Shown in pieces: positions 1 to 64,000 of a stretch of 64,000 nt of DNA (position 1 is its first letter; the number at the start of each line of letters is the position of its first letter). Under the pieces are notes generated by a model that saw only the letters and a program-made list of their open reading frames with translations, was not told the origin of the DNA and did no database searches. The position numbers and the translations under genes were made by a program. Source of the stretch: Candidatus Micrarchaeota archaeon (GTDB lineage: Archaea > B1Sed10-29 > JAJRYS01); contig CAZXTN010000001.1 of NCBI GenBank assembly GCA_964643685.1, forward strand, positions 118,737 through 182,736, written 5' to 3'.

Positions 1-1671
1 AGACCATTAAAAACCCTATTCCAAAGACTCAAAGGAAAAGAAGGAAGATTCAGGTGGAACCTTTCTGGAAAAAGGGTAAACTTCTCAGCAAGAACAGTAA
101 TATCCCCAGACCCAAACATATCAATAGAAGAAGTAGGAGTACCACAACAAATAGCAGAAGAATTAACAGTCCCAGTAATGGTAACAGAATGGAACAAAGA
201 ACAAATAAAAAAAATAATAAAAAGCGATGAATACCCAAAAGCAAACTACGTAATAAGACCAGACGGCAGAAGAAAAAAAGTAACAGAACTAAACAAAGAA
301 GAAATAATAGAAGAACTAGACATAGGCTACATAGTTGAAAGGCAACTAATGGACGGAGACATAACAATATTCAACAGGCAACCATCACTACACAGAGTAT
401 CAATGATGGGACACAAAGTAAAAGTACTGCCAGGCAAAACATTCAGACTAAACGACGCAGTAGCAAAACCATACAACGCGGACTTCGACGGAGACGAAAT
501 GAACCTACACGTCCCACAAACAATAGAAGCACAAATAGAAACAGAAAAACTAATGGCAGTAAGCAAAAACATAATCTCAATAAGACAAGGAACACCAGAC
601 ATATCAGCAAACCAAGACCACATAACAGGAGCACACCTACTAACAAGAGAAGGAACCTACTTTGACAAAAAAACAACAGAATGGCTACTATCAGCAGTAG
701 GAGTAAAAGAACTGCCAAAACCAGTGTCAAAAAACAAATACGCTGGAAAAGACATCTTCTCAATGATAATACCAAAAGAAATAAACCTGAAATACAAATC
801 AAAAATAGGAGAAATAGTCGAAATAAAAAACGGACAAATAGTAAAAGGAACAATGGAAGGACAAGGACTAAAAAACAACTTAATACTTGAAATAATAAAC
901 AAAAAAGGACCAGAAGCAGCAAGAAAATTCATAGACCAATCAACAAAACTAGCACTATACGCAATAGTTCAAGAAGGATACACAATAGGATTATACGACT
1001 ACGAATTGTCAGAAAAAGCACTAAAACAAACAGGAGAAATACTAACAAAAGCAGAAAAAGAAGTAGACAAATTAATAGAAAAATACAAACAAGGAAAACT
1101 TGAAAGAATGCCAGGAAAAACAACAGAAGAAACACTAGAAGACTTAATCATGCAAGTCCTATCACAAGCAAGAACAGACGCAGGAAACATAGCAGGAGAA
1201 GACATGGGCATAAAGAACCCAGCAGTGTTAATGGGAAAAGCAGGCGTAAGAGGAAACATGCTAAACGTAACACAAATGACAGCATGCGTAGGACAAACAG
1301 CACTAAGAGGAAAAAGAATACTAAGAGGATACAGAAAAAAAGCACTCCCATACTTCAAAGAAGGAGACATCTCAGCAAAAGCAAGAGGGTTCATAAGAAG
1401 CTCATACGTAGAAGGGCTCAACCCAATTGAATACTACTTCCACTCAATGTCAGGAAGAGACGGACTAGTAGACAAAGGAATCAACACATCAAGATCAGGA
1501 TACATGCAAAGAAGACTAGTAAACGCAATGATAGACCTCTCACTAAAAGAAGACATGACAGTAAGAAACGCAGCAGGAACAATAATACAATTCACATACG
1601 GAGAAGACGGAGTAAATCCGCAAAAAACAAAAACACAAAAAGCAATAAAAGTAGAAAAATTCCTTCAATGA
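1..1671 (+). CDS. rpoA1: DNA-directed RNA polymerase subunit A' (C-terminal portion; 5' end lies outside window)
   Basis: Open in frame from nt 1; translation KGKEGRFRWNLSGKRVNFSARTVISPDPN... matches the conserved Rpb1/A' region; stops 3 nt before A''. Confidence 0.9.
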   Translation, partial: RPLKTLFQRLKGKEGRFRWNLSGKRVNFSARTVISPDPNISIEEVGVPQQIAEELTVPVMVTEWNKEQIKKIIKSDEYPKANYVIRPDGRRKKVTELNKEEIIEELDIGYIVERQLMDGDITIFNRQPSLHRVSMMGHKVKVLPGKTFRLNDAVAKPYNADFDGDEMNLHVPQTIEAQIETEKLMAVSKNIISIRQGTPDISANQDHITGAHLLTREGTYFDKKTTEWLLSAVGVKELPKPVSKNKYAGKDIFSMIIPKEINLKYKSKIGEIVEIKNGQIVKGTMEGQGLKNNLILEIINKKGPEAARKFIDQSTKLALYAIVQEGYTIGLYDYELSEKALKQTGEILTKAEKEVDKLIEKYKQGKLERMPGKTTEETLEDLIMQVLSQARTDAGNIAGEDMGIKNPAVLMGKAGVRGNMLNVTQMTACVGQTALRGKRILRGYRKKALPYFKEGDISAKARGFIRSSYVEGLNPIEYYFHSMSGRDGLVDKGINTSRSGYMQRRLVNAMIDLSLKEDMTVRNAAGTIIQFTYGEDGVNPQKTKTQKAIKVEKFLQ

Positions 1672-2811
<1,140 letters not shown>

Positions 2812-2830
2812 AAAAACAAAGGGATAAAAA

Positions 2831-3136
2831 ATGGACATCACAACAGCAATCAAAAGAATACTAAAAACAGGAAAAGTAGAATACGGCAGCAAAAAAGCAA
2901 TAGAAAACACACTAACAGGAAAAGCAAAAGCAGTGATAATAGCTGAAAACTGCCCAAAAAACACAAAAGAAGACCTAGAAACGTACACAAAGCAAGCAAG
3001 CATACCCCTAATAAAATACCCTGGAACAGCACTTGAACTAGGAGAAGTATGCGGAAGACCCCACTTAATCGCAAGCATAACAATAATAAACGAAGGAGAC
3101 GTTGACATCAAAAAACTAACAGAGGAAAAACCATGA
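2831..3136 (+). CDS. rpl30e: ribosomal protein L30e
   Basis: 101 aa, L30e/L7Ae-fold sequence, canonical position after rpoA2. Confidence 0.85.
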   Translation: MDITTAIKRILKTGKVEYGSKKAIENTLTGKAKAVIIAENCPKNTKEDLETYTKQASIPLIKYPGTALELGEVCGRPHLIASITIINEGDVDIKKLTEEKP

Positions 3137-3543
3137 TAAAATACACTCAAGAAGAAATACAACTAATAAACCACTTCGAAAAAGAAACAAGAACAACAGT
3201 AAAAGACTGCATAATAACACCTGAAAACATAACATTCATAGTAAAAAAAGGAGAGATAGGACAAGCAGTCGGAAAAAACGGCTCAATAATAAAAAAAATA
3301 AAACAAAAAATAGGAAAAGAAATAAACGTATACGAACACTCAGACAAACCAGAAGAATTCATAAAAAACCTTCTGTTTCCAGTAAAGATTAAAAACACAG
3401 AAATACAAAACAACACAGCAACAGTTAAAGTCGAAAAACAAGATAAAAAAAGAGCAATAGGAAAAGAAGGAAAAAAAATAAAAAAAGTAAAAGAAATAAT
3501 AAAAAGACACTACCCAAACATAACAGAAATAAAAATAATATGA
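3133..3543 (+). CDS. nusA: NusA-like KH-domain transcription termination/antitermination protein
   Basis: Two KH GXXG motifs (GKNGS, GKEGK); conserved position between L30e and S12. Confidence 0.8.
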
Positions 3544-3562
3544 AAAAGAGGATGAAAAAAAC

Positions 3563-3991
3563 ATGCCAGGAGAATTCGCAGCAAAAAAACTAGCAGATGA
3601 CAGGCAACACTTCAGATGGAAAGATGTAAGATACCAGAAAAGAAAAAGAAGAGAAAGACACAAGGATACAGACCCATTAGAAGGAGCGCCACAAGCAAAA
3701 GGAATAGTAGTAGAAAAAAAAGGAGTAGAACAAAAACAGCCACACTCAGGAATAATAAAAGCAGTAAGAGTACAACTACTAAAAAACGGTAAGACAGTAA
3801 CAGCACACGTACCAAGAGACGGAGCAATTAAATTCATAGACGAACACGACGAAGTACTAATAGAAGGACTAGGAGGCTCACAAGGAGGAGCAATAGGTTC
3901 AATGTGGGGAATCAAATACAAAGTAGTCAAAGTAAACGGAGTATCACTAGAAGAACTGAGAAAAGGAAAGAAAGAAAAAGCAAAAAGGTAA
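3563..3991 (+). CDS. rps12: ribosomal protein S12
   Basis: Sequence similarity to S12/S23e (PKKPNSA-like core); synteny. Confidence 0.9.
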
Positions 3992-4018
3992 GTAACTAAA
4001 AAAAGGAAAGGATGACAA

Positions 4019-4624
4019 ATGACACAACATGAACTCATATTCGGAAAATGGGAATCAAAAGCAAAAATAACAGACCCTGGAATAAGAAGATACTTGAATC
4101 TCGACGCAAGAATAGTGCTACACAATCAAGGAAGACACGCTAAAAAAACATTCGGAAAAACAAAAGTCCACATAGTAGAAAGACTCATAAACTCCTTAAT
4201 GAGAGGAGGAACAGGCAGAAAAATAGGCGGAAAAGTAATCAGAGGCAGAGGAGGAACAGGAAAAAAAACAAAAATGCATGAAATAACAAAAAAAGCCTTT
4301 GAAATAATACACACAAAAACAAAACAAAACCCAGTAGAAGTGCTAGTAAAAGCAATAGAAAACGCTGCTCCAAGAGAAGAAACAACAAGAGTAAAATACG
4401 GAGGAGCAATCCAACACTTACCAGTAGACATAGCACCACAAAGAAGAATCGACTTCGCATTAAGAAACATTGCAAGAGCAGTGGCAATAAAATCATTCGA
4501 CACCAAAAAAACAGCAGAAGAAGCACTAGCAGAAGAACTAATCCTAGCTTCAAAAAACGAGCCAAGCTCAAACGCAATAGCAAAAAAAATAGAAGTTGAA
4601 AGAATAGCAAAATCAAGCAGGTAA
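4019..4624 (+). CDS. rps7: ribosomal protein S7
   Basis: S7/S5e family sequence; synteny. Confidence 0.9.
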   Translation: MTQHELIFGKWESKAKITDPGIRRYLNLDARIVLHNQGRHAKKTFGKTKVHIVERLINSLMRGGTGRKIGGKVIRGRGGTGKKTKMHEITKKAFEIIHTKTKQNPVEVLVKAIENAAPREETTRVKYGGAIQHLPVDIAPQRRIDFALRNIARAVAIKSFDTKKTAEEALAEELILASKNEPSSNAIAKKIEVERIAKSSR

Positions 4625-4685
4625 AACTAAAAAAAAACAACAAAAACATGATTTTTCAAATTAAAAAAAAAGAGGATGTTGAATT

Positions 4686-6878
4686 ATGGGAAGAAAAGAA
4701 CAAATGGCTGAAAAAGTGCACAAAATAATGCACGAACAAGAAAAAATAAGAAACATGGCAATAGTAGCACACATCGACCACGGAAAAACAACACTATCAG
4801 ACAACTTAATAGCAGGAGCAGGCTTAATGAGCCAAGAACTAGCAGGCTCAGAAAGAGCAATGGACTCCTACGAACTAGAAGCAGAAAGAGGAATCACAAT
4901 CTTCTCAGCCAACATCTCAATGGTCTACCCATATAAAAACAACGAATACCTCGTGAACTTGATAGACACTCCAGGACACGTTGACTTCGGAGGAGGAGTA
5001 ACAAGAGCAATGAGAGCAGTAGACGGAGCAATCGTCGTCGCCTGCGCAGTAGAAGGAGTAATGCCACAAACAGAAACAGTACTAAGACAAGCACTAAAAG
5101 AAAAAGTAAAACCAGTGCTATACATAAACAAAGTAGACAGGGCAATAAATGAACTGCAAATAAGCCCAGAAGAATTACAAAAAAGATTCGTCAAAATCAT
5201 AGCAAAAGTAAACAACTTAATAAAAAAATACGCCATCGGCGACTTGAAAGAAAAATGGCAAGTCAGCGTAAAAGACGGTTCAGTTGCATTCGGAAGCGCT
5301 TACCACAACTGGGCATTATCAGCACCAGTAATGCAAGAAACAGGAATAGGATTCAAAGAAGTATACGAACACTGCCAAAACGACACACAAAAAGAACTAG
5401 CTAAAAAAATACCAGGATACAAGGCAATCCTAGACATGGCAATAAAACACCTACCAAACCCAATAGAAGCACAAAAATACAGAATACCAAACATATGGGC
5501 AGGAGACAAAGAATCAGAGATAGGAAAAGACATGCTAACATGCAACAAAAACGGAAAAACAGCTTTAATGATAACAAGCATATCAATAGACCCACAAGCA
5601 GGAGAAATAGCAACAGCAAGAGTCTACTCAGGAACCTTGAAAAAAGGACAAAAACTACATTTAATAAACTCAGTAAGAGACGCTGCAATACAACAAATAG
5701 GAATATACATGAACGACGGAAGAATCCAAGTACCAGACATACCAGCTGGAAACATAGCAGCAATAATAGGATTAAAAGACGCATTCGCAGGAGAAACAGC
5801 AGCAGAAGAAAAAATAGAACCATTCGAATCAATCAAACACTACTCAGAACCAGTAGTCACAAAATCAATCGAAGCAAAAAACCCAAAAGACCTGCCAAAA
5901 CTAATAGAAGCATTAAGACAAGTAGCAAAAGAAGACCCAACAGTAAAAGTGCAAATCAACGAAGAAACAGGAGAACACCTCCTATCAGGAATGGGAGAAC
6001 TCCACTTAGAAATACTTGAACACGTAATAAGAAAAGACAAAGGAGTAGACATTGAAACATCAAACCCAATCGTAGTATACAGAGAAAGCTCAAACAAACT
6101 AGGAGACGAAGTAGAAGGAAAATCACCAAACAAACACAACAAATTCTACCTAACAGCAGAACCACTCTCAGACAACATATACAACGCAATAGTAGAAGGT
6201 GAAATACCAGAAGGAAAAATCAAAAACCCAAAAGAACTAGCAGAAAAACTAAGAAACTTAGGAATGGACAAAGACCAAGCAAAAAAAGTATGGCACGTTT
6301 ACAACCATTGCATGATAATAGACGTTTCAAAAGGAGTACAAAACCTGCATGAAACAAGAGAACTAGTGATACAAGCATTCAAAGAAGCAATGGACGCAGG
6401 GCCACTAGCAAAAGAAAAATGCACAAAAGTACTAATCAAACTACACGACGCAGTCCTACACGAAGACGCAGTACACAGAGGACCATCACAAGTAATACCA
6501 GCAGTAAAAAGAGCAATACTCGCAGCAATACTAAAATCAGACGCAGTGCTCCTAGAACCAAAGCAAAAACTATTCATCTCAGTACCACAGGATTACATGG
6601 GAGCAGTTACAAACGACATACAAGGAAGAAGAGGACAAATCCTCGAAATGAACCAAGAAGAAGACGCACTAACAATCCAAGCAAAAGTACCAGTAGCAGA
6701 AATGTTCGGATTCGCAGCAGCAATCAGATCAACAACACAAGGAAGAGCACTCTGGTCAACAGAATACGCTGGATTTGAAAAAGTACCAAAACAACTGCAA
6801 CCTCAAATAATAAAACAAATCAGAGAAAGGAAGGGACTAAAACCAGAACCACCAACAGCACAAGACTTCCTATCATAA
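4686..6878 (+). CDS. fusA: translation elongation factor 2 (aEF-2)
   Basis: GTPase motifs [17 protein letters not shown]; 730 aa; no intein-sized insertion. Confidence 0.95.
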
Positions 6879-6921
6879 AAATAATATTAACATATGTTAT
6901 AAAAAAACGGAGGTAAAAGCC

Positions 6922-8193
<1,272 letters not shown>

Positions 8194-8204
8194 AAAACCC
8201 ATGA

Positions 8205-8231
8205 AAAGGAGGTTATTTAAACCTCCTCTTT
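8205..8231 (+). terminator. hairpin (GGAGGTT-ATTTA-AACCTCC) followed by T-rich run downstream of tuf
   Basis: Perfect 7-bp inverted repeat read directly; located 12 nt after tuf stop. Confidence 0.35.
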
Positions 8232-8278
8232 CAAAAAAAATAAACACTTAAAAAAAATAAACCGGTGAAAAAAACAAC

Positions 8279-8593
8279 ATGAGCCAAATAGCAAGCATAA
8301 AACTAGTAAGCCCAGAATACACAAAACTACAGAAAGTAAGCGAAGAAATAAAAGACATAGCTAAAAGAACAGGCGCAAAAGTAAAAGGGCCAATACCACT
8401 GCCAACAAAAAAACTAGTCATACCAACAATGAAATCACCATGCGGAGACGGCTCAAAAACATGGGAAAAATGGCAAATGAGAGTACACAAAAGACTCATC
8501 AACATCGTAGCAGACGAAAGAACACTAAGACAAATAATGAGAATACAAGTCCCAGACCAAGTGCACATCGAAATTGAACTAAAATCAGAATAA
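8279..8593 (+). CDS. rps10: ribosomal protein S10
   Basis: S10/S20e family; follows tuf as in archaea. Confidence 0.9.
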   Translation: MSQIASIKLVSPEYTKLQKVSEEIKDIAKRTGAKVKGPIPLPTKKLVIPTMKSPCGDGSKTWEKWQMRVHKRLINIVADERTLRQIMRIQVPDQVHIEIELKSE

Positions 8594-8642
8594 AAAAAAA
8601 CACAAACTAATTCTTTAAAAAAACAGAAAAGAACAAGCTAAT

Positions 8643-8654
8643 TCTTTATAAACT
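8643..8654 (+). promoter_or_regulatory. archaeal BRE/TATA-like box (TCTTTATAAAC) ~28 nt upstream of tRNA-Ser
   Basis: Matches recurring motif (C/G)TTTATAAA also seen at 11365, 27913, 35014, 45537. Confidence 0.5.
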
Positions 8655-8682
8655 TCAAATAACATTTAGTATTAACATCAAT

Positions 8683-8810
8683 GCAGAGGTGGCAGAGTGG
8701 TAATGCGCTGGTTCACTTTCGCTCGGCGAAATGAACGACTGAACGGAGTGAGGCGAGTCTTGAAAACCAGTGTCCTCCGGGGCGCTAGGGTTCAAATCCC
8801 TACCTCTGCG
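8683..8810 (+). tRNA. tRNA-Ser (anticodon TGA) with a 46-nt intron (8713-8758) at a non-canonical position (31/32 or 32/33); class II long variable arm; T-loop TTCAAAT; CCA not encoded
   Basis: Acceptor GCAGAGG/CCTCTGC+G, anticodon stem CTGGT/ACCAG, spliced loop CTTGAAA, T-stem TAGGG/CCCTA parsed by hand. Confidence 0.7.
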
Positions 8811-8849
8811 CTTTACTTTTATAATTTTACAGATTAAGTTGGTTACAAA

Positions 8850-8921
8850 ATGAAATCAATCGCAAATAAAAGACATGAAGGCTCAAACTTTCATTTTTTA
8901 TCTGTGAAAATGGATGGTTAA
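8850..8921 (+). CDS. conserved small ORF (23 aa, MKSIANKRHEGSNFHFLSVKMDG), paralogous to 35725-35802; may alternatively be a structured RNA motif
   Basis: First 17 nt identical in both copies; differences are mostly synonymous/conservative; stop lies 5 nt before the Nudix ATG at 8926. Confidence 0.4.
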   Translation: MKSIANKRHEGSNFHFLSVKMDG

Positions 8922-9381
8922 AAAAATGAAATACGAGTTGTTCAGAACATTTTTGAAAATCTGCAGGCACGAGTTTCCATTAGTAGGCGCAACTGCAATA
9001 ATAACAAACAAGAAAAAAGAAGTGCTGTTAAGTAGAAGGAAAAAAAGCGGGTTGTTTTATCCTGGTTATTGGAACCTCCCAGGGGGCTTGATTGAAATAG
9101 GAGAAACAGCAACAAAAGCCCTTAAAAGAGAAGTAAAAGAAGAGATAGGAGTAGACATAAAAGTGAAAAAATACACTGGAAGGTATTATGAAAAAAATTT
9201 AATTAGAAACAAGAAAATATATTCTACAATTACCCTTCCTTTCTACGCAGAGATAATAAGAGGAGTTCCAAAACCGCTTGACGAAACAATTGACGTGAAA
9301 TGGTTCAAACCAAGCGAAATAAGAAAAATGAAATTAGCTTACAATCATAAGGAAATATTAAAAGACGAAAAAATAATTTAA
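8914..9381 (+). CDS. Nudix hydrolase
   Basis: Nudix box GGLIEIGETATKALKREVKEEIG (GX5EX7REUXEEXGU); start could be ATG 8914 or 8926. Confidence 0.8.
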   Translation: MVKKMKYELFRTFLKICRHEFPLVGATAIITNKKKEVLLSRRKKSGLFYPGYWNLPGGLIEIGETATKALKREVKEEIGVDIKVKKYTGRYYEKNLIRNKKIYSTITLPFYAEIIRGVPKPLDETIDVKWFKPSEIRKMKLAYNHKEILKDEKII

Positions 9382-9415
9382 AGGATATAAAAATGTATGA
9401 ACTTTTTGAACACAA

Positions 9416-9437
9416 GCAAACAAACTTGTTTGTTTGC
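9416..9437. other. perfect palindrome GCAAACAAAC-TT-GTTTGTTTGC (10-bp stem) in the Nudix-archease spacer
   Basis: Read directly; flanked by imperfect 22-nt direct repeat of the archease start. Confidence 0.6.
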
Positions 9438-9463
9438 GGTGTCGAATAATGAGGGATAAGGTT

Positions 9464-9877
9464 ATGTACGAATTATTCGAACACACGGCTGACATAGGCG
9501 TGCGCGGATATGGAAAAACAATTGAAGAAGCATTTGAAGAAACAGCAAAAGCAATGACATCAATACTAGTAGACCTGGACACAATCGAAGAAAAAAAGAC
9601 AATTAAAATAGAAGCAGAAGCAGACACCCCTGAAGAACTTCTATTCGAATGGCTGAATGAAATACTAGCACAAATAGACATTGAAGGGATGATATTTAAA
9701 AAATTCAAAATAACAAAACTAAAAAACAACAAGCTGGAAGCAGAGTTGACAGGCGAACAACTTTCACCTGAAAAACACCACACTAAAACGCAAGTAAAAG
9801 CAGCTACTTATTCACAGCTAAAAGTATACAAAGATGAAAACGGGCGCTGGATAAGCCAATGCATCGTAGACGTCTAA
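9464..9877 (+). CDS. archease (RtcB activator)
   Basis: N-terminus MYELFEHTADIGVRGYG typical of archease; ORF track starts at TTG 9434 but conserved start is ATG 9464. Confidence 0.85.
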   Translation: MYELFEHTADIGVRGYGKTIEEAFEETAKAMTSILVDLDTIEEKKTIKIEAEADTPEELLFEWLNEILAQIDIEGMIFKKFKITKLKNNKLEAELTGEQLSPEKHHTKTQVKAATYSQLKVYKDENGRWISQCIVDV

Positions 9878-9910
9878 AAAAAATCAAAAAAATTGGAGGT
9901 GTGCGGAAGT

Positions 9911-11344
9911 ATGGACTTAGCACAATTAAACAAAATATCAGAATACGAATGGGAAATAGAGCAAACAGGAAACATGAACGTACCTGGAAAAATATTCGCT
10001 TCACAGTCACTAGTTGAAGCAATGGGAGACAAGGTAAAAGAACAGATTCAAAACGTGGCCCAATTGCCAGGAATACAAAAAGCAGCAATGGCAATGCCAG
10101 ACGCCCACTGGGGCTACGGGTTCCCAATAGGAGGAGTAGCAGCATTTGACCCTGAAGAAGGAGGAGTCATCTGCATGGGAGGAGTTGGCTACGACATCTC
10201 ATGCGGAGTAAGGACACTTAAAACAAACATGACACTGGAGGAAATACAGCCTTACTTAGAGCCGCTAGCAGATGAATTATTTAAAACAGTACCAGCAGGG
10301 CTCGGAGTGCATGGAAAAATAAAATTAAACGTCGAGCAATTAGATGAAGTTTTAGTAAACGGAGCAGAATGGGTTATTGAAAAAGGATATGGCTTAGAAG
10401 AAGACTTGGAATACACTGAAGAAAGGGGAAAAATGGGAGGAGCAGACCCAACAAAAGTTTCATACAAAGCAAAAAAAAGACAATTTAAAGAGATAGGAAC
10501 ACTCGGCTCAGGAAACCATTACCTAGAAATACAATACGTTGATGAAATCTATGATGAAAAAATAGCAAAAATGTATGGATTGGAAAAAAACCAAATAGTA
10601 ATTTCACTGCATTGCGGTTCAAGAGCACTCGGACACCAAATAGGAGTTGATTACACAAAAACGCTGACAGAAGCAGCTGAAAAATACAAGCTAAATCTAC
10701 CAGACAAAGAATTGGCAGCAGCTCCAATCAACTCGCCAGAAGGACAAGATTACTACGCTGCAATGAAAGCAGGAGTAAACACAGCACTTGCAAACAGGCA
10801 AGTGATAGGTCACTTGGCAAGAACAGCATTTGAAAAAATAGTTCCAAACAGCGAAGTAAAAATGTTCTATGACATTTCACACAACACATGCAAAGAAGAA
10901 GAACATGTGATCGGCAACAAGAAAAAGAAATTATTCGTGCACAGGAAAGGGGCGACAAGAGCATTCGGCCCAGGCAGAAAAGAACTGCCAAAAAAATACA
11001 TGCAAGCAGGACAGCCAGTATTAATAGGCGGAACAATGGGAACATCTTCTTTCATTTTAGCTGGAACAGAAGAAGGAACTGAAAAAACATTCGGAAGCGC
11101 CTGCCACGGAGCAGGGAGAGGAATGAGCAGGAAACAAGCTAAAAAACAATTCCACGGAGAAAGCATAGTAAGCCAGTTGAAACAGCAGCAGAAGATAATA
11201 GTAAAAGCCCATTCAGCAGCAGGAGTAGCTGAAGAAGCGCCAGGAGCTTATAAGAATGTAGAGGAAGTGGTAAATTCCGTGCATTACACTGGCTTAGCTA
11301 AAAAAATAATCCGCTTAAAGCCACTAATAAACATTAAAGGATGA
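9911..11344 (+). CDS. rtcB: RNA-splicing (tRNA) ligase RtcB
   Basis: RtcB motifs (PDAHWGYG, GSGNHY, CHGAGR); GGAGGTG SD 9 nt upstream of ATG 9911; no intein. Confidence 0.9.
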   Translation: MDLAQLNKISEYEWEIEQTGNMNVPGKIFASQSLVEAMGDKVKEQIQNVAQLPGIQKAAMAMPDAHWGYGFPIGGVAAFDPEEGGVICMGGVGYDISCGVRTLKTNMTLEEIQPYLEPLADELFKTVPAGLGVHGKIKLNVEQLDEVLVNGAEWVIEKGYGLEEDLEYTEERGKMGGADPTKVSYKAKKRQFKEIGTLGSGNHYLEIQYVDEIYDEKIAKMYGLEKNQIVISLHCGSRALGHQIGVDYTKTLTEAAEKYKLNLPDKELAAAPINSPEGQDYYAAMKAGVNTALANRQVIGHLARTAFEKIVPNSEVKMFYDISHNTCKEEEHVIGNKKKKLFVHRKGATRAFGPGRKELPKKYMQAGQPVLIGGTMGTSSFILAGTEEGTEKTFGSACHGAGRGMSRKQAKKQFHGESIVSQLKQQQKIIVKAHSAAGVAEEAPGAYKNVEEVVNSVHYTGLAKKIIRLKPLINIKG

Positions 11345-11364
11345 AAAGCAGAAAGTAACAATAA

Positions 11365-11376
11365 CCTTTATAAATA
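11365..11376 (+). promoter_or_regulatory. BRE/TATA-like box CCTTTATAAATA in the 226-nt spacer upstream of rpl3
   Basis: Shared motif aaCCTTTATAAA. Confidence 0.45.
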
Positions 11377-11570
11377 AGTCGGATTACAAATTATAACACC
11401 TACTTATGGTAAAACATGGTAGTCCGGCACTTTAAGGTTGTTTATTTTTTAAACCTGAGGCGTATTTTTCAAAACGCTTGAATTTCAAAACTAGCAAGCT
11501 TCATGCTTACAAAAAATTAACTCAAAAAAAATCAAAGCATTGAATTAAAATTAATTGGTGAAAAAATCAA

Positions 11571-12560
11571 ATGGGAAAAAGAACAGGACCAAGACACGGT
11601 TCAAAAGCATTTTATCCAAGGGGAAAAGCTAAAAGGCAGTACGTTACAATAAACTCATACCCAGAATCAAGTAAAGCAAAGCTTCTCGGCTTTCCAGCTT
11701 ACAAGGCAGGAATGACAAGAGCAATTGCAACTGAAACATATGAGCATTCTCCAAAATACGGAAAAGAAGTTGCAATACCAGTGACAATCCTAGAAGCACC
11801 ACCAGTGTACGTATTTGCAGTAAGGCTTTATGAAAAAACAGCAGAAGGATTGAAAGCATTAACAGAAATTTACGCTGAAAAATTACCTAAAGAACTTGGA
11901 AGAAAAATAATCCTGCCTAAAAAATACGACTCTAAAAAAGAACTGGAAGAAGCTGAAAAACTCATTGAAAAAACAGCTGAAATAAGAGCAGTTGTATGCA
12001 CTCAGCCTAAAAAAATAAAACTCAAAAAAACACCTGAAATAATTGAAATAAAAATAGGCGGAGCAATAGAAGAAGCCTGGAATTACGCCAAAGAAAAGCT
12101 CGGAAAAGAAGTTCAAGCAAAAGAAGTCTTCGAAGAAGAAGGAAAAATGCTTGACATTGCAGGAGTAACAAAAGGAAAAGGAACACAAGGGCCAGTTAAA
12201 AGATTTGGAATAAAAGTACAAAGAAGAAAAGCACACGGCCACAGGAGACACCCAGGAGCAATTGGAGCATGGCACCCAGCAAGAGTACTATGGACCGCGC
12301 CAATGGCAGGACAAATGGGATATCAAAGGAGAACAGAACTCAACAAGCAACTTCTGAAAATAGGTGAAGATGGAAAAGAAGTAACACCAAAAGGAGGATT
12401 CACAAACTACGGAGAAGTAAACTCACCATACATCATGATAAAAGGTTCAATACCAGGGCCAAAAAAAAGACTGGTAATGACAAGAGAAGCAATCAGGAAA
12501 CAAAAAGAAAAACCACTGCCAGCAATCAAAGAAATAATAACACAATCACAACAAGGATGA
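11571..12560 (+). CDS. rpl3: ribosomal protein L3
   Basis: L3 family sequence; first gene of L3-L4-L23-L2 block. Confidence 0.9.
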   Translation: MGKRTGPRHGSKAFYPRGKAKRQYVTINSYPESSKAKLLGFPAYKAGMTRAIATETYEHSPKYGKEVAIPVTILEAPPVYVFAVRLYEKTAEGLKALTEIYAEKLPKELGRKIILPKKYDSKKELEEAEKLIEKTAEIRAVVCTQPKKIKLKKTPEIIEIKIGGAIEEAWNYAKEKLGKEVQAKEVFEEEGKMLDIAGVTKGKGTQGPVKRFGIKVQRRKAHGHRRHPGAIGAWHPARVLWTAPMAGQMGYQRRTELNKQLLKIGEDGKEVTPKGGFTNYGEVNSPYIMIKGSIPGPKKRLVMTREAIRKQKEKPLPAIKEIITQSQQG

Positions 12561-12597
12561 AGGGAAAATCAAACCCTTTCATTTGAAAGAAAAGTGA

Positions 12598-13398
12598 ATG
12601 AAAATGAAAGCAATTGTATATGACATTGAAGGAAAAGAAAAAGAAGAAATAGAACTGCCAGAAACATTTGAAGAAGCAGTACGCCCAGACATAATCAAAA
12701 GAGCATTCTTATCAATACGTTCAAAAGCATACCAAATCAAAGGAACAGACCCACTTGCAGGACTAAGGACATCAGCAACATACATCTCCAGAAGAAAAAG
12801 AGTATACAGGACAGCAATGAACATCGGAAGAGCAAGAGTAACAAGAATAAAAGAACCAGAAGCAAGATGGGGAGCAGCAAGAAGAGCATCACACGTAGTA
12901 AAAGGAAGAAGAGCACACCCACCAAAAGCAGAAAAAAAAATACAAGAAAAAATAAACAAGAAAGAAAACAAGAAAGCAATACGCTCAGCAATATCAGCAA
13001 CAGGAATAATAGAATGGGTGAAAAAAAGAGGACACTTAATCACAAAAATAAAACAACTGCCAATAATAATAGAAGACAAATTCCAAGAAATCAAAAAAAC
13101 AAAAGAAGCAAGAGAAGTGCTAAAAAAATTAAACCTCGAAGAGGACATAAAAAGAGCAGAGAAGAAAAAAATAAAAGCAGGAAAAGGAAAAACAAGAGGA
13201 AGAAAATACAAAAAGAAAAAATCAATACTAATAGTGATAAAAGAAGACAAAGGAATCAAAAAAGCAGCAAAAAACATACCAGGAGTAGAAATAGCAGAAG
13301 TGAAAGAACTTAATGCAGAACTGCTAGCACCAGGAGGACAACCAGGAAGACTCACAATATACACAAAATCAGCAATAGAAGAAATCAAAAAAATGTGA
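12598..13398 (+). CDS. rpl4: ribosomal protein L4
   Basis: L4/L1e family with K/E-rich insertion. Confidence 0.85.
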   Translation: MKMKAIVYDIEGKEKEEIELPETFEEAVRPDIIKRAFLSIRSKAYQIKGTDPLAGLRTSATYISRRKRVYRTAMNIGRARVTRIKEPEARWGAARRASHVVKGRRAHPPKAEKKIQEKINKKENKKAIRSAISATGIIEWVKKRGHLITKIKQLPIIIEDKFQEIKKTKEAREVLKKLNLEEDIKRAEKKKIKAGKGKTRGRKYKKKKSILIVIKEDKGIKKAAKNIPGVEIAEVKELNAELLAPGGQPGRLTIYTKSAIEEIKKM

Positions 13399-13405
13399 TT
13401 GAAAA

Positions 13406-13654
13406 ATGATAATAAAATACCCTTTACTAACAGAAAAAGCAGTAGGGCTCATTGAAAAAGAAAATAAAATAGCATTCATAGTCGACAAAAACGCCAACAA
13501 AGAAGAGATAAAAAAAGAAGTGGAAGAAAAATACGGCGTAAAAGTAGAAAAAGTAACAGTAGTAAATACTATGAAAGGAAGAAAAAAAGCATACATAAAG
13601 CTAAAGCCTGAATTCAAAGCAACAGACTTGGCTTTAAAACTCAAGATAATTTAA
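13406..13654 (+). CDS. rpl23: ribosomal protein L23
   Basis: 82 aa L23 family; synteny. Confidence 0.9.
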
Positions 13655-13667
13655 GGATGGTTGAAAA

Positions 13668-14378
13668 ATGGGAAAACCACTGATGACACAAAGAAGAGGA
13701 AAAGGAAGCCCAAGCTTCAAAGCACCTTCACACAGGTTCAAAACAGAAGCAAAATACAAAAAAGACGCTGAAGAAACAATTAAAGCAGAAGTAATGGGAT
13801 TCATAGACGACCCAGCAAGAACAACACTGTTAATGAAACTAAGATACGAAGATGGAGAAGAAGTGCTAATACCAGCTCCGGAAGGAATCAAAAAAGGAGA
13901 CGAAATAGAACAAGGGGAAAAAGCAAAAATTAAAATCGGAAGCATCCTTCCTCTTGAAAAAATACCAGAAGGATACCCAGTATTCAACATAGAATTAAGA
14001 GCAGGAGACGGTGGAAAAATATCACGCTCATCAGGAGCAGTATGCTATATAATATCAAAAGACAAGAAAAACGTGACAGTAAAACTGCCATCAGGCAGAT
14101 TAAAAAAATTCCCTCTAAAAGCAAGGGCAACAATCGGAAACGCAGCAGGAGGAGGAAGAACAAAAAAACCAATGCTAAAAGCAGGAATTAAAAGAAAAAA
14201 GAGGAAAGCGAGGGGACAGCTCTACCCAATAGTAAGAGGAGTAAAAATGAACCCAATTGAACACCCATACGGAGGAAAAGAACACCACGGTGCAAAACAA
14301 AGAAAAGGAAAAGGAGGAGCGCCAGGACAGCACGTCGGTTCATTCGGAGCAAAGAGAACAGGAAGAAGGAAAAAGTAA
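13668..14378 (+). CDS. rpl2: ribosomal protein L2
   Basis: L2 motifs (HPYGGKEHHG... GGRTKKP). Confidence 0.9.
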   Translation: MGKPLMTQRRGKGSPSFKAPSHRFKTEAKYKKDAEETIKAEVMGFIDDPARTTLLMKLRYEDGEEVLIPAPEGIKKGDEIEQGEKAKIKIGSILPLEKIPEGYPVFNIELRAGDGGKISRSSGAVCYIISKDKKNVTVKLPSGRLKKFPLKARATIGNAAGGGRTKKPMLKAGIKRKKRKARGQLYPIVRGVKMNPIEHPYGGKEHHGAKQRKGKGGAPGQHVGSFGAKRTGRRKK

Positions 14379-14390
14379 GAGTGGTAATAA

Positions 14391-14780
14391 ATGGCTAAAA
14401 AAGAATTCACATACAGAGGAAAAAAACTTGAAGAGCTTCAAAAAATGGACTTGGAGCAATTCGCAGAATTACTGCCAGCAGCGCAAAGAAGAAAAATCAA
14501 AAGAGGACTGAAAGAAGTTGAGAAAAAATTAATAAAAGAAGCTGAAAAACACAAAGGACACAAGCCAATAAGAACACACGCAAGAGACATGATAATAATT
14601 CCACAATTCGTTGGAAAAAAATTCGCAATACACAACGGAAAAGAATGGAATATCGTTGAAATAGCCCCTGAAATGATAGGACATGTAATGGGTGAATTTT
14701 CATTAACAAGAAAGAAAGTAAGCCACTCAGGACCAGGAATAGGAGCAACAAGAGGAACAAAATTCACATCAGTAAAATAA
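14391..14780 (+). CDS. rps19: ribosomal protein S19
   Basis: S19/S15e family; synteny. Confidence 0.9.
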   Translation: MAKKEFTYRGKKLEELQKMDLEQFAELLPAAQRRKIKRGLKEVEKKLIKEAEKHKGHKPIRTHARDMIIIPQFVGKKFAIHNGKEWNIVEIAPEMIGHVMGEFSLTRKKVSHSGPGIGATRGTKFTSVK

Positions 14781-14796
14781 AATAAGTGATTGAAAA

Positions 14797-15231
14797 ATGC
14801 CATACTCATACCAGAAATCAGAGAAAAAAACAGCAAAAGCATACGGAAAAGAAATAAACGTGTCATGGAAACAATGCAATGAAGTATGCAATTTCATTAA
14901 AGGAAAAAATGTAAACAAAGCAATAAAGTACCTCGAAAAAGTCACAAAAAAAGAAGAATTCATACCATACAGGAGGTACGTAAAAGGAGTTGGACACAGG
15001 ACAGGAGGACAAATAGGAAGATACCCAGTAAAAGCATCAAAAATAATAATAAAACTCCTTGAAAACGCAAAAGCAAATGCAGAATTCAAAAACTTAGAAG
15101 CTGATAAAATGAAAATAGAACACGCATCAGCATACAAAGCAATGACGCTTGACAGAATAAAGCCGAAAGGGAGAGCAAAAACACACAACATTGAATTGAC
15201 AAACATTGAAATAGTTTTAAAAGAGGCATAA
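14797..15231 (+). CDS. rpl22: ribosomal protein L22
   Basis: L22/L17e family; synteny. Confidence 0.9.
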   Translation: MPYSYQKSEKKTAKAYGKEINVSWKQCNEVCNFIKGKNVNKAIKYLEKVTKKEEFIPYRRYVKGVGHRTGGQIGRYPVKASKIIIKLLENAKANAEFKNLEADKMKIEHASAYKAMTLDRIKPKGRAKTHNIELTNIEIVLKEA

Positions 15232-15235
15232 GAAA

Positions 15236-16123
15236 ATGATTGAAAAAAAATTCATAAAAGAAGCAATGAAGCGCTTGAAAGCAAAGCAATACATTGAAAA
15301 AAACCTTGAAAGAGCAGGAGTAGTTGACGTCAAAATTCAAAGGACAACAATGGCAACAAGAATAGGCATAATCGCAGAAAGGCCAGGCTTAGTTATAGGG
15401 AGAAAAGGAGCAGGCATAAAAGACATAGGCGAACAAATAGAAAAAGAGCTTGGAATAGAAAACCCACAAATAGAAGTCACAGACGTCAGAAAACCTAACC
15501 TTGAACCAAAAGTCATAGCAAATTACATCAAAAGCGCTTTAGAAAGAGGAAACAAGCCAAGAAAAGTAGCAAAATACGCTCTGTCAAGAATAATGAAAGC
15601 AGGAGCAATGGGAGCAGAAGTAATAATCAAAGGAACATCAGGAAAAGGAGGCAGAAGCAGAAAAGAAAGAGCCTTCGCAGGATACATGAAAAAAGCAGGA
15701 GATTCAGTAAAACAAGTAAAAGAAGCAAAAGAACAAGCAAAACTAAAACAAGGAGCACTTGGAATAATAGTAAGAATAGTACCACCAGAAGTAATATTCC
15801 CGGACAAAATAGAAATCAAAAAAACAGGGCTTGAAGAAATCACAGAAGAAATAAAACCAACACTAGAAGAAAAACAAGCAGCTGAAATAGCAACAGAAAG
15901 CAAAGGAATAGAAGAAATAGCAGAAGAAGTAAAACCAACAAAAGCAGAAGAAAAAACAACAAAAGAAACACTAAAAGAAACAGCTGAAAAAACAATAGAA
16001 GAAGAAAAAAAAGAAAAAAAGAAAAAAACACCTGCAAAAGCAAAAGAAAAAACAGAAGAAAAAAAGACATCAACAAAAAAGAAAACAACAAAGAAAAAAA
16101 CAAAAAAAGAAGAAAAAGAATGA
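15236..16123 (+). CDS. rps3: ribosomal protein S3 with long E/K-rich C-terminal tail
   Basis: KH domain S3 core plus ~110 aa low-complexity tail containing KPTLEEKQAAE module. Confidence 0.9.
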   Translation: MIEKKFIKEAMKRLKAKQYIEKNLERAGVVDVKIQRTTMATRIGIIAERPGLVIGRKGAGIKDIGEQIEKELGIENPQIEVTDVRKPNLEPKVIANYIKSALERGNKPRKVAKYALSRIMKAGAMGAEVIIKGTSGKGGRSRKERAFAGYMKKAGDSVKQVKEAKEQAKLKQGALGIIVRIVPPEVIFPDKIEIKKTGLEEITEEIKPTLEEKQAAEIATESKGIEEIAEEVKPTKAEEKTTKETLKETAEKTIEEEKKEKKKKTPAKAKEKTEEKKTSTKKKTTKKKTKKEEKE

Positions 16124-16129
16124 TGCTTA

Positions 16130-16351
16130 ATGGCAATATACAAAGCAAAAGAATTAAGAGCAATGACAAAAGAAGAGCTTAATGAAAAGCTCCAGCAACT
16201 TGAAACAGAGTTAGGAAGAGAAAAAGGAGCAGTAGCAAGCGGAACAAAACCAGAAAATCCTGGAAAAATAAGAGAAATGAGAAAAACAATAGCAAGAATA
16301 CTTACAATAATGAAAGAAAAGCAAAAACTAGAGGTGAAGCCCAAGAAATGA
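16130..16351 (+). CDS. rpl29: ribosomal protein L29
   Basis: 73 aa L29/L35e; synteny. Confidence 0.85.
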   Translation: MAIYKAKELRAMTKEELNEKLQQLETELGREKGAVASGTKPENPGKIREMRKTIARILTIMKEKQKLEVKPKK

Positions 16352-16653
16352 GTAACATATGCCCAAAATGCGGGCTGCCAAAAGACATATGCGTCTGCGA
16401 CGAAATAACAAAAGACAAAGAGAAAATAAAGATAAAAATCGAGCAGAAAAAATACAGAAAAAAATACACGATCATAGAAGGATTTGACAAAGACACAGAC
16501 ATCAAAAAAATAGCAAAAGAACTTAAAAACAAACTCGCATGCGGAGGAACAGCAAAAGAGAAACACATCGAACTACAAGGAGACCACAGAGACAAAGTCA
16601 AACAAATCCTCTTAAAAATGAACTACACAGAAGAACAAATTGATGTTCAATGA
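16348..16653 (+). CDS. translation initiation factor SUI1 (aIF1) with N-terminal zinc ribbon
   Basis: CPKCG...CVCD then SUI1 domain (GFDKDTDIKKIAKELKNKLACGGT). Confidence 0.8.
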   Translation: MSNICPKCGLPKDICVCDEITKDKEKIKIKIEQKKYRKKYTIIEGFDKDTDIKKIAKELKNKLACGGTAKEKHIELQGDHRDKVKQILLKMNYTEEQIDVQ

Positions 16654-16913
16654 ACAAAAAAGAAATCATACTAGGAGAAATAATTGGAAAAAAAGTAAAA
16701 ATTACAAAAAGCACTTCAAAAGAAATGATCGGCAGAACAGGAAAAATAATAGACGAAACAATGAAAACAATCATAATAGAAGAAAAAGGAAAAAAAACAA
16801 TAATTCCAAAAAAAGGAACAACATTTGAAATAGAAGGAGTTGAAATACAAGGAAAAGGAATAGCATACAGGCCAGAAGAAAGAACCAAGAAAAACTGGAG
16901 GAAATTCAAATGA
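16650..16913 (+). CDS. rnp1: RNase P protein component 1 (Rpp29/Pop4 homologue)
   Basis: Rpp29-like 87 aa (GKKVKITKSTSKEMIGRTGKIIDET); conserved position before S17. Confidence 0.7.
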   Translation: MNKKEIILGEIIGKKVKITKSTSKEMIGRTGKIIDETMKTIIIEEKGKKTIIPKKGTTFEIEGVEIQGKGIAYRPEERTKKNWRKFK

Positions 16914-17173
16914 AAAAAAACACAAAAATCAAAGTAAGAGGAAACATAATAGAAGGAATAGTGGTAAGCACAAAGCCAAAAAACACAGCAATCATACAAA
17001 GAGAATACTTCAAGTTCATCCCAAAATACGAAAGATATGAAAGGAGAAAAAGTAAAATAAACGCTCATTTGCCAGAAGGAATGGAAGTAAAAGTAGGAGA
17101 CAAAGTAAAAATAGGGGAAACAAGAAAAATCAGCAAAACAAAAAGCTTCATAGTCCTAGAAAAAATAGAGTGA
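16910..17173 (+). CDS. rps17: ribosomal protein S17
   Basis: S17/S11e family; synteny. Confidence 0.9.
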   Translation: MKKNTKIKVRGNIIEGIVVSTKPKNTAIIQREYFKFIPKYERYERRKSKINAHLPEGMEVKVGDKVKIGETRKISKTKSFIVLEKIE

Positions 17174-17180
17174 TGACAAA

Positions 17181-17579
17181 ATGAAAGGAATATCAACTAA
17201 AATCAACGGAGGATTGACAATCGGCTCAGTAATAAAAGTAGACGACAACTCAGGAGCCAAAAAACTAAGAATAATAGGAAAAGAAGGATACCAAGGAAGA
17301 AGAAAAAGAATACCAGGAATAGGAATAGGGCAAATCTTCTTCGGCTCAGTCATCGCAGGAAAAAAAGACCTAAGGAAAAAAATAGTAAGGGCAGTTGTAA
17401 TAAGACAAAGAAAACCTTTCAAAAGAGCAAACGGACTGACAGTCCAATTCGAAGACAACGCATGCGTAATAATCACAGACAAAAACGAGCCAAAAGCTTC
17501 TGAAATAAAAGGAGTAGTGGCAAAAGAAATAGGAGAAAAATACCCAAAAATATCAACAATCGCAAAAAACGTAGTATAA
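17181..17579 (+). CDS. rpl14: ribosomal protein L14
   Basis: L14/L23e family. Confidence 0.9.
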   Translation: MKGISTKINGGLTIGSVIKVDDNSGAKKLRIIGKEGYQGRRKRIPGIGIGQIFFGSVIAGKKDLRKKIVRAVVIRQRKPFKRANGLTVQFEDNACVIITDKNEPKASEIKGVVAKEIGEKYPKISTIAKNVV

Positions 17580-17590
17580 AGTGATAATCA

Positions 17591-17947
17591 ATGACAATCG
17601 CAACTAAACCAAGAACGCAGAGAAGAAACTTGTACAACCTGCCAATGCACAAGAGAAGAAAACAAGTAAGCGCAGGGCTAAGTAAAGAATTGAAAAAAGA
17701 ATACGGAAAAAACAGCGTGCCAATTGTAAAAGAAGACGTAGTCAAGATAATAAGAGGAGAATACAAAGGAAAAAAAGGAAAAGTAGTAAGAGTAAACTTG
17801 AAAAACTATAAAATATACGTTGAAGGAATCACAGTAAAAAAACCAGATGGAAAAGAAGAACACATTGCAATAAGCCCATCAAACGTCATGATAATAGAAT
17901 TGAATTTAAAAGATGAGAAAAGAAAACAATCTATAAAGAGGAAATAA
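17591..17947 (+). CDS. rpl24: ribosomal protein L24
   Basis: KOW-domain L24/L26e. Confidence 0.9.
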   Translation: MTIATKPRTQRRNLYNLPMHKRRKQVSAGLSKELKKEYGKNSVPIVKEDVVKIIRGEYKGKKGKVVRVNLKNYKIYVEGITVKKPDGKEEHIAISPSNVMIIELNLKDEKRKQSIKRK

Positions 17948-17949
17948 AT

Positions 17950-18669
17950 ATGGGAAGCAAAGGAGGAAAAAACCACTTGAAAAGGCTCGCGACGCCTAAA
18001 AAAGTAAAAATACTTAGAAAAAACACTGTCTGGACAGTAAGAGGAAACCCAGGAGCACACAAGCTCACAGAATCAGTGCCACTAACAACAATCATCAGAG
18101 ACTACCTGGGATACGCAAAAACAGCAAAAGAAGCTGAAAAAATAATCAAAGAAAAAAAAGTATTAATTGACAAAAAACCAGAAACAAACCCAAAAAGAAC
18201 AGTTGGATTCATGGACTTAATAGACATCCCCCTTACAAAAGAACAATACAGAGTAACGCTTGACAACAAAGGAAGAATAATCCTCAAAAAAATAGAAAAG
18301 CCAACAGACTTCAAACTAGTCAAAATCAAAGGCAAAAAAATCCTCAAAAAAGGAACAACACAACTAAACCTCCACGACAACAGAAACATACTCGTAAAAA
18401 ACGACACTTACAAAGTAGGAGACGTCCTGAAAATAAAATTACCAAACCAAGAAATTGAAAAACACTTGAAAATGGAAAAAGGAAACATAGCATATATAAC
18501 AAAAGGAAAACACGCAGGAAAAACAGGAAAAATAACAAACATAGAAAAAGGAACCCTTCAAAGAAAACCACTAGTAACAATCAAAAAAGATGAACAAGAA
18601 TTCACAACAAGAAAAGACAACATCTTCATCATAGGAGAAAAAACAAGCGAACTTGAAACGATAGAATAA
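17950..18669 (+). CDS. rps4e: ribosomal protein S4e
   Basis: S4e family; synteny. Confidence 0.9.
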   Translation: MGSKGGKNHLKRLATPKKVKILRKNTVWTVRGNPGAHKLTESVPLTTIIRDYLGYAKTAKEAEKIIKEKKVLIDKKPETNPKRTVGFMDLIDIPLTKEQYRVTLDNKGRIILKKIEKPTDFKLVKIKGKKILKKGTTQLNLHDNRNILVKNDTYKVGDVLKIKLPNQEIEKHLKMEKGNIAYITKGKHAGKTGKITNIEKGTLQRKPLVTIKKDEQEFTTRKDNIFIIGEKTSELETIE

Positions 18670-18689
18670 AAAAAAGAGATGAAAAACAA

Positions 18690-19181
18690 ATGATATCCAT
18701 TGAAAAAGTCACAATCAACATAGGAGTCGGGCAAGCAGGAGAACAAATGGAAAAAGCCAAAAAGCTAATTGAAAAACTAACAGGACAAAAAGCAATAGAA
18801 AGGCACACACAAAAAAGAATACCAACCTGGGGAGTCAGAAAAGGACTAGCAATAGGAGCAAAAACAACACTAAGAAAACAAAAAGCAGAAGAATTCCTAA
18901 AAAAATGCCTAGACGCAGTTGACAACAAAATCAAATCAAAATCATTCGATGAATATGGAAACTTCGGATTCGGGGTAAAAGAATACATAGACCTACCAGG
19001 AGTAAAATACGACCCAGAAATAGGAATGTTTGGATTCGACGTAAACGTGACAATGAAAAAATGGGGATACAGAAACACAAAAAGAAAAATAAAACAAACA
19101 AAAATACCAAAAAAACACAGGGTTACAAAACAAGAAGCAATTGATTACATGAAGCAAAAATACAACGTAGAGGTGGAATAA
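18690..19181 (+). CDS. rpl5: ribosomal protein L5
   Basis: L5/L11e family. Confidence 0.9.
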   Translation: MISIEKVTINIGVGQAGEQMEKAKKLIEKLTGQKAIERHTQKRIPTWGVRKGLAIGAKTTLRKQKAEEFLKKCLDAVDNKIKSKSFDEYGNFGFGVKEYIDLPGVKYDPEIGMFGFDVNVTMKKWGYRNTKRKIKQTKIPKKHRVTKQEAIDYMKQKYNVEVE

Positions 19182-19355
19182 TTGACAAAAGTAAAAGAAA
19201 AGCAAACATACAAGCACCCAAGAGCAGGTGAACCAGGAAGATACTGCGAAATCTGCGGAAGAAACAGGGGACTAGTAAGAAGATACGGCTTAACCTTATG
19301 CAGGCAATGCTTCAAAGCAAAAGCAAAAGAATTAGGCTTCGAAAAATACAACTAA
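19182..19355 (+). CDS. rps14: ribosomal protein S14 (zinc-binding type, S29e); below 60-aa ORF cutoff
   Basis: TTG start immediately after rpl5 stop; [22 protein letters not shown] zinc ribbon typical of S14 type Z. Confidence 0.85.
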
Positions 19356-19373
19356 AAAAAAGAGGGCTTAAAA

Positions 19374-19760
19374 ATGGCAGACAACTTAACAAACGCATTA
19401 ATCAACATAAAAAACAACGAAAACGCTGGAAAAAAAGAGTGCATAATAAAACCAGCATCCAAGCTAATCGGAGGAGTGCTGAAAATAATACAAAAAGAAG
19501 GATACATCGGCAAATATGAATACATCGAAGACGGAAAAGCAGGACAATACAAAGTCCAGCTAATAGGAAAAATCAACAACTGCAAAGCAATCAAGCCAAG
19601 ATACGCAGTAAAAAAAGACGAGTATGCAAAATGGGAGCAAAGATACCTCCCATCAAAAAACTTAGGAATACTCATAATCTCAACACCTAAAGGGCTAATG
19701 ACACAACACGAAGCAAAAAAAGCAGGAACAGGTGGAAAACTAATAGCATACATATACTAA
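19374..19760 (+). CDS. rps8: ribosomal protein S8
   Basis: S8/S15Ae family. Confidence 0.9.
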
Positions 19761-19777
19761 AAATCAAGTGATAACAG

Positions 19778-20302
19778 ATGGTAAAATACGAAATTGAAAT
19801 CCCAGAAGAAGTGGAAATAAAAATAGAAAAGAACAAGGTAACAGTAAAAGGACCACTAGGACAAGTTGAAAGGGAATTCAAACTAAACGGAATAAAAACA
19901 ATACTGGAAAAAGACAAACTTACTCTTCAAAAAGAAGAAGCCAGAAAAAAACAAAAAGCATACCTTGGAAGCGTAAGAGCACACATCAAAAACATGATAA
20001 AAGGAGTAACAAAAGGACACACTTACCAGTTAAAAATAGTCTACAAGCACTTCCCAATAAACGTGGCACTGCAAGGAAACCAACTAGCAATCAAAAACTT
20101 CGCAGGAGAAAAAAAGCCAAGATTTGCAAAAATATTAGATGGAGTAAAAGTAGACATAAACAACAACATAATAGAACTAACAGGAATAGACATTGAAAAA
20201 GTAGGACAAACAGCAGCAAACATAGAACAAAAAACAAGAATAAAAGACAAAGACATAAGAATCTTCCAAGACGGAATATTCATCATAAAAAAATCAAATT
20301 AA
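19778..20302 (+). CDS. rpl6: ribosomal protein L6
   Basis: L6/L9e family. Confidence 0.9.
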   Translation: MVKYEIEIPEEVEIKIEKNKVTVKGPLGQVEREFKLNGIKTILEKDKLTLQKEEARKKQKAYLGSVRAHIKNMIKGVTKGHTYQLKIVYKHFPINVALQGNQLAIKNFAGEKKPRFAKILDGVKVDINNNIIELTGIDIEKVGQTAANIEQKTRIKDKDIRIFQDGIFIIKKSN

Positions 20303-20320
20303 TCCCGGTGAAAACAAAAA

Positions 20321-20785
20321 ATGATTAAAAAATTAAAAAAACCAAAATTCCACAGGCAAAACAGCCAAGTAAAAAAAAGACAAGGCACAAGATGGAGAAA
20401 ACCAAAAGGAATAGACTCCAAACAAAGAGAAGGCCACAAATCAAGAGGAGCAAAACCAACAACAGGATACAGACAGCCTAAAAAAATAAGAGGACTCCAC
20501 CCATCAGGATACGAAGAAATACTAATCACAAACTTAAAGCAAATAGAACAAATCAACCCAGAAAAACAAGCAATAAGAATAAGCTCCTCAATAGGAGCAA
20601 AAAAGAAACAAGAAATAGTGAAAAAAGTACAAGAGAAAAAAATCAAGATATTAAACCCAAAAATAAACAAGAAAAAAACAAAAACAGCAGACAAAAAAGA
20701 AGAAACTGAAAAAAAGAAAGAGAAAGACGAAAAGAAAAAACAAGAAAAAGCAACTCCTGAAAAAGAAAAAGGTGAAAAGAAATGA
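20321..20785 (+). CDS. rpl32e: ribosomal protein L32e with K/E-rich C-terminal extension
   Basis: L32e family N-terminal domain. Confidence 0.85.
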   Translation: MIKKLKKPKFHRQNSQVKKRQGTRWRKPKGIDSKQREGHKSRGAKPTTGYRQPKKIRGLHPSGYEEILITNLKQIEQINPEKQAIRISSSIGAKKKQEIVKKVQEKKIKILNPKINKKKTKTADKKEETEKKKEKDEKKKQEKATPEKEKGEKK

Positions 20786-21225
20786 ATTTGAACCAAGTGA
20801 AAGAAATAGGAAAAAAAGTCTTAAAAGCAGGGAAAAAAAGAATAAAAATAAGAAAGCCTGAAGAAGCACTGCAAGCAATGACAAGAGACGATGTAAGAGA
20901 CTTGGTTAAAAAAGGAGTTGTTGAAAAAAAGAAGAAAAAAGGAACAAGCAGAATAAGAGCAAAAAAAATAAAAGAACAGAAAAAGAAAGGCAGGAAAAAA
21001 GGAAAAGGAAAAAGAAAAGGAGCAACAGGAGCAAGAACAAACAAGAAAGAGAAATGGATGACAAAAATAAGGTCGCAAAGAAAATACTTAAGAGAAATAA
21101 AACCAAAACTAAAAGAAGACGCTTACAGAAAACTATACTTAATGTGCAAAGGAGGATACTTCAGAAGCAAAGCACACCTCAACCTGTACATAAAAGAAAA
21201 AAAATTATGGAAACAAAACAAATAA
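20782..21225 (+). CDS. rpl19e: ribosomal protein L19e
   Basis: L19e family (basic, KRKGATGARTNKKEKW...). Confidence 0.85.
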   Translation: MNLNQVKEIGKKVLKAGKKRIKIRKPEEALQAMTRDDVRDLVKKGVVEKKKKKGTSRIRAKKIKEQKKKGRKKGKGKRKGATGARTNKKEKWMTKIRSQRKYLREIKPKLKEDAYRKLYLMCKGGYFRSKAHLNLYIKEKKLWKQNK

Positions 21226-21237
21226 AAATGATGAAAA

Positions 21238-21702
21238 ATGGCAAGCAAAACAACATACAAGGTAAAATTTAAGAGAAGAAGAGAAGGAAAAACAGACTAC
21301 GCAAAAAGACTAAGGCTGCTTAAAGGAAAAAAAGAAAGAGCAGTCATAAGAATAACGAACAACAATGTAATCGTGCAAGTAATCAAATACGTGCCAAAAG
21401 GAGACGAGACAATAATAAACACAACAGCACTTGAACTAAAAAAATACGGATACAAAGGACACAAAGGAAACAAAAAAGCAGCATACTTAACAGGATACTT
21501 ATGCGGCAAAAAAGCAGTAAAAAAAGGAGTAAAAGAAGCAATAGCAGACATTGGATTAAAAACACCAGTGCACAAGTCAAACGTGTTCGCAGCAATAAAA
21601 GGACTCACAGATGCAGGGTTAAAAATGAATTACAAAGAACAAGCAATTCCTGAAGTAACTGAAACCGAGAACATTAAAAACGAAATTGATAAAAAATATT
21701 AA
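21238..21702 (+). CDS. rpl18: ribosomal protein L18
   Basis: L18/L5e family. Confidence 0.9.
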   Translation: MASKTTYKVKFKRRREGKTDYAKRLRLLKGKKERAVIRITNNNVIVQVIKYVPKGDETIINTTALELKKYGYKGHKGNKKAAYLTGYLCGKKAVKKGVKEAIADIGLKTPVHKSNVFAAIKGLTDAGLKMNYKEQAIPEVTETENIKNEIDKKY

Positions 21703-21713
21703 GGGATGAAAAA

Positions 21714-22343
21714 ATGAGAGAAAGAAGAAGAGTAGAAGAAAAAAAACCAGAATGGGTGCCTAAAACAAAACTTGGAAAAATGGTTCAAAACAACGAAATA
21801 ACAAGCATGGAACAGATATATGAAAAAGGATTGCCAATACTTGAACCTGAAATAGTAGACAAGCTCATACCAGACTTAGAAGAAGAAGTGCTTCAAATAA
21901 AAAGCGTTCAAAGAACAACAGACTCAGGAAGAAAAGCCTCATTCATGGTGACAGTCGCAGTAGGAAACAAAAAAGGATATGTAGGAGTAGGAACAGGAAA
22001 AGGCCTTGAAGTCCGCCCAACAATAGAAAGAGCAGTAAGAAACGCCAAAAAGAACATAATAAGCATTAGAAGAGGATGTGGTTCATGGCAATGCGGATGC
22101 AATGAAGAGCACTCACTGCCACATAAAGTCAAAGGAACATACTCATCAATAAAAGTAGAATTAATGCCAGCTCCAAAAGGAACAGGAATAGTAGCAGGTA
22201 AAAAAGCAGCGCAAATACTAAAACTCGCTGGAATAAAAGACGTCTGGAGCAAGACAAGCGGAAACACAAGGACAACCTTCAACTTCGCAAAAGCAATAAT
22301 AAAAGCATTAAAACAAACAAGAAAAATGAAAGTAAAAGAGTGA
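21714..22343 (+). CDS. rps5: ribosomal protein S5
   Basis: S5/S2e family (dsRBD + S5 C-term). Confidence 0.9.
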   Translation: MRERRRVEEKKPEWVPKTKLGKMVQNNEITSMEQIYEKGLPILEPEIVDKLIPDLEEEVLQIKSVQRTTDSGRKASFMVTVAVGNKKGYVGVGTGKGLEVRPTIERAVRNAKKNIISIRRGCGSWQCGCNEEHSLPHKVKGTYSSIKVELMPAPKGTGIVAGKKAAQILKLAGIKDVWSKTSGNTRTTFNFAKAIIKALKQTRKMKVKE

Positions 22344-22350
22344 AAACAAA

Positions 22351-22794
22351 ATGACAATAGCAATAATAAGACTAAGAGGGAAAGTAGGAGTAAATAAGGG
22401 AATAGAAGACACAATGCAAATGCTAAAACTAAAAGCACCTTACAACTGCGTAATAATACAAGAAAATCCTCAGTACAAAGGAATGCTTCAAAAAATAAAA
22501 GACTACGTGACATTCGGAACAATCACAAAAGAAACATTTGAAAAAATGCTATTCAAATGGGGAAGGGTGGAAGGAGACAAAAAAGTAACCCCAGAATACT
22601 TAAAAGAAAAAAACACAACACTGGAAGAGCTATTCACAGGAAAAAAGAAATTCAAAGAAGTGGGAATAAAACAGCCATTCAGGCTACATCCACCAACAAA
22701 AGGACTTAAATCAATCAAAAGACCATTCACAATGAAAGGAGACCTCGGAAACAGAGGAGATAAAATCAACGAGTTACTTGAAAGAATGATTTAA
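22351..22794 (+). CDS. rpl30: ribosomal protein L30
   Basis: L30/L7e family. Confidence 0.85.
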   Translation: MTIAIIRLRGKVGVNKGIEDTMQMLKLKAPYNCVIIQENPQYKGMLQKIKDYVTFGTITKETFEKMLFKWGRVEGDKKVTPEYLKEKNTTLEELFTGKKKFKEVGIKQPFRLHPPTKGLKSIKRPFTMKGDLGNRGDKINELLERMI

Positions 22795-22810
22795 AGAAAG
22801 TGATTAAAAA

Positions 22811-23245
22811 ATGACAACGAGACACAAAGCCAAAATAAGCAAATTAAGAGGCAAAAGAAGCCACGCAAGAGGAAAAGCAAAAAGAGGAAGAGGACGCGGA
22901 AGCAGAATGGGCAGAGCCTCAGTAAAAAGAAGCCAAAGGAACATACAGCATATCATAAAATATGAGCCTGAAAGATTCCATCAAAAAGGATTCCATTCAC
23001 TAAGCAAAAAACTAAAAACAATAAACGTCACAGACTTAGAAAAAATATCAGAAAAACAAAATAAAACAAGCTTCGCACTAAAAAACATCAAAGTCCTTGG
23101 TAAAGGAAAAATAACAAAAAAATTAAAAGTCACAGCAAGCGCTTTTACAAAAAAAGCAATGGAAAAAATAACCAAGGCAGGAGGACAAGCGATTGTCGCA
23201 AAAGGTGAAAACATTGGACTTGAAAGTACTGAAACCAATAATTAA
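22811..23245 (+). CDS. rpl15: ribosomal protein L15
   Basis: L15/L27Ae family. Confidence 0.9.
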   Translation: MTTRHKAKISKLRGKRSHARGKAKRGRGRGSRMGRASVKRSQRNIQHIIKYEPERFHQKGFHSLSKKLKTINVTDLEKISEKQNKTSFALKNIKVLGKGKITKKLKVTASAFTKKAMEKITKAGGQAIVAKGENIGLESTETNN

Positions 23246-23246
23246 A

Positions 23247-24590
23247 ATGCTACCAGAAGTAACCAGCCCTGAAAAAAAACCAGTACTAAAACAAAGACTA
23301 TACTGGGTCGGCTTTGCATTACTAGTTTTTGCAATTTTAGGTGTAACAAAACCAATAGGAGTCGCAGCAGTTGAACAATCAAACTATTTGCAGCAAATAC
23401 AATTAATAACAGCTTCTAAAATAGGTTCACTTGCAACACTTGGAATAGGACCAATAGTAATGGCATCAATAATACTCCAACTGCTAATGGGAGCCAAAAT
23501 AATAGACATCAACCTGCAAGACAAAGAGCAAAAAAAGTTATACCAAGGACTTCAAAAAATAGCAGGCATACTATTCGCATTCTTTGAAGCAGGAATCTAC
23601 GTAATGAGCGGATTCGTACCAGCACAACCAGGAATAATCAGCACCTTCTTCTTAATATTCCAACTAGCATTCGCAGCAATAATCCTAATGTACTTAGACG
23701 AACTCATATCAAAATACGGAATCGGCTCAGGAATAGGGTTATTCATAGCAGCAGGAGTTTCATTTACAATAATATGGAGAGCGCTATCATGGGTAAAAGC
23801 ACCAGGAACAATGACATACATAGGACTCATACCACAGTTATTCCAAGGGATAATGACAGGGAACATACCAGAAACAGCAATATTCCCATTAATATCAACA
23901 GTAATAGTCTTCCTAGCAGTAGTCTTCGCCGAATCCATGAAAATAGAAATACCTCTAACTTTCGGAAGAATAAAGGGATACGGAGCAAAATACCCACTTA
24001 AATTCTTATACGTTTCAAATATACCCGTCATATTCGCAGCAGCACTCCTATCAAACATACAGCTAATAGGAATAACACTACAAGGATTCGGATTCCCAAT
24101 ACTAGGACAATTCGTAAACAACAGACCAGTCAGCGGAATAGCATACTACCTAAAAGCACCATACGGAGCATTAGCAAACCCAGCGCAGATAGCAATCACA
24201 CTAAGCTCAACACAAACAATACTAAACATAATAGTTTACGCAATAGTATTAACAGTACTTTGCGTCATATTCGGAAAATTCTGGATAGAAATAAGCGGAA
24301 TGAGCTCAAAAGAAGTAGCACAACAACTCCAGCAAGTAGGATTACACGTACCAGGATTCAGAAGAGACCCAAGAGTAATAGAAAGCGTACTAGACAGATA
24401 CATCCCAATAATAACAGTAGTTGGATCAGCAGCAGTAGGACTACTTGCCATATTCGCAGACCTCACAGGAGCACTTGGAACAGGTACAGGAATCCTCCTA
24501 ACAGTAGGAATACTCTATAAGATGTACGAAGAACTCGCAGCACAACAAGCAGCAGAACTAATGCCAATGCTAAAAGGGTTAATAGGATAA
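23247..24590 (+). CDS. secY: preprotein translocase subunit SecY
   Basis: 10-TM SecY/Sec61alpha; ATG 23247 follows rpl15 stop by 1 nt (ORF track start 23193 overlaps rpl15). Confidence 0.9.
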   Translation: MLPEVTSPEKKPVLKQRLYWVGFALLVFAILGVTKPIGVAAVEQSNYLQQIQLITASKIGSLATLGIGPIVMASIILQLLMGAKIIDINLQDKEQKKLYQGLQKIAGILFAFFEAGIYVMSGFVPAQPGIISTFFLIFQLAFAAIILMYLDELISKYGIGSGIGLFIAAGVSFTIIWRALSWVKAPGTMTYIGLIPQLFQGIMTGNIPETAIFPLISTVIVFLAVVFAESMKIEIPLTFGRIKGYGAKYPLKFLYVSNIPVIFAAALLSNIQLIGITLQGFGFPILGQFVNNRPVSGIAYYLKAPYGALANPAQIAITLSSTQTILNIIVYAIVLTVLCVIFGKFWIEISGMSSKEVAQQLQQVGLHVPGFRRDPRVIESVLDRYIPIITVVGSAAVGLLAIFADLTGALGTGTGILLTVGILYKMYEELAAQQAAELMPMLKGLIG

Positions 24591-24591
24591 A

Positions 24592-25077
24592 GTGAAAAAT
24601 AAAATGGCAATAATAGAACTAACAGCATCAGGAACAGAAGTAACATTAATAGCAATAGCAATAACTTTGCTAACATTCACAGCAAACAAAATATTTATCA
24701 ACCAAGATGAATTTGAAAAAGTGCAAAAAAGAACAAAAGAAATAAACAAAAACATGAAAAAACACGCAAAAACAACAGACGAAAACATAATGAAAAAAAT
24801 AGAAGAAGAACAAAAAGAGCTAATGGAATTAATGAGCAAACAATTCAAAATGAGCATAAAACCAATGATAGTGACATTAATCCCAATAATGATAATATTT
24901 ACAGCAATAAAAGCAAAATATGACAAATCAGGAACAATAGCAACACTCCTTGGAATAAACCTCACATGGTTCTGGTGGTACTTTGTAGTTGTAATCATAA
25001 CAAGCTCAATACTTAACAAAGCATACACAGCAATAAGACAATACAAAAAAACAAAGAAAGCAAAGGAGGGAAAATAA
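24592..25077 (+). CDS. DUF106-family membrane protein (archaeal Oxa1/YidC/EMC3-like)
   Basis: 3 TM segments with coiled-coil between TM1 and TM2; conserved position after secY. Confidence 0.5.
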   Translation: MKNKMAIIELTASGTEVTLIAIAITLLTFTANKIFINQDEFEKVQKRTKEINKNMKKHAKTTDENIMKKIEEEQKELMELMSKQFKMSIKPMIVTLIPIMIIFTAIKAKYDKSGTIATLLGINLTWFWWYFVVVIITSSILNKAYTAIRQYKKTKKAKEGK

Positions 25078-25078
25078 A

Positions 25079-25402
25079 ATGCCAAGACCAAGCGAAAGAA
25101 CAACAAAAAGAAGAAAAATATACAAAAAGACACCAAAAGGAACAGTAAAAAAAATAGTCAAAAGAAGAACAACAACAAAAGCAAAATGCGCAATCTGCGG
25201 AAAAACACTACAAGGAGTAAAAACAACAAAAGGACTTGCAAAAACAAAAAAACGCCCAGGCAGAAAATACTCAGGACACTTATGCTCAACATGCACACAA
25301 AAAATCATAAAACTACAAACAAGAATAAACGAAGGAAAAATGTACAAAAAAGACGCTGACATAAAATACCAAAAATATCTAACAGGCAAACAAAAACAAT
25401 AA
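25079..25402 (+). CDS. rpl34e: ribosomal protein L34e
   Basis: L34e zinc ribbon CAICGK...CSTC. Confidence 0.85.
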   Translation: MPRPSERTTKRRKIYKKTPKGTVKKIVKRRTTTKAKCAICGKTLQGVKTTKGLAKTKKRPGRKYSGHLCSTCTQKIIKLQTRINEGKMYKKDADIKYQKYLTGKQKQ

Positions 25403-25416
25403 AAAAAGATGAAAAA

Positions 25417-25977
25417 ATGCAAGTAACAATAGCAGGAGAACCAGGAGCAGGAAGCACAACAATAGCAAAAAAACTCGCAAAAAAAACAGGATACAAATTA
25501 ATAACAACCGGAGAAATAGTAAAACAAATAGCAAAAAAACAAAACAAGACAATAGAACAACTCTGGCAAGAACAAGACAAAAACCCAAAAAAAGAAAAAC
25601 AATTCAACAACAAAATAAACAAACAGCAAAAAGAACAAGCAAAAAAATACAAAAACGTGATAATAAACGGAAAACTAAGCGCATACAACAACCCAAAAGC
25701 AGAACTCAAAATACTCCTAACAGCAGACATAAAAACAAGAGCAAAAAGAACAGCAAAAAGAGACAAAAGAACAATAAAAAAACAACAACAAGAACTTGAA
25801 AAAAGAGAAAAAGAAGAAAGAACAAACTGGAAAAAAATGTACAAATTCGACTACGTAAAAGACAAAAACAAATACGACATGATAATAGACACAACAAACC
25901 TAACGCCGATAAAAATAACAAACGCAATAATAAAAGAAATAAAAAACATACAAGAACAAGCAAAAAGGAGGAAATAG
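25417..25977 (+). CDS. cmk: cytidylate kinase (archaeal type) with K/Q-rich insertion
   Basis: P-loop IAGEPGAGSTT; conserved position between L34e and L14e. Confidence 0.8.
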   Translation: MQVTIAGEPGAGSTTIAKKLAKKTGYKLITTGEIVKQIAKKQNKTIEQLWQEQDKNPKKEKQFNNKINKQQKEQAKKYKNVIINGKLSAYNNPKAELKILLTADIKTRAKRTAKRDKRTIKKQQQELEKREKEERTNWKKMYKFDYVKDKNKYDMIIDTTNLTPIKITNAIIKEIKNIQEQAKRRK

Positions 25978-25979
25978 AA

Positions 25980-26246
25980 ATGGCAATCATAGAAAAAGGA
26001 AGAATCTGCATAATAACAAAAGGAGCAGACACAGGCAAAGAAGCAGTAATCAAAGAAGTAATAGACAAGAACTTCGTAATAATCATAGGAGAGAAAGTAA
26101 AAGAAAGACGCTCAAACATCAAGCACTTGGAACCAACAGACAGGACAACAAATACAATGCCAACACCAAAAACAAAACCAGCAAAAGAAAAAAAGCCGCA
26201 GCAAACAAAAAAAGCAGCACCTAAAAAGGAAGAAAAGAAAAAATAA
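25980..26246 (+). CDS. rpl14e: ribosomal protein L14e
   Basis: KOW-like L14e family. Confidence 0.85.
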   Translation: MAIIEKGRICIITKGADTGKEAVIKEVIDKNFVIIIGEKVKERRSNIKHLEPTDRTTNTMPTPKTKPAKEKKPQQTKKAAPKKEEKKK

Positions 26247-26287
26247 AAACCCAACAGCTACTTCTCTTTTTTCCAAGTGAATAAAAA

Positions 26288-27118
26288 ATGAAAGGAATAA
26301 TAATCCTAGACAAGCCGAAAGGCATGACAAGCAACCAAACAAGTCTAGCAGTAAAGCAAATTCTAAACGAAAAAACAGCACACGTAGGAACACTAGACCC
26401 AAACGTAACAGGCATCCTGCCAATACTAGTAGGAAAAGCAATCAAACTGCAGGAATTTCTACAAGCACATGACAAAGAATACGTATGCATAATGAAAACA
26501 AAAGAAAAAATTCCAGAAGAGGAGATAAAAAAAACATTCGAAGAATTCACTGGAAAAATTTACCAAAAACCACCTGAAATAAGCGCAGTAGCAAAAAAAA
26601 CAAGAGTAAGGAAAATTTACTCACTTGAATTACTGGAAACAAAAGACAACTTCATCTTATTCAAAACCTTCTGCCAGCACGGCACATACATAAGAAAATT
26701 AATCGAAGACTTTGGATTAATCTGGGGAACAGAAACAGAAATGATAGAACTCAGAAGAACAAACGCAGGAGGATTCACAGAACAAGAAGCAGTAACTTTG
26801 CAGGAAGTCTTAGATGCTGTCAAATTAAAAGAAAAAAAACCAGAACTATTAAACAAAATAATCAAGCCAGTTGAATACGCAGTTAAAAGAATGCCCAAGG
26901 CAATAGTTAAAAACACAGCAGTTAAAAACATCCAAAACGGGGCGCCAGTATACTCAGCAGGAATAATCGAATTAAAAGGAGACGTAAAACACGACAAGCC
27001 AGTGGCAATCTTAACGCAGGAAGGAAAGTTAATAGCAGTTGGAATAAGCTTGTACGATAAGCCAGAGACAAGGAAACATAAAAAAGCAATAAAAACAAAA
27101 AAAGTAATGAGAATATGA
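26288..27118 (+). CDS. cbf5: tRNA/rRNA pseudouridine synthase Cbf5 (TruB family)
   Basis: TruB motif GTLDPNVTGILPI; PUA-like C-terminus. Confidence 0.85.
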   Translation: MKGIIILDKPKGMTSNQTSLAVKQILNEKTAHVGTLDPNVTGILPILVGKAIKLQEFLQAHDKEYVCIMKTKEKIPEEEIKKTFEEFTGKIYQKPPEISAVAKKTRVRKIYSLELLETKDNFILFKTFCQHGTYIRKLIEDFGLIWGTETEMIELRRTNAGGFTEQEAVTLQEVLDAVKLKEKKPELLNKIIKPVEYAVKRMPKAIVKNTAVKNIQNGAPVYSAGIIELKGDVKHDKPVAILTQEGKLIAVGISLYDKPETRKHKKAIKTKKVMRI

Positions 27119-27223
27119 GATATGACTACTATGATAAATTCATTGACAAAAAAACAATAGGGATAAGAGACATAACTCCCATATTTTACAAAAAAAAAGG
27201 CATTCAACCAACTAATCAAAGAC

Positions 27224-27670
27224 ATGTCAAAACCATTTAAAAAACAAAAAATAGATAAAATAGCAGCTATTGACGCAATGGGATTTATACTCGGCTCAGC
27301 AATGGCTCTAGAATTAAAAACAGGATTTGTGCCAATAAGAAAAGAAGAAAGATTACCTGGAATGAAAAAAATAAGCACTTCATTCATAGATTTCAGCAAG
27401 AAGAAAAAAGCACTTGAAATAAACCAAGCATCAATTAAAAAAAATGAAAAAATATTAATAGTAGATGACTGGATGGAAACAGGCTCACAAATAAGAGCAG
27501 CAATCAAGCTAATTCAAAAACAAAAAGGAAAAGTAATAGGCATAAGCCTCTTTGCAGCAGAAAAAAAAGAAGAAACAAAAGAACTGTTTGACAAATACAA
27601 AATAAAAGCAGTAGGAGTATTTGAAGGAGAAGAACTTGAAAGAATAAAAAAACAAATAAAAAGGTATTAA
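27224..27670 (+). CDS. apt: adenine/purine phosphoribosyltransferase-like protein (main ORF; N-terminal hood encoded upstream in +... shifted frame 27115-27198)
   Basis: PRT type I fold: IDAMGFILGSAMALELKTGFVPIRK, VDDWMETGSQ PRPP-binding loop. Confidence 0.75.
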   Translation: MSKPFKKQKIDKIAAIDAMGFILGSAMALELKTGFVPIRKEERLPGMKKISTSFIDFSKKKKALEINQASIKKNEKILIVDDWMETGSQIRAAIKLIQKQKGKVIGISLFAAEKKEETKELFDKYKIKAVGVFEGEELERIKKQIKRY

Positions 27671-27697
27671 GGAGTATAATAACTATAAAAAATAAAA

Positions 27698-27891
27698 GCG
27701 GTGGTCGCATAGTCCCTCGTAAAAACGAAGTTTTTTCGTTGGGTGCAATGGCTATTGCGCCAGCCTGGAAACAACCCATAAAAATACAAAAAGGTTGACT
27801 GCAAGCTGGTGTCCTCCGGGGCACGCGAGTTCAAGTTTGCGACAAGGTTCCCTCGTCGAACTTTTCGCAAGCGAAAATCTCGCCCACCGCG
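27698..27891 (+). tRNA. tRNA-Ser (anticodon GGA) with three introns: D-loop (~27714-27748), canonical 37/38 (27771-27803), T-loop 59/60 (27835-27876); CCA not encoded
   Basis: Acceptor GCGGTGG/CCACCGC+G, anticodon stem CCAGC/GCTGG with loop CTGGAA|A, variable arm TGTCCTCCGGGGCAC (near-identical to tRNA-Ser(TGA)), T-stem GCGAG/CTCGC with spliced T-loop TTCAAAT. Confidence 0.65.
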
Positions 27892-27912
27892 CTTTAGAAA
27901 GATAAATCAAAA

Positions 27913-27924
27913 CGTTTATAAATG
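27913..27924 (+). promoter_or_regulatory. BRE/TATA-like box CGTTTATAAATG upstream of the S13-S4-S11-rpoD operon
   Basis: Shared TTTATAAA motif. Confidence 0.4.
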
Positions 27925-28045
27925 AATTGAATTACAAATAATACACTTAAAAATTCTTTTTAAAAAAAGTCGGCGAGCTCCTTAAAAGCGATGACCTACT
28001 GGAAACAAAACTAATTCAAAAAAAAATTGGAAAAAAAGATGCAAG

Positions 28046-28627
28046 ATGGCTAAAGTTAAAGAAGTTAAAAAAGAAAAACCTAAGCAGGAAAAGCAGAAAA
28101 AGAAAATTGTCCAGGAAAATTCAGAATTTAAAGGAAGGTTAAGGATAGCTGGAAAAGAAGTAAAAGGGCAGTATTCTATTAAAAAAGCAATTAGTCAAAT
28201 AAGAGGAATTGGAACTAATTTAGCTGACACTCTTGAAAAAATTATAATTAAAAAATTAAACCTTAAAGAAAATGAAAAAATAGGAAACTTGACAGATGAG
28301 CAGTTAGATGAACTTGAAAAAATAATAGCAAATCCGAAAGAAAACGGAGTACCTGCTTGGATGTTGAACAGAAAAAAAGACCCTGAAACAGGAGAAGATA
28401 AGCATTTAATATCATCAGATCTTGACTTCCAGAAAAAACAAGACATAAAAGGATTAATTAAAATAAAGGCATACCGCGGAGTAAGGCACATGTATGGATT
28501 GACATCAAGAGGACAGAGGACAAAAACAAGCGGAAGAAAAGGATTAACTCTTGGAGTACAGAGGAAGAAAAACAAGCCTGCTCAGAAGAAGAAATCAAGC
28601 GGGCAATCAAGTGGAAAAAAGAAATAA
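28046..28627 (+). CDS. rps13: ribosomal protein S13 (with ~25-aa K-rich N-terminal extension)
   Basis: S13/S18e core (IRGIGTNLADTL). Confidence 0.9.
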   Translation: MAKVKEVKKEKPKQEKQKKKIVQENSEFKGRLRIAGKEVKGQYSIKKAISQIRGIGTNLADTLEKIIIKKLNLKENEKIGNLTDEQLDELEKIIANPKENGVPAWMLNRKKDPETGEDKHLISSDLDFQKKQDIKGLIKIKAYRGVRHMYGLTSRGQRTKTSGRKGLTLGVQRKKNKPAQKKKSSGQSSGKKK

Positions 28628-28640
28628 AAAAAGTGATTAA

Positions 28641-29408
28641 ATGGGTTCGCCAAGAAAACTAAGGAAAAAATACAACACCCCCTCACATCCATGGGAAAAA
28701 GAAAGAATAAAAGAAGAAAACAGGTTCCTTAAAGAATATGGGTTGAAAAACAAAAGAGAAATTTGGAAAGCAAAAACCATGCTTAAAAAGTACAGGCAAC
28801 AAGCAAGAGAATTAGTAGGTTTGTCAGGAGAAGAGAGAAAAGAAGCTGAACAAATACTTGTGTCAAAACTTCAAAGATTAGGTTTACTGCAAAAAGAAGC
28901 AGGATTAGATGAAATTTTATCCTTAAAAGTAGAAGACTTGCTATCAAGAAGACTACAGACAATTGTATGGAAAAAAGGATTGGCATTAAGCCCAAAGCAA
29001 GCAAGACAATTCATAACACACGGTCATATCTCATTAAATGGAAGAAAAGTAACAGCACCTGGAATGATGATAAAAGTAGAAGAAGAAAAAGAAATTGACT
29101 GGTATGGCAAACCAATTGAATTGCAGTACCCTAAAAAAGACACTACTCTTGAAGTAATTGAAAAAGAAGCAAAAAAAGACAAGGAAACGACAAAATTAGA
29201 AGAAAAAGCAGCTGAAGAAATAATTGAAGAAGAGCAAGCAAAAGAGGAGAAACAAGAGAAAGAGGAAGAAAAAGAAGCAGCTGAAACAGCAGAAGAAATT
29301 CAAGAAGAAAAAGAAAAAACAATAAAAGAAATAGCAGAAGAAGCAAAACCAACACCAGAAGAAAAACAAGCAGCAGAAGAGGTAAAAAAAGAAGCAGAAA
29401 GTGAATGA
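28641..29408 (+). CDS. rps4: ribosomal protein S4 with E/K-rich C-terminal tail
   Basis: S4/S9e core plus ~90 aa acidic tail containing [11 protein letters not shown] module shared with S3. Confidence 0.9.
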
Positions 29409-29806
29409 TTATGGCAGCTAAAAAAGACATTTGGGCAGTAGCACATATTTACTCATCAAAAAACAATACAATAATAACAATAACAGACTTGACGGGAGCA
29501 GAAACAATAGCAAAATGCTCAGGTGGAATGGTTACTGACTCTCAGAGAAAAGAAGGAGCAGCTTCAACAGCAATGGTAGCAGCTCAAAAAGTAGCAGAAG
29601 TATGCAAAAACAGAAACATTTACGGATTACATATTCAAGTAAGAGCCCCAGGCGGACACAAGTCAAAAATGCCAGGACAAGGAGCACAAGCAACAATAAG
29701 AGCCCTTGCAAGAAGCGGAATAAGAATAGGCAGAATAGAAGACGTGACCCCAATCCCACATGACACGACACAAAAACCAGGTGGAAAAAGAGGAAGAAGA
29801 GTATGA
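29405..29806 (+). CDS. rps11: ribosomal protein S11
   Basis: S11/S14e family. Confidence 0.9.
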
Positions 29807-30396
29807 GCATGAAAATTGAAAACATAAAAGAAAAAGGAGACAAGATCACATTTACTTTAAAAGGACCTGTTGAATTAGCAAACGCAATAAGAAGAACAGC
29901 AATGGCAGAAGTTCCAACAATGGCAATAGATGAAATAGACGTGTATGAAAATACTTCAAGCTTGTTTGATGAATTCATCGCCCACAGGCTAGGAATGATC
30001 CCATTAACAACTGACCTTAAAACATACGACATAAACAGCAAGTCAGAAAACAAAAAATCAGTCATAATAAGTTTAGACATTCAAGGGCCAGGAGTGTTTT
30101 ACTCAAAAGAACTTAAATCAAAAGACCCTGCAGTAAAACCAGTCTACGACACAATCCCAATAATAGAATTAGCAGAAGGGCAAGCCCTTAGAATAGAAGC
30201 AAAAGCAAGACTAGGCAGAGCAAAAGAACATGCCAAGTTCCAATCATGCCTATGCTACTACAAGGAAAAAAAGCCAGATGAAGAATACCAAGTAACAATA
30301 GAAAGCTACGGAAACCACAAGCCTAAAACAGTGCTCGAAGAAACAATAAAAATACTGAAAAGCAAAGCAGAAGAACTTGAAAAGCAACTAAAATAA
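29803..30396 (+). CDS. rpoD: DNA-directed RNA polymerase subunit D
   Basis: Rpb3/RpoD family; conserved position after S11. Confidence 0.85.
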
Positions 30397-30415
30397 CAAA
30401 AGGTGCTAAGTTAAA

Positions 30416-30751
30416 ATGAAAAAAGGAACAACTAACCCGGAATTAAAAAAACTCATAATTACCTTGAAAAAAACAAAAAAACCAGCATTCATAAAAATAG
30501 CTGAAATGCTGGAAAAGCCAAACAGAAAAAGGCCAGAAGTCAATTTATGGAAAATAAACAAACACGCAAAAGAAGGAGAATTAATAATAGTGCCAGGAAA
30601 AGTACTTGCTCACGGTGAACTTACAAAAAAATTAACAATAGCTTCATTCAACGCATCAAAAAAAGCAATTGAAAAAATAAACAAAACAGGCAAATACATC
30701 AAAATACAAGATGCATTAAAAGAAAAAGCGAGAATAAGAATAATGGGATGA
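30416..30751 (+). CDS. rpl18e: ribosomal protein L18e
   Basis: L18e family. Confidence 0.8.
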   Translation: MKKGTTNPELKKLIITLKKTKKPAFIKIAEMLEKPNRKRPEVNLWKINKHAKEGELIIVPGKVLAHGELTKKLTIASFNASKKAIEKINKTGKYIKIQDALKEKARIRIMG

Positions 30752-30758
30752 ACAAAAA

Positions 30759-31181
30759 ATGATAATCATAGACGGCGAAAACAGCATAATGGGAAGACTC
30801 GGAGCAAAAGTAGCAAAAGAACTCCTAAAAGGAGAAGAAGTCAGAATAATAAACGCTGAAAAAATAATCATAACAGGAAACCCAAAAAACACCGTGGAAA
30901 AATACATGCAAAGAAGAAACTTAAGAGACCCAGCAAAACCAGAAAAAAGCAGGAAAACACCAAGACGCCCTGACTTATTCGTAAAAAGAATAATAAGAGG
31001 AATGCTTCCATACAAGTCAAAAAAAGGACAAGAAGCATACAGAAGACTCCTAGTGCACATTGGAACGCCAAAAGAATATGAAGGAAAAGCAGTCAGAATA
31101 GCAGAGTCAAAATCAAACACAAGCGATTACAAATACATTACAATTGAAAAACTATGCAAAGAACTAGGATGGAAAGGATGA
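30759..31181 (+). CDS. rpl13: ribosomal protein L13
   Basis: L13/L13Ae family. Confidence 0.9.
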   Translation: MIIIDGENSIMGRLGAKVAKELLKGEEVRIINAEKIIITGNPKNTVEKYMQRRNLRDPAKPEKSRKTPRRPDLFVKRIIRGMLPYKSKKGQEAYRRLLVHIGTPKEYEGKAVRIAESKSNTSDYKYITIEKLCKELGWKG

Positions 31182-31618
31182 GAAAAATGGCAGTAAAGAA
31201 AAAAGAAAAGATAGTAGTTACAAAAGGAAAAAAGAAAAAAGCAGTAGCAAGAGTAAGAATAAGAGAAGGCAAAGGAGCAATAAGAATAAACAGGAAGCTA
31301 ATAGACTCAATTGAAGAAAATTACTCAAAAGAAGTCATACTTGAACCAATAAAAATAGCAGAAGAAGTGCTTGGAAACAACTTCTACGAAAAACTAGACA
31401 TAAGCATAAACGCGCAAGGAGGAGGAATAATGGGCCAAGCACACGCAGCAAGAACAGCCCTAGGAAAAGCGCTTATAGAATGGACAGGAAATGAAAAACT
31501 AAAAGAAAAATACTTAGAATATGACCGTTCACTTGTAATAGATGACATAAGACAGAAAGAACCTAAGAAGTACTTAAGAAAAGGAGCAAGAGCAAAACCA
31601 ATCAAATCATACAGGTAA
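31178..31618 (+). CDS. rps9: ribosomal protein S9
   Basis: S9/S16e family; ATG 31178 overlaps rpl13 stop (ATGA). Confidence 0.85.
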   Translation: MRKMAVKKKEKIVVTKGKKKKAVARVRIREGKGAIRINRKLIDSIEENYSKEVILEPIKIAEEVLGNNFYEKLDISINAQGGGIMGQAHAARTALGKALIEWTGNEKLKEKYLEYDRSLVIDDIRQKEPKKYLRKGARAKPIKSYR

Positions 31619-31631
31619 AGAGGTAAAAAAG

Positions 31632-31826
31632 ATGATAATACCAGTAAGATGCTTTTCATGCGGAAAGCCAATAGCACAACATTGGGATGAATACCAGAAA
31701 AAAATAGCTGAAGGCCAAACACCTGAAACAGCACTAAATGACCTGGGAATTGAAAGATACTGCTGCAGAAGAATGTTCCTCTCACACAAGGATTACCTGA
31801 AAGAAATAATCAAATACAAAAAATAA
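31632..31826 (+). CDS. rpoN: DNA-directed RNA polymerase subunit N (Rpb10)
   Basis: MIIPVRCFSCGK...CCRRM zinc motif. Confidence 0.9.
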   Translation: MIIPVRCFSCGKPIAQHWDEYQKKIAEGQTPETALNDLGIERYCCRRMFLSHKDYLKEIIKYKK

Positions 31827-31833
31827 AAAAAGA

Positions 31834-33012
31834 GTGTTTTCCTTGATAAAAAAAATAATAATCAGAAAAATAAAAAACTCAAAAAAAGAAGACACCATAG
31901 AAACAACAATAACCACAAACAAAGGAAAAACAAAAGCATCAGCTCCTTCTGGAACATCAGCAGGAAAACATGAAGTAAAAGCATACAACAAAACAATTGA
32001 AAACTCAATAAAAGAAGCAAAACAAGTTCTTCCGAAACTAATAGGCGAAGACGAAACAAACCAAGAAGAAATAGACGAGTTCTTGAAAAGCAACATAAAA
32101 AAGATAGGCGGAAGCATAGCAATAGCCACTTCAATAGCAATCGCAAGAGCAGGCGCAAAAAAACAAAAAAAACAACTATACCAATACATCAACAAAGGAG
32201 AAGAATACTCAAAACCAATAATGCTAGGAAAATGCATAGGAGGAGGAGCGCATGCAAAAAACTCGACAACAATACAAGAATTCCTCAGCATACCCCTAAC
32301 AGAAAACATGCGCAAAGCAGTGAAGATAAACAAGATAGTTCACAAAGAAACAGCAAGAATACTGAAAAACTACAAAGGATTCACTAAAAAACTAGACTAT
32401 GAAGGAGGATGGACAGCAAACATAACAGACGAAAACGCCCTAGGAGTATTATCAAGCGCAATTGAAAGAACAAGCAAAAAAACAAAAACAAACATCGCGT
32501 TAGGAATAGACGTCGCAGCAAGCGAATTCTGGGACGGAAAAAAATACAAATACAAAAAACACTCAAAAACACCAAAACAACACTATGACTTCATAAAATA
32601 CTTAATAAAAGAATATGACATTTACTACATAGAAGACCCATTCCATGAAGAAGACTTCAAGTCAACAGCAAAGTTAACAAAACAATTCAAAGACAGGCTA
32701 ATAGTCGGAGACGACTTGTTCACAACAAACCCTAAACGCCTCAAAAAAGGCATAAAATTAAAAGCAGGAAATTCAATAATAATCAAGCCAAACCAAATAG
32801 GCACATTGACAGAAGCTTATGAAACAGTTGAAATTGCAAAAAATAACGCTTACACGCCAGTGATCTCGCATCGCTCAGGCGAAACCAAAGATCCAGCAAT
32901 AGCGGATCTTGCTGTTGGATGGGGCATCCCTTTCATCAAAATAGGAATAAAAGGAAAAGAAAGGGAAGCAAAAACCAACAGATTGATAAAAATAGAGAAG
33001 GTGATGAAATGA
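31834..33012 (+). CDS. eno: enolase (divergent, shortened)
   Basis: SHRSGETKD (SGETED-like) motif, PSGTSAGKHE; conserved archaeal position before S2. Confidence 0.75.
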   Translation: MFSLIKKIIIRKIKNSKKEDTIETTITTNKGKTKASAPSGTSAGKHEVKAYNKTIENSIKEAKQVLPKLIGEDETNQEEIDEFLKSNIKKIGGSIAIATSIAIARAGAKKQKKQLYQYINKGEEYSKPIMLGKCIGGGAHAKNSTTIQEFLSIPLTENMRKAVKINKIVHKETARILKNYKGFTKKLDYEGGWTANITDENALGVLSSAIERTSKKTKTNIALGIDVAASEFWDGKKYKYKKHSKTPKQHYDFIKYLIKEYDIYYIEDPFHEEDFKSTAKLTKQFKDRLIVGDDLFTTNPKRLKKGIKLKAGNSIIIKPNQIGTLTEAYETVEIAKNNAYTPVISHRSGETKDPAIADLAVGWGIPFIKIGIKGKEREAKTNRLIKIEKVMK

Positions 33013-33698
33013 AAAAAAATGAAAAACAGCAAACAGCCCCAGATGAAATGACAATAGAAAAATCCCTAGTGCCCCTTGAAAAATACCTGGAAGCAGGAGT
33101 GCACATCGGCTCAAAATACAAGTCAGGGCAAATGAGAAAATTCATATATAAAATAAGAAACGATGGGCTCTGCATACTAAACATAAACGAGTTAAACAAA
33201 AGAATAGCAATAGCAGCAAAATTCCTGGCACAATACGAGCCATCAGACATACTAGTAGTAGCAGGAAGAAACTACTCACAAAAACCAGCAAAAGTATTTG
33301 CTGAAACAATCGGAGCAAAATATATAATAGGAAGATTCATACCAGGAACCCTAACAAACCCTGAAAACGAAAACTTCATAGAACCAAAAATACTATTCAC
33401 AGCAGACCCACCAGTAGACAGGCAAGCAATAAAAGAAGCAAAAAAAGCAAAAATACCAGTAATTTCACTATGCGACACAAGCAATCTCACAAAAAACATA
33501 GACTTAGTAATACCATGCAACAACAAAGGAAAAAAATCAATAGCATTAATCTACTGGATACTAGCAAGAGAATACCTAAAACTAAAAGGAATCATCGAAT
33601 CAGACAAACAATTTGAAAAAACACCAGCTGACTTCGAAACAAGAATAAAAAGAACAAACAAAGAAAGAGACACAAGAAGAAGATTCCAAAGAAGGTAA
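33009..33698 (+). CDS. rps2: ribosomal protein S2
   Basis: S2/SAe family; ATG 33009 overlaps eno stop (ATGA). Confidence 0.9.
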   Translation: MKKNEKQQTAPDEMTIEKSLVPLEKYLEAGVHIGSKYKSGQMRKFIYKIRNDGLCILNINELNKRIAIAAKFLAQYEPSDILVVAGRNYSQKPAKVFAETIGAKYIIGRFIPGTLTNPENENFIEPKILFTADPPVDRQAIKEAKKAKIPVISLCDTSNLTKNIDLVIPCNNKGKKSIALIYWILAREYLKLKGIIESDKQFEKTPADFETRIKRTNKERDTRRRFQRR

Positions 33699-33788
33699 AC
33701 AAAAAACCTTCATCCCCTTTTTTTATTTATTTAAGCATAAATAATAAGTCTACTTCTTGTTTTAAAAAAAACAAAAACCTATAAACAA

Positions 33789-35012
33789 ATGAGTAAAATG
33801 AAAGAGTTAATCAGAAAACACGCCTTAAAAAACGCATTAGAACATGAAGGAAAAGCAGCACCAGGCGCAGTGATAAACAGGGTCCTAGGAGAAAACCCAG
33901 AGCTAAAAAAAGACATGAAAACACTAGGACAAGCAGTAAAACAAGAAATAGAAAAAGTAAACCAAATGACTCTAAAAGAAATAAAACAAGAGCTTGAACA
34001 AAAACACCCTGAACTGCTTGAAAAAAAAGACGAAGAAAGAAGAGACTTACCTGAACTGCCAGGCGACACTTCAAAAGTAGTCATGAGAATGGCTCCAAAC
34101 CCAAACGGTCCACTGCACTTAGGACACGCAAGACAAGCTATACTCAACTGGTTCTACGTAAAAAAATACAATGGAAAATACATACTAAGATTCGACGACA
34201 CTGACCCAAAAAACAAAGTGCCACTAAAAGAAGCATATGACTGGATAATAGAAGACCTAAAATGGCTAGGCATAAAACCCGACGAAATACTTTACGCCTC
34301 AGACAGGCTAGATCTTTACTACAAATACGCTGAAAAATTAATTGAAATGGAAAAAGCATACATCTGCACGTGCCCACCTGAAAAATTCAGAGAATTAAAA
34401 AACAAAGGAGAACCATGCCAATGCAGGAACCTGCCAAAAGAAGAGCAGATGAAAAGATGGAAAAAAATGTTCACAGAATACAAAGAAGGAGAAGCAGTAT
34501 ACAGAGTAAAAACAGACTTGAAAGACCCAAACCCTGCTCTGCGCGACTGGCCTGGATTTAGAATAATTGAAAACAACAAACACCCACGCAACAAAAACGC
34601 AAGAGTATGGCCATTGCTTAACTTCAACTCATCAATAGACGACCACCTCACAGGAGTCACGCATATAATAAGAGGAAGAGACCTTGACTTCACAGAACAC
34701 CAGCAAAAATACTTATACAATCACTTCAACTGGAAATACCCAGAAACAATAGTTACAGGAAAACTAAACCTAGAAGGAGCAATACTAAGCTCGTCAGAAA
34801 TAAAAAAAGGAATACAAGAAGGAAAATACACAGGCTGGGACGACAAACGACTAGGAACGCTAAAAGCATTGAGAAAAAAAGGACTAAAACCAGAAGCAAT
34901 AAAACAACTAATCTGGGACCTTGGAGTCAGAAAAAACAACGCCACAGTAACATGGGCAAACATAGAAGCAGCTGCAAAAAAAGCAGAAAAAAACAAGACA
35001 TACAAAGAATAA
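33789..35012 (+). CDS. glutamyl-tRNA synthetase-like catalytic core with N-terminal GatB/YqeY-like domain; no anticodon-binding domain
   Basis: HIGH motif PNGPLHLGHA, class I Rossmann core of archaeal/eukaryal GluRS/GlnRS type; only 407 aa. Confidence 0.7.
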   Translation: MSKMKELIRKHALKNALEHEGKAAPGAVINRVLGENPELKKDMKTLGQAVKQEIEKVNQMTLKEIKQELEQKHPELLEKKDEERRDLPELPGDTSKVVMRMAPNPNGPLHLGHARQAILNWFYVKKYNGKYILRFDDTDPKNKVPLKEAYDWIIEDLKWLGIKPDEILYASDRLDLYYKYAEKLIEMEKAYICTCPPEKFRELKNKGEPCQCRNLPKEEQMKRWKKMFTEYKEGEAVYRVKTDLKDPNPALRDWPGFRIIENNKHPRNKNARVWPLLNFNSSIDDHLTGVTHIIRGRDLDFTEHQQKYLYNHFNWKYPETIVTGKLNLEGAILSSSEIKKGIQEGKYTGWDDKRLGTLKALRKKGLKPEAIKQLIWDLGVRKNNATVTWANIEAAAKKAEKNKTYKE

Positions 35013-35013
35013 A

Positions 35014-35025
35014 CCTTTATAAATG
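35014..35025 (+). promoter_or_regulatory. BRE/TATA-like box CCTTTATAAATG upstream of rpl7ae
   Basis: Shared motif aaCCTTTATAAA. Confidence 0.45.
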
Positions 35026-35116
35026 ACAAAATTGAAAAAAATAATACTCATTCTCAAAAAAAGCCAATGAGTTTTAAGCAGCGTAAAAAACTGCAATGAA
35101 AAAGGAGGAATTAAAA

Positions 35117-35485
35117 ATGGCAAGCCCATACGTGAAATTCAAAGTACCTAAAGAAATAGCAGAACAAACATACCAAGCAGTTGAAAAAGCAAGAGACACA
35201 GGAAAAATCAAAAAAGGAGTAAACGAAGCAACAAAAGCAGTTGAAAGAGCAACAGCAAAACTAGTTGTGATAGCAGAAGACGTAGCACCACCAGAAATAG
35301 TTGCATACCTGCCAATACTCTGCGAAGAAAAGAAAATACCCTACACATTCATCCCAACAAAAAAAGAACTAGGAAAAGCAGCAGGAATAAAAGTAGGAAC
35401 AACAGCAATAGCAATAATAGAAGAAGGAAGCGCAAAACAACTTGTTGAAAACATTGCAAAAAAAGTCGAAGAACTGAAAAAATAA
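35117..35485 (+). CDS. rpl7ae: ribosomal protein L7Ae (also C/D and H/ACA sRNP component)
   Basis: L7Ae family; GGAGG SD 7 nt upstream of ATG 35117. Confidence 0.9.
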
Positions 35486-35500
35486 GGGGATGAATAAAAA

Positions 35501-35710
35501 ATGGCAGACGACGCAGTACCAGCACAAGTAATGGAAATAATAGGAAAAACCGGCGTACACGGCGAAATATGGCAAGTCATGGTAAAAATACTAGAAGGAA
35601 GAGACAAGGGGAGAATCATAAGAAGAAACGTAAAAGGACCAGTAAGAAAAGACGACTTGCTAATGCTAATAGACACAGAAACAGAAGCAAAACCAATAAG
35701 AGGACGCTAA
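35501..35710 (+). CDS. rps28e: ribosomal protein S28e
   Basis: S28e family (AEVIEIIGRTGMHGEV-like). Confidence 0.9.
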
Positions 35711-35724
35711 ATAGGTGAAAATAA

Positions 35725-35802
35725 ATGAAATCAATCGCAAAAGAAGGATATGAAAGCTCAAGATTTCATTTTCTTACTATAAAGAAAGGTGAAAGCAAAT
35801 GA
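35725..35802 (+). CDS. conserved small ORF (25 aa, MKSIAKEGYESSRFHFLTIKKGESK), paralogue of 8850-8921; stop overlaps rpl24e ATG
   Basis: Second copy of the AATGAAATCAATCGCAAA...TTTCATTTT element. Confidence 0.4.
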   Translation: MKSIAKEGYESSRFHFLTIKKGESK

Positions 35803-35981
35803 AATGTTCATTTTGTAAACAAGAAATACCAAAAGGAAGCGGAAAACTCTACGTGCTGAAAGACGGCACTAGATATTACTTCTGCTCCAGCAAATGCCAA
35901 AACAATATGCTTAAACTCAAAAGAAAACCAAGAAAAGTAAAATGGATAACAAAAAAGAAAAAAGAGGAGAAAAAGCAATGA
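35799..35981 (+). CDS. rpl24e: ribosomal protein L24e
   Basis: L24e zinc ribbon CSFCKQ...CSSKC. Confidence 0.9.
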   Translation: MKCSFCKQEIPKGSGKLYVLKDGTRYYFCSSKCQNNMLKLKRKPRKVKWITKKKKEEKKQ

Positions 35982-36643
35982 CTAAAAACTACATATTCCT
36001 AGGAAGACCAGGTTCAGGAAAAGGAACATACTCAACAAAAGTAGCAAAAGAACTGAACATCCCACACATCTCAACAGGAGACATCTTCAGAGAGAACATA
36101 AAACAACAAACAGAACTAGGGAAAAAAATACAAGAATTAGTAAAAGAAGGAAAACTAGTTCCAGACGGGATAGTCAACGAAATAGCAAAAAACAGATTAG
36201 AGCAAGAGGACTGCAAAGAAGGATTTATACTAGACGGATACCCAAGAACAATACAACAAGCAGAAACACTAGACACATACAAAAAAATAGACAAAGTACT
36301 AAACATAGACGTTCCAGAAGAAGTAATCATAAGAAGAATAACAACAAGAAGAGTATGCAAAAACTGCGGAGCTGTATACAACATACTGACACTAAAACCA
36401 AAACAAGAAGGAATCTGCGACAAATGCGGAGGAGAATTATACCAACGCCCAGACGACACAGAAGAAGCAGTAAAAATAAGGCTACAGGAATACGAAAACT
36501 TAACACAACCATTAATAAAATATTACGAAGAAAAAGGCATTCTCAGAACAGTAAAATACGACAAGTCCATGATACCAGAAGGAGAAATGGACATACCAAT
36601 AGAAGTAATGCTTCAGAAGATACTAGACATTCTAAAACAATAA
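35978..36643 (+). CDS. adk: adenylate kinase, long bacterial/eukaryal type with zinc lid
   Basis: P-loop GRPGSGKGT; lid CKNCGAVYN...CDKCGGEL; ATG 35978 overlaps rpl24e stop. Confidence 0.85.
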   Translation: MTKNYIFLGRPGSGKGTYSTKVAKELNIPHISTGDIFRENIKQQTELGKKIQELVKEGKLVPDGIVNEIAKNRLEQEDCKEGFILDGYPRTIQQAETLDTYKKIDKVLNIDVPEEVIIRRITTRRVCKNCGAVYNILTLKPKQEGICDKCGGELYQRPDDTEEAVKIRLQEYENLTQPLIKYYEEKGILRTVKYDKSMIPEGEMDIPIEVMLQKILDILKQ

Positions 36644-36754
36644 AAAAACAACAGCAAGCAAGAAAGCAATTAAAAAAAAGGAATGTCCTCCGGCTTAACA
36701 CCAAACAAAAACCAAGCTGAGGAACTAATTAAAAAAAGAAACAGATGAAAAAAA

Positions 36755-38485
36755 ATGAGCGTAAGATCACCAATAGTAACAGTGCTAGGACATGTAGACC
36801 ATGGAAAAACAACCCTGCTAGACAAAATAAGAGGCACAGCCATAGCTTCAAAAGAAGCAGGAGCAATAACCCAACACGTAGGAGCATCATTCATACCCAC
36901 AAGCGTGATAAAAAAGCAATGCAAAAAGCTCCTTGAAAAATACCACGTGGAACTAACAATACCTGGCCTCCTGTTCATAGACACGCCTGGACACGAAGCA
37001 TTCACAAACCTCAGAAAAAGAGGAGGTTCAATAGCAGACTTAGCAATAGTAATAATTGACATAAACCAAGGCATACAACCGCAAACAGTAGAATCAATAG
37101 AGATACTTAAAGTAAACAAAGTGCCATTCATAATAGCTGCAAACAAGATAGACTTAATCAACGGCTGGAACAGCCAGCCAGAAAAAACAATAATAGAATC
37201 AATAAATAGTCAAAGAGAATTCGTGCAACAAATAGTAGAACAAAAAATATACGAAATAGTAGGGCAACTAGCAGAACAGGGAATAAGTTCAGAAAGATAC
37301 GACAGAGTAACAGACAGGACAAAAGAAGTCATGATAATCCCAGTATCAGCAAAAACAGGAGAAGGAATAGAAGAACTCCTCCTGACACTAGCAGGACTTT
37401 CACAAAAATACATGCTGAAAAAACTAGACATAGACACTGAAAAACACGCAAAAGGAACAGTACTAGAAGTGAAAGAAGCAACAGGACTCGGAACAACAAT
37501 AGACGTCATAATATACGAGGGAAAAATACAGCAAGGAGATACAATAGCACTAGCAGGAAAAAAAGGCGCATTCACAACAAAAGTAAGAGCGCTTCTGGAA
37601 CCAGCGCCGCTTGAAGAGATAAGGGATACTGGAAAAAAGTTCAAGTCAGTGAAAGAAGTGCATGCAGCAGCAGGAGTTAAGATATCAGCACCTGGATTAG
37701 AAGAAGCACTGGCAGGCTCTCCGCTGATAATAAAAGATAACGCAGAAGAAGCACTAGAAGAAGTAAGAAAAGAAGTTGAAAAAATAGAAATAGAAACAAA
37801 AGAAGAAGGAGTGATAGTAAAAACAGACGCTCTCGGCTCACTTGAGGCAATAGAAAAGCTGTTTAAATTGAACGGCATACCAATCAAAAAAGCAGAAGTA
37901 GGGATAGTTAACAAGAAAGACCTCACAGAAGCTGAGACAATCAAAAAACAGAACAGGTACTATGGAGTAATATTTGCATTCAATACAAAAGTGCCAGAAG
38001 AAATAAGACAAGAAGCGCACAAGAACAACATAAGAATATTTGAATCAAAAGTAATATACCAGCTGGAAGAAGAGTACAAAGAATGGAAAGAACAGGAAAA
38101 GAAAAAAGAAAAAGAAGAGCAATTAACAAATTACATCTACCCTGCAAAAATAAAAATATTGCCAGGACACATATTCAGAATAAGCAAACCAGCAGTAGTA
38201 GGAGTAGAAGTGCTAGCAGGGATAATAAAAAGCGACTACCCATTAATGAACGAGCATGGCGAAACAATCGGCAGGATAAAAAGCATACAAAAAGAACAGC
38301 AGAAAGTGGACAAAGCAGAGAAAGGGGACAAAGTAGCAGTTTCAATAGAAGGAGCAGTTGCAAACAAAAACATACACGCAAAACAGACCCTATTCACAGC
38401 AGTTCCAAAAGAACAGTTGTATGAAATAGAAGACAAGATAGAGGATAAGGAACTAATAAAAGAATTGAAAAACATAAAAAGATAA
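36755..38485 (+). CDS. infB: translation initiation factor aIF5B (IF2-like GTPase)
   Basis: GHVDHGKTTLLD, DTPGHEAF; 576 aa; no intein. Confidence 0.9.
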   Translation: MSVRSPIVTVLGHVDHGKTTLLDKIRGTAIASKEAGAITQHVGASFIPTSVIKKQCKKLLEKYHVELTIPGLLFIDTPGHEAFTNLRKRGGSIADLAIVIIDINQGIQPQTVESIEILKVNKVPFIIAANKIDLINGWNSQPEKTIIESINSQREFVQQIVEQKIYEIVGQLAEQGISSERYDRVTDRTKEVMIIPVSAKTGEGIEELLLTLAGLSQKYMLKKLDIDTEKHAKGTVLEVKEATGLGTTIDVIIYEGKIQQGDTIALAGKKGAFTTKVRALLEPAPLEEIRDTGKKFKSVKEVHAAAGVKISAPGLEEALAGSPLIIKDNAEEALEEVRKEVEKIEIETKEEGVIVKTDALGSLEAIEKLFKLNGIPIKKAEVGIVNKKDLTEAETIKKQNRYYGVIFAFNTKVPEEIRQEAHKNNIRIFESKVIYQLEEEYKEWKEQEKKKEKEEQLTNYIYPAKIKILPGHIFRISKPAVVGVEVLAGIIKSDYPLMNEHGETIGRIKSIQKEQQKVDKAEKGDKVAVSIEGAVANKNIHAKQTLFTAVPKEQLYEIEDKIEDKELIKELKNIKR

Positions 38486-38506
38486 GCAAAAGGAGGAGTA
38501 TGAAAA

Positions 38507-38902
38507 ATGAAAATAGTGATTTCAGATCCAAAAACAGGAAAAAGCTACCAAACAGAAATAGATGAAAACAAAAGCAAAGCACTATACGGCACAAAAATAG
38601 ACGAAGAGATAGACGGAGCACTCATAGGACTAAACGGGTACAAGCTCCAGATAAGAGGAGGAACAGACAAAGACGGATTCCCAATGAGAAAAGACGTGCA
38701 TGGAACAGAAAGAAAAAGAATTCTAATCTCGTCAGGCCCAGGCTTCAAGAAAAAAAGGAAAGGAGAAAGAAGAAGAAAAGGAGTGAGAGGAAACACCATT
38801 TCAGAATTCATAGAGCAAGTCAATTTGAAAGTTGTTAAAGAAGGAAATAAAAAACTTGAAGAAGTATATGGAAAAAAAGAAGAAAAAAAAGAAGGTGAGT
38901 AA
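38507..38902 (+). CDS. rps6e: ribosomal protein S6e
   Basis: S6e family. Confidence 0.85.
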   Translation: MKIVISDPKTGKSYQTEIDENKSKALYGTKIDEEIDGALIGLNGYKLQIRGGTDKDGFPMRKDVHGTERKRILISSGPGFKKKRKGERRRKGVRGNTISEFIEQVNLKVVKEGNKKLEEVYGKKEEKKEGE

Positions 38903-40098
38903 GTATCAAAAAAGTAATTCAATCTGAAGTAAACATCGGAGTAGTCGGCCACGTAGACCATGGAAAAACGACATTAGTAAAAGCACTTACAGGAGAATGG
39001 GCTGACAAGCACTCTGAAGAAATCAAAAGAGGAATAACAATTAGATTGGGTTACGCAGAAGCTTCAATATACTACTGCAAAAAAAGCAAGAAGTACTCTC
39101 CAAAACAAGACTGCGGAAACGGAGAAAAAGGAGAATTTAAAAGAAAAGTGTCATTCGTAGATTGCCCTGGACACGAAACCTTAATGGCAGTGACAATGAG
39201 CGGAGCTTCACTCATGGATGGAGCAATACTCATAATCGCTGCAAACGAGCCATGCCCACAACCGCAGACAAAGGAACACTTGCAAGCCCTTAATATTTCA
39301 GGAATAAAAAACATTGTAGTTGTGCAAAACAAGATTGACACAGTTACAAAAGAAGAAGCATTGAAAAACTACAAGCAAATAAAAGAATTCTTAAAAGGAA
39401 GCATAGCTGAAAACGCTCCTATAATACCAGTAGCTTCAAACTATGGGTTGAACATAAGCGCTTTACTTGAAGCAATTGAAAAAACAATACCAACTCCAAA
39501 AAGAGATGAAAAGAAAAATCCTAAAATGCTAATCGCACGTTCATTTGACATAAACAAGCCTAACTCGGAAATAAAAAAACTAAAAGGAGGAGTAGTTGGG
39601 GGATCAGTAATTCAAGGAAAATTAAAAGTAGGTGATGAAATTGAAATTTCACCTGGAATAAAAGTAAATGGAAAATATTTGCCCCTTAAAACAAAAATAG
39701 TAAGCTTATCTACAAAAGAAGGACAGATTAAAGAGGCCCATCCAGGAGGATTAATAGGTGTAGGCACAACTTTAGATCCTTCACTAACAAGAGGAGACAA
39801 TTTAATTGGAAACATTGTTGAATTGAAAGGAAAAACAACCAAGCCAAAAAACTCAATATTAATCAAATTCAAATTATTTGAAAAATTCAAGAACGAGCCA
39901 TTGAAAAAAGGCGAAACAATTGTAATAAATTCAGGCACAACAACCACAATAGGAACAGTTGAACATGAAAACAGGAAAAAAGAAGAAGCTGAAATCAGCT
40001 TAAAAAAGCCAATATGCGCTGAGAAAGGAGACAAGATAGGAATTTCAAGAAAAGAAAGAAGATGGATTCTCATAGGACACGGAGAACTGTTGAAATGA
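38899..40098 (+). CDS. translation initiation factor aIF2 gamma subunit (frame open from 38899 but without canonical in-frame start; probable GTG 38895 plus +1 shift in A6 run)
   Basis: EVNIGVVGHVDHGKTTL, DCPGHE, NKID motifs; zinc knuckle absent/degenerate. Confidence 0.85.
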   Translation, partial: VSIKKVIQSEVNIGVVGHVDHGKTTLVKALTGEWADKHSEEIKRGITIRLGYAEASIYYCKKSKKYSPKQDCGNGEKGEFKRKVSFVDCPGHETLMAVTMSGASLMDGAILIIAANEPCPQPQTKEHLQALNISGIKNIVVVQNKIDTVTKEEALKNYKQIKEFLKGSIAENAPIIPVASNYGLNISALLEAIEKTIPTPKRDEKKNPKMLIARSFDINKPNSEIKKLKGGVVGGSVIQGKLKVGDEIEISPGIKVNGKYLPLKTKIVSLSTKEGQIKEAHPGGLIGVGTTLDPSLTRGDNLIGNIVELKGKTTKPKNSILIKFKLFEKFKNEPLKKGETIVINSGTTTTIGTVEHENRKKEEAEISLKKPICAEKGDKIGISRKERRWILIGHGELLK

Positions 40099-40460
40099 AA
40101 GTGATTATTGACACTAACGCATTTGCAATGATAGAACAATTCAAAATAGATTTGATTGAACAAATCAAAAAAGAGATTCCAAACGCGGAGATAATCACAA
40201 TAAAACAAGTGATAAGTGAATTGAAAAATTTGAAAGACAAAAAAGCAGCAAGATATGCTCTTGCTTTAATAGAAAAAGAAAAAATAAAAATAGAAGACGC
40301 AGGAGAAGGAAAAGCAGACGACGTGATAATCAAATATGCTGAGGAAAAAAAAGCAGCAGTTGCAACAAACGACAAAGAACTTAAAAAAAGATGCATAGAA
40401 AAAGAAATTCCAATAATTTACATGAGGCAAAAGAAAAGAATTGAAACAAGAGGGATGTAA
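40095..40460 (+). CDS. PIN-domain protein (conserved partner of aIF2-gamma/RpoE operon)
   Basis: MKVIIDTNAFAM PIN N-terminus; ATG overlaps aIF2-gamma stop. Confidence 0.7.
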   Translation: MKVIIDTNAFAMIEQFKIDLIEQIKKEIPNAEIITIKQVISELKNLKDKKAARYALALIEKEKIKIEDAGEGKADDVIIKYAEEKKAAVATNDKELKKRCIEKEIPIIYMRQKKRIETRGM

Positions 40461-40463
40461 AAC

Positions 40464-40973
40464 ATGAATTACAAAACAATAAAATGGGGAAAAATTGAAG
40501 AATTGAATGTAATTATTGAAATTCCAAAAGGAAGCAGCAACAAATATGAGTACGACAAAGAAAACGACTTGTTCAAACTTGACAGGACAATGCACTCAGC
40601 AGTATTTTATCCCTTTGACTACGGCTTCATTCCCGGAACAGAAGCAGAAGACGGCGATGCATTAGATGCAATAGTGCTCGTGGAAAAGCCTACTTTTCCA
40701 GGATGCCTTGTCAAAGCAAGACCCGTTGGCTTGCTTGAAATGGAAGATGAAAATGGAAAAGATTATAAGATAATTACCGTGCCTATTGAAAAGATAGAGC
40801 CGAGAAAAGCAGAAATAAAAACAATAGAAAACTTAAGTAAACATGAAAAAGAGGAAATTGAAGAATTCATGAAACATTACAAGGACCTTGAACCTAGGAA
40901 ATGGGTTAAGATAACAGGCTTCAAATCAAAAGAAGAAGCAATTAAGATCATTGAAAAAAGCATAAAGGAGTGA
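40464..40973 (+). CDS. ppa: inorganic pyrophosphatase
   Basis: DYGFIPGTEAEDGDALD signature. Confidence 0.9.
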   Translation: MNYKTIKWGKIEELNVIIEIPKGSSNKYEYDKENDLFKLDRTMHSAVFYPFDYGFIPGTEAEDGDALDAIVLVEKPTFPGCLVKARPVGLLEMEDENGKDYKIITVPIEKIEPRKAEIKTIENLSKHEKEEIEEFMKHYKDLEPRKWVKITGFKSKEEAIKIIEKSIKE

Positions 40974-40981
40974 AGATAAAC

Positions 40982-41563
40982 ATGTATGAATTGGTTACAA
41001 TGAAGGACACTATAAGAATCCCGCCTAAACTGTTTTCAAAATCCCTTGAAGAATCAGCTGTAAAAGCACTTAAAGAAAGGTATGAAAGCAAAATAATCCC
41101 TGACTTAGGAGTAGTTATAACAGCAGTAAACCCAAGGGAAATAACAGACGGAAGAATCATCCCAGGAGACGGAGGGACTTATCACAACATAACTTTCGAT
41201 TTGCTTACTTTCAAGCCAAAACCGCATGAAATAATAAAAGGAAAAGTCACTGAATTAGCTGAGTTCGGAGCGTTCATAAGATTCGGTCCAATAGATGGGT
41301 TAGTGCACGTGTCACAGATAACAGATGACTACATGAGTTTGAATCCAAAAACAGAAGCTTTAACAGGAAAAGAATCAAAAAAAGTAGTGAAAAAAGACGA
41401 CGAAGTAACAGCAAGAATAATAGCAATTTCAATGAAAAACAGCGTCACAGAAAGCAAGATAAACCTTACAATGAGACAAGAAGGGCTTGGAAAAGAAGAA
41501 TGGTTAAAAATGAAAAAAAAGAAAAAAACAAGCTCTAAAAAGACAAGCAAGAAAAAGAAGTGA
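40982..41563 (+). CDS. rpoE: DNA-directed RNA polymerase subunit E' (Rpb7-like, S1 domain)
   Basis: Rpb7 N-domain + S1 domain; GGAGTGA SD before ATG 40982. Confidence 0.85.
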   Translation: MYELVTMKDTIRIPPKLFSKSLEESAVKALKERYESKIIPDLGVVITAVNPREITDGRIIPGDGGTYHNITFDLLTFKPKPHEIIKGKVTELAEFGAFIRFGPIDGLVHVSQITDDYMSLNPKTEALTGKESKKVVKKDDEVTARIIAISMKNSVTESKINLTMRQEGLGKEEWLKMKKKKKTSSKKTSKKKK

Positions 41564-41587
41564 AATTGAAAGGAGTTGAATAAAAAA

Positions 41588-41776
41588 ATGACTGAAAAAG
41601 CATGTGAAAGATGCAGGTTAATAGTTGAAGGAGACATTTGCCCTGTTTGCAAGGATTCAAAACTAACTTCAAACTGGAAGGGCTTTACACAAATAATAGA
41701 CCCTGAAAAATCAGAAATAGCAAAACTCATGGGCATAACAATGCCAGGAAAATATGCTATAAGAATAGGAAAATAA
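41588..41776 (+). CDS. spt4: transcription elongation factor Spt4 (RpoE'')
   Basis: CERCRLIVEGDICPVC zinc ribbon; follows rpoE. Confidence 0.85.
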   Translation: MTEKACERCRLIVEGDICPVCKDSKLTSNWKGFTQIIDPEKSEIAKLMGITMPGKYAIRIGK

Positions 41777-41794
41777 AAAAAAGGTGGATGAAAG

Positions 41795-42115
41795 ATGAAA
41801 ATAGAAGTAATTGAAGAAAAAGAAAATCCTTTGCTACATAGGAGAGAGATAAAAGCAATTGCAACAGGTTTTGACAAGACACCTTCAAGAGAAGAAGTCA
41901 GAAACCAATTGATTGCAAAACTAGGAGCAGAAAAAGACACTCTTCTTTTAGATGAAATAAAACAAGAATATGGAAAAAAAGAAGCAGTTGTCTTTGTAAA
42001 AATATACGAGTCAAAAGAAAAACTTCTAAGATACGAGCAGAAACACAAGATAAAAAGAAACAAGCTAGAAGAAAAAAAAGAAAACAAAAATGAAGAAGAG
42101 GAGAAAAAGGAGTGA
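41795..42115 (+). CDS. rps24e: ribosomal protein S24e
   Basis: S24e family with K/E tail. Confidence 0.85.
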   Translation: MKIEVIEEKENPLLHRREIKAIATGFDKTPSREEVRNQLIAKLGAEKDTLLLDEIKQEYGKKEAVVFVKIYESKEKLLRYEQKHKIKRNKLEEKKENKNEEEEKKE

Positions 42116-42122
42116 AGATTAA

Positions 42123-42272
42123 ATGGCTAAAAAAGACGCTTATGAAGTGAAAGACGGAAAAATAATAAGAAAAAAACAAAGCTGCCCTAAATGCGGGGAG
42201 GGTGTTTTCCTAGCAGAGCATAAGGACAGGTACCACTGTGGAAAATGCGGTTACACAAGGTGGAAAAATTAA
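42123..42272 (+). CDS. rps27ae: ribosomal protein S27ae (49 aa; below ORF-track cutoff)
   Basis: [25 protein letters not shown] zinc ribbon; canonical position after S24e. Confidence 0.85.
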
Positions 42273-42273
42273 A

Positions 42274-42792
42274 ATGATAAAATCAATCCTCCTTTACGCA
42301 ATAATGCTCGCACTTGCAATTGCAAGCGCTAAAAGAAAAAAAGGAGGAATTGTCAAAAACATTGGATTCAGAAAAACGGAAGTAGTTGAAGAAACAAAAT
42401 ACGCTTTATCAACCCTATTTCTCCTGTTCACTGCTTCATTAATAATCGGGCTTATTTTTTTCAGCATAGGGCTAAGCAAAGACGCTTCAATTGTAAGAAG
42501 CACTTTGAAAGAAATACCCCTGTCAGATATCTTGATAGTGCTGGTAATAGGTTCAATCACAGAAGAAATTTTTTTCAGAGGATACATACAGAAAAAAACA
42601 AACATAACAACAGCTTCTTTTATTTTTGCTTATTTTCACATAATTTACGGTTCATTAACAGAAGTAGTAGGCGCCTTTTTCCTGGGATTAATTCTCGGAT
42701 ACGCGTTTGAAAAAAGGAAAAACTTGTACGCGCCGACACTAGCTCATTTATTGTACAACTTGATAACAGTGTCTATATTAAATATGGTTTAA
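42274..42792 (+). CDS. CPBP-family intramembrane metalloprotease (CAAX protease/Abi)
   Basis: EEIFFRGY and FAYFHI motifs in TM helices. Confidence 0.75.
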   Translation: MIKSILLYAIMLALAIASAKRKKGGIVKNIGFRKTEVVEETKYALSTLFLLFTASLIIGLIFFSIGLSKDASIVRSTLKEIPLSDILIVLVIGSITEEIFFRGYIQKKTNITTASFIFAYFHIIYGSLTEVVGAFFLGLILGYAFEKRKNLYAPTLAHLLYNLITVSILNMV

Positions 42793-42807
42793 GGAAAGTG
42801 AGGGCAG

Positions 42808-43743
42808 ATGATTGTTCTTGGAATTGAAAGCACTGCACATACTTTTGGAGTAGGCATAGTTGATTCAAAAGGCAAAGTGCTTGCTAACCAGAGAAGCATG
42901 TACAAAGCACAACCAGGAAAAGGGATAATTCCAGCAGACGCCGCGTTTCATCATAAAAAACAAGCTCCAATTGTGCTTAAAAAAGCGCTTGAAGAAGCAG
43001 GATTAAGCTTAAGCGAAATTGACAAAGTAGCTGTAGCCATAGGGCCAGGCATACCTCCTACATTATGGGAGGGGATTAATTTTTCAAAAACTCTTGGAAA
43101 AGAGTTGATAGGAGTAAATCACTGCGTAGCGCATATTGAAATAGGAAAATTAACAGGAAAGCTAAAAGACCCTTTAACTCTTTACACTTCAGGTGGAAAC
43201 ACGCAAATCACAGCAAAATTAGGTAACTTGTATAGGGTTTTTGGAGAAACTCTTGACATAGGTGTTGGAAACGCTATTGACAAGTTTGCTAGAAGCAAGG
43301 GGCTTGAGATGCCAGGCGGGCCTAAAGTTGAAAAACTTGCATTAAAAGGAAAAGAGTACATTAACTTGCCTTATACAATCAAGGGCATGGACCTTGCTTT
43401 TTCAGGATTAGTTACTTCAGCTTCTAAGAAAAAAGGAAAACTAGAAGACTTATGTTACTCTTTTCAAGAAACAGCTTTTGCCATGCTTACAGAAGTAACT
43501 GAAAGAGCTCTTGCGCACACTGGGAAAAAAGAAGTTCTCTTAGTAGGAGGAGTTGCTCAGAACAAAAGACTCCAGGAGATGATTAAACAAATGAGCAGAG
43601 AGCATAAGGCAAAATTTCACGTGCCACCAGCAAGCTTATGCGGAGACAATGGGGCAATGATAGCATGGGCAGGAGTAGTTAAAAAAACAAGGGAAGAAAT
43701 AACAGCAAAGCCAAGATGGAGAACAGATGAAGCAAGTTTATAA
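42808..43743 (+). CDS. kae1: tRNA N6-adenosine threonylcarbamoyltransferase Kae1 (KEOPS)
   Basis: Kae1/TsaD ASKHA fold, GIESTAH.. HCVAHIE metal-binding histidines. Confidence 0.85.
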   Translation: MIVLGIESTAHTFGVGIVDSKGKVLANQRSMYKAQPGKGIIPADAAFHHKKQAPIVLKKALEEAGLSLSEIDKVAVAIGPGIPPTLWEGINFSKTLGKELIGVNHCVAHIEIGKLTGKLKDPLTLYTSGGNTQITAKLGNLYRVFGETLDIGVGNAIDKFARSKGLEMPGGPKVEKLALKGKEYINLPYTIKGMDLAFSGLVTSASKKKGKLEDLCYSFQETAFAMLTEVTERALAHTGKKEVLLVGGVAQNKRLQEMIKQMSREHKAKFHVPPASLCGDNGAMIAWAGVVKKTREEITAKPRWRTDEASL

Positions 43744-43755
43744 AAAACAAAAGAG

Positions 43756-44136
43756 TTGAATAAAAACATGAAAACAAATGAAAAAGTATTAATTCTAATG
43801 GCTTCAGCAATAGCGCTCATAATCCTAAGCAGTTTCATAAACTTTCCTTCTCCTGGAAACAAGTTAAAAATAGAAGTGCTGAATCAAAAAGCAGTAAAAT
43901 TAAATACAAACGAAGAAGGGCAATGCAAGTACGTGTTGAACGTGACTATAATAAACAAAGGAAAACAGTTAGATGATGCTATATTTATAGTTAAGATGGT
44001 AAAAGGAGGAGCAGTAGTGGAACAAGATGACTTTGAAACAGGAACAATGAACGAATTAGAAGTGAAGAGCTTTCAAAGGAATTACACAAGAAGCTGCGAC
44101 TACATTGACGAGTTTAACCTGTCTTTTTCAAGATGA
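43756..44136 (+). CDS. hypothetical secreted/membrane-anchored protein
   Basis: N-terminal hydrophobic segment; no recognisable domain. Confidence 0.5.
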   Translation: MNKNMKTNEKVLILMASAIALIILSSFINFPSPGNKLKIEVLNQKAVKLNTNEEGQCKYVLNVTIINKGKQLDDAIFIVKMVKGGAVVEQDDFETGTMNELEVKSFQRNYTRSCDYIDEFNLSFSR

Positions 44137-44146
44137 AAAGAAACGC

Positions 44147-44923
44147 TTAAACTGCTTCTGAAAGAAGATCCTCTTTTGTCAATACAAGAACATCTTCAAA
44201 ACCATGCTCCTTGACATACCCGTACCAGTAAACAACAGCACCAGGTCCATACAACTCCAAATAAGGCTTTAACTGATTCCTGTAATTTTTTCTGATTTCA
44301 CGAATATCTCCGAAACTTGACTTTGATTCAACCCAGTTAATTTTTCTTCCTTTAATTTTAATAGGTTTTTTCAGCAAAAAATCAGGCGTCTTGCTCCTAC
44401 CCAAAGCAATGCTGTCCTTCTCTGTTTCAAAACCAACCCTTTTGCTTTTCAACCACAAGGCAATCTCACTTTCAGCGCTTTTTCCATTCCTCGCCTGGGA
44501 CTCAGAAGAAGCAGGAGAGTAAACAAAATCCTTCTCAATGCACTTTTCAACTTCCCTTTTTACTCTCTTATCTTCAAACAAGGAAGTGTCTTTCAAAGCC
44601 TGCTTTAGAAACTTTTTAGAATAACCAGCTTCATTCAAAATAAAATTAGCCATAAGCACAGGTGGAAAATTATACTTTTTAGACAATTGGTAAATCGTCT
44701 TTCCTTTCTTCCATTCCCTATACAGCTTCTTAGCATCCTTTTTAACAACATAATAACTGCGCAAAGTGTTCCTTGTTATTTTTTTAGCTAAAATGTTAAA
44801 AAGCATGTTAAAAGGAAAACCCATCTTGTTATGCATCAGCTCAACATCGCTTGGGGAATTCAAACGAGAGTAAATGAAATCATACTCATCTTTGGATAAA
44901 ACAACCATAATAAACTTAAACAC
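44147..44923 (-). CDS. TPD-motif (CDIN1/C15orf41-like) predicted PD-(D/E)xK nuclease with N-terminal HTH
   Basis: KTPDFLL...INWVESK gives D-E-K catalytic triad spacing; TPD signature. Confidence 0.55.
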   Translation of the reverse strand: MFKFIMVVLSKDEYDFIYSRLNSPSDVELMHNKMGFPFNMLFNILAKKITRNTLRSYYVVKKDAKKLYREWKKGKTIYQLSKKYNFPPVLMANFILNEAGYSKKFLKQALKDTSLFEDKRVKREVEKCIEKDFVYSPASSESQARNGKSAESEIALWLKSKRVGFETEKDSIALGRSKTPDFLLKKPIKIKGRKINWVESKSSFGDIREIRKNYRNQLKPYLELYGPGAVVYWYGYVKEHGFEDVLVLTKEDLLSEAV

Positions 44924-44943
44924 AAAAAAGTATAATAAGCAAT

Positions 44944-45531
44944 ATGTTGATTTACAAAGGAGCAGAAGCAGACTTAAACAAAATCCATTACCTGGGATTC
45001 AGCGCAGTGGAAAAAAGAAGAAAAAAGAAAAAATACAGAATAAAGCAAATAGACGAAAGAATAAGAAAACAAAGAACAAAACAAGAAGCTTCAATGATGA
45101 TAAAAGCAAGAAAAAAAACAAACACACCCTTCATTTTCAGCATAGACCTTGAAAAAAAATCAATAACAATGGAGTACATTGAAGGCAAAAAAGCAAAAGA
45201 CTTCTTCAACGAAAAAAGCAACGCAAAAATAATGGAAAAAATAGCAGAACAAATAAGAAAAATGCATGACGAAAACATAATACACGGCGACTTGACAACT
45301 TCAAACATAATAATAAAAGAAAAAGAACCTTTCTTCATTGACTTCGGTTTAAGCTACACATCCGGCAAAACAGAAGACAAAGCAGTTGACTTGCTTAATC
45401 TTAAAAAAATGATGAAAGCAACGCACTTCAAAAACTTTGAACATTTATGGAAAGCATTTGAAAAAGGATACAAAGACTCTGAAATTTTCAAAAAAATAAA
45501 AGAAATAGAAGCAAGAGCAAGATACTCCTAG
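44944..45531 (+). CDS. bud32: Bud32/PRPK-like atypical kinase (KEOPS subunit)
   Basis: HGDLTTSNIII catalytic loop, IDFGLS. Confidence 0.8.
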   Translation: MLIYKGAEADLNKIHYLGFSAVEKRRKKKKYRIKQIDERIRKQRTKQEASMMIKARKKTNTPFIFSIDLEKKSITMEYIEGKKAKDFFNEKSNAKIMEKIAEQIRKMHDENIIHGDLTTSNIIIKEKEPFFIDFGLSYTSGKTEDKAVDLLNLKKMMKATHFKNFEHLWKAFEKGYKDSEIFKKIKEIEARARYS

Positions 45532-45536
45532 AAAAA

Positions 45537-45548
45537 CCTTTATAAACC
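45537..45548 (+). promoter_or_regulatory. BRE/TATA-like box CCTTTATAAACC
   Basis: Shared motif; ~40 nt upstream of a 33-aa basic sORF and ~185 nt upstream of rps15. Confidence 0.4.
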
Positions 45549-45731
45549 ACATTATTCAATAAATTAAACGCTGATTATAGTAAAAAAATGAAAATGTTTT
45601 CTAATTCAGCACTTAAAAAACAGCTTACGAGGACAAGCGCCAAAACACGCTTGAACCTGACGCTGGAAAAAAAGAGCAGGAAAAAGTAAGATAAACCAAA
45701 GGCTCTTAAAAATTAAAAGGTGAAAACGCAA

Positions 45732-46190
45732 ATGGCAAGAATGCATAGCAGAAGAAAAGGAAAATCAGGATCCACACACCCAGTCAAAAAAGTAGCACCT
45801 GAATGGGTGCAATACTCAAAAGAAGAGATAAGAGAGATAATCGTAAAAATGTACAAAGAAGGAAAATCAATGTCCTTAATAGGAGTAATTTTAAGAGACC
45901 AGTATGGAATCCCTTCAGTAAAAACGGTAGTAGGAAAATCAATAAAACAGATACTGGCAGAAGAGAAGCTTCTTGGAAAATGGCCAGAGGACTTAATGAA
46001 CCTGATGAAAAAAGCAGTAAGGCTAAGAAAACACTTGGAAGAAAACAAAATGGACAAGCACAACAAAAGAGCACTTCAATTAACAGAATCAAAAATAAGA
46101 AGGCTAGTTAAGTACTACAAGTCAATAAACGTAATTGACAAAAAATGGTATTACAAACCAAAAGAAGCAGCTTTGTTAATCAGGGAATAA
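45732..46190 (+). CDS. rps15: ribosomal protein S15 (S13e)
   Basis: S15/S13e family (MARMHSRRKGKSGS). Confidence 0.9.
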   Translation: MARMHSRRKGKSGSTHPVKKVAPEWVQYSKEEIREIIVKMYKEGKSMSLIGVILRDQYGIPSVKTVVGKSIKQILAEEKLLGKWPEDLMNLMKKAVRLRKHLEENKMDKHNKRALQLTESKIRRLVKYYKSINVIDKKWYYKPKEAALLIRE

Positions 46191-46200
46191 TGGTGATTAA

Positions 46201-46791
46201 ATGGTTAGGAAAATAAAAACTAAAAGGAAAACAACAGACACTTGGAAAAAAAAGCAGTGGTACACAATCAAAAGCCCTAAAGAATGGGAAGAAAAAGACA
46301 TCGCAGAAACACCTGCAAACGATGACAAAAAAATAATAAACAGAGTCGTGAAAGTGCCTTTAAGAGAAATCACAGGAAACATAAAACACCAATTCGTCAA
46401 AATACACTTCAGAGTAAAAGAAGTGAAAGGCTTAACAGCCTACACAGAACTAGATGGATTTGAAATGATAAGAGAAGCCCTGAAAAGAAACGTAAGAAGG
46501 CACAGAAGCTTAATAAGAACAATACAAAAGATAAAAACAAAAGACAACAAAACAATCAGAATAACAGCACACTGCTTCACTGCAAGAAAAACAGAAACAA
46601 CAAAAAAAGACGAAATAAGAAAAATAATGGCTGAAAAACTACAAGCACTAAGCAAAGAAACACTCGACTCACTAACAAGAAAATGCCTGTTTGGACAAAC
46701 AGCTTCAGAAATAGCAAAACAAGCTAAAAAAATAGCACCAATCAAAAGAGTTGAAATAACAAAAGGAAAAGTAATCAGGGAGAAAGAATGA
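46201..46791 (+). CDS. rps3ae: ribosomal protein S3Ae (S1e)
   Basis: S3Ae family. Confidence 0.85.
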   Translation: MVRKIKTKRKTTDTWKKKQWYTIKSPKEWEEKDIAETPANDDKKIINRVVKVPLREITGNIKHQFVKIHFRVKEVKGLTAYTELDGFEMIREALKRNVRRHRSLIRTIQKIKTKDNKTIRITAHCFTARKTETTKKDEIRKIMAEKLQALSKETLDSLTRKCLFGQTASEIAKQAKKIAPIKRVEITKGKVIREKE

Positions 46792-47465
46792 TTGACATAC
46801 AATACGCCCTTCCATTGTTCATAGTGCTCATAAGCCTTGAAAGCAGCTCCTTGAACATGGAAGGAGCAGTGTCAGCCCTCTTAATGGCTTACTTAATCCT
46901 GCTAACCCAAAACGTCTGGTGGTTCTTTTACTTACTAGCATTTTTCATAATAGCCATGCTTGGAACAAAATATGGAGAGAAAAAAAAAGAAAAAAAGAAA
47001 CTAATACAACAAACAAGAGGATCAAAAAACGTAATGGCAAACGGAGGAATAGCTCTTCTCATGGCTTTGCTTGGAGGCCCTTATGCAGTATACGGTTTCG
47101 TCGGCGCACTTGCAGCAGCAACAGCAGACACAACAGGTTCTGAAATAGGAGTGCTTTCAAAAACAAAACCAATAATGATAACAACACTCAAACCAGCAAA
47201 ACCAGGAATAAACGGAGCAATTTCACTAAAAGGAACAATAGCAGCTGCAATTGCTTCCTTTTTAATGGGTTTAATTGCATTGACTCTTACAAGAGACTTT
47301 AACATTATATGGATAACAACAATAGCAGGCATGGCAGGAATGCTTGCAGACTCACTAATAGGAGCAGTGTTTGAAAACAAAGGATATTGGGGCAACTCAA
47401 TCACAAACATGTTCGCTACAACAACAGGAGCAACAGTAGCACTTTTATTAACAACATTAATATAA
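46788..47465 (+). CDS. DUF92/TMEM19-family integral membrane protein
   Basis: ATADTTGSEIG motif; multiple TM segments. Confidence 0.6.
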   Translation: MIDIQYALPLFIVLISLESSSLNMEGAVSALLMAYLILLTQNVWWFFYLLAFFIIAMLGTKYGEKKKEKKKLIQQTRGSKNVMANGGIALLMALLGGPYAVYGFVGALAAATADTTGSEIGVLSKTKPIMITTLKPAKPGINGAISLKGTIAAAIASFLMGLIALTLTRDFNIIWITTIAGMAGMLADSLIGAVFENKGYWGNSITNMFATTTGATVALLLTTLI

Positions 47466-47511
47466 AAAAATATAAATAAAAAACAAAACAATAAAACAAA
47501 AAATAAAAAAA

Positions 47512-47530
47512 AGTCCCGTAGTCTAGTGGC
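47512..47530 (+). repeat. upstream exact copy of tRNA-Gln 5' module (AGTCCCGTAGTCTAGTGGC)
   Basis: 19/19 identity to 47667-47685; followed by three perfect hairpins. Confidence 0.8.
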
Positions 47531-47666
47531 TGCCCCTTTCTTTTTTCGAAAAAAGAAAGTGGTAAGTGTTGCAATTAACGAAGTTAATTGAACCATCAAA
47601 CAATCTTCGATTGTTTGCATGTAGCCCAAAGAAAAAACAGGACTGAGAGAAGTATAAACCAAAAAT

Positions 47667-47920
47667 AGTCCCGTAGTCTAGTGGCCAAGGATTCTGGCCT
47701 TTGGAACGTTTCAACGCCTTCAAAAAAAGGAGTTAAGCGTGGAAACAGCCAGAGACGGCGGTTCGAAACAAAGGGTTACACCCTCTTGACACCTGTCATT
47801 GGGATGCGCTTGCGCTTACCCAATTGTCAATGATAAGGGAAGGGGGGTCAGGAGGACCCTGAAACTGGGGGGGAAACCGCAGGTGTCCCCCGCGGTTCGG
47901 CGAAACTCCGCCCGGGACTA
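47667..47920 (+). tRNA. tRNA-Gln (anticodon TTG) with two introns: canonical 37/38 (47705-47746, 42 nt) and T-loop 59/60 (47768-47906, 139 nt, GC-rich)
   Basis: Acceptor AGTCCCG/CGGGACT+A, D-stem GTCT/GGAT, anticodon stem CTGGC/GCCAG loop CTTTGGA, T-stem GGCGG/CCGCC with spliced T-loop TTCGAAT. Confidence 0.65.
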
Positions 47921-48038
47921 TAACCCATCACTTATTATAAAATCACTAACAGATTTACAAAAAGACCACTAAGCGAAGCGCATGTGGTCTGCGGGGAGAT
48001 CAGAAACTCCCTAGAAATGAGAGGGGCAGCAAGCCCCT

Positions 48039-48068
48039 CGCGTTTCGGAGAAACTCCGCCCGGGACTA
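48039..48068 (+). repeat. downstream near-exact copy of tRNA-Gln 3' module (CGCGTTTCGGAGAAACTCCGCCCGGGACTA)
   Basis: Last 20 nt identical to 47901-47920; 28/30 identical overall with 47891-47920. Confidence 0.8.
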
Positions 48069-48096
48069 CTTAAAAATTCTTTTTTTTGCAAGAAGG

Positions 48097-48837
48097 TTAG
48101 AAGCTAGCTGTTGCTAGTCTCATTCCATTTTCATTAATGTCAATCAAATACTTGGACATTGGAAATCTTGTTGCTATCATTTTTCTAATCATGAGAGTTT
48201 GGTTTAAAGAATCTTGCCCAGGGTTGAAAAACAAGTCAATCACTCCATCAAGTACAAAAGGCTCAACTCCATACTCAGTTAAACCACCTGAAATGCTAGA
48301 AGAACCAGCTGTAGAAGTTTGCCTCTCAGCAACAAACAAAGTAGTACATCCTTTTTCTTTCAAAGAACGTGAAAGGTAATAAAGAAGAGTTCTGAATTTT
48401 GACTTGTTATTAATAGCCTGTGCAAGAGGAGAAAGAGAATCAAAAACAATTCTCTTAGCGCCTATTTCATTAATAACTTTGTTAAGCTGAAGGATAATTT
48501 CAGAATGAAGAGAACGTAATTCAAACTTGTCAAACTCCACAGGGTCATAAGAAGAAAAAATTAACTTGTTCTGCTTCTGTAAACTAACAATATCCCAATT
48601 AAACCTTTCAGCATACCATTGAAAATCTTTTTCATAAGCTTCTACGCTAATCATAAACCCAGGTTCATCGTATAATTTAACGCCGTTGTACAAGTACTGT
48701 AAACTAAAAATAGACTTGCCTACACCAGGAGGACCTGTTAACAAAATAGAAGAAGGACGTGGAAAACCTCCTTCAATCAAGCTATCTAAACCAGGAATGC
48801 CTGTTTTAACCCTATCCATAGCACACTCACAACCCAA
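48097..48837 (-). CDS. RecA-superfamily ATPase, KaiC-like single-domain
   Basis: Walker A TGPPGVGKS, GIPGLDSLIEGGFP N-terminus. Confidence 0.75.
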   Translation of the reverse strand: MGCECAMDRVKTGIPGLDSLIEGGFPRPSSILLTGPPGVGKSIFSLQYLYNGVKLYDEPGFMISVEAYEKDFQWYAERFNWDIVSLQKQNKLIFSSYDPVEFDKFELRSLHSEIILQLNKVINEIGAKRIVFDSLSPLAQAINNKSKFRTLLYYLSRSLKEKGCTTLFVAERQTSTAGSSSISGGLTEYGVEPFVLDGVIDLFFNPGQDSLNQTLMIRKMIATRFPMSKYLIDINENGMRLATASF

Positions 48838-49031
48838 TTAATAAACCTTTTTTTCTTTTCCCAAGTTTTCTTTTTTTTCAAAAGAAAACATTTGAGGTGA
48901 AGCTGATTGAGTTTTCTTTTTTTTATAAAAAAGAAAAGCTGTTTTTACCATATTCATAAAAGAAGAAAACGCAAAAAAGGTTTAAAAAACAATGTATCAC
49001 AAACAACAAAAAATTCAAAACAAAGAAAAAC

Positions 49032-50576
49032 TTAAATTATTTTTTTAATAATTGAAGCATAAGCTGGCCTTGTGATAAACACTCCAACTATAACTCCTAT
49101 TATTGTAGTAATTGCAAATCCTTTCAAGATACCCAAACCCATGAACAATAAAGGAGCCATGGCAAAAGTCAAAGCTCCTGCTGACATGAAAACAATTGAA
49201 AAAGCTTTCTTAATCTTAGAAGCTAAGCTGGCAAGTTTTTCTTCTTCTGTTTCTTTTCTTAAAACCTCATCAACAATAACCACTTGGTCGTCAATACCAG
49301 AGCCGATGGCTCCAATGATGCCTGCAACTGAAGGCAAGTCCATTTGCCAGCCAATTAAAGAAGAAACTCCAAGAACCATTGTAACTTCAAAAATAAGAGT
49401 AATCATAATAGGGACAGTTATCCTGATTTTTCTATATCTAACAAATAGGCAAAGAGCAACCACAAACATGGCAACAATTCCAGCATACAGGCTGTAAGTT
49501 AGGAATTCGCTTCCAAGAGTAGGTGAGATAGTTGAGACACTACCTACGCTTACACTTACAGGCAACTTACCTGATTTCAACAAGATAACAACCCTGTTCA
49601 TTTCATCAGCTGCTTGCTGCTGTGTCTGAGCAGAACCTGTGATAGAAGGACGAGTAACAGGAGTGCCAGAAGCAATTCCAGGAGTAATGTGGACAATGTT
49701 TTCTAAGTTTAAAGCATTGGCAATCCAGTATTTTCCAACCTGTTGCTTTTCAACAACTTTAGAAGCGTCTTTTTTCAAAAGAGCAACTTCCTGTTCAGAG
49801 TAATTGCCATAAGGGATTATAACTTGCTTTCCCTTAACCTTGTTTAAAATACTTCCATCAATTTTATCAGATACAATTAAATGAACTCCTGAGTTGTTTA
49901 CAAGTTCATCAATAGGGATAAGTTCATCACTTAAATCCAAGTCGCTTGGGACATTTCTTTCTTTCTCATACAAGTCATTTGGAATAATGATATAAGCTCC
50001 TTCAGGCCTGTCAATGAACATGTACAGCAATTCAGGACAAGTCTGCGCATTAGGAGTGCTGCATTGTCCAAGCAAAGCATTTGAAAATTCTTCAGAAGCT
50101 TGTGAGGTAATCAAGAAAGGAACGGTCCACCTGTAGCCATAATCACTTGGACGGAAACCATAACCCTGCTGAGGGTCAGTGATAACTGAGACAATATCCT
50201 CCCCTTTCAAAACAACTTTTCCATTGTAAAGAGTTTCAAATTTACCCTGCTGTCCCAGAAGGGATTGAATTTGGTTAATTGCAGCTGGGTCAGTTTCAGC
50301 TATTTCAACAACAATGTAGGAAACGGGATCACCCCATGGCTTGACTGAAACATCCTTTAATCCAAACGCGTTTATCCTATTCTGTAAAACAGTTACTATG
50401 GTTTGAGAATCAACAGTTTCATTAGCTGTTTTATCTAGGTTAACTTGGATAAGAGTGCCTCCACTGAAATCCATTCCATAATCAAGCCCCTTGAAAGCAA
50501 GAGGAAGCACGCCAATAAGAATAAAAGCAGTGAATGCAAAAATAACTTTCTTGTCTTTCATTACTTCTTTAATCAT
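49032..50576 (-). CDS. secD: protein-export membrane protein SecD
   Basis: SecD periplasmic domain + 6 TM C-terminus; overlaps secF by 4 nt. Confidence 0.8.
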   Translation of the reverse strand: MIKEVMKDKKVIFAFTAFILIGVLPLAFKGLDYGMDFSGGTLIQVNLDKTANETVDSQTIVTVLQNRINAFGLKDVSVKPWGDPVSYIVVEIAETDPAAINQIQSLLGQQGKFETLYNGKVVLKGEDIVSVITDPQQGYGFRPSDYGYRWTVPFLITSQASEEFSNALLGQCSTPNAQTCPELLYMFIDRPEGAYIIIPNDLYEKERNVPSDLDLSDELIPIDELVNNSGVHLIVSDKIDGSILNKVKGKQVIIPYGNYSEQEVALLKKDASKVVEKQQVGKYWIANALNLENIVHITPGIASGTPVTRPSITGSAQTQQQAADEMNRVVILLKSGKLPVSVSVGSVSTISPTLGSEFLTYSLYAGIVAMFVVALCLFVRYRKIRITVPIMITLIFEVTMVLGVSSLIGWQMDLPSVAGIIGAIGSGIDDQVVIVDEVLRKETEEEKLASLASKIKKAFSIVFMSAGALTFAMAPLLFMGLGILKGFAITTIIGVIVGVFITRPAYASIIKKII

Positions 50577-51577
50577 TTTTTACCCCTCGCTTCTTTTTTT
50601 TCCATAAGCCACAGCACAAGAACAGCGTTAGTGAACCAAGTTGCTATGATGTCAGCAAGCAAGCCAATAACCATCATAAGAGAGATGTCAAAAAGAACTG
50701 AAATGCTTGCATAGTAAGAGACAATAAGCAAGCTAAGCATTGTGAAAAAAGCAGTTAAAGTCATTGTAAGCCCTGTTTTCAAAGCACCGTTAAGACGCTC
50801 GTATTTTGTGCCTGATTTTCTTTTAATCATTCTGTCATTAAGCATGATGTCCGTGTCAATTGAATAACCAATGAGCATAAGTAAAGGGGCAAAAGTTGCA
50901 AGAGTTAATGGAATGTGAAAAGCCCCTAGAACTGCATAGCCAACTAAAACGTCAAAAAAAGCAGACTGCACAGCTGCAAAAGACAAGACAAAAGTCCTGA
51001 AGTAATAGAAAATTAAAATTGTTATGAAAACAAAAGCTAGGATGATTGCTGTTGTCGCTTGCTTTAAGAAGAAGTCACCAAGAGAAGGGCCGATATCTTG
51101 TATGGAAAGCTGTGAAGATTCAACTTGAAGTTCTGAAGAAAGGAAGGAAATCAGTTTGTCTTTGAATTCTTGTCTTGCTTTTGAAAAGTAAGCATCAGCT
51201 TGATCTTTCAATGGAAGGTTAGACACTCCAAGATCACCTACAGTTGGCTTAAGAAGGGAAATAACTTGCTCATATTTCTGGTTCTTAAAGTAATTCTGAG
51301 CTTTTAAAAGAGTTTTTTCACCTAAAAATTCAATGTAAACACTTTTAGTAGCGCCAGTAACCTGCCTAACTGACAAGTCCTCTAAATCAAAATTTGATTC
51401 AAGTTTGCTTTGAAATTCCTGGACATTTATATCCTTGTTAACAGGAGATACTATTGAAGTCCCTCCTTTCAAATCAATTCCATACTCAACTTGCGTTGAA
51501 AAATAAAGAGACAAGATAAGAATTAAAATTGGGACTATTAGCAATAATTTATAATGCTTAGATGAGTAAATCTTCAT
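50573..51577 (-). CDS. secF: protein-export membrane protein SecF
   Basis: SecF family, GIDLKGGT motif. Confidence 0.8.
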   Translation of the reverse strand: MKIYSSKHYKLLLIVPILILILSLYFSTQVEYGIDLKGGTSIVSPVNKDINVQEFQSKLESNFDLEDLSVRQVTGATKSVYIEFLGEKTLLKAQNYFKNQKYEQVISLLKPTVGDLGVSNLPLKDQADAYFSKARQEFKDKLISFLSSELQVESSQLSIQDIGPSLGDFFLKQATTAIILAFVFITILIFYYFRTFVLSFAAVQSAFFDVLVGYAVLGAFHIPLTLATFAPLLMLIGYSIDTDIMLNDRMIKRKSGTKYERLNGALKTGLTMTLTAFFTMLSLLIVSYYASISVLFDISLMMVIGLLADIIATWFTNAVLVLWLMEKKEARGKK

Positions 51578-51579
51578 TG

Positions 51580-52329
51580 ATGAACACCTTGTTAATTGAT
51601 AGAAAAGGCAAAAAAACCTTAATAAGCACTGAGGAAAGAAAAGCCAACACTCAGTATGGAATAATTAGTGAAACAGACCTTAATAAACTTAATGGTGGGC
51701 TTGTGAAAACGCATACAGGCAAGCAACTGCTTGCAGTGAAACCAAGCTTTCAGGACATGGTTGAAAGCATGAAAATGGGCTCGCGTCCAATATACCCTTA
51801 TGACTCGGGAATAATGTCAGCAATGCTTTCAATTAAAAAAGGAACAAAGGTTCTTGAATCAGGCACAGGAAGCGGAGGAAATACAATTTACTTAGCTGAA
51901 CTTGGAGCAGAGATAGACACGTGGGAAAAAGAAAAAAGGTTCTATGACATAGCTGAAAAAAACCTGGCAAAGTACAAGAATGTGAAAACACATTACGGAA
52001 ACGTGTTGGAACAGAAATTAAAGAGAGAATTTTACGACGTGATTTTTCTGGACTTGCAGAATCCTTCTCAGGCAATTGAGCAAATTGATTACTCTTTAAG
52101 GATAGGTGGTTTTGTGGGTGTTTATTCTCCTATCATGGATGACATCAAGCCGGTTTGGAGGAAACTAGAGGAAAGAGGTTACTTTGACATCAGGGCAATT
52201 CAGTTGGATTTGAAGGAAGTAATTGTTAAAAAGTATGCTCGTGTAAAAGGATTACTAGGATACCCTGGCTGGTTTATCTGGGGTAGGAAAGGAAGTGAGT
52301 TAAAAAATGATGAGTTTGGAAGAAATTGA
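51580..52329 (+). CDS. trmI: SAM-dependent tRNA (adenine-N1) methyltransferase, TrmI/Gcd14-like
   Basis: SAM motif VLESGTGSGGNT; ORF track start 51562 would overlap secF start codon on opposite strand. Confidence 0.55.
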   Translation: MNTLLIDRKGKKTLISTEERKANTQYGIISETDLNKLNGGLVKTHTGKQLLAVKPSFQDMVESMKMGSRPIYPYDSGIMSAMLSIKKGTKVLESGTGSGGNTIYLAELGAEIDTWEKEKRFYDIAEKNLAKYKNVKTHYGNVLEQKLKREFYDVIFLDLQNPSQAIEQIDYSLRIGGFVGVYSPIMDDIKPVWRKLEERGYFDIRAIQLDLKEVIVKKYARVKGLLGYPGWFIWGRKGSELKNDEFGRN

Positions 52330-52465
52330 AGCTGAAATTGTAATGCTTAAAAACAAGATTAAGAACACTAAATCGCATCTTGGAAGAATAGAATTGGAGA
52401 AAAGGTTAAGCGAATTAATTGAAATGAAAAAGACAGCTAAGAACAAAGAACCATGGGAATTATGA
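52307..52465 (+). CDS. hypothetical 52-aa coiled-coil protein
   Basis: ATG-ATG start, heptad-like pattern; overlaps last 23 nt of trmI and abuts arcTGT stop. Confidence 0.3.
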   Translation: MMSLEEIEAEIVMLKNKIKNTKSHLGRIELEKRLSELIEMKKTAKNKEPWEL

Positions 52466-52468
52466 CTT

Positions 52469-54172
52469 TCATTCTTTTTTCTTGTTTTTCCATCTTGGCT
52501 TTACAGCAACTCCTTTTTCAAAGTCAAGCATTTCTTTCTTGTTAAGAAGAGCTTCGCCTGACGCAAGCAATTCTCCCTCCTCGTTTATGACTAGAACTTC
52601 TTGTCCTGGGATAATTGAATCATCAGCATCTAAGACATGCTTTGCAAACACGCTTCTGCCCTCTCTTATAAACTCGCTTGCCTCATTTTTTACCTTGACT
52701 CTGAATTGCATTCCGCTGGTTTTCTCAAACAACAACTCAGCTCCAAAGTGGAGGAGTATTTTGAAGTCAGTTGCCCTGAAAGTAGTTAAGAGCTTGCCGT
52801 TTTTGTTAACTTCCCTTATTTTATGTGTTTTTGGCGACACCCTTATCTTGCAATCCTCGTCAAAGATATTCACTCCAAACCAGTATAATGAAACATCTTT
52901 TATTTTTTCATAATTGTTTTTTGTCTTAGGGTACTTGGAATCACCTGTAACTGAATGTGAAAAGGGATAGCATTCAAGCAGAGTTTTCGGAACCCTGCCA
53001 AATAATTCATGCATGTAATAATCTTTTGATGGCACGCGTGCTAGCATTTTTTCAACTCTTTCAATCAAAGGTTGTTTTGTGGAGAATTCTGTTGATACAA
53101 AGAAATGGCTTTTTGTCAGCTTGTCTTTCTTTGCCAAGTATCTCAAGTTAGCTTGGCTTGTGAATGCTTTCATTGCCTTGTATAATTCTGGATGAGCAGC
53201 TGCTCTTTGTTCTATTAATTCAAACAAACTTCCTTGCTTGATGTTTTCTTTGATCAAATTTATTTCATTGAAAGTAACGTAAAGGTTGTGTTCAGCTAAG
53301 TCTTTGAAAGTCAAGTCGCTTGGTTTTTTTCCAACGCAAGCTGGGCAAGAGCATGGAAGGTGTGTCATTTCATCCAAGTGAAGGGTTCCTGTTGGCGTCA
53401 AGTACCTCTTGTCTTTTGCGTAGAGGATGTAAGCTGCTGAGTCAAACAAGTCAATTCCCATTGCAACTGCGAATGCGAAGAACATTGGATGCCCTGCTCC
53501 GAACAAGTGCACTGGCCTGTTTTCAGGAAGGTTTTCTTTTGCGTTGCGCATGATGTCAATTAATTCAGCGAATTTGTATTTTACGAGAAGAGGAACAACA
53601 GAACCTATTGGGTGAATGTCAAAGTTCAATTCACTCATTGCTCTGCTTGTTTTCACAACCAAGTCAGAATGAACCCCTCCTTGAATCGGCCCGCACCACA
53701 ACCTCTCTTTATCAATTAATTCCTGAGCTTCTTTCGCCCTTTGAATTGTTTCTTCGACGTTTTTTTCAATTGCTTTCTTGTAGCTTGTTTTTGAAGGAAT
53801 GTCAAGGATTACCCCTATGTCTACTCCTATTTTTTTCTGAAAGTCAATTATCTGCTCGTTTGAAACGTCAATGTCCCCGTATTCCATTAATTGGAAAGCT
53901 CCTGAGTCAGTCATAATAGGGCCTGTGTATTGCAGAAAGTTGTGCACTCCTTGTGCCAGGACTTCTTCTTGATGATTTTTCCATAAAATGTATGAGTTTG
54001 TAATCACTGCTTGTGCTCCGAATTTCTGCATTTCGCTTGCTTTAATTACTTGCTGGTTGGGGTTGATTACTGGAAAAATCGTAGGCGTCTCTATGTTACC
54101 GTGTGGCGTTTTCAAAACACCTATTCTGCCTCCTAAGTCTCTTGCTTTGATTTCAAATTCAACCATTTTCAA
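52469..54172 (-). CDS. tgtA: archaeosine tRNA-guanine transglycosylase (arcTGT) with C-terminal PUA domain
   Basis: TGT catalytic barrel, zinc site CSCPAC, 567 aa. Confidence 0.8.
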   Translation of the reverse strand: MKMVEFEIKARDLGGRIGVLKTPHGNIETPTIFPVINPNQQVIKASEMQKFGAQAVITNSYILWKNHQEEVLAQGVHNFLQYTGPIMTDSGAFQLMEYGDIDVSNEQIIDFQKKIGVDIGVILDIPSKTSYKKAIEKNVEETIQRAKEAQELIDKERLWCGPIQGGVHSDLVVKTSRAMSELNFDIHPIGSVVPLLVKYKFAELIDIMRNAKENLPENRPVHLFGAGHPMFFAFAVAMGIDLFDSAAYILYAKDKRYLTPTGTLHLDEMTHLPCSCPACVGKKPSDLTFKDLAEHNLYVTFNEINLIKENIKQGSLFELIEQRAAAHPELYKAMKAFTSQANLRYLAKKDKLTKSHFFVSTEFSTKQPLIERVEKMLARVPSKDYYMHELFGRVPKTLLECYPFSHSVTGDSKYPKTKNNYEKIKDVSLYWFGVNIFDEDCKIRVSPKTHKIREVNKNGKLLTTFRATDFKILLHFGAELLFEKTSGMQFRVKVKNEASEFIREGRSVFAKHVLDADDSIIPGQEVLVINEEGELLASGEALLNKKEMLDFEKGVAVKPRWKNKKKE

Positions 54173-54215
54173 AAAAACCTCTTTAAGAAAAAGTGAAAAA
54201 AAGAGTTTAAAAGGA

Positions 54216-54932
54216 TTAGTGTTTAGGCATGTATTTTTCTCTTAGTTTCTTTGCATATTTTTCCTTGACATTTATTTTTATTTCTTTGAATTTCTGTTTT
54301 GGTTTTTCAGGCACGTAGCTTGAGGCAAAGTCGCTTGCTTTTCTTCTCACTATTGGCTGTTCTTTTTTAATTACTTTTTTTTCTGGCTTAAGTTGAGAGA
54401 TTATTTCTTTTAATTCTTCATTTTGAGTAAATAAGTAAGAAAGGACAAGGAGTGAAAGGATTAGTGAAACAAGTGATATTATGCCTATTATGTTGATGAA
54501 GTCAATTGAATTGCTTGTGTTCAAGGCGACAATAAGGCCTGTTATTCTTGCTCCTTCTTCATTGAATCCGTATCTTTCATAAGTTGCTTTTGATTTTTCA
54601 TAAAGTTGTATTGCTTTGCTTTTAAGCCCTTCTTTTTTGTAGGCTTCTGCTGCTTTTTCATAGGAGCTTGCTCTTAAGAAATTGTCTGCTCCTGGAAGAA
54701 GGGAATCAGCAGCGTCAATGTAATACTCGGCTGATTTTTCATAGTAAAAATTAGCTTGTTTAATGTTTCCTTGGTTGTAAAAGCAGTCTCCTGCGTGCAT
54801 GTATTCTCCAGCTGCGCCGAAGTAGCTTGGGTAAGGTGGTGCTAGTCTGTCTTCTGCTAGTGACACGAAGTCGTAGCAGTTGGCAAAAACAAGCCCTGTT
54901 AAAACAAGTAAAGAGAATAAAATTTTTTTCAT
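54216..54932 (-). CDS. hypothetical membrane-anchored protein (signal peptide + C-proximal TM, TPR-like helical region)
   Basis: Hydrophobicity pattern only. Confidence 0.45.
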   Translation of the reverse strand: MKKILFSLLVLTGLVFANCYDFVSLAEDRLAPPYPSYFGAAGEYMHAGDCFYNQGNIKQANFYYEKSAEYYIDAADSLLPGADNFLRASSYEKAAEAYKKEGLKSKAIQLYEKSKATYERYGFNEEGARITGLIVALNTSNSIDFINIIGIISLVSLILSLLVLSYLFTQNEELKEIISQLKPEKKVIKKEQPIVRRKASDFASSYVPEKPKQKFKEIKINVKEKYAKKLREKYMPKH

Positions 54933-55030
54933 GATTATTTTTATGAAAAAACTTGTTTATTTAGTTTTTCTTTTAGAGAAAAGTAGATAAACTAAAAGAA
55001 AAACGTTTGAGCAAACAAGAAAAAGGCGAT

Positions 55031-56155
55031 TTACCTTTTCTTTTTTCTATTGTTGCTTTTTTTCTTTGTTTTCTGTTGTGGTATGAATGGAGGTATTTTT
55101 CCAGCTGGCTCTGATATTATAACTTGTTTTGGGTAAGGTATTTCCACGTCATGTTTTGAGAATTCGTTTAATATTATTCTTTTGGCATCTGATTGGGCGT
55201 CAACAAGGCTTCCTTTTTTAGTGTCAAGCCAGAACCTTAATTGCAGGTCTATTGAAGATGCTCCGAAGTTTTGAAGCAGGACTTGTATTGGTTTTTTTGA
55301 ATTGTTTAAGATAGCTCCTTTTATTTTTGTAGGCACTTTTTTCATTATATCCATTGCTGTTTTCAAGTCGCTTTCATAAGCAATGCCTACGTCAACTTCT
55401 ATTCTTCTGTTTTTTTCTCTTGTGTAATTTATGACTGGGTTGCTGTTGATGATGAGGTTTGGTATCATTATTACTTTATTGTCAAATGTTTTCAGCTTTG
55501 TCATTCTTAACCCTATTTCATCAACTACTCCTAGTTTTCCTTGTATTTCAACAACTTCTCCGTATCTCAATGGCTTGTCAAAAGCAATGAATATTCCTGC
55601 TAAAGTGTTTGACACAACATCTTTTGCGGCGAAACCTACTGTGATTCCAATTACTCCTGCTCCTGCTATGAAGCCGGTAAACACGCTGGTATATCCTAAG
55701 ATTGACAAGGCTGCGAAGAAGGCAATGGTGTAAATAGTGTAGCTTATTATGTTTTCAATCATTTTATGAGTGTGTTCTGACAAGTCAATTGACTCCATTT
55801 TTTCGTCAATTTTTCTGATTGAAGGACGCAGTACTGCGAGAGAAATTTTCATTACAAAAAAAAGCAGGATTAACTGGTAGTACTTGTTATTGAAAACATC
55901 ATTTACTCCCAAAATGAGGAACAGAATGTAGAAGGATATTATGTATATTGCGAATCTTATTGCGTTTGCAAGTTCCTTGTGTGCTGTTTCTGACAGGTCC
56001 ATTTTGTGATATTGGTCTACCCAATCGTCAAGCCATTTTGGAATACGGGGGATGATTTTTACGCTGAGGAAAGTAGATACTGCCCATATTCCAATTTCTA
56101 TTGCTTTTGCAAGCAAGACTGCTTCTTCAATTGAGTATCCGAATAATTCAATCAT
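55031..56155 (-). CDS. mscS: mechanosensitive ion channel, MscS family
   Basis: TM3 + beta-domain (LRMTKLKTFDNKVIMIPN). Confidence 0.8.
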   Translation of the reverse strand: MIELFGYSIEEAVLLAKAIEIGIWAVSTFLSVKIIPRIPKWLDDWVDQYHKMDLSETAHKELANAIRFAIYIISFYILFLILGVNDVFNNKYYQLILLFFVMKISLAVLRPSIRKIDEKMESIDLSEHTHKMIENIISYTIYTIAFFAALSILGYTSVFTGFIAGAGVIGITVGFAAKDVVSNTLAGIFIAFDKPLRYGEVVEIQGKLGVVDEIGLRMTKLKTFDNKVIMIPNLIINSNPVINYTREKNRRIEVDVGIAYESDLKTAMDIMKKVPTKIKGAILNNSKKPIQVLLQNFGASSIDLQLRFWLDTKKGSLVDAQSDAKRIILNEFSKHDVEIPYPKQVIISEPAGKIPPFIPQQKTKKKSNNRKKKR

Positions 56156-56212
56156 GTGTTTAATAGTAAAATCAAGGTTGTTTAAATAACTTTAACAAGA
56201 GCTTTTAAACAC

Positions 56213-57133
56213 GTGTTTTCATTAATAATAGTCATGAATGGAAAAGAGATAATTGATGTTGCTTTGAAACAGGCGAAGAAGCAGGCAAGAGCCAAGAAGA
56301 GGTGGAAAGAAGCTGACTTGGTTAAAATTAATTCTATTCATGCAATCACTTTAGGCTACTTGAATAATTACATTCGTGAAACAAGCGTGGAGTTAACTGA
56401 TTTTCAAAAAAAGCTTGCTGAAACAATGATTGACGTAAAGGAAAAGAACAATGAGATACAGAGGATAAAGGCAAGTATTAGGATACTTAAGAAGCTGAAA
56501 GATGAGTATGAGATGAAATTGAAATACGGCGACAGCCCTAAACAAAACAAGCAGGTAATGAAGGAGTATATTGGAAGGTATTCGTCTGTTGTAAAGAAAA
56601 TAAGGACAAGTGAGATTGACAAGTTTTTGAAGAAACTGAACACTCTTCCGAAAATAAAGGAGATGAGCACTATTATCTTAGCTGGGTATCCGAATGTTGG
56701 AAAATCTCAGTTTCTTAAAACAGCAACAGGGCATAAAGTAAGAACTGCTCCTTATCCTTTCACTACAAAAGAAATTCTCATTGGTTATGTTAAGAACAGG
56801 TATGATAAAGTGCAGTTGATTGATACTCCTGGGCTTCTTGACCGTCCTTTTGAAAAGAGGAACAAGACAGAGCAGAAAGCAGTGCTTGCATTAAAGTACT
56901 TGTCCAAGAACGTGTTGTTTTTAATTGATGCAAGTGAAACCTGTGGTTACTCCTTGAAAGAGCAGGAGAATTTGCTGAAAGAGATTAAGAAGCAGTTTAA
57001 TCCAAAATTAGTTGTAATTGCAACAAAAATCGACTTGCCTCATAAGGAAGTTAAATCAGATTACAAGGTGAATGCTACTGACAAAAAGCAAGTGCAGGAA
57101 GTTCTTAAAGAAGTTATGAAAAAATTTTTTTAG
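56213..57133 (+). CDS. Nog1/Obg-family GTP-binding protein
   Basis: GYPNVGKSQF, DTPGLLD G-motifs preceded by NOG1-N-like helical domain. Confidence 0.75.
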   Translation: MFSLIIVMNGKEIIDVALKQAKKQARAKKRWKEADLVKINSIHAITLGYLNNYIRETSVELTDFQKKLAETMIDVKEKNNEIQRIKASIRILKKLKDEYEMKLKYGDSPKQNKQVMKEYIGRYSSVVKKIRTSEIDKFLKKLNTLPKIKEMSTIILAGYPNVGKSQFLKTATGHKVRTAPYPFTTKEILIGYVKNRYDKVQLIDTPGLLDRPFEKRNKTEQKAVLALKYLSKNVLFLIDASETCGYSLKEQENLLKEIKKQFNPKLVVIATKIDLPHKEVKSDYKVNATDKKQVQEVLKEVMKKFF

Positions 57134-57228
57134 GAAAAAATAGAGACTAATTATCAGGAGTAGTTTGTGATAAAACAAAAGTTTTTAATCAGATGAAGGA
57201 TACAAAAGAAAAGAGAAGGTGATGGCAG

Positions 57229-57495
57229 ATGAAGGTAGATGAGAGGTTGAAAGAAGTTGCTGAATTAATGGAACCTATAATTGAAGACACCACTGTTCCT
57301 AAAAATATTAGAAACAAGATAAATGAAGCTAAGGAGAAAGTGCTGTCAAAAGAAGGGGAAAAAGCAGTGAACATAGCTAATGCGATTTACTTAATTGACG
57401 AGATTTCAAATGACATAAACATGCCTTTTCATATAAGAACAGAAATGTGGAGCATTCTATCTGAACTTGAAGCGATAAAAGAAGAAATAAAATAA
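57229..57495 (+). CDS. UPF0147-family archaeal protein
   Basis: DTTVPKNIRNKINEAKE ... IDEISNDINMPFHIRTEMW matches UPF0147 signature. Confidence 0.65.
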   Translation: MKVDERLKEVAELMEPIIEDTTVPKNIRNKINEAKEKVLSKEGEKAVNIANAIYLIDEISNDINMPFHIRTEMWSILSELEAIKEEIK

Positions 57496-57505
57496 GAAAA
57501 AGGAA

Positions 57506-58558
57506 TTGAAGAAAATGGATGTTGAAAAAAAACTAGCTTTGATAACAAGAATTCCTGTAGAAGAAGTGGTTACTGAACAGGAACTAAAAGAGCTTCTTGA
57601 AACAAAAAGCAACCCTTTAGCTTATGACGGTTTTGAACCAAGCGGAATGGCTCATCTTGGAACCGGCTTAATGAGGGCACAGAAAATAAGAGACTTGCAG
57701 GAAGCTGGTGTTGATTTCGTGCTTTACCTTGCTGATTGGCACGCGATGATAAACAACAAGCTAGGCGGGGACTTGGAAAGAATACAAGCAGCTGGAAGAT
57801 ACTTGATTAAAGTATGGGAAACGCTTGGAGTAGACACTTCTAAAATTAAAATCAGGTGGGCAAGCGAGTTCGTAAACGACCCTGAATACTGGAAAAAAGT
57901 CATAAGCGTCTCAAAAAACACTACAATGAAAAGAATGATGAGAGCAACGACAATAATGGGAAGAAAGGAAGGGGAATTGACAGATGCTGCGCAGGTGCTT
58001 TACCCTGCAATGCAAGTGGCTGACATTTTCCACATGAACATTGACATTTGCCAGCTTGGAATGGATCAAAGAAAAGCAAACATGCTTGCAAGAGAACTTG
58101 CCCCTAAGCTTGGTTTTAAAAAGCCAATTGTTGTTTCTCATCATTTAATAATGGGCTTGCAGGGCCCTCAGAGAATGGAGATGGATGCTAAAATGAGCAA
58201 AAGTAATCCTGACTCATCAATACTTGTGCATGACTCGCCTGAAGAGATAATGAGGAAAATAAGCAAAGCATACTGCCCTGAAAAAGAAGTTGAATCAAAC
58301 CCTCTAATGGAGTATTCCAAGTACTTGATTTTCAGAGGAGAGGAGAAGAGCATTGAAATAAAACGCCCTGAGAAATTCGGAGGCAATATGGAAATTCATT
58401 CATATGAAGAACTTGAAAACGTTTACAAGCAGGGAAAACTGCATCCAATGGACTTGAAGAAAATGGTTGCAGAACGGCTTTCAATACTGCTGAAACCTGC
58501 AAGGGATTATTTTGAAAAAGAACCTGAACTGCTTGAAATTTTCAAAGAAAAACCATGA
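57506..58558 (+). CDS. tyrS: tyrosyl-tRNA synthetase (archaeal type)
   Basis: FEPSGMAHLGT (HIGH-like) and KMSKS motifs. Confidence 0.9.
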   Translation: MKKMDVEKKLALITRIPVEEVVTEQELKELLETKSNPLAYDGFEPSGMAHLGTGLMRAQKIRDLQEAGVDFVLYLADWHAMINNKLGGDLERIQAAGRYLIKVWETLGVDTSKIKIRWASEFVNDPEYWKKVISVSKNTTMKRMMRATTIMGRKEGELTDAAQVLYPAMQVADIFHMNIDICQLGMDQRKANMLARELAPKLGFKKPIVVSHHLIMGLQGPQRMEMDAKMSKSNPDSSILVHDSPEEIMRKISKAYCPEKEVESNPLMEYSKYLIFRGEEKSIEIKRPEKFGGNMEIHSYEELENVYKQGKLHPMDLKKMVAERLSILLKPARDYFEKEPELLEIFKEKP

Positions 58559-58632
58559 TATACAAAAGGAGCTCTTAAAAATTAACTTGAAAAAAGGGTA
58601 TGCATTTAAGGACTCCGACGAGTTGATTTTGC

Positions 58633-60102
58633 ATGAACATAATAGAAGAAATTCAGAAAAAAGGCTACTTGCTTACTCCTGATGCTCTTGAATACTTGAA
58701 AACAAGCGTGGACGCCGAGGAAATAGCAAGAAGAGCAATGGAAGAGGCAAAAGGAAAGCTTGTTATTGAAAAAAAAGACCTTGAGCAAAAGCAGAAAGCA
58801 AAAGAAGTGATAAGAGAAGAAGCTAAAGCAATTGTTGAATTTACAAGCTTCAAGCCTATTGGAAAAGAAGTAAGTGCAGAAGTTAAGATTATAGGAAATA
58901 ACGTGACAAGCAAGTCAACTTCCACTGGAAAATTAGAGGATTTTGTTTCTTATTTCAACAGCAGGTATGAGAAGATAAGTGAAATGCTGAAAAAAAGAGG
59001 ACAGCATCCTTATAAAAAAATAGAAAACTTGAGAAGCGGTTATGAGAAAGTAAAAGTAATAGGCATCTTCAATGAAAAAAGAACAACAAAAAACGGGCAT
59101 GTGTTAATGAACATAGAAGACCCTACTGGCACGCTTAATGTCCTTATCCCAAAAAGCAACAAAAGGCTTCTTGAATTTTCAGCAAACATAATAAATGACG
59201 AGATAATAGCAGTTGAAGGAAGGCTGAGCAAAGAACTGTTCATAGCAGACGAAATATACCAACCTGAAATTCCAATAAGGCCAGTTAAAACAACAGAAGA
59301 TGACATAGCAATAGTGCTCACTTCAGACATGCATATTGGAAGCAAGCTTTTCATGAAAAAAAATTTTGAAAACTTTCTAGAATGGCTTCATGGCAAAAGG
59401 GGAAATGAAAAGCAAAGGAAACTAGCTGAAAAAGTCAAGTACTTGACAATTTCAGGAGACAATGTTGACGGAATTGGAATTTACCCAACTCAAGAAGAAG
59501 AATTAGAAGAAAGTGACATTTTCAAGCAGTATGAAATGCTTGAGGACTATTTGTTGAAAGTGCCTGATTACATTCACATAGTTTTAGCTCCTGGAAACCA
59601 CGATGCTGTTAAAACAGCAGACCCACAGCCTCAGCTGACAAAAGAGTTAGTGCCAAGGTTATATGAATCAAAAGATGTAACGCTCATAGGAAGCCCAACA
59701 ATGGTTGAAATACATGGATTGAAGCAGCTTATTTACCATGGAACCTGCTTCGTTGACTTCGTAAATGCCTTGCCTACAGCTAGTTTTGACAAAGGAAGCG
59801 AGATAATGACTGAAATGCTTAAACGCAGGCATCTTCATCCAATTTACGGTGGAAAACCAATCACTCCTGAAAAAGAAGATTACTTGGTAATTGAACAAGT
59901 GCCTGATATTTTCCAAGCAGGAGAAAGCCATAACAATTCATACAAAATTTACAGGGGAACAATAAACATAAATGCAGGCACATGGCAGGCTCTTACAGAA
60001 TATCAGGTAAAGCAAGGGCACAAAGCAACCCCTGCAATAGTGCCTGTTATTGAAACAAAATACGGCAGAATAAACGCTATTCACTTTGACAAGCAAGTGT
60101 GA
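58633..60102 (+). CDS. DNA polymerase II (PolD) small subunit DP1
   Basis: Calcineurin-like phosphoesterase motifs (DMHIG, GNHD). Confidence 0.85.
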   Translation: MNIIEEIQKKGYLLTPDALEYLKTSVDAEEIARRAMEEAKGKLVIEKKDLEQKQKAKEVIREEAKAIVEFTSFKPIGKEVSAEVKIIGNNVTSKSTSTGKLEDFVSYFNSRYEKISEMLKKRGQHPYKKIENLRSGYEKVKVIGIFNEKRTTKNGHVLMNIEDPTGTLNVLIPKSNKRLLEFSANIINDEIIAVEGRLSKELFIADEIYQPEIPIRPVKTTEDDIAIVLTSDMHIGSKLFMKKNFENFLEWLHGKRGNEKQRKLAEKVKYLTISGDNVDGIGIYPTQEEELEESDIFKQYEMLEDYLLKVPDYIHIVLAPGNHDAVKTADPQPQLTKELVPRLYESKDVTLIGSPTMVEIHGLKQLIYHGTCFVDFVNALPTASFDKGSEIMTEMLKRRHLHPIYGGKPITPEKEDYLVIEQVPDIFQAGESHNNSYKIYRGTININAGTWQALTEYQVKQGHKATPAIVPVIETKYGRINAIHFDKQV

Positions 60103-63100
60103 TTGAAAATGAAGGTTTTTGACATAATACAAGAGCAGATGAAAAAAGCTTATGAAGAAGCAGCTGAAGCAAGAGCAATGGGCATTGATGCAGGTGAAGA
60201 AGTAGAGATAACCCAGGCATCTGACTTGGCTGCCAGAACAGAGGGGCTTGTTGGCCCACCTGGTTCAGCTGAAAGAATAAGAGAGTTGATAAAAGAACAT
60301 GGAAGAGACAAAGCAGCTTTAAAAATAATTGAAGAGATAATTGAAGGAAAATTTATAAAAGGAACAGACGCAGAGAGGGTGGAGCAGGCAATAAGAACAG
60401 CAATAACAATGCTTACAGAAGGCATTCTTGTTGCAGGAACAGAAGGGATAGCAAAAGTAGAGGTTAACAAAAACCCTGACAATACTGAGTACTTAAGCTT
60501 GTATTTCGCATCTCCAATCCGTTCAGCTGGAGGAACAGCAGCTGGGTTAGCTGTAATGGTTGCTGATTATGCAAGAAAATTAGTTGGCTTGGACAGGTAC
60601 AAGCCTAAAGAAGAAGAAGTAGAGAGGTATGTTGAAGAAATAGCTTTGTATAACAGTTCAATTTCACGTCTTCAATACAATCCAACTGAAGATGAAATCA
60701 GAAAAATAATAAGCAACTGTCCTGTATGCGTTGACGGCGAACCAACTTCAACTGTGGAAGTAAGTGTTTACAAAAATCTTGAAAGAGTGAAGACAAACTG
60801 CGTGAGAGGAGGGATGTGCCTCGTAGTAGCAGAGGGGCTTGCTCAAAAAGCACCTAAACTTCTGAAATTTTCAAACAAGCATGACATAGGATGGAACTGG
60901 CTTGAATCACTTGTAAAAGTCGTGAAAAAAAGCGGAAAAATTGAAATACAGCCAATAACAAAATACTTGAAAGAAGTTGTAGGCGGACGCCCTATCTTCG
61001 CTTACCCTTCAACTCCAGGCGGATTCAGGTTAAGGTACGGCAGGGCAAGAAACACTGGAATCAATTCAAGAGCAGTGCATCCTGCTTCAATGGAAATACT
61101 TGACGAGTTTCCAGTCATAGGAACGCAGTTGAAAATCGAACGCCCTAAAAAAGGCTGCGCTTTGACTCCATGCGACAAAATAGAGCCCCCTGTAGTCCTG
61201 TTGAAAAACGGCGACGTTGTACGCGTGAAAAATTTCGAAGAAGCTAAAAAACTGAAAAAAGAAGTCAAAGAAATTCTTTTCCTTGGAGACATGCTTGTTC
61301 CTTACGGCGATTTTTTAAATGCTAATCACCCTTTGATTCCAAGCGGCATAGTTGAAGAATGGTGGAACTTGATTGTTGAAAAAAAAGGAGTAAAAGTTCC
61401 TGAGAATTTGACAGCTGAAGAAGCTGTTGGTTTAAGCAGACTGCATAGCATTCCACTGCATCCTAAATACACTTATTTTTACGCAGATGTTTCAAAAGAA
61501 CAAATCAAAGAGCTTGTTGAATGGCTGAAAACAGGAAAAGCAGAGGTAATTGGAGGACTGCTTGACAAGAAAACAAGAAGATTAGTGGTTGAAAACAAAG
61601 AAGCTAAAAGGGTTCTTGAATTGCTCTGCGTGCCTCATAAACTAAGGGAAGGAAGAGTCATTATAGAGGATTCTTTTGCTTTGGAGGAGACTCTTGGTTT
61701 AAGCAAGGAAATTGACTTGGAAAAATTAAGTGAAGAAAAAGAAGACGCGTTGGAATTAGTTAATGCTCTTGCTGGCTTTCCTGTTTATAATAAGGCGCCT
61801 GTTTACATTGGTGCTAGGATGGGACGTCCTGAAAAATCAAAGGAGAGAAAAATGAACCCTGCACCAAACGGCTTATTTCCAGTTGGAAACTATGGAGGGA
61901 AGACAAGAAGCGTTGAAAAAGCAGCTGAGAAAGGAAAAATTACTCTTGAACTGCCTAATCTTGTTTGTGAAAAATGCGGCAAGGAGTTGTTGTCTTACAA
62001 ATGCGATGAATGCGGCGGAAGGGCTGTTGTAAAAAGAGTGTGCATTAATTGCGGAAAATTCAATGAAAGTGAAACTTGCAAATACTGCGGAGGCAGGACT
62101 TCTGGTTACAGGAAAAGGATCGTTGACTTAGGTGAAATTTTAAACAAAGCTCTTGTAAACTTAAGTGAAAACAAGGCTCCTGAAAAAATGAAAGGAGTTA
62201 TTGGAACAATTAGTGATGACAAGTACTTTGAACCTCTTGAAAAACTTGTTTTAAGAGCTAAGCACAAGGTATGGTGCTTTAAAGACGGCACTGCTAGAAT
62301 CGATGCAACGAACCTGCCTTTGACTCATTTCAAGCCAAGGGAGATTCACTTGACTGTTGAAAAAGCAAGGGAACTTGGTTACGAAAAAGATTATCTGGGA
62401 AACGAGCTTGTTGATGAAGAACAGATTGTGGAGCTATGGCCTCAGGATGTAGTGATTTCAGAAGCAGCTGGTGATTACTTTGTAAGAGTATGCAATTTTG
62501 TTGATGACGAGCTTGTGAAATTTTACAAGAAAAAACCTTATTACAACGTTAAAGAAAAAGAGGACTTGATTGGCAAGCTAGTGCTTGGAATGGCTCCGCA
62601 TATTTCAGCTGGGACTCTTGGAAGAATAATTGGTTTCACTAAAGCACGCGGAACTTACGCTCATCCTTACTTTCACGGAGCAACTAGAAGAGACTGCGAC
62701 GGAGATGAAAACTCATTGACTTTGTTAATGGATGCTTTGATTAATTTTTCAAAGAAGTACTTGCCTTCAAAAGCAGGTGGAACAGAAGACATTCCATTAA
62801 TTTTGTCAACTAAAATCAACCCAAGTGAAGTTGACGACCAAGTATGGGATGTTGAAACAATAAGCCACTTGCCTCTTGAATTCTACGAAGCAGCTGAAAA
62901 AATAGTAAACGCGTACGACGTTAAAATTCCAATAATTAAAGACAAGCTTGGGAAAGAAGATGAGATGTATGGAATTAATTTCATGTTTGACACTTACTCT
63001 ATTGATGAAGGCCCTCATCAATCCAACTACACTCAATTAGGTGCTATGAGCGAGAAAGTGCAGAGGCAGTTGGAATTAGCTGAAAAAATAAGAGCAGTTG

Positions 63101-63441
63101 ATGAAAAAGACGTTGCTAAAAAAATAATCAACTCCCATTTCTTGAGGGACATTTACGGCAACCTGCGTTCGTTCGGACAGCAGAGTTTCAGATGCGTTGA
63201 CTGCAATGCTAAGTACAGGAGAGTCCCTTTAAGCGGAAAATGCACTAAATGCGGAGGCAAGTTGTTGTTGACAGTGCATAGGGGAGGCATTGAGAAGTAC
63301 TTGAAAGTGTCGCAGGAAATGGCTGAAAAATACGGGCTAGGGGACTATTTGGAGCAAAGGTTGAAGTTGATTGAAACTGATTTGGAAATGATTTTCGAAA
63401 GCGAAAAATCAAAACAATATTCACTATCAAGCTTCATGTGA
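60103..63441 (+). CDS. DNA polymerase II (PolD) large subunit DP2
   Basis: 1112 aa; cysteine clusters CEKCG..CDECGG, CINCG..CKYCGG, CVDCN..CTKCGG; no intein. Confidence 0.9.
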   Translation: MKMKVFDIIQEQMKKAYEEAAEARAMGIDAGEEVEITQASDLAARTEGLVGPPGSAERIRELIKEHGRDKAALKIIEEIIEGKFIKGTDAERVEQAIRTAITMLTEGILVAGTEGIAKVEVNKNPDNTEYLSLYFASPIRSAGGTAAGLAVMVADYARKLVGLDRYKPKEEEVERYVEEIALYNSSISRLQYNPTEDEIRKIISNCPVCVDGEPTSTVEVSVYKNLERVKTNCVRGGMCLVVAEGLAQKAPKLLKFSNKHDIGWNWLESLVKVVKKSGKIEIQPITKYLKEVVGGRPIFAYPSTPGGFRLRYGRARNTGINSRAVHPASMEILDEFPVIGTQLKIERPKKGCALTPCDKIEPPVVLLKNGDVVRVKNFEEAKKLKKEVKEILFLGDMLVPYGDFLNANHPLIPSGIVEEWWNLIVEKKGVKVPENLTAEEAVGLSRLHSIPLHPKYTYFYADVSKEQIKELVEWLKTGKAEVIGGLLDKKTRRLVVENKEAKRVLELLCVPHKLREGRVIIEDSFALEETLGLSKEIDLEKLSEEKEDALELVNALAGFPVYNKAPVYIGARMGRPEKSKERKMNPAPNGLFPVGNYGGKTRSVEKAAEKGKITLELPNLVCEKCGKELLSYKCDECGGRAVVKRVCINCGKFNESETCKYCGGRTSGYRKRIVDLGEILNKALVNLSENKAPEKMKGVIGTISDDKYFEPLEKLVLRAKHKVWCFKDGTARIDATNLPLTHFKPREIHLTVEKARELGYEKDYLGNELVDEEQIVELWPQDVVISEAAGDYFVRVCNFVDDELVKFYKKKPYYNVKEKEDLIGKLVLGMAPHISAGTLGRIIGFTKARGTYAHPYFHGATRRDCDGDENSLTLLMDALINFSKKYLPSKAGGTEDIPLILSTKINPSEVDDQVWDVETISHLPLEFYEAAEKIVNAYDVKIPIIKDKLGKEDEMYGINFMFDTYSIDEGPHQSNYTQLGAMSEKVQRQLELAEKIRAVDEKDVAKKIINSHFLRDIYGNLRSFGQQSFRCVDCNAKYRRVPLSGKCTKCGGKLLLTVHRGGIEKYLKVSQEMAEKYGLGDYLEQRLKLIETDLEMIFESEKSKQYSLSSFM

Positions 63442-63470
63442 AAAAAGAAGAGCATAGCTAGGGGCTAGAG

Positions 63471-64000
63471 TTAGATTACTTCTTGTTTTCTTAGCCCTCC
63501 ATTGTTGTTCATGTAAGTAAAAGGCACTTTTCCTATTATTTTATGTGGTTTTTTAACCATTGGTATTCCAAGTTCTTTTGCTTTTTGTTCATAAAATTTT
63601 AAAATTAATTGTTTTGCTTGAGTGTTATGCGAGTAAATGTCATCTAAATATAACTCCCATTCGCCTGAACTATTTTTTGTTAAATACATGACTGCTCTTG
63701 CTTCCATTTTTCCTGTTTCTGTGTTTATTATTATAATTGGTTTTTTGGTTGCGTCCCCTATAAAACTCACTAAAGCAGGGTTAAATCTTCCTTTACTTAA
63801 GTAAGATTGGCAGGTGTTAAACTCTTTCCCAATATTAAACCACGATACGACATCTGCTTCATCGCTTGCTTTTAAAACTGCCTCTTTTTCATTTGTTTTT
63901 GCAAGTAGTCCTGCTGCATATTGTAAGTGTTTTGATGCATCTGAATTCTCTTCTGTAATCTGTTTTATTAGCTCTTGTATTTTGTTTTGAGCTTTGCCAT
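63471..64000 (-). CDS. hypothetical protein (3' portion; gene continues beyond window end on - strand)
   Basis: Minus-strand frame open from nt 64000 down to stop at 63471. Confidence 0.5.
   Translation of the reverse strand, partial: GKAQNKIQELIKQITEENSDASKHLQYAAGLLAKTNEKEAVLKASDEADVVSWFNIGKEFNTCQSYLSKGRFNPALVSFIGDATKKPIIIINTETGKMEARAVMYLTKNSSGEWELYLDDIYSHNTQAKQLILKFYEQKAKELGIPMVKKPHKIIGKVPFTYMNNNGGLRKQEVI

Follow-up and report, generated by a model that had tools for sequence, protein, structure and literature searches.

Candidate T-loop introns at position 59/60 of tRNA-Gln and tRNA-Ser genes in a Micrarchaeota-like archaeon, including one of 139 nt

Introduction

Can the T-loop of an archaeal tRNA gene house an intron of 139 nt, and why should a tRNA-Gln gene and a tRNA-Ser gene in the same genome be interrupted at the same T-loop position? 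These questions are raised by a 64-kb stretch of DNA, referred to here as the window, in which ARAGORN at default settings calls no tRNA from the raw sequence and Rfam gives no tRNA match at gathering score. The window contains three tRNA genes, Ser(UGA), Ser(GGA), and Gln(UUG), each of which is interrupted, and ARAGORN accepts all three once they are fully spliced in silico; the interruptions explain why standard tRNA finders report none here.

The window has a G+C content of 36%, with approximately 49% A on the forward strand over the first 40 kb, and its genes are those of archaeal information processing, including ribosomal proteins, EF-1alpha, EF-2, RNA polymerase, PolD, SecDF, and ArcTGT. 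The best named homologues of its DUF92 and S13 proteins are from 'Candidatus Micrarchaeota archaeon' (56–64% identity), and a search of 185,579 species genomes with the 18-nt 5' end of the tRNA-Gln gene finds it in archaeal metagenome-assembled genomes only, nearly all of them labelled DPANN.

Results and Discussion

Three interrupted tRNA genes

The tRNA-Ser(UGA) gene (8683–8810, forward strand, as are all features described here) has a single 46-nt intron of the HBh' type at position 30/31 (8712–8757), for which the bulge-helix-bulge (BHB) register was read from the sequence, and its T-loop is intact. Just two of the three genes therefore need splicing within the T-loop, as the original prediction had it.

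The tRNA-Ser(GGA) gene (27698–27891) lies immediately 5' of the rpS13 operon and has four exons and three introns, all three of which must be deleted to give a cloverleaf. A 36-nt intron in the D-loop at 15/16 (27713–27748) has the central helix GCAT(AG/T) opposite GTGC(AA/T), where the slash marks the predicted splice point, and a 33-nt intron at 37/38 (27771–27803), placed by ARAGORN, has a homologue in the related locus L092. The third intron, of 42 nt, is at 59/60 (27836–27877), and its removal yields the T-loop TTCAAGT. A 42-nt T-loop intron had been predicted here at 27835–27876 with the spliced loop TTCAAAT; the intron and its 59/60 position hold up, and both the interval and the loop were off by one base, in that 27835–27876 would correspond to a 58/59 insertion and the true interval is one base to the right. 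This placement follows from the BHB register together with L092, which has an uninterrupted T-arm (GCGAG TTCAAGT CTCGC) and so fixes the junction.

The tRNA-Gln(UUG) gene (47667–47920) has three exons and two introns, as determined by ARAGORN on the spliced sequence. Exon 1 (47667–47704) contains positions 1–37 and is followed by a 42-nt intron at the canonical 37/38 site (47705–47746), also placed by ARAGORN, in which the central helix is relaxed with three of four pairs and the h' helix is 6 bp. Exon 2 (47747–47767) contains positions 38–59, and is separated from exon 3 (47907–47920; positions 60–73 by ARAGORN) by a 139-nt intron at 59/60 (47768–47906). When 47768–47906 is deleted ARAGORN reports a tRNA-Gln(ttg) with a canonical cloverleaf and the T-arm GGCGG/TTCGAAT/CCGCC, such that the coordinates given originally for this intron are exact and a 7-nt T-loop is restored. 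For both Gln(ttg) and Ser(gga), ARAGORN calls the tRNA only after the T-loop insert has been removed, and reports no tRNA if it is retained. The sequence GCGGTTCG is present at the end of exon 2 (47758–65) and again near the end of the intron (47892–99), and an alternative model was considered in which the T-arm uses the intronic copy; this gives a 12-nt loop and is contradicted by the intronless orthologue described below.

The 139-nt intron is strongly G+C-rich, as noted originally, at 57.6% compared with 36% for the window, and is close in this respect to the exons (60%). It folds into two domains with a folding z-score of -2.2, and it is present in one assembly; in other samples, the contigs of this species stop before reaching it. 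Archaeal tRNA intron lengths were given as 11–129 nt in a 2014 review, and 139 nt is long, especially for a T-loop site, but not unique, since among the DPANN loci retrieved here L041 has a canonical intron of 149 nt and L038 one of 320 nt.

A predicted splice motif formed with the T-stem

At the canonical 37/38 site each strand of the BHB consists of an outer helix, a 4-bp central helix, and a 3-nt bulge that leads into the second outer helix, with cleavage between the second and third bases of the bulge. The T-arm, with a 5-bp stem and a 7-nt loop, shares the geometry of the anticodon arm, and 59/60 is thus the counterpart of 37/38 with the T-stem serving as an outer helix. The corresponding prediction is that T-loop bases 54–57 pair with intron bases -6 to -3, leaving bulges formed by 58 and 59 plus the first base of the intron on one strand, and by the last two bases of the intron plus base 60 on the other.

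The tRNA-Gln gene matches this prediction exactly. T-loop bases 54–57 (TTCG, 47762–47765) form the 5' strand of the 4-bp central helix and are followed by A58 and A59 and then the first intron base, A; the 3' strand is the intronic CGAA at 47901–47904, followed by A and C and then U60. All four pairs of TTCG(AA/A) with CGAA(AC/T) are formed, with the 5-bp T-stem as helix h, and the inner helix h' is 1 bp only. A fold constrained to the cloverleaf and the BHB has a free energy of -100.0 kcal/mol, approximately 5 kcal/mol above the unconstrained minimum of -105.1. In tRNA-Ser(GGA) the equivalent motif is TTCA(AG/T) with CGAA(AA/T), in which three of four pairs form and there is an A57.C mismatch, again with the 5-bp T-stem as helix h; the 42-nt intron has a 6-bp internal helix (TTGCGA/TCGCAA) as h', offset by one base. 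With an h' of 1 bp in Gln, and a mismatch and an offset h' in Ser, both motifs are of the relaxed hBH form and would need a permissive enzyme.

We consider it very probable, from the sequence relationships described here, that the 139-nt Gln and 42-nt Ser insertions are genuine archaeal tRNA introns at 59/60 that are removed by proteins, with cleavage presumed to be at these motifs. In the pathway that we envisage, the T-stem of the precursor (49–53/61–65) would form normally and T-loop bases 54–57 would pair with the CGAA located 3–6 nt before the 3' end of the intron. The resulting 4-bp helix between two 3-nt bulges would constitute a relaxed hBH-type BHB with the T-stem as outer helix, and the splicing endonuclease would presumably cut each bulge after its second base. 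The exons would then be joined, and the intron probably circularised, by RtcB and archease, for which the window carries adjoining genes (archease, 9434–9877, Pfam PF01951, E=1e-45; RtcB tRNA-splicing ligase, 9893–11344, Pfam PF01139, E=8e-168). A Pfam scan of 30 ORFs of the window found no splicing endonuclease gene, and we infer that the enzyme of this organism is of a broad-specificity type, epsilon2 or (alpha-beta)2.

Presence and absence of the introns among relatives

Relatives of the tRNA-Gln gene were reached by synteny through the S15-S3Ae-DUF92 genes, and those of the tRNA-Ser gene through rpS13. The tRNA-Gln genes of L090 and L091 (DUF92 92% identical at the amino acid and 82% at the nucleotide level) are intronless, match the predicted spliced product at 72 of 73 exon bases, and read GGCGGTTCGAATCCGCC, which is the predicted exon junction. 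The tRNA-Gln of L084 (DUF92 75%) is likewise intronless. In the sister species L003 (DUF92 86–87%) the gene has no anticodon intron and carries a 45-nt intron at 59/60 that ends CGAAAA/T. Intron 1 of the window gene, at 37/38, is accordingly missing from L003, L084, and L090.

A similar series is found for tRNA-Ser(GGA). The sister species L051 (S13 84%) has a homologous 45-nt intron at 59/60, and a homologous 59/60 intron is also present in L093 (S13 77%). L092 (S13 86%), the Micrarchaeota metagenome-assembled genome L094 (S13 64%), and more distant loci (S13 40–47%) have no T-loop intron, and L092 reads GCGAGTTCAAGTCTCGC across the predicted exon junction. Alignment to orthologous tRNAs, one of the checks proposed originally, therefore gives the predicted 59/60 junctions in intronless relatives for both genes. 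The D-loop intron is not present in L051, L092, or L094, which read GCATAG/TGGC at this point, and L051 confirms the 15/16 junction. The Ser 59/60 intron is retained in three species, with its internal stem paired despite sequence differences. This pattern of presence and absence indicates that the introns are real, that their distribution is limited to a genus-level clade, and that species differ through intron gain or loss. The tRNA-Gln locus changes rapidly among close relatives.

The recurrence of position 59/60

In all five 59/60 introns (window Gln and Ser, L003, L051, and L093) the sequence CGAA followed by A and then A or C lies directly before U60. The positions of the inserts are not accidental, as CGAA at -6 to -3 of the 139-nt intron is the exact complement of T-loop bases 54–57, where a BHB requires it, and this arrangement recurs in the sister species. 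The sequence TTCGAA is self-complementary, and any loop-like intron end (CGAA) will automatically pair with TTCG. The A57.C mismatch in Ser would be consistent with an intron end that had evolved against a loop with G57.

Sequence comparison further suggests that some of these introns are related. The 45-nt Gln intron of L003 is similar to the Ser(GGA) 59/60 introns with a z-score of 5.0, a score reached by none of 1000 shuffles, and the z-score is still 3.1 when the constrained 3' end is trimmed. This points to one intron family having been copied between the T-loops of tRNA-Gln and tRNA-Ser, which would account for part of the 59/60 recurrence. The 139-nt Gln intron has no significant similarity to this Gln/Ser family. 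The site would thus recur for two reasons, namely the geometry shared by the T-arm and the anticodon arm, and the copying of CGAA-ended introns between T-loops. It had been argued originally that a shared junction in two tRNAs reflects a lineage-specific preference of the splicing endonuclease. That the position is non-accidental stands, but no special preference is needed given the geometry, the known hot spot, and the spread of an intron family, and we find the recurrence better explained by geometry and the spread of one intron family.

Relationship to known archaeal tRNA introns

Position 59/60 is a listed hot spot for non-canonical introns (PMC4090602), and the closest known case is pre-tRNA-Cys(GCA) of Candidatus Micrarchaeum acidiphilum ARMAN-2 (Fujishima et al. 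2011, PMC3239211), which shares with the genes described here the 59/60 position, the relaxed hBH motif, and the T-stem as outer helix. The 13-nt ARMAN-2 intron is cleaved in vitro by a broad-specificity three-unit epsilon2 endonuclease, and disrupted genes make up 56% of the tRNA genes in this organism (PMC3239211). The broad lineage (Micrarchaeota-like DPANN) and the occurrence of many multiply interrupted tRNA genes are also shared. The differences are that the ARMAN-2 intron is of 13 nt in tRNA-Cys with cleavage demonstrated in vitro, whereas those described here, with predicted cleavage sites, measure 42 nt in tRNA-Ser and 139 nt in tRNA-Gln.

Multiple-intron tRNAs and the transposition of tRNA introns have been described in the Thermoproteales (Sugahara 2008, Fujishima 2010, reviewed in PMC4090602 and PMC4033280). 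As in the window, up to three introns per gene are found there at D-loop, anticodon, and T-loop sites, related introns occur in different tRNAs, and introns are gained and lost rapidly between close species. The Thermoproteales are of another phylum, whereas the window comes from a small AT-rich genome, and the shared intron family proposed here, in contrast to that of the Thermoproteales, is based on one significant Gln-Ser similarity and not on a genome-wide survey. With known BHB geometry, at a known hot spot, and in a lineage known for them, the 59/60 introns of the window belong to a known class.

Alternative explanations for the insertions

If the interrupted genes were pseudogenes inactivated by insertion, with functional copies elsewhere in the genome, it would be natural that standard tRNA finders miss all three and that degenerate gene fragments occur at the Gln locus (see below). 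However, the exons are intact, as seen from the near-identity of the Gln exons to their intronless orthologue and from a Ser T-arm identical to that of L092, and a BHB-compatible register is present at every insertion. Moreover, the Ser 59/60 intron has been kept in three species with a stem that still pairs, and synteny is conserved around the genes, with rpS13 following tRNA-Ser(GGA) and S15-S3Ae-DUF92 preceding tRNA-Gln, such that inactivation is a highly improbable explanation. The 139-nt insertion might instead be an assembly chimera generated from local repeats, a concern raised by several independent contigs, from the same and related species, that break inside or just before tRNA-Gln. 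But the repeat copies are diverged (90–91% identical) and hence are not collapsed reads, the CGAA of the insertion complements the T-loop exactly in the register that a BHB needs, and the junction of the 5' gene fragment is reproduced in two other samples, and we regard a chimera as extremely improbable.

The content of the 139-nt intron could also be explained if it hosted a box C/D guide RNA, as in the tRNA-Trp intron of Euryarchaeota, and C/D sRNAs nested within tRNA-Trp introns are known (PMC4090602). The CTGA and TGATAAG-like elements noted originally are present, in that ATGATAA at 47830 differs from RUGAUGA at one base and a CUGA occurs at 47859. The suggestion that these could be part of a C/D-box sRNA does not survive closer inspection, as the single C-like box and the single CUGA are separated by only 22 nt and both lie in the interior of the intron, a C'/D' pair is absent, and the sequence on either side of the boxes, by inspection, is unable to form a terminal stem. 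The best guide-target match, with G.U pairs allowed and the three window tRNAs as targets, is 9 bp, compared with 8 bp or more for 96 of 300 shuffled 14-mers. The model-based check called for originally is also negative, in that the intron matches no curated C/D family and no other relevant Rfam family at E<=10, and a scan of 47440–48110 at the same threshold returns chance-level matches only (GP_knot1 and fragments of snoRNA and miRNA families, with scores well short of gathering). In Haloferax and other Euryarchaeota the tRNA-Trp(CCA) intron is likewise long and structured, but it sits at 37/38, its C, D, C', and D' boxes are complete, and its guides target C34 and U39. The 139-nt Gln intron has none of these features, and a guide RNA within it is very doubtful indeed.

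Repeats and hairpins flanking the tRNA-Gln gene

The tRNA-Gln gene occupies a conserved site 3' of S15-S3Ae-DUF92, with a KaiC-like protein encoded downstream. Partial copies of the gene are present on both sides of it. Upstream, a 30-nt segment (D2, 47501–47530) duplicates the leader and positions 1–19 of tRNA-Gln, with 90% identity to 47656–47685. Downstream, a 34-nt segment (D1, 48035–48068) duplicates the final 20 nt of the 139-nt intron together with the whole 3' exon, with 91% identity to 47887–47920. Between each repeat and the gene there is an array of near-perfect hairpins (z-scores of -6.1 and -4.3), with a hairpin at 47531–47562 on the 5' side and hairpins at 47964–48046 on the 3' side, and the first T-run after the gene is at 48080–48087, 3' of the D1 copy. 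The independent assemblies L001 and L002, from two other samples of the same species, also carry the 5' fragment along with its palindromic hairpin and its T-run. The fragment and hairpin are 89% conserved in L085 and L086, the most distant relatives compared (DUF92 73%), and are absent from closer ones.

The downstream copy has consequences for the precursor, which probably runs through to 48080–48087 and would offer a choice of two 3' splice sites. At the outer site three of four positions pair (AGAA), and the mature tRNA is the same whichever is used.

The simplest reading of this arrangement, although still a hypothesis, is that integration or duplication events at the tRNA gene have left traces. 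One possible, if somewhat unlikely, form of it is that the 139-nt intron and the flanking partial copies are the footprints of a mobile element or elements integrated through tRNA-derived attachment sites, which is compatible with splicing. The primary transcript would then have two alternative 3' exons and the gene would be a snapshot of intron birth. Direct repeats of gene parts, the 34 nt of D1 and the 30 nt of D2, flank short structured inserts; the upstream flank shared with relatives and taken as ancestral (CCCAAAGAAAAAAC) lies next to the inner 5' end, and an ancestral-looking trailer (CTT...), of the type found in relatives, and the only post-gene T-run adjoin the outer 3' copy. The patchy distribution of the 5' fragment and hairpin, present in distant and absent from closer relatives, is typical of mobile DNA, and intron content varies even where the neighbouring genes of two species share 82% identity. 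There is a parallel in tRNA-Thr(GGU) of Caldiarchaeum subterraneum, where a 5' partial copy lies upstream of an intact intron-bearing gene and intron content varies between close genomes (Sugahara et al. 2012, PMC3293823), and where the 5' fragment adjoins an inserted recombinase element (PMC3293823). The Caldiarchaeum insert is of 1.8 kb and encodes the recombinase, however, whereas those described here are gene-free hairpin arrays of 114–125 nt, accompanied by a 3' partial copy as well.

Against this reading, the inserts between the repeats encode neither an integrase nor any other ORF, and no further copies of them are present in the window, in the fetched loci outside the DUF92-tRNA-Gln locus, or in IMG/VR. 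When the intron and spacers are compared by BLAST with 86 fetched loci and the rest of the window, the sole match is the 5' hairpin, which recurs in the same species and in L085 and L086, and scans of the IMG/VR viral contigs for exact patterns (the intron core, both repeat junctions, and two hairpins) give no matches, such that the 139-nt intron itself matches nothing in any of these collections. The downstream spacer (47921–48034) was considered as a diverged paralogue of the intron, but alignment against shuffles gives a similarity that is not significant (z 0.8) outside the 34-nt repeat. The mobile element footprint is put forward tentatively, as neither a recombinase nor a second copy of the insert was found.

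A more specific scenario, which we consider unlikely although conceivable, is that intron birth and turnover, driven by small pieces of mobile or duplicated DNA, have been caught in the act at the tRNA-Gln locus. A 287-nt insertion at 59/60 (47768–48054) would have brought its own BHB 3' half and 3' exon, giving two competing 3' splice sites; the G+C-rich excised circle, of 139 or 287 nt, may persist as a structured RNA, and the start of the original gene would survive, displaced, as the upstream 5' fragment with the hairpin and T-run next to it.

Other arrangements of the fragments were considered and rejected. For a split or tri-split tRNA there is a 16-nt complementarity just after the 5' fragment, between 47529–44 and 48015–30, but with no 3-4-3 BHB register at the ends, as worked out from the sequence, and the split tRNA reading also fails because positions 20–59 are missing from the two fragments. 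A nested or split tRNA-Gln(CUG) assembled from the outer fragments was rejected, as neither an anticodon arm nor the 5' half of a T-arm was found in the spacers and the fragment ends give no BHB register.

Significance of the T-loop introns

The reading that we prefer, of protein-spliced introns at 59/60, leaves the current understanding of archaeal tRNA splicing unchanged. The known class of 59/60 T-loop introns now extends to tRNA-Gln and tRNA-Ser and to a length of 139 nt, and the window adds an unusually long G+C-rich T-loop intron, a presence/absence series, and gene-fragment repeats. Such a series, in which the same intron is present or absent in close relatives, fixes the splice junctions without RNA data. 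The flanking gene fragments at the tRNA-Gln locus could serve as a natural test case for the creation of tRNA introns by mobile elements, and the failure of standard finders on interrupted genes of this kind bears on estimates of genome completeness and on claims of 'missing tRNA' genes for DPANN genomes.

Flanks of the tRNA-Gln gene

The sequence upstream of the tRNA-Gln(UUG) gene (47501-47625) holds a duplicate of the tRNA-Gln leader and first 19 nt, followed by three near-perfect hairpins with a fold z-score of -6.1. The first of these hairpins is a 32-nt palindrome, CCCCTTTCTTTTTTCGAAAAAAGAAAGTGG, with a T-run inside it. The 5′ fragment and first hairpin are found together in two same-species contigs from other samples (L001 and L002) and in a 73% relative (L085/L086), and are absent from the corresponding loci of the relatives L003, L084, and L090.

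In the downstream flank (47921-48088), three further hairpins, G+C-rich and with a fold z of -4.3, lie at 47963-48046, and no match to them was found in Rfam. They are followed at 48035-48068 by a repeat of the last 20 intron nucleotides together with the tRNA-Gln 3′ exon, and the first T-run 3′ of tRNA-Gln (48080-87) comes after this second exon copy. The two flanks share 16 nt of complementarity, between 48015-30 and a segment directly 3′ of the upstream 5′ fragment (47529-44).

Other tRNA loci and genome features

The window codes for a second serine tRNA, tRNA-Ser(UGA) (8683-8810), located 3′ of EF-1alpha/S10 and containing a single 46-nt intron at 30/31. Its intron motif is of the HBh′ type, with a central helix of CGCT/GGCG, an inner helix of 7 bp, and an outer helix of only 1 bp; the ARAGORN placement is one base off. 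Between tRNA-Ser(GGA) and rpS13 there is a conserved motif, GGCGA-GCNN...NNGC-RNTGACCT (27971-27998), which is also upstream of rpS13 in four relatives (L051, L092, L093, and L094). Its small stem has compensatory substitutions between species (GCTC/GAGC, GCTT/AAGC, GCCC/GGGC), and the motif may be a ribosomal-protein operon leader.

Genes for tRNA processing are clustered at 9434-11344, where archease and RtcB are adjacent, and just downstream of the tRNA-Gln locus at 51562-52329 and 52469-54172, where a GCD14/Trm61-like methyltransferase and ArcTGT are encoded. The methyltransferase was assigned to its family via its orthologues, and as a member of that Pfam family it would be an m1A58 enzyme, with its target in the T-loop. 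Strand composition is extreme in positions 1-40000: A makes up ~49% of the + strand but T only 14-17%, for an AT skew of 0.5-0.6. This strand carries nearly all of the genes, and the encoded proteins are very rich in lysine.

tRNA-Gln genes in other genomes

Archaeal tRNA-Gln genes with the same 18-nt 5′ end (L038 6739-7131, L041, L026, and L021) have unusual introns, one of the four having a short D-loop intron. The 37/38 intron is 320 nt with internal repeats in a Micrarchaeota MAG and 149 nt in a Nanohaloarchaea MAG, and a Nitrososphaeraceae MAG has a ~45-nt intron at the border of the T-stem and loop. An intronless orthologue in GCA_027076045.1 has the anticodon loop CCTTGGA, with C33 replacing the near-universal U33, and the two records (L090 and L091) agree. 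In three assemblies of one 90% relative (L087, L088, and L089) the contig ends at an identical base within the tRNA-Gln 5′ end (...AATAGTCCCGTAG), which suggests that the tRNA-Gln locus of this species also has a repeat or population heterogeneity.
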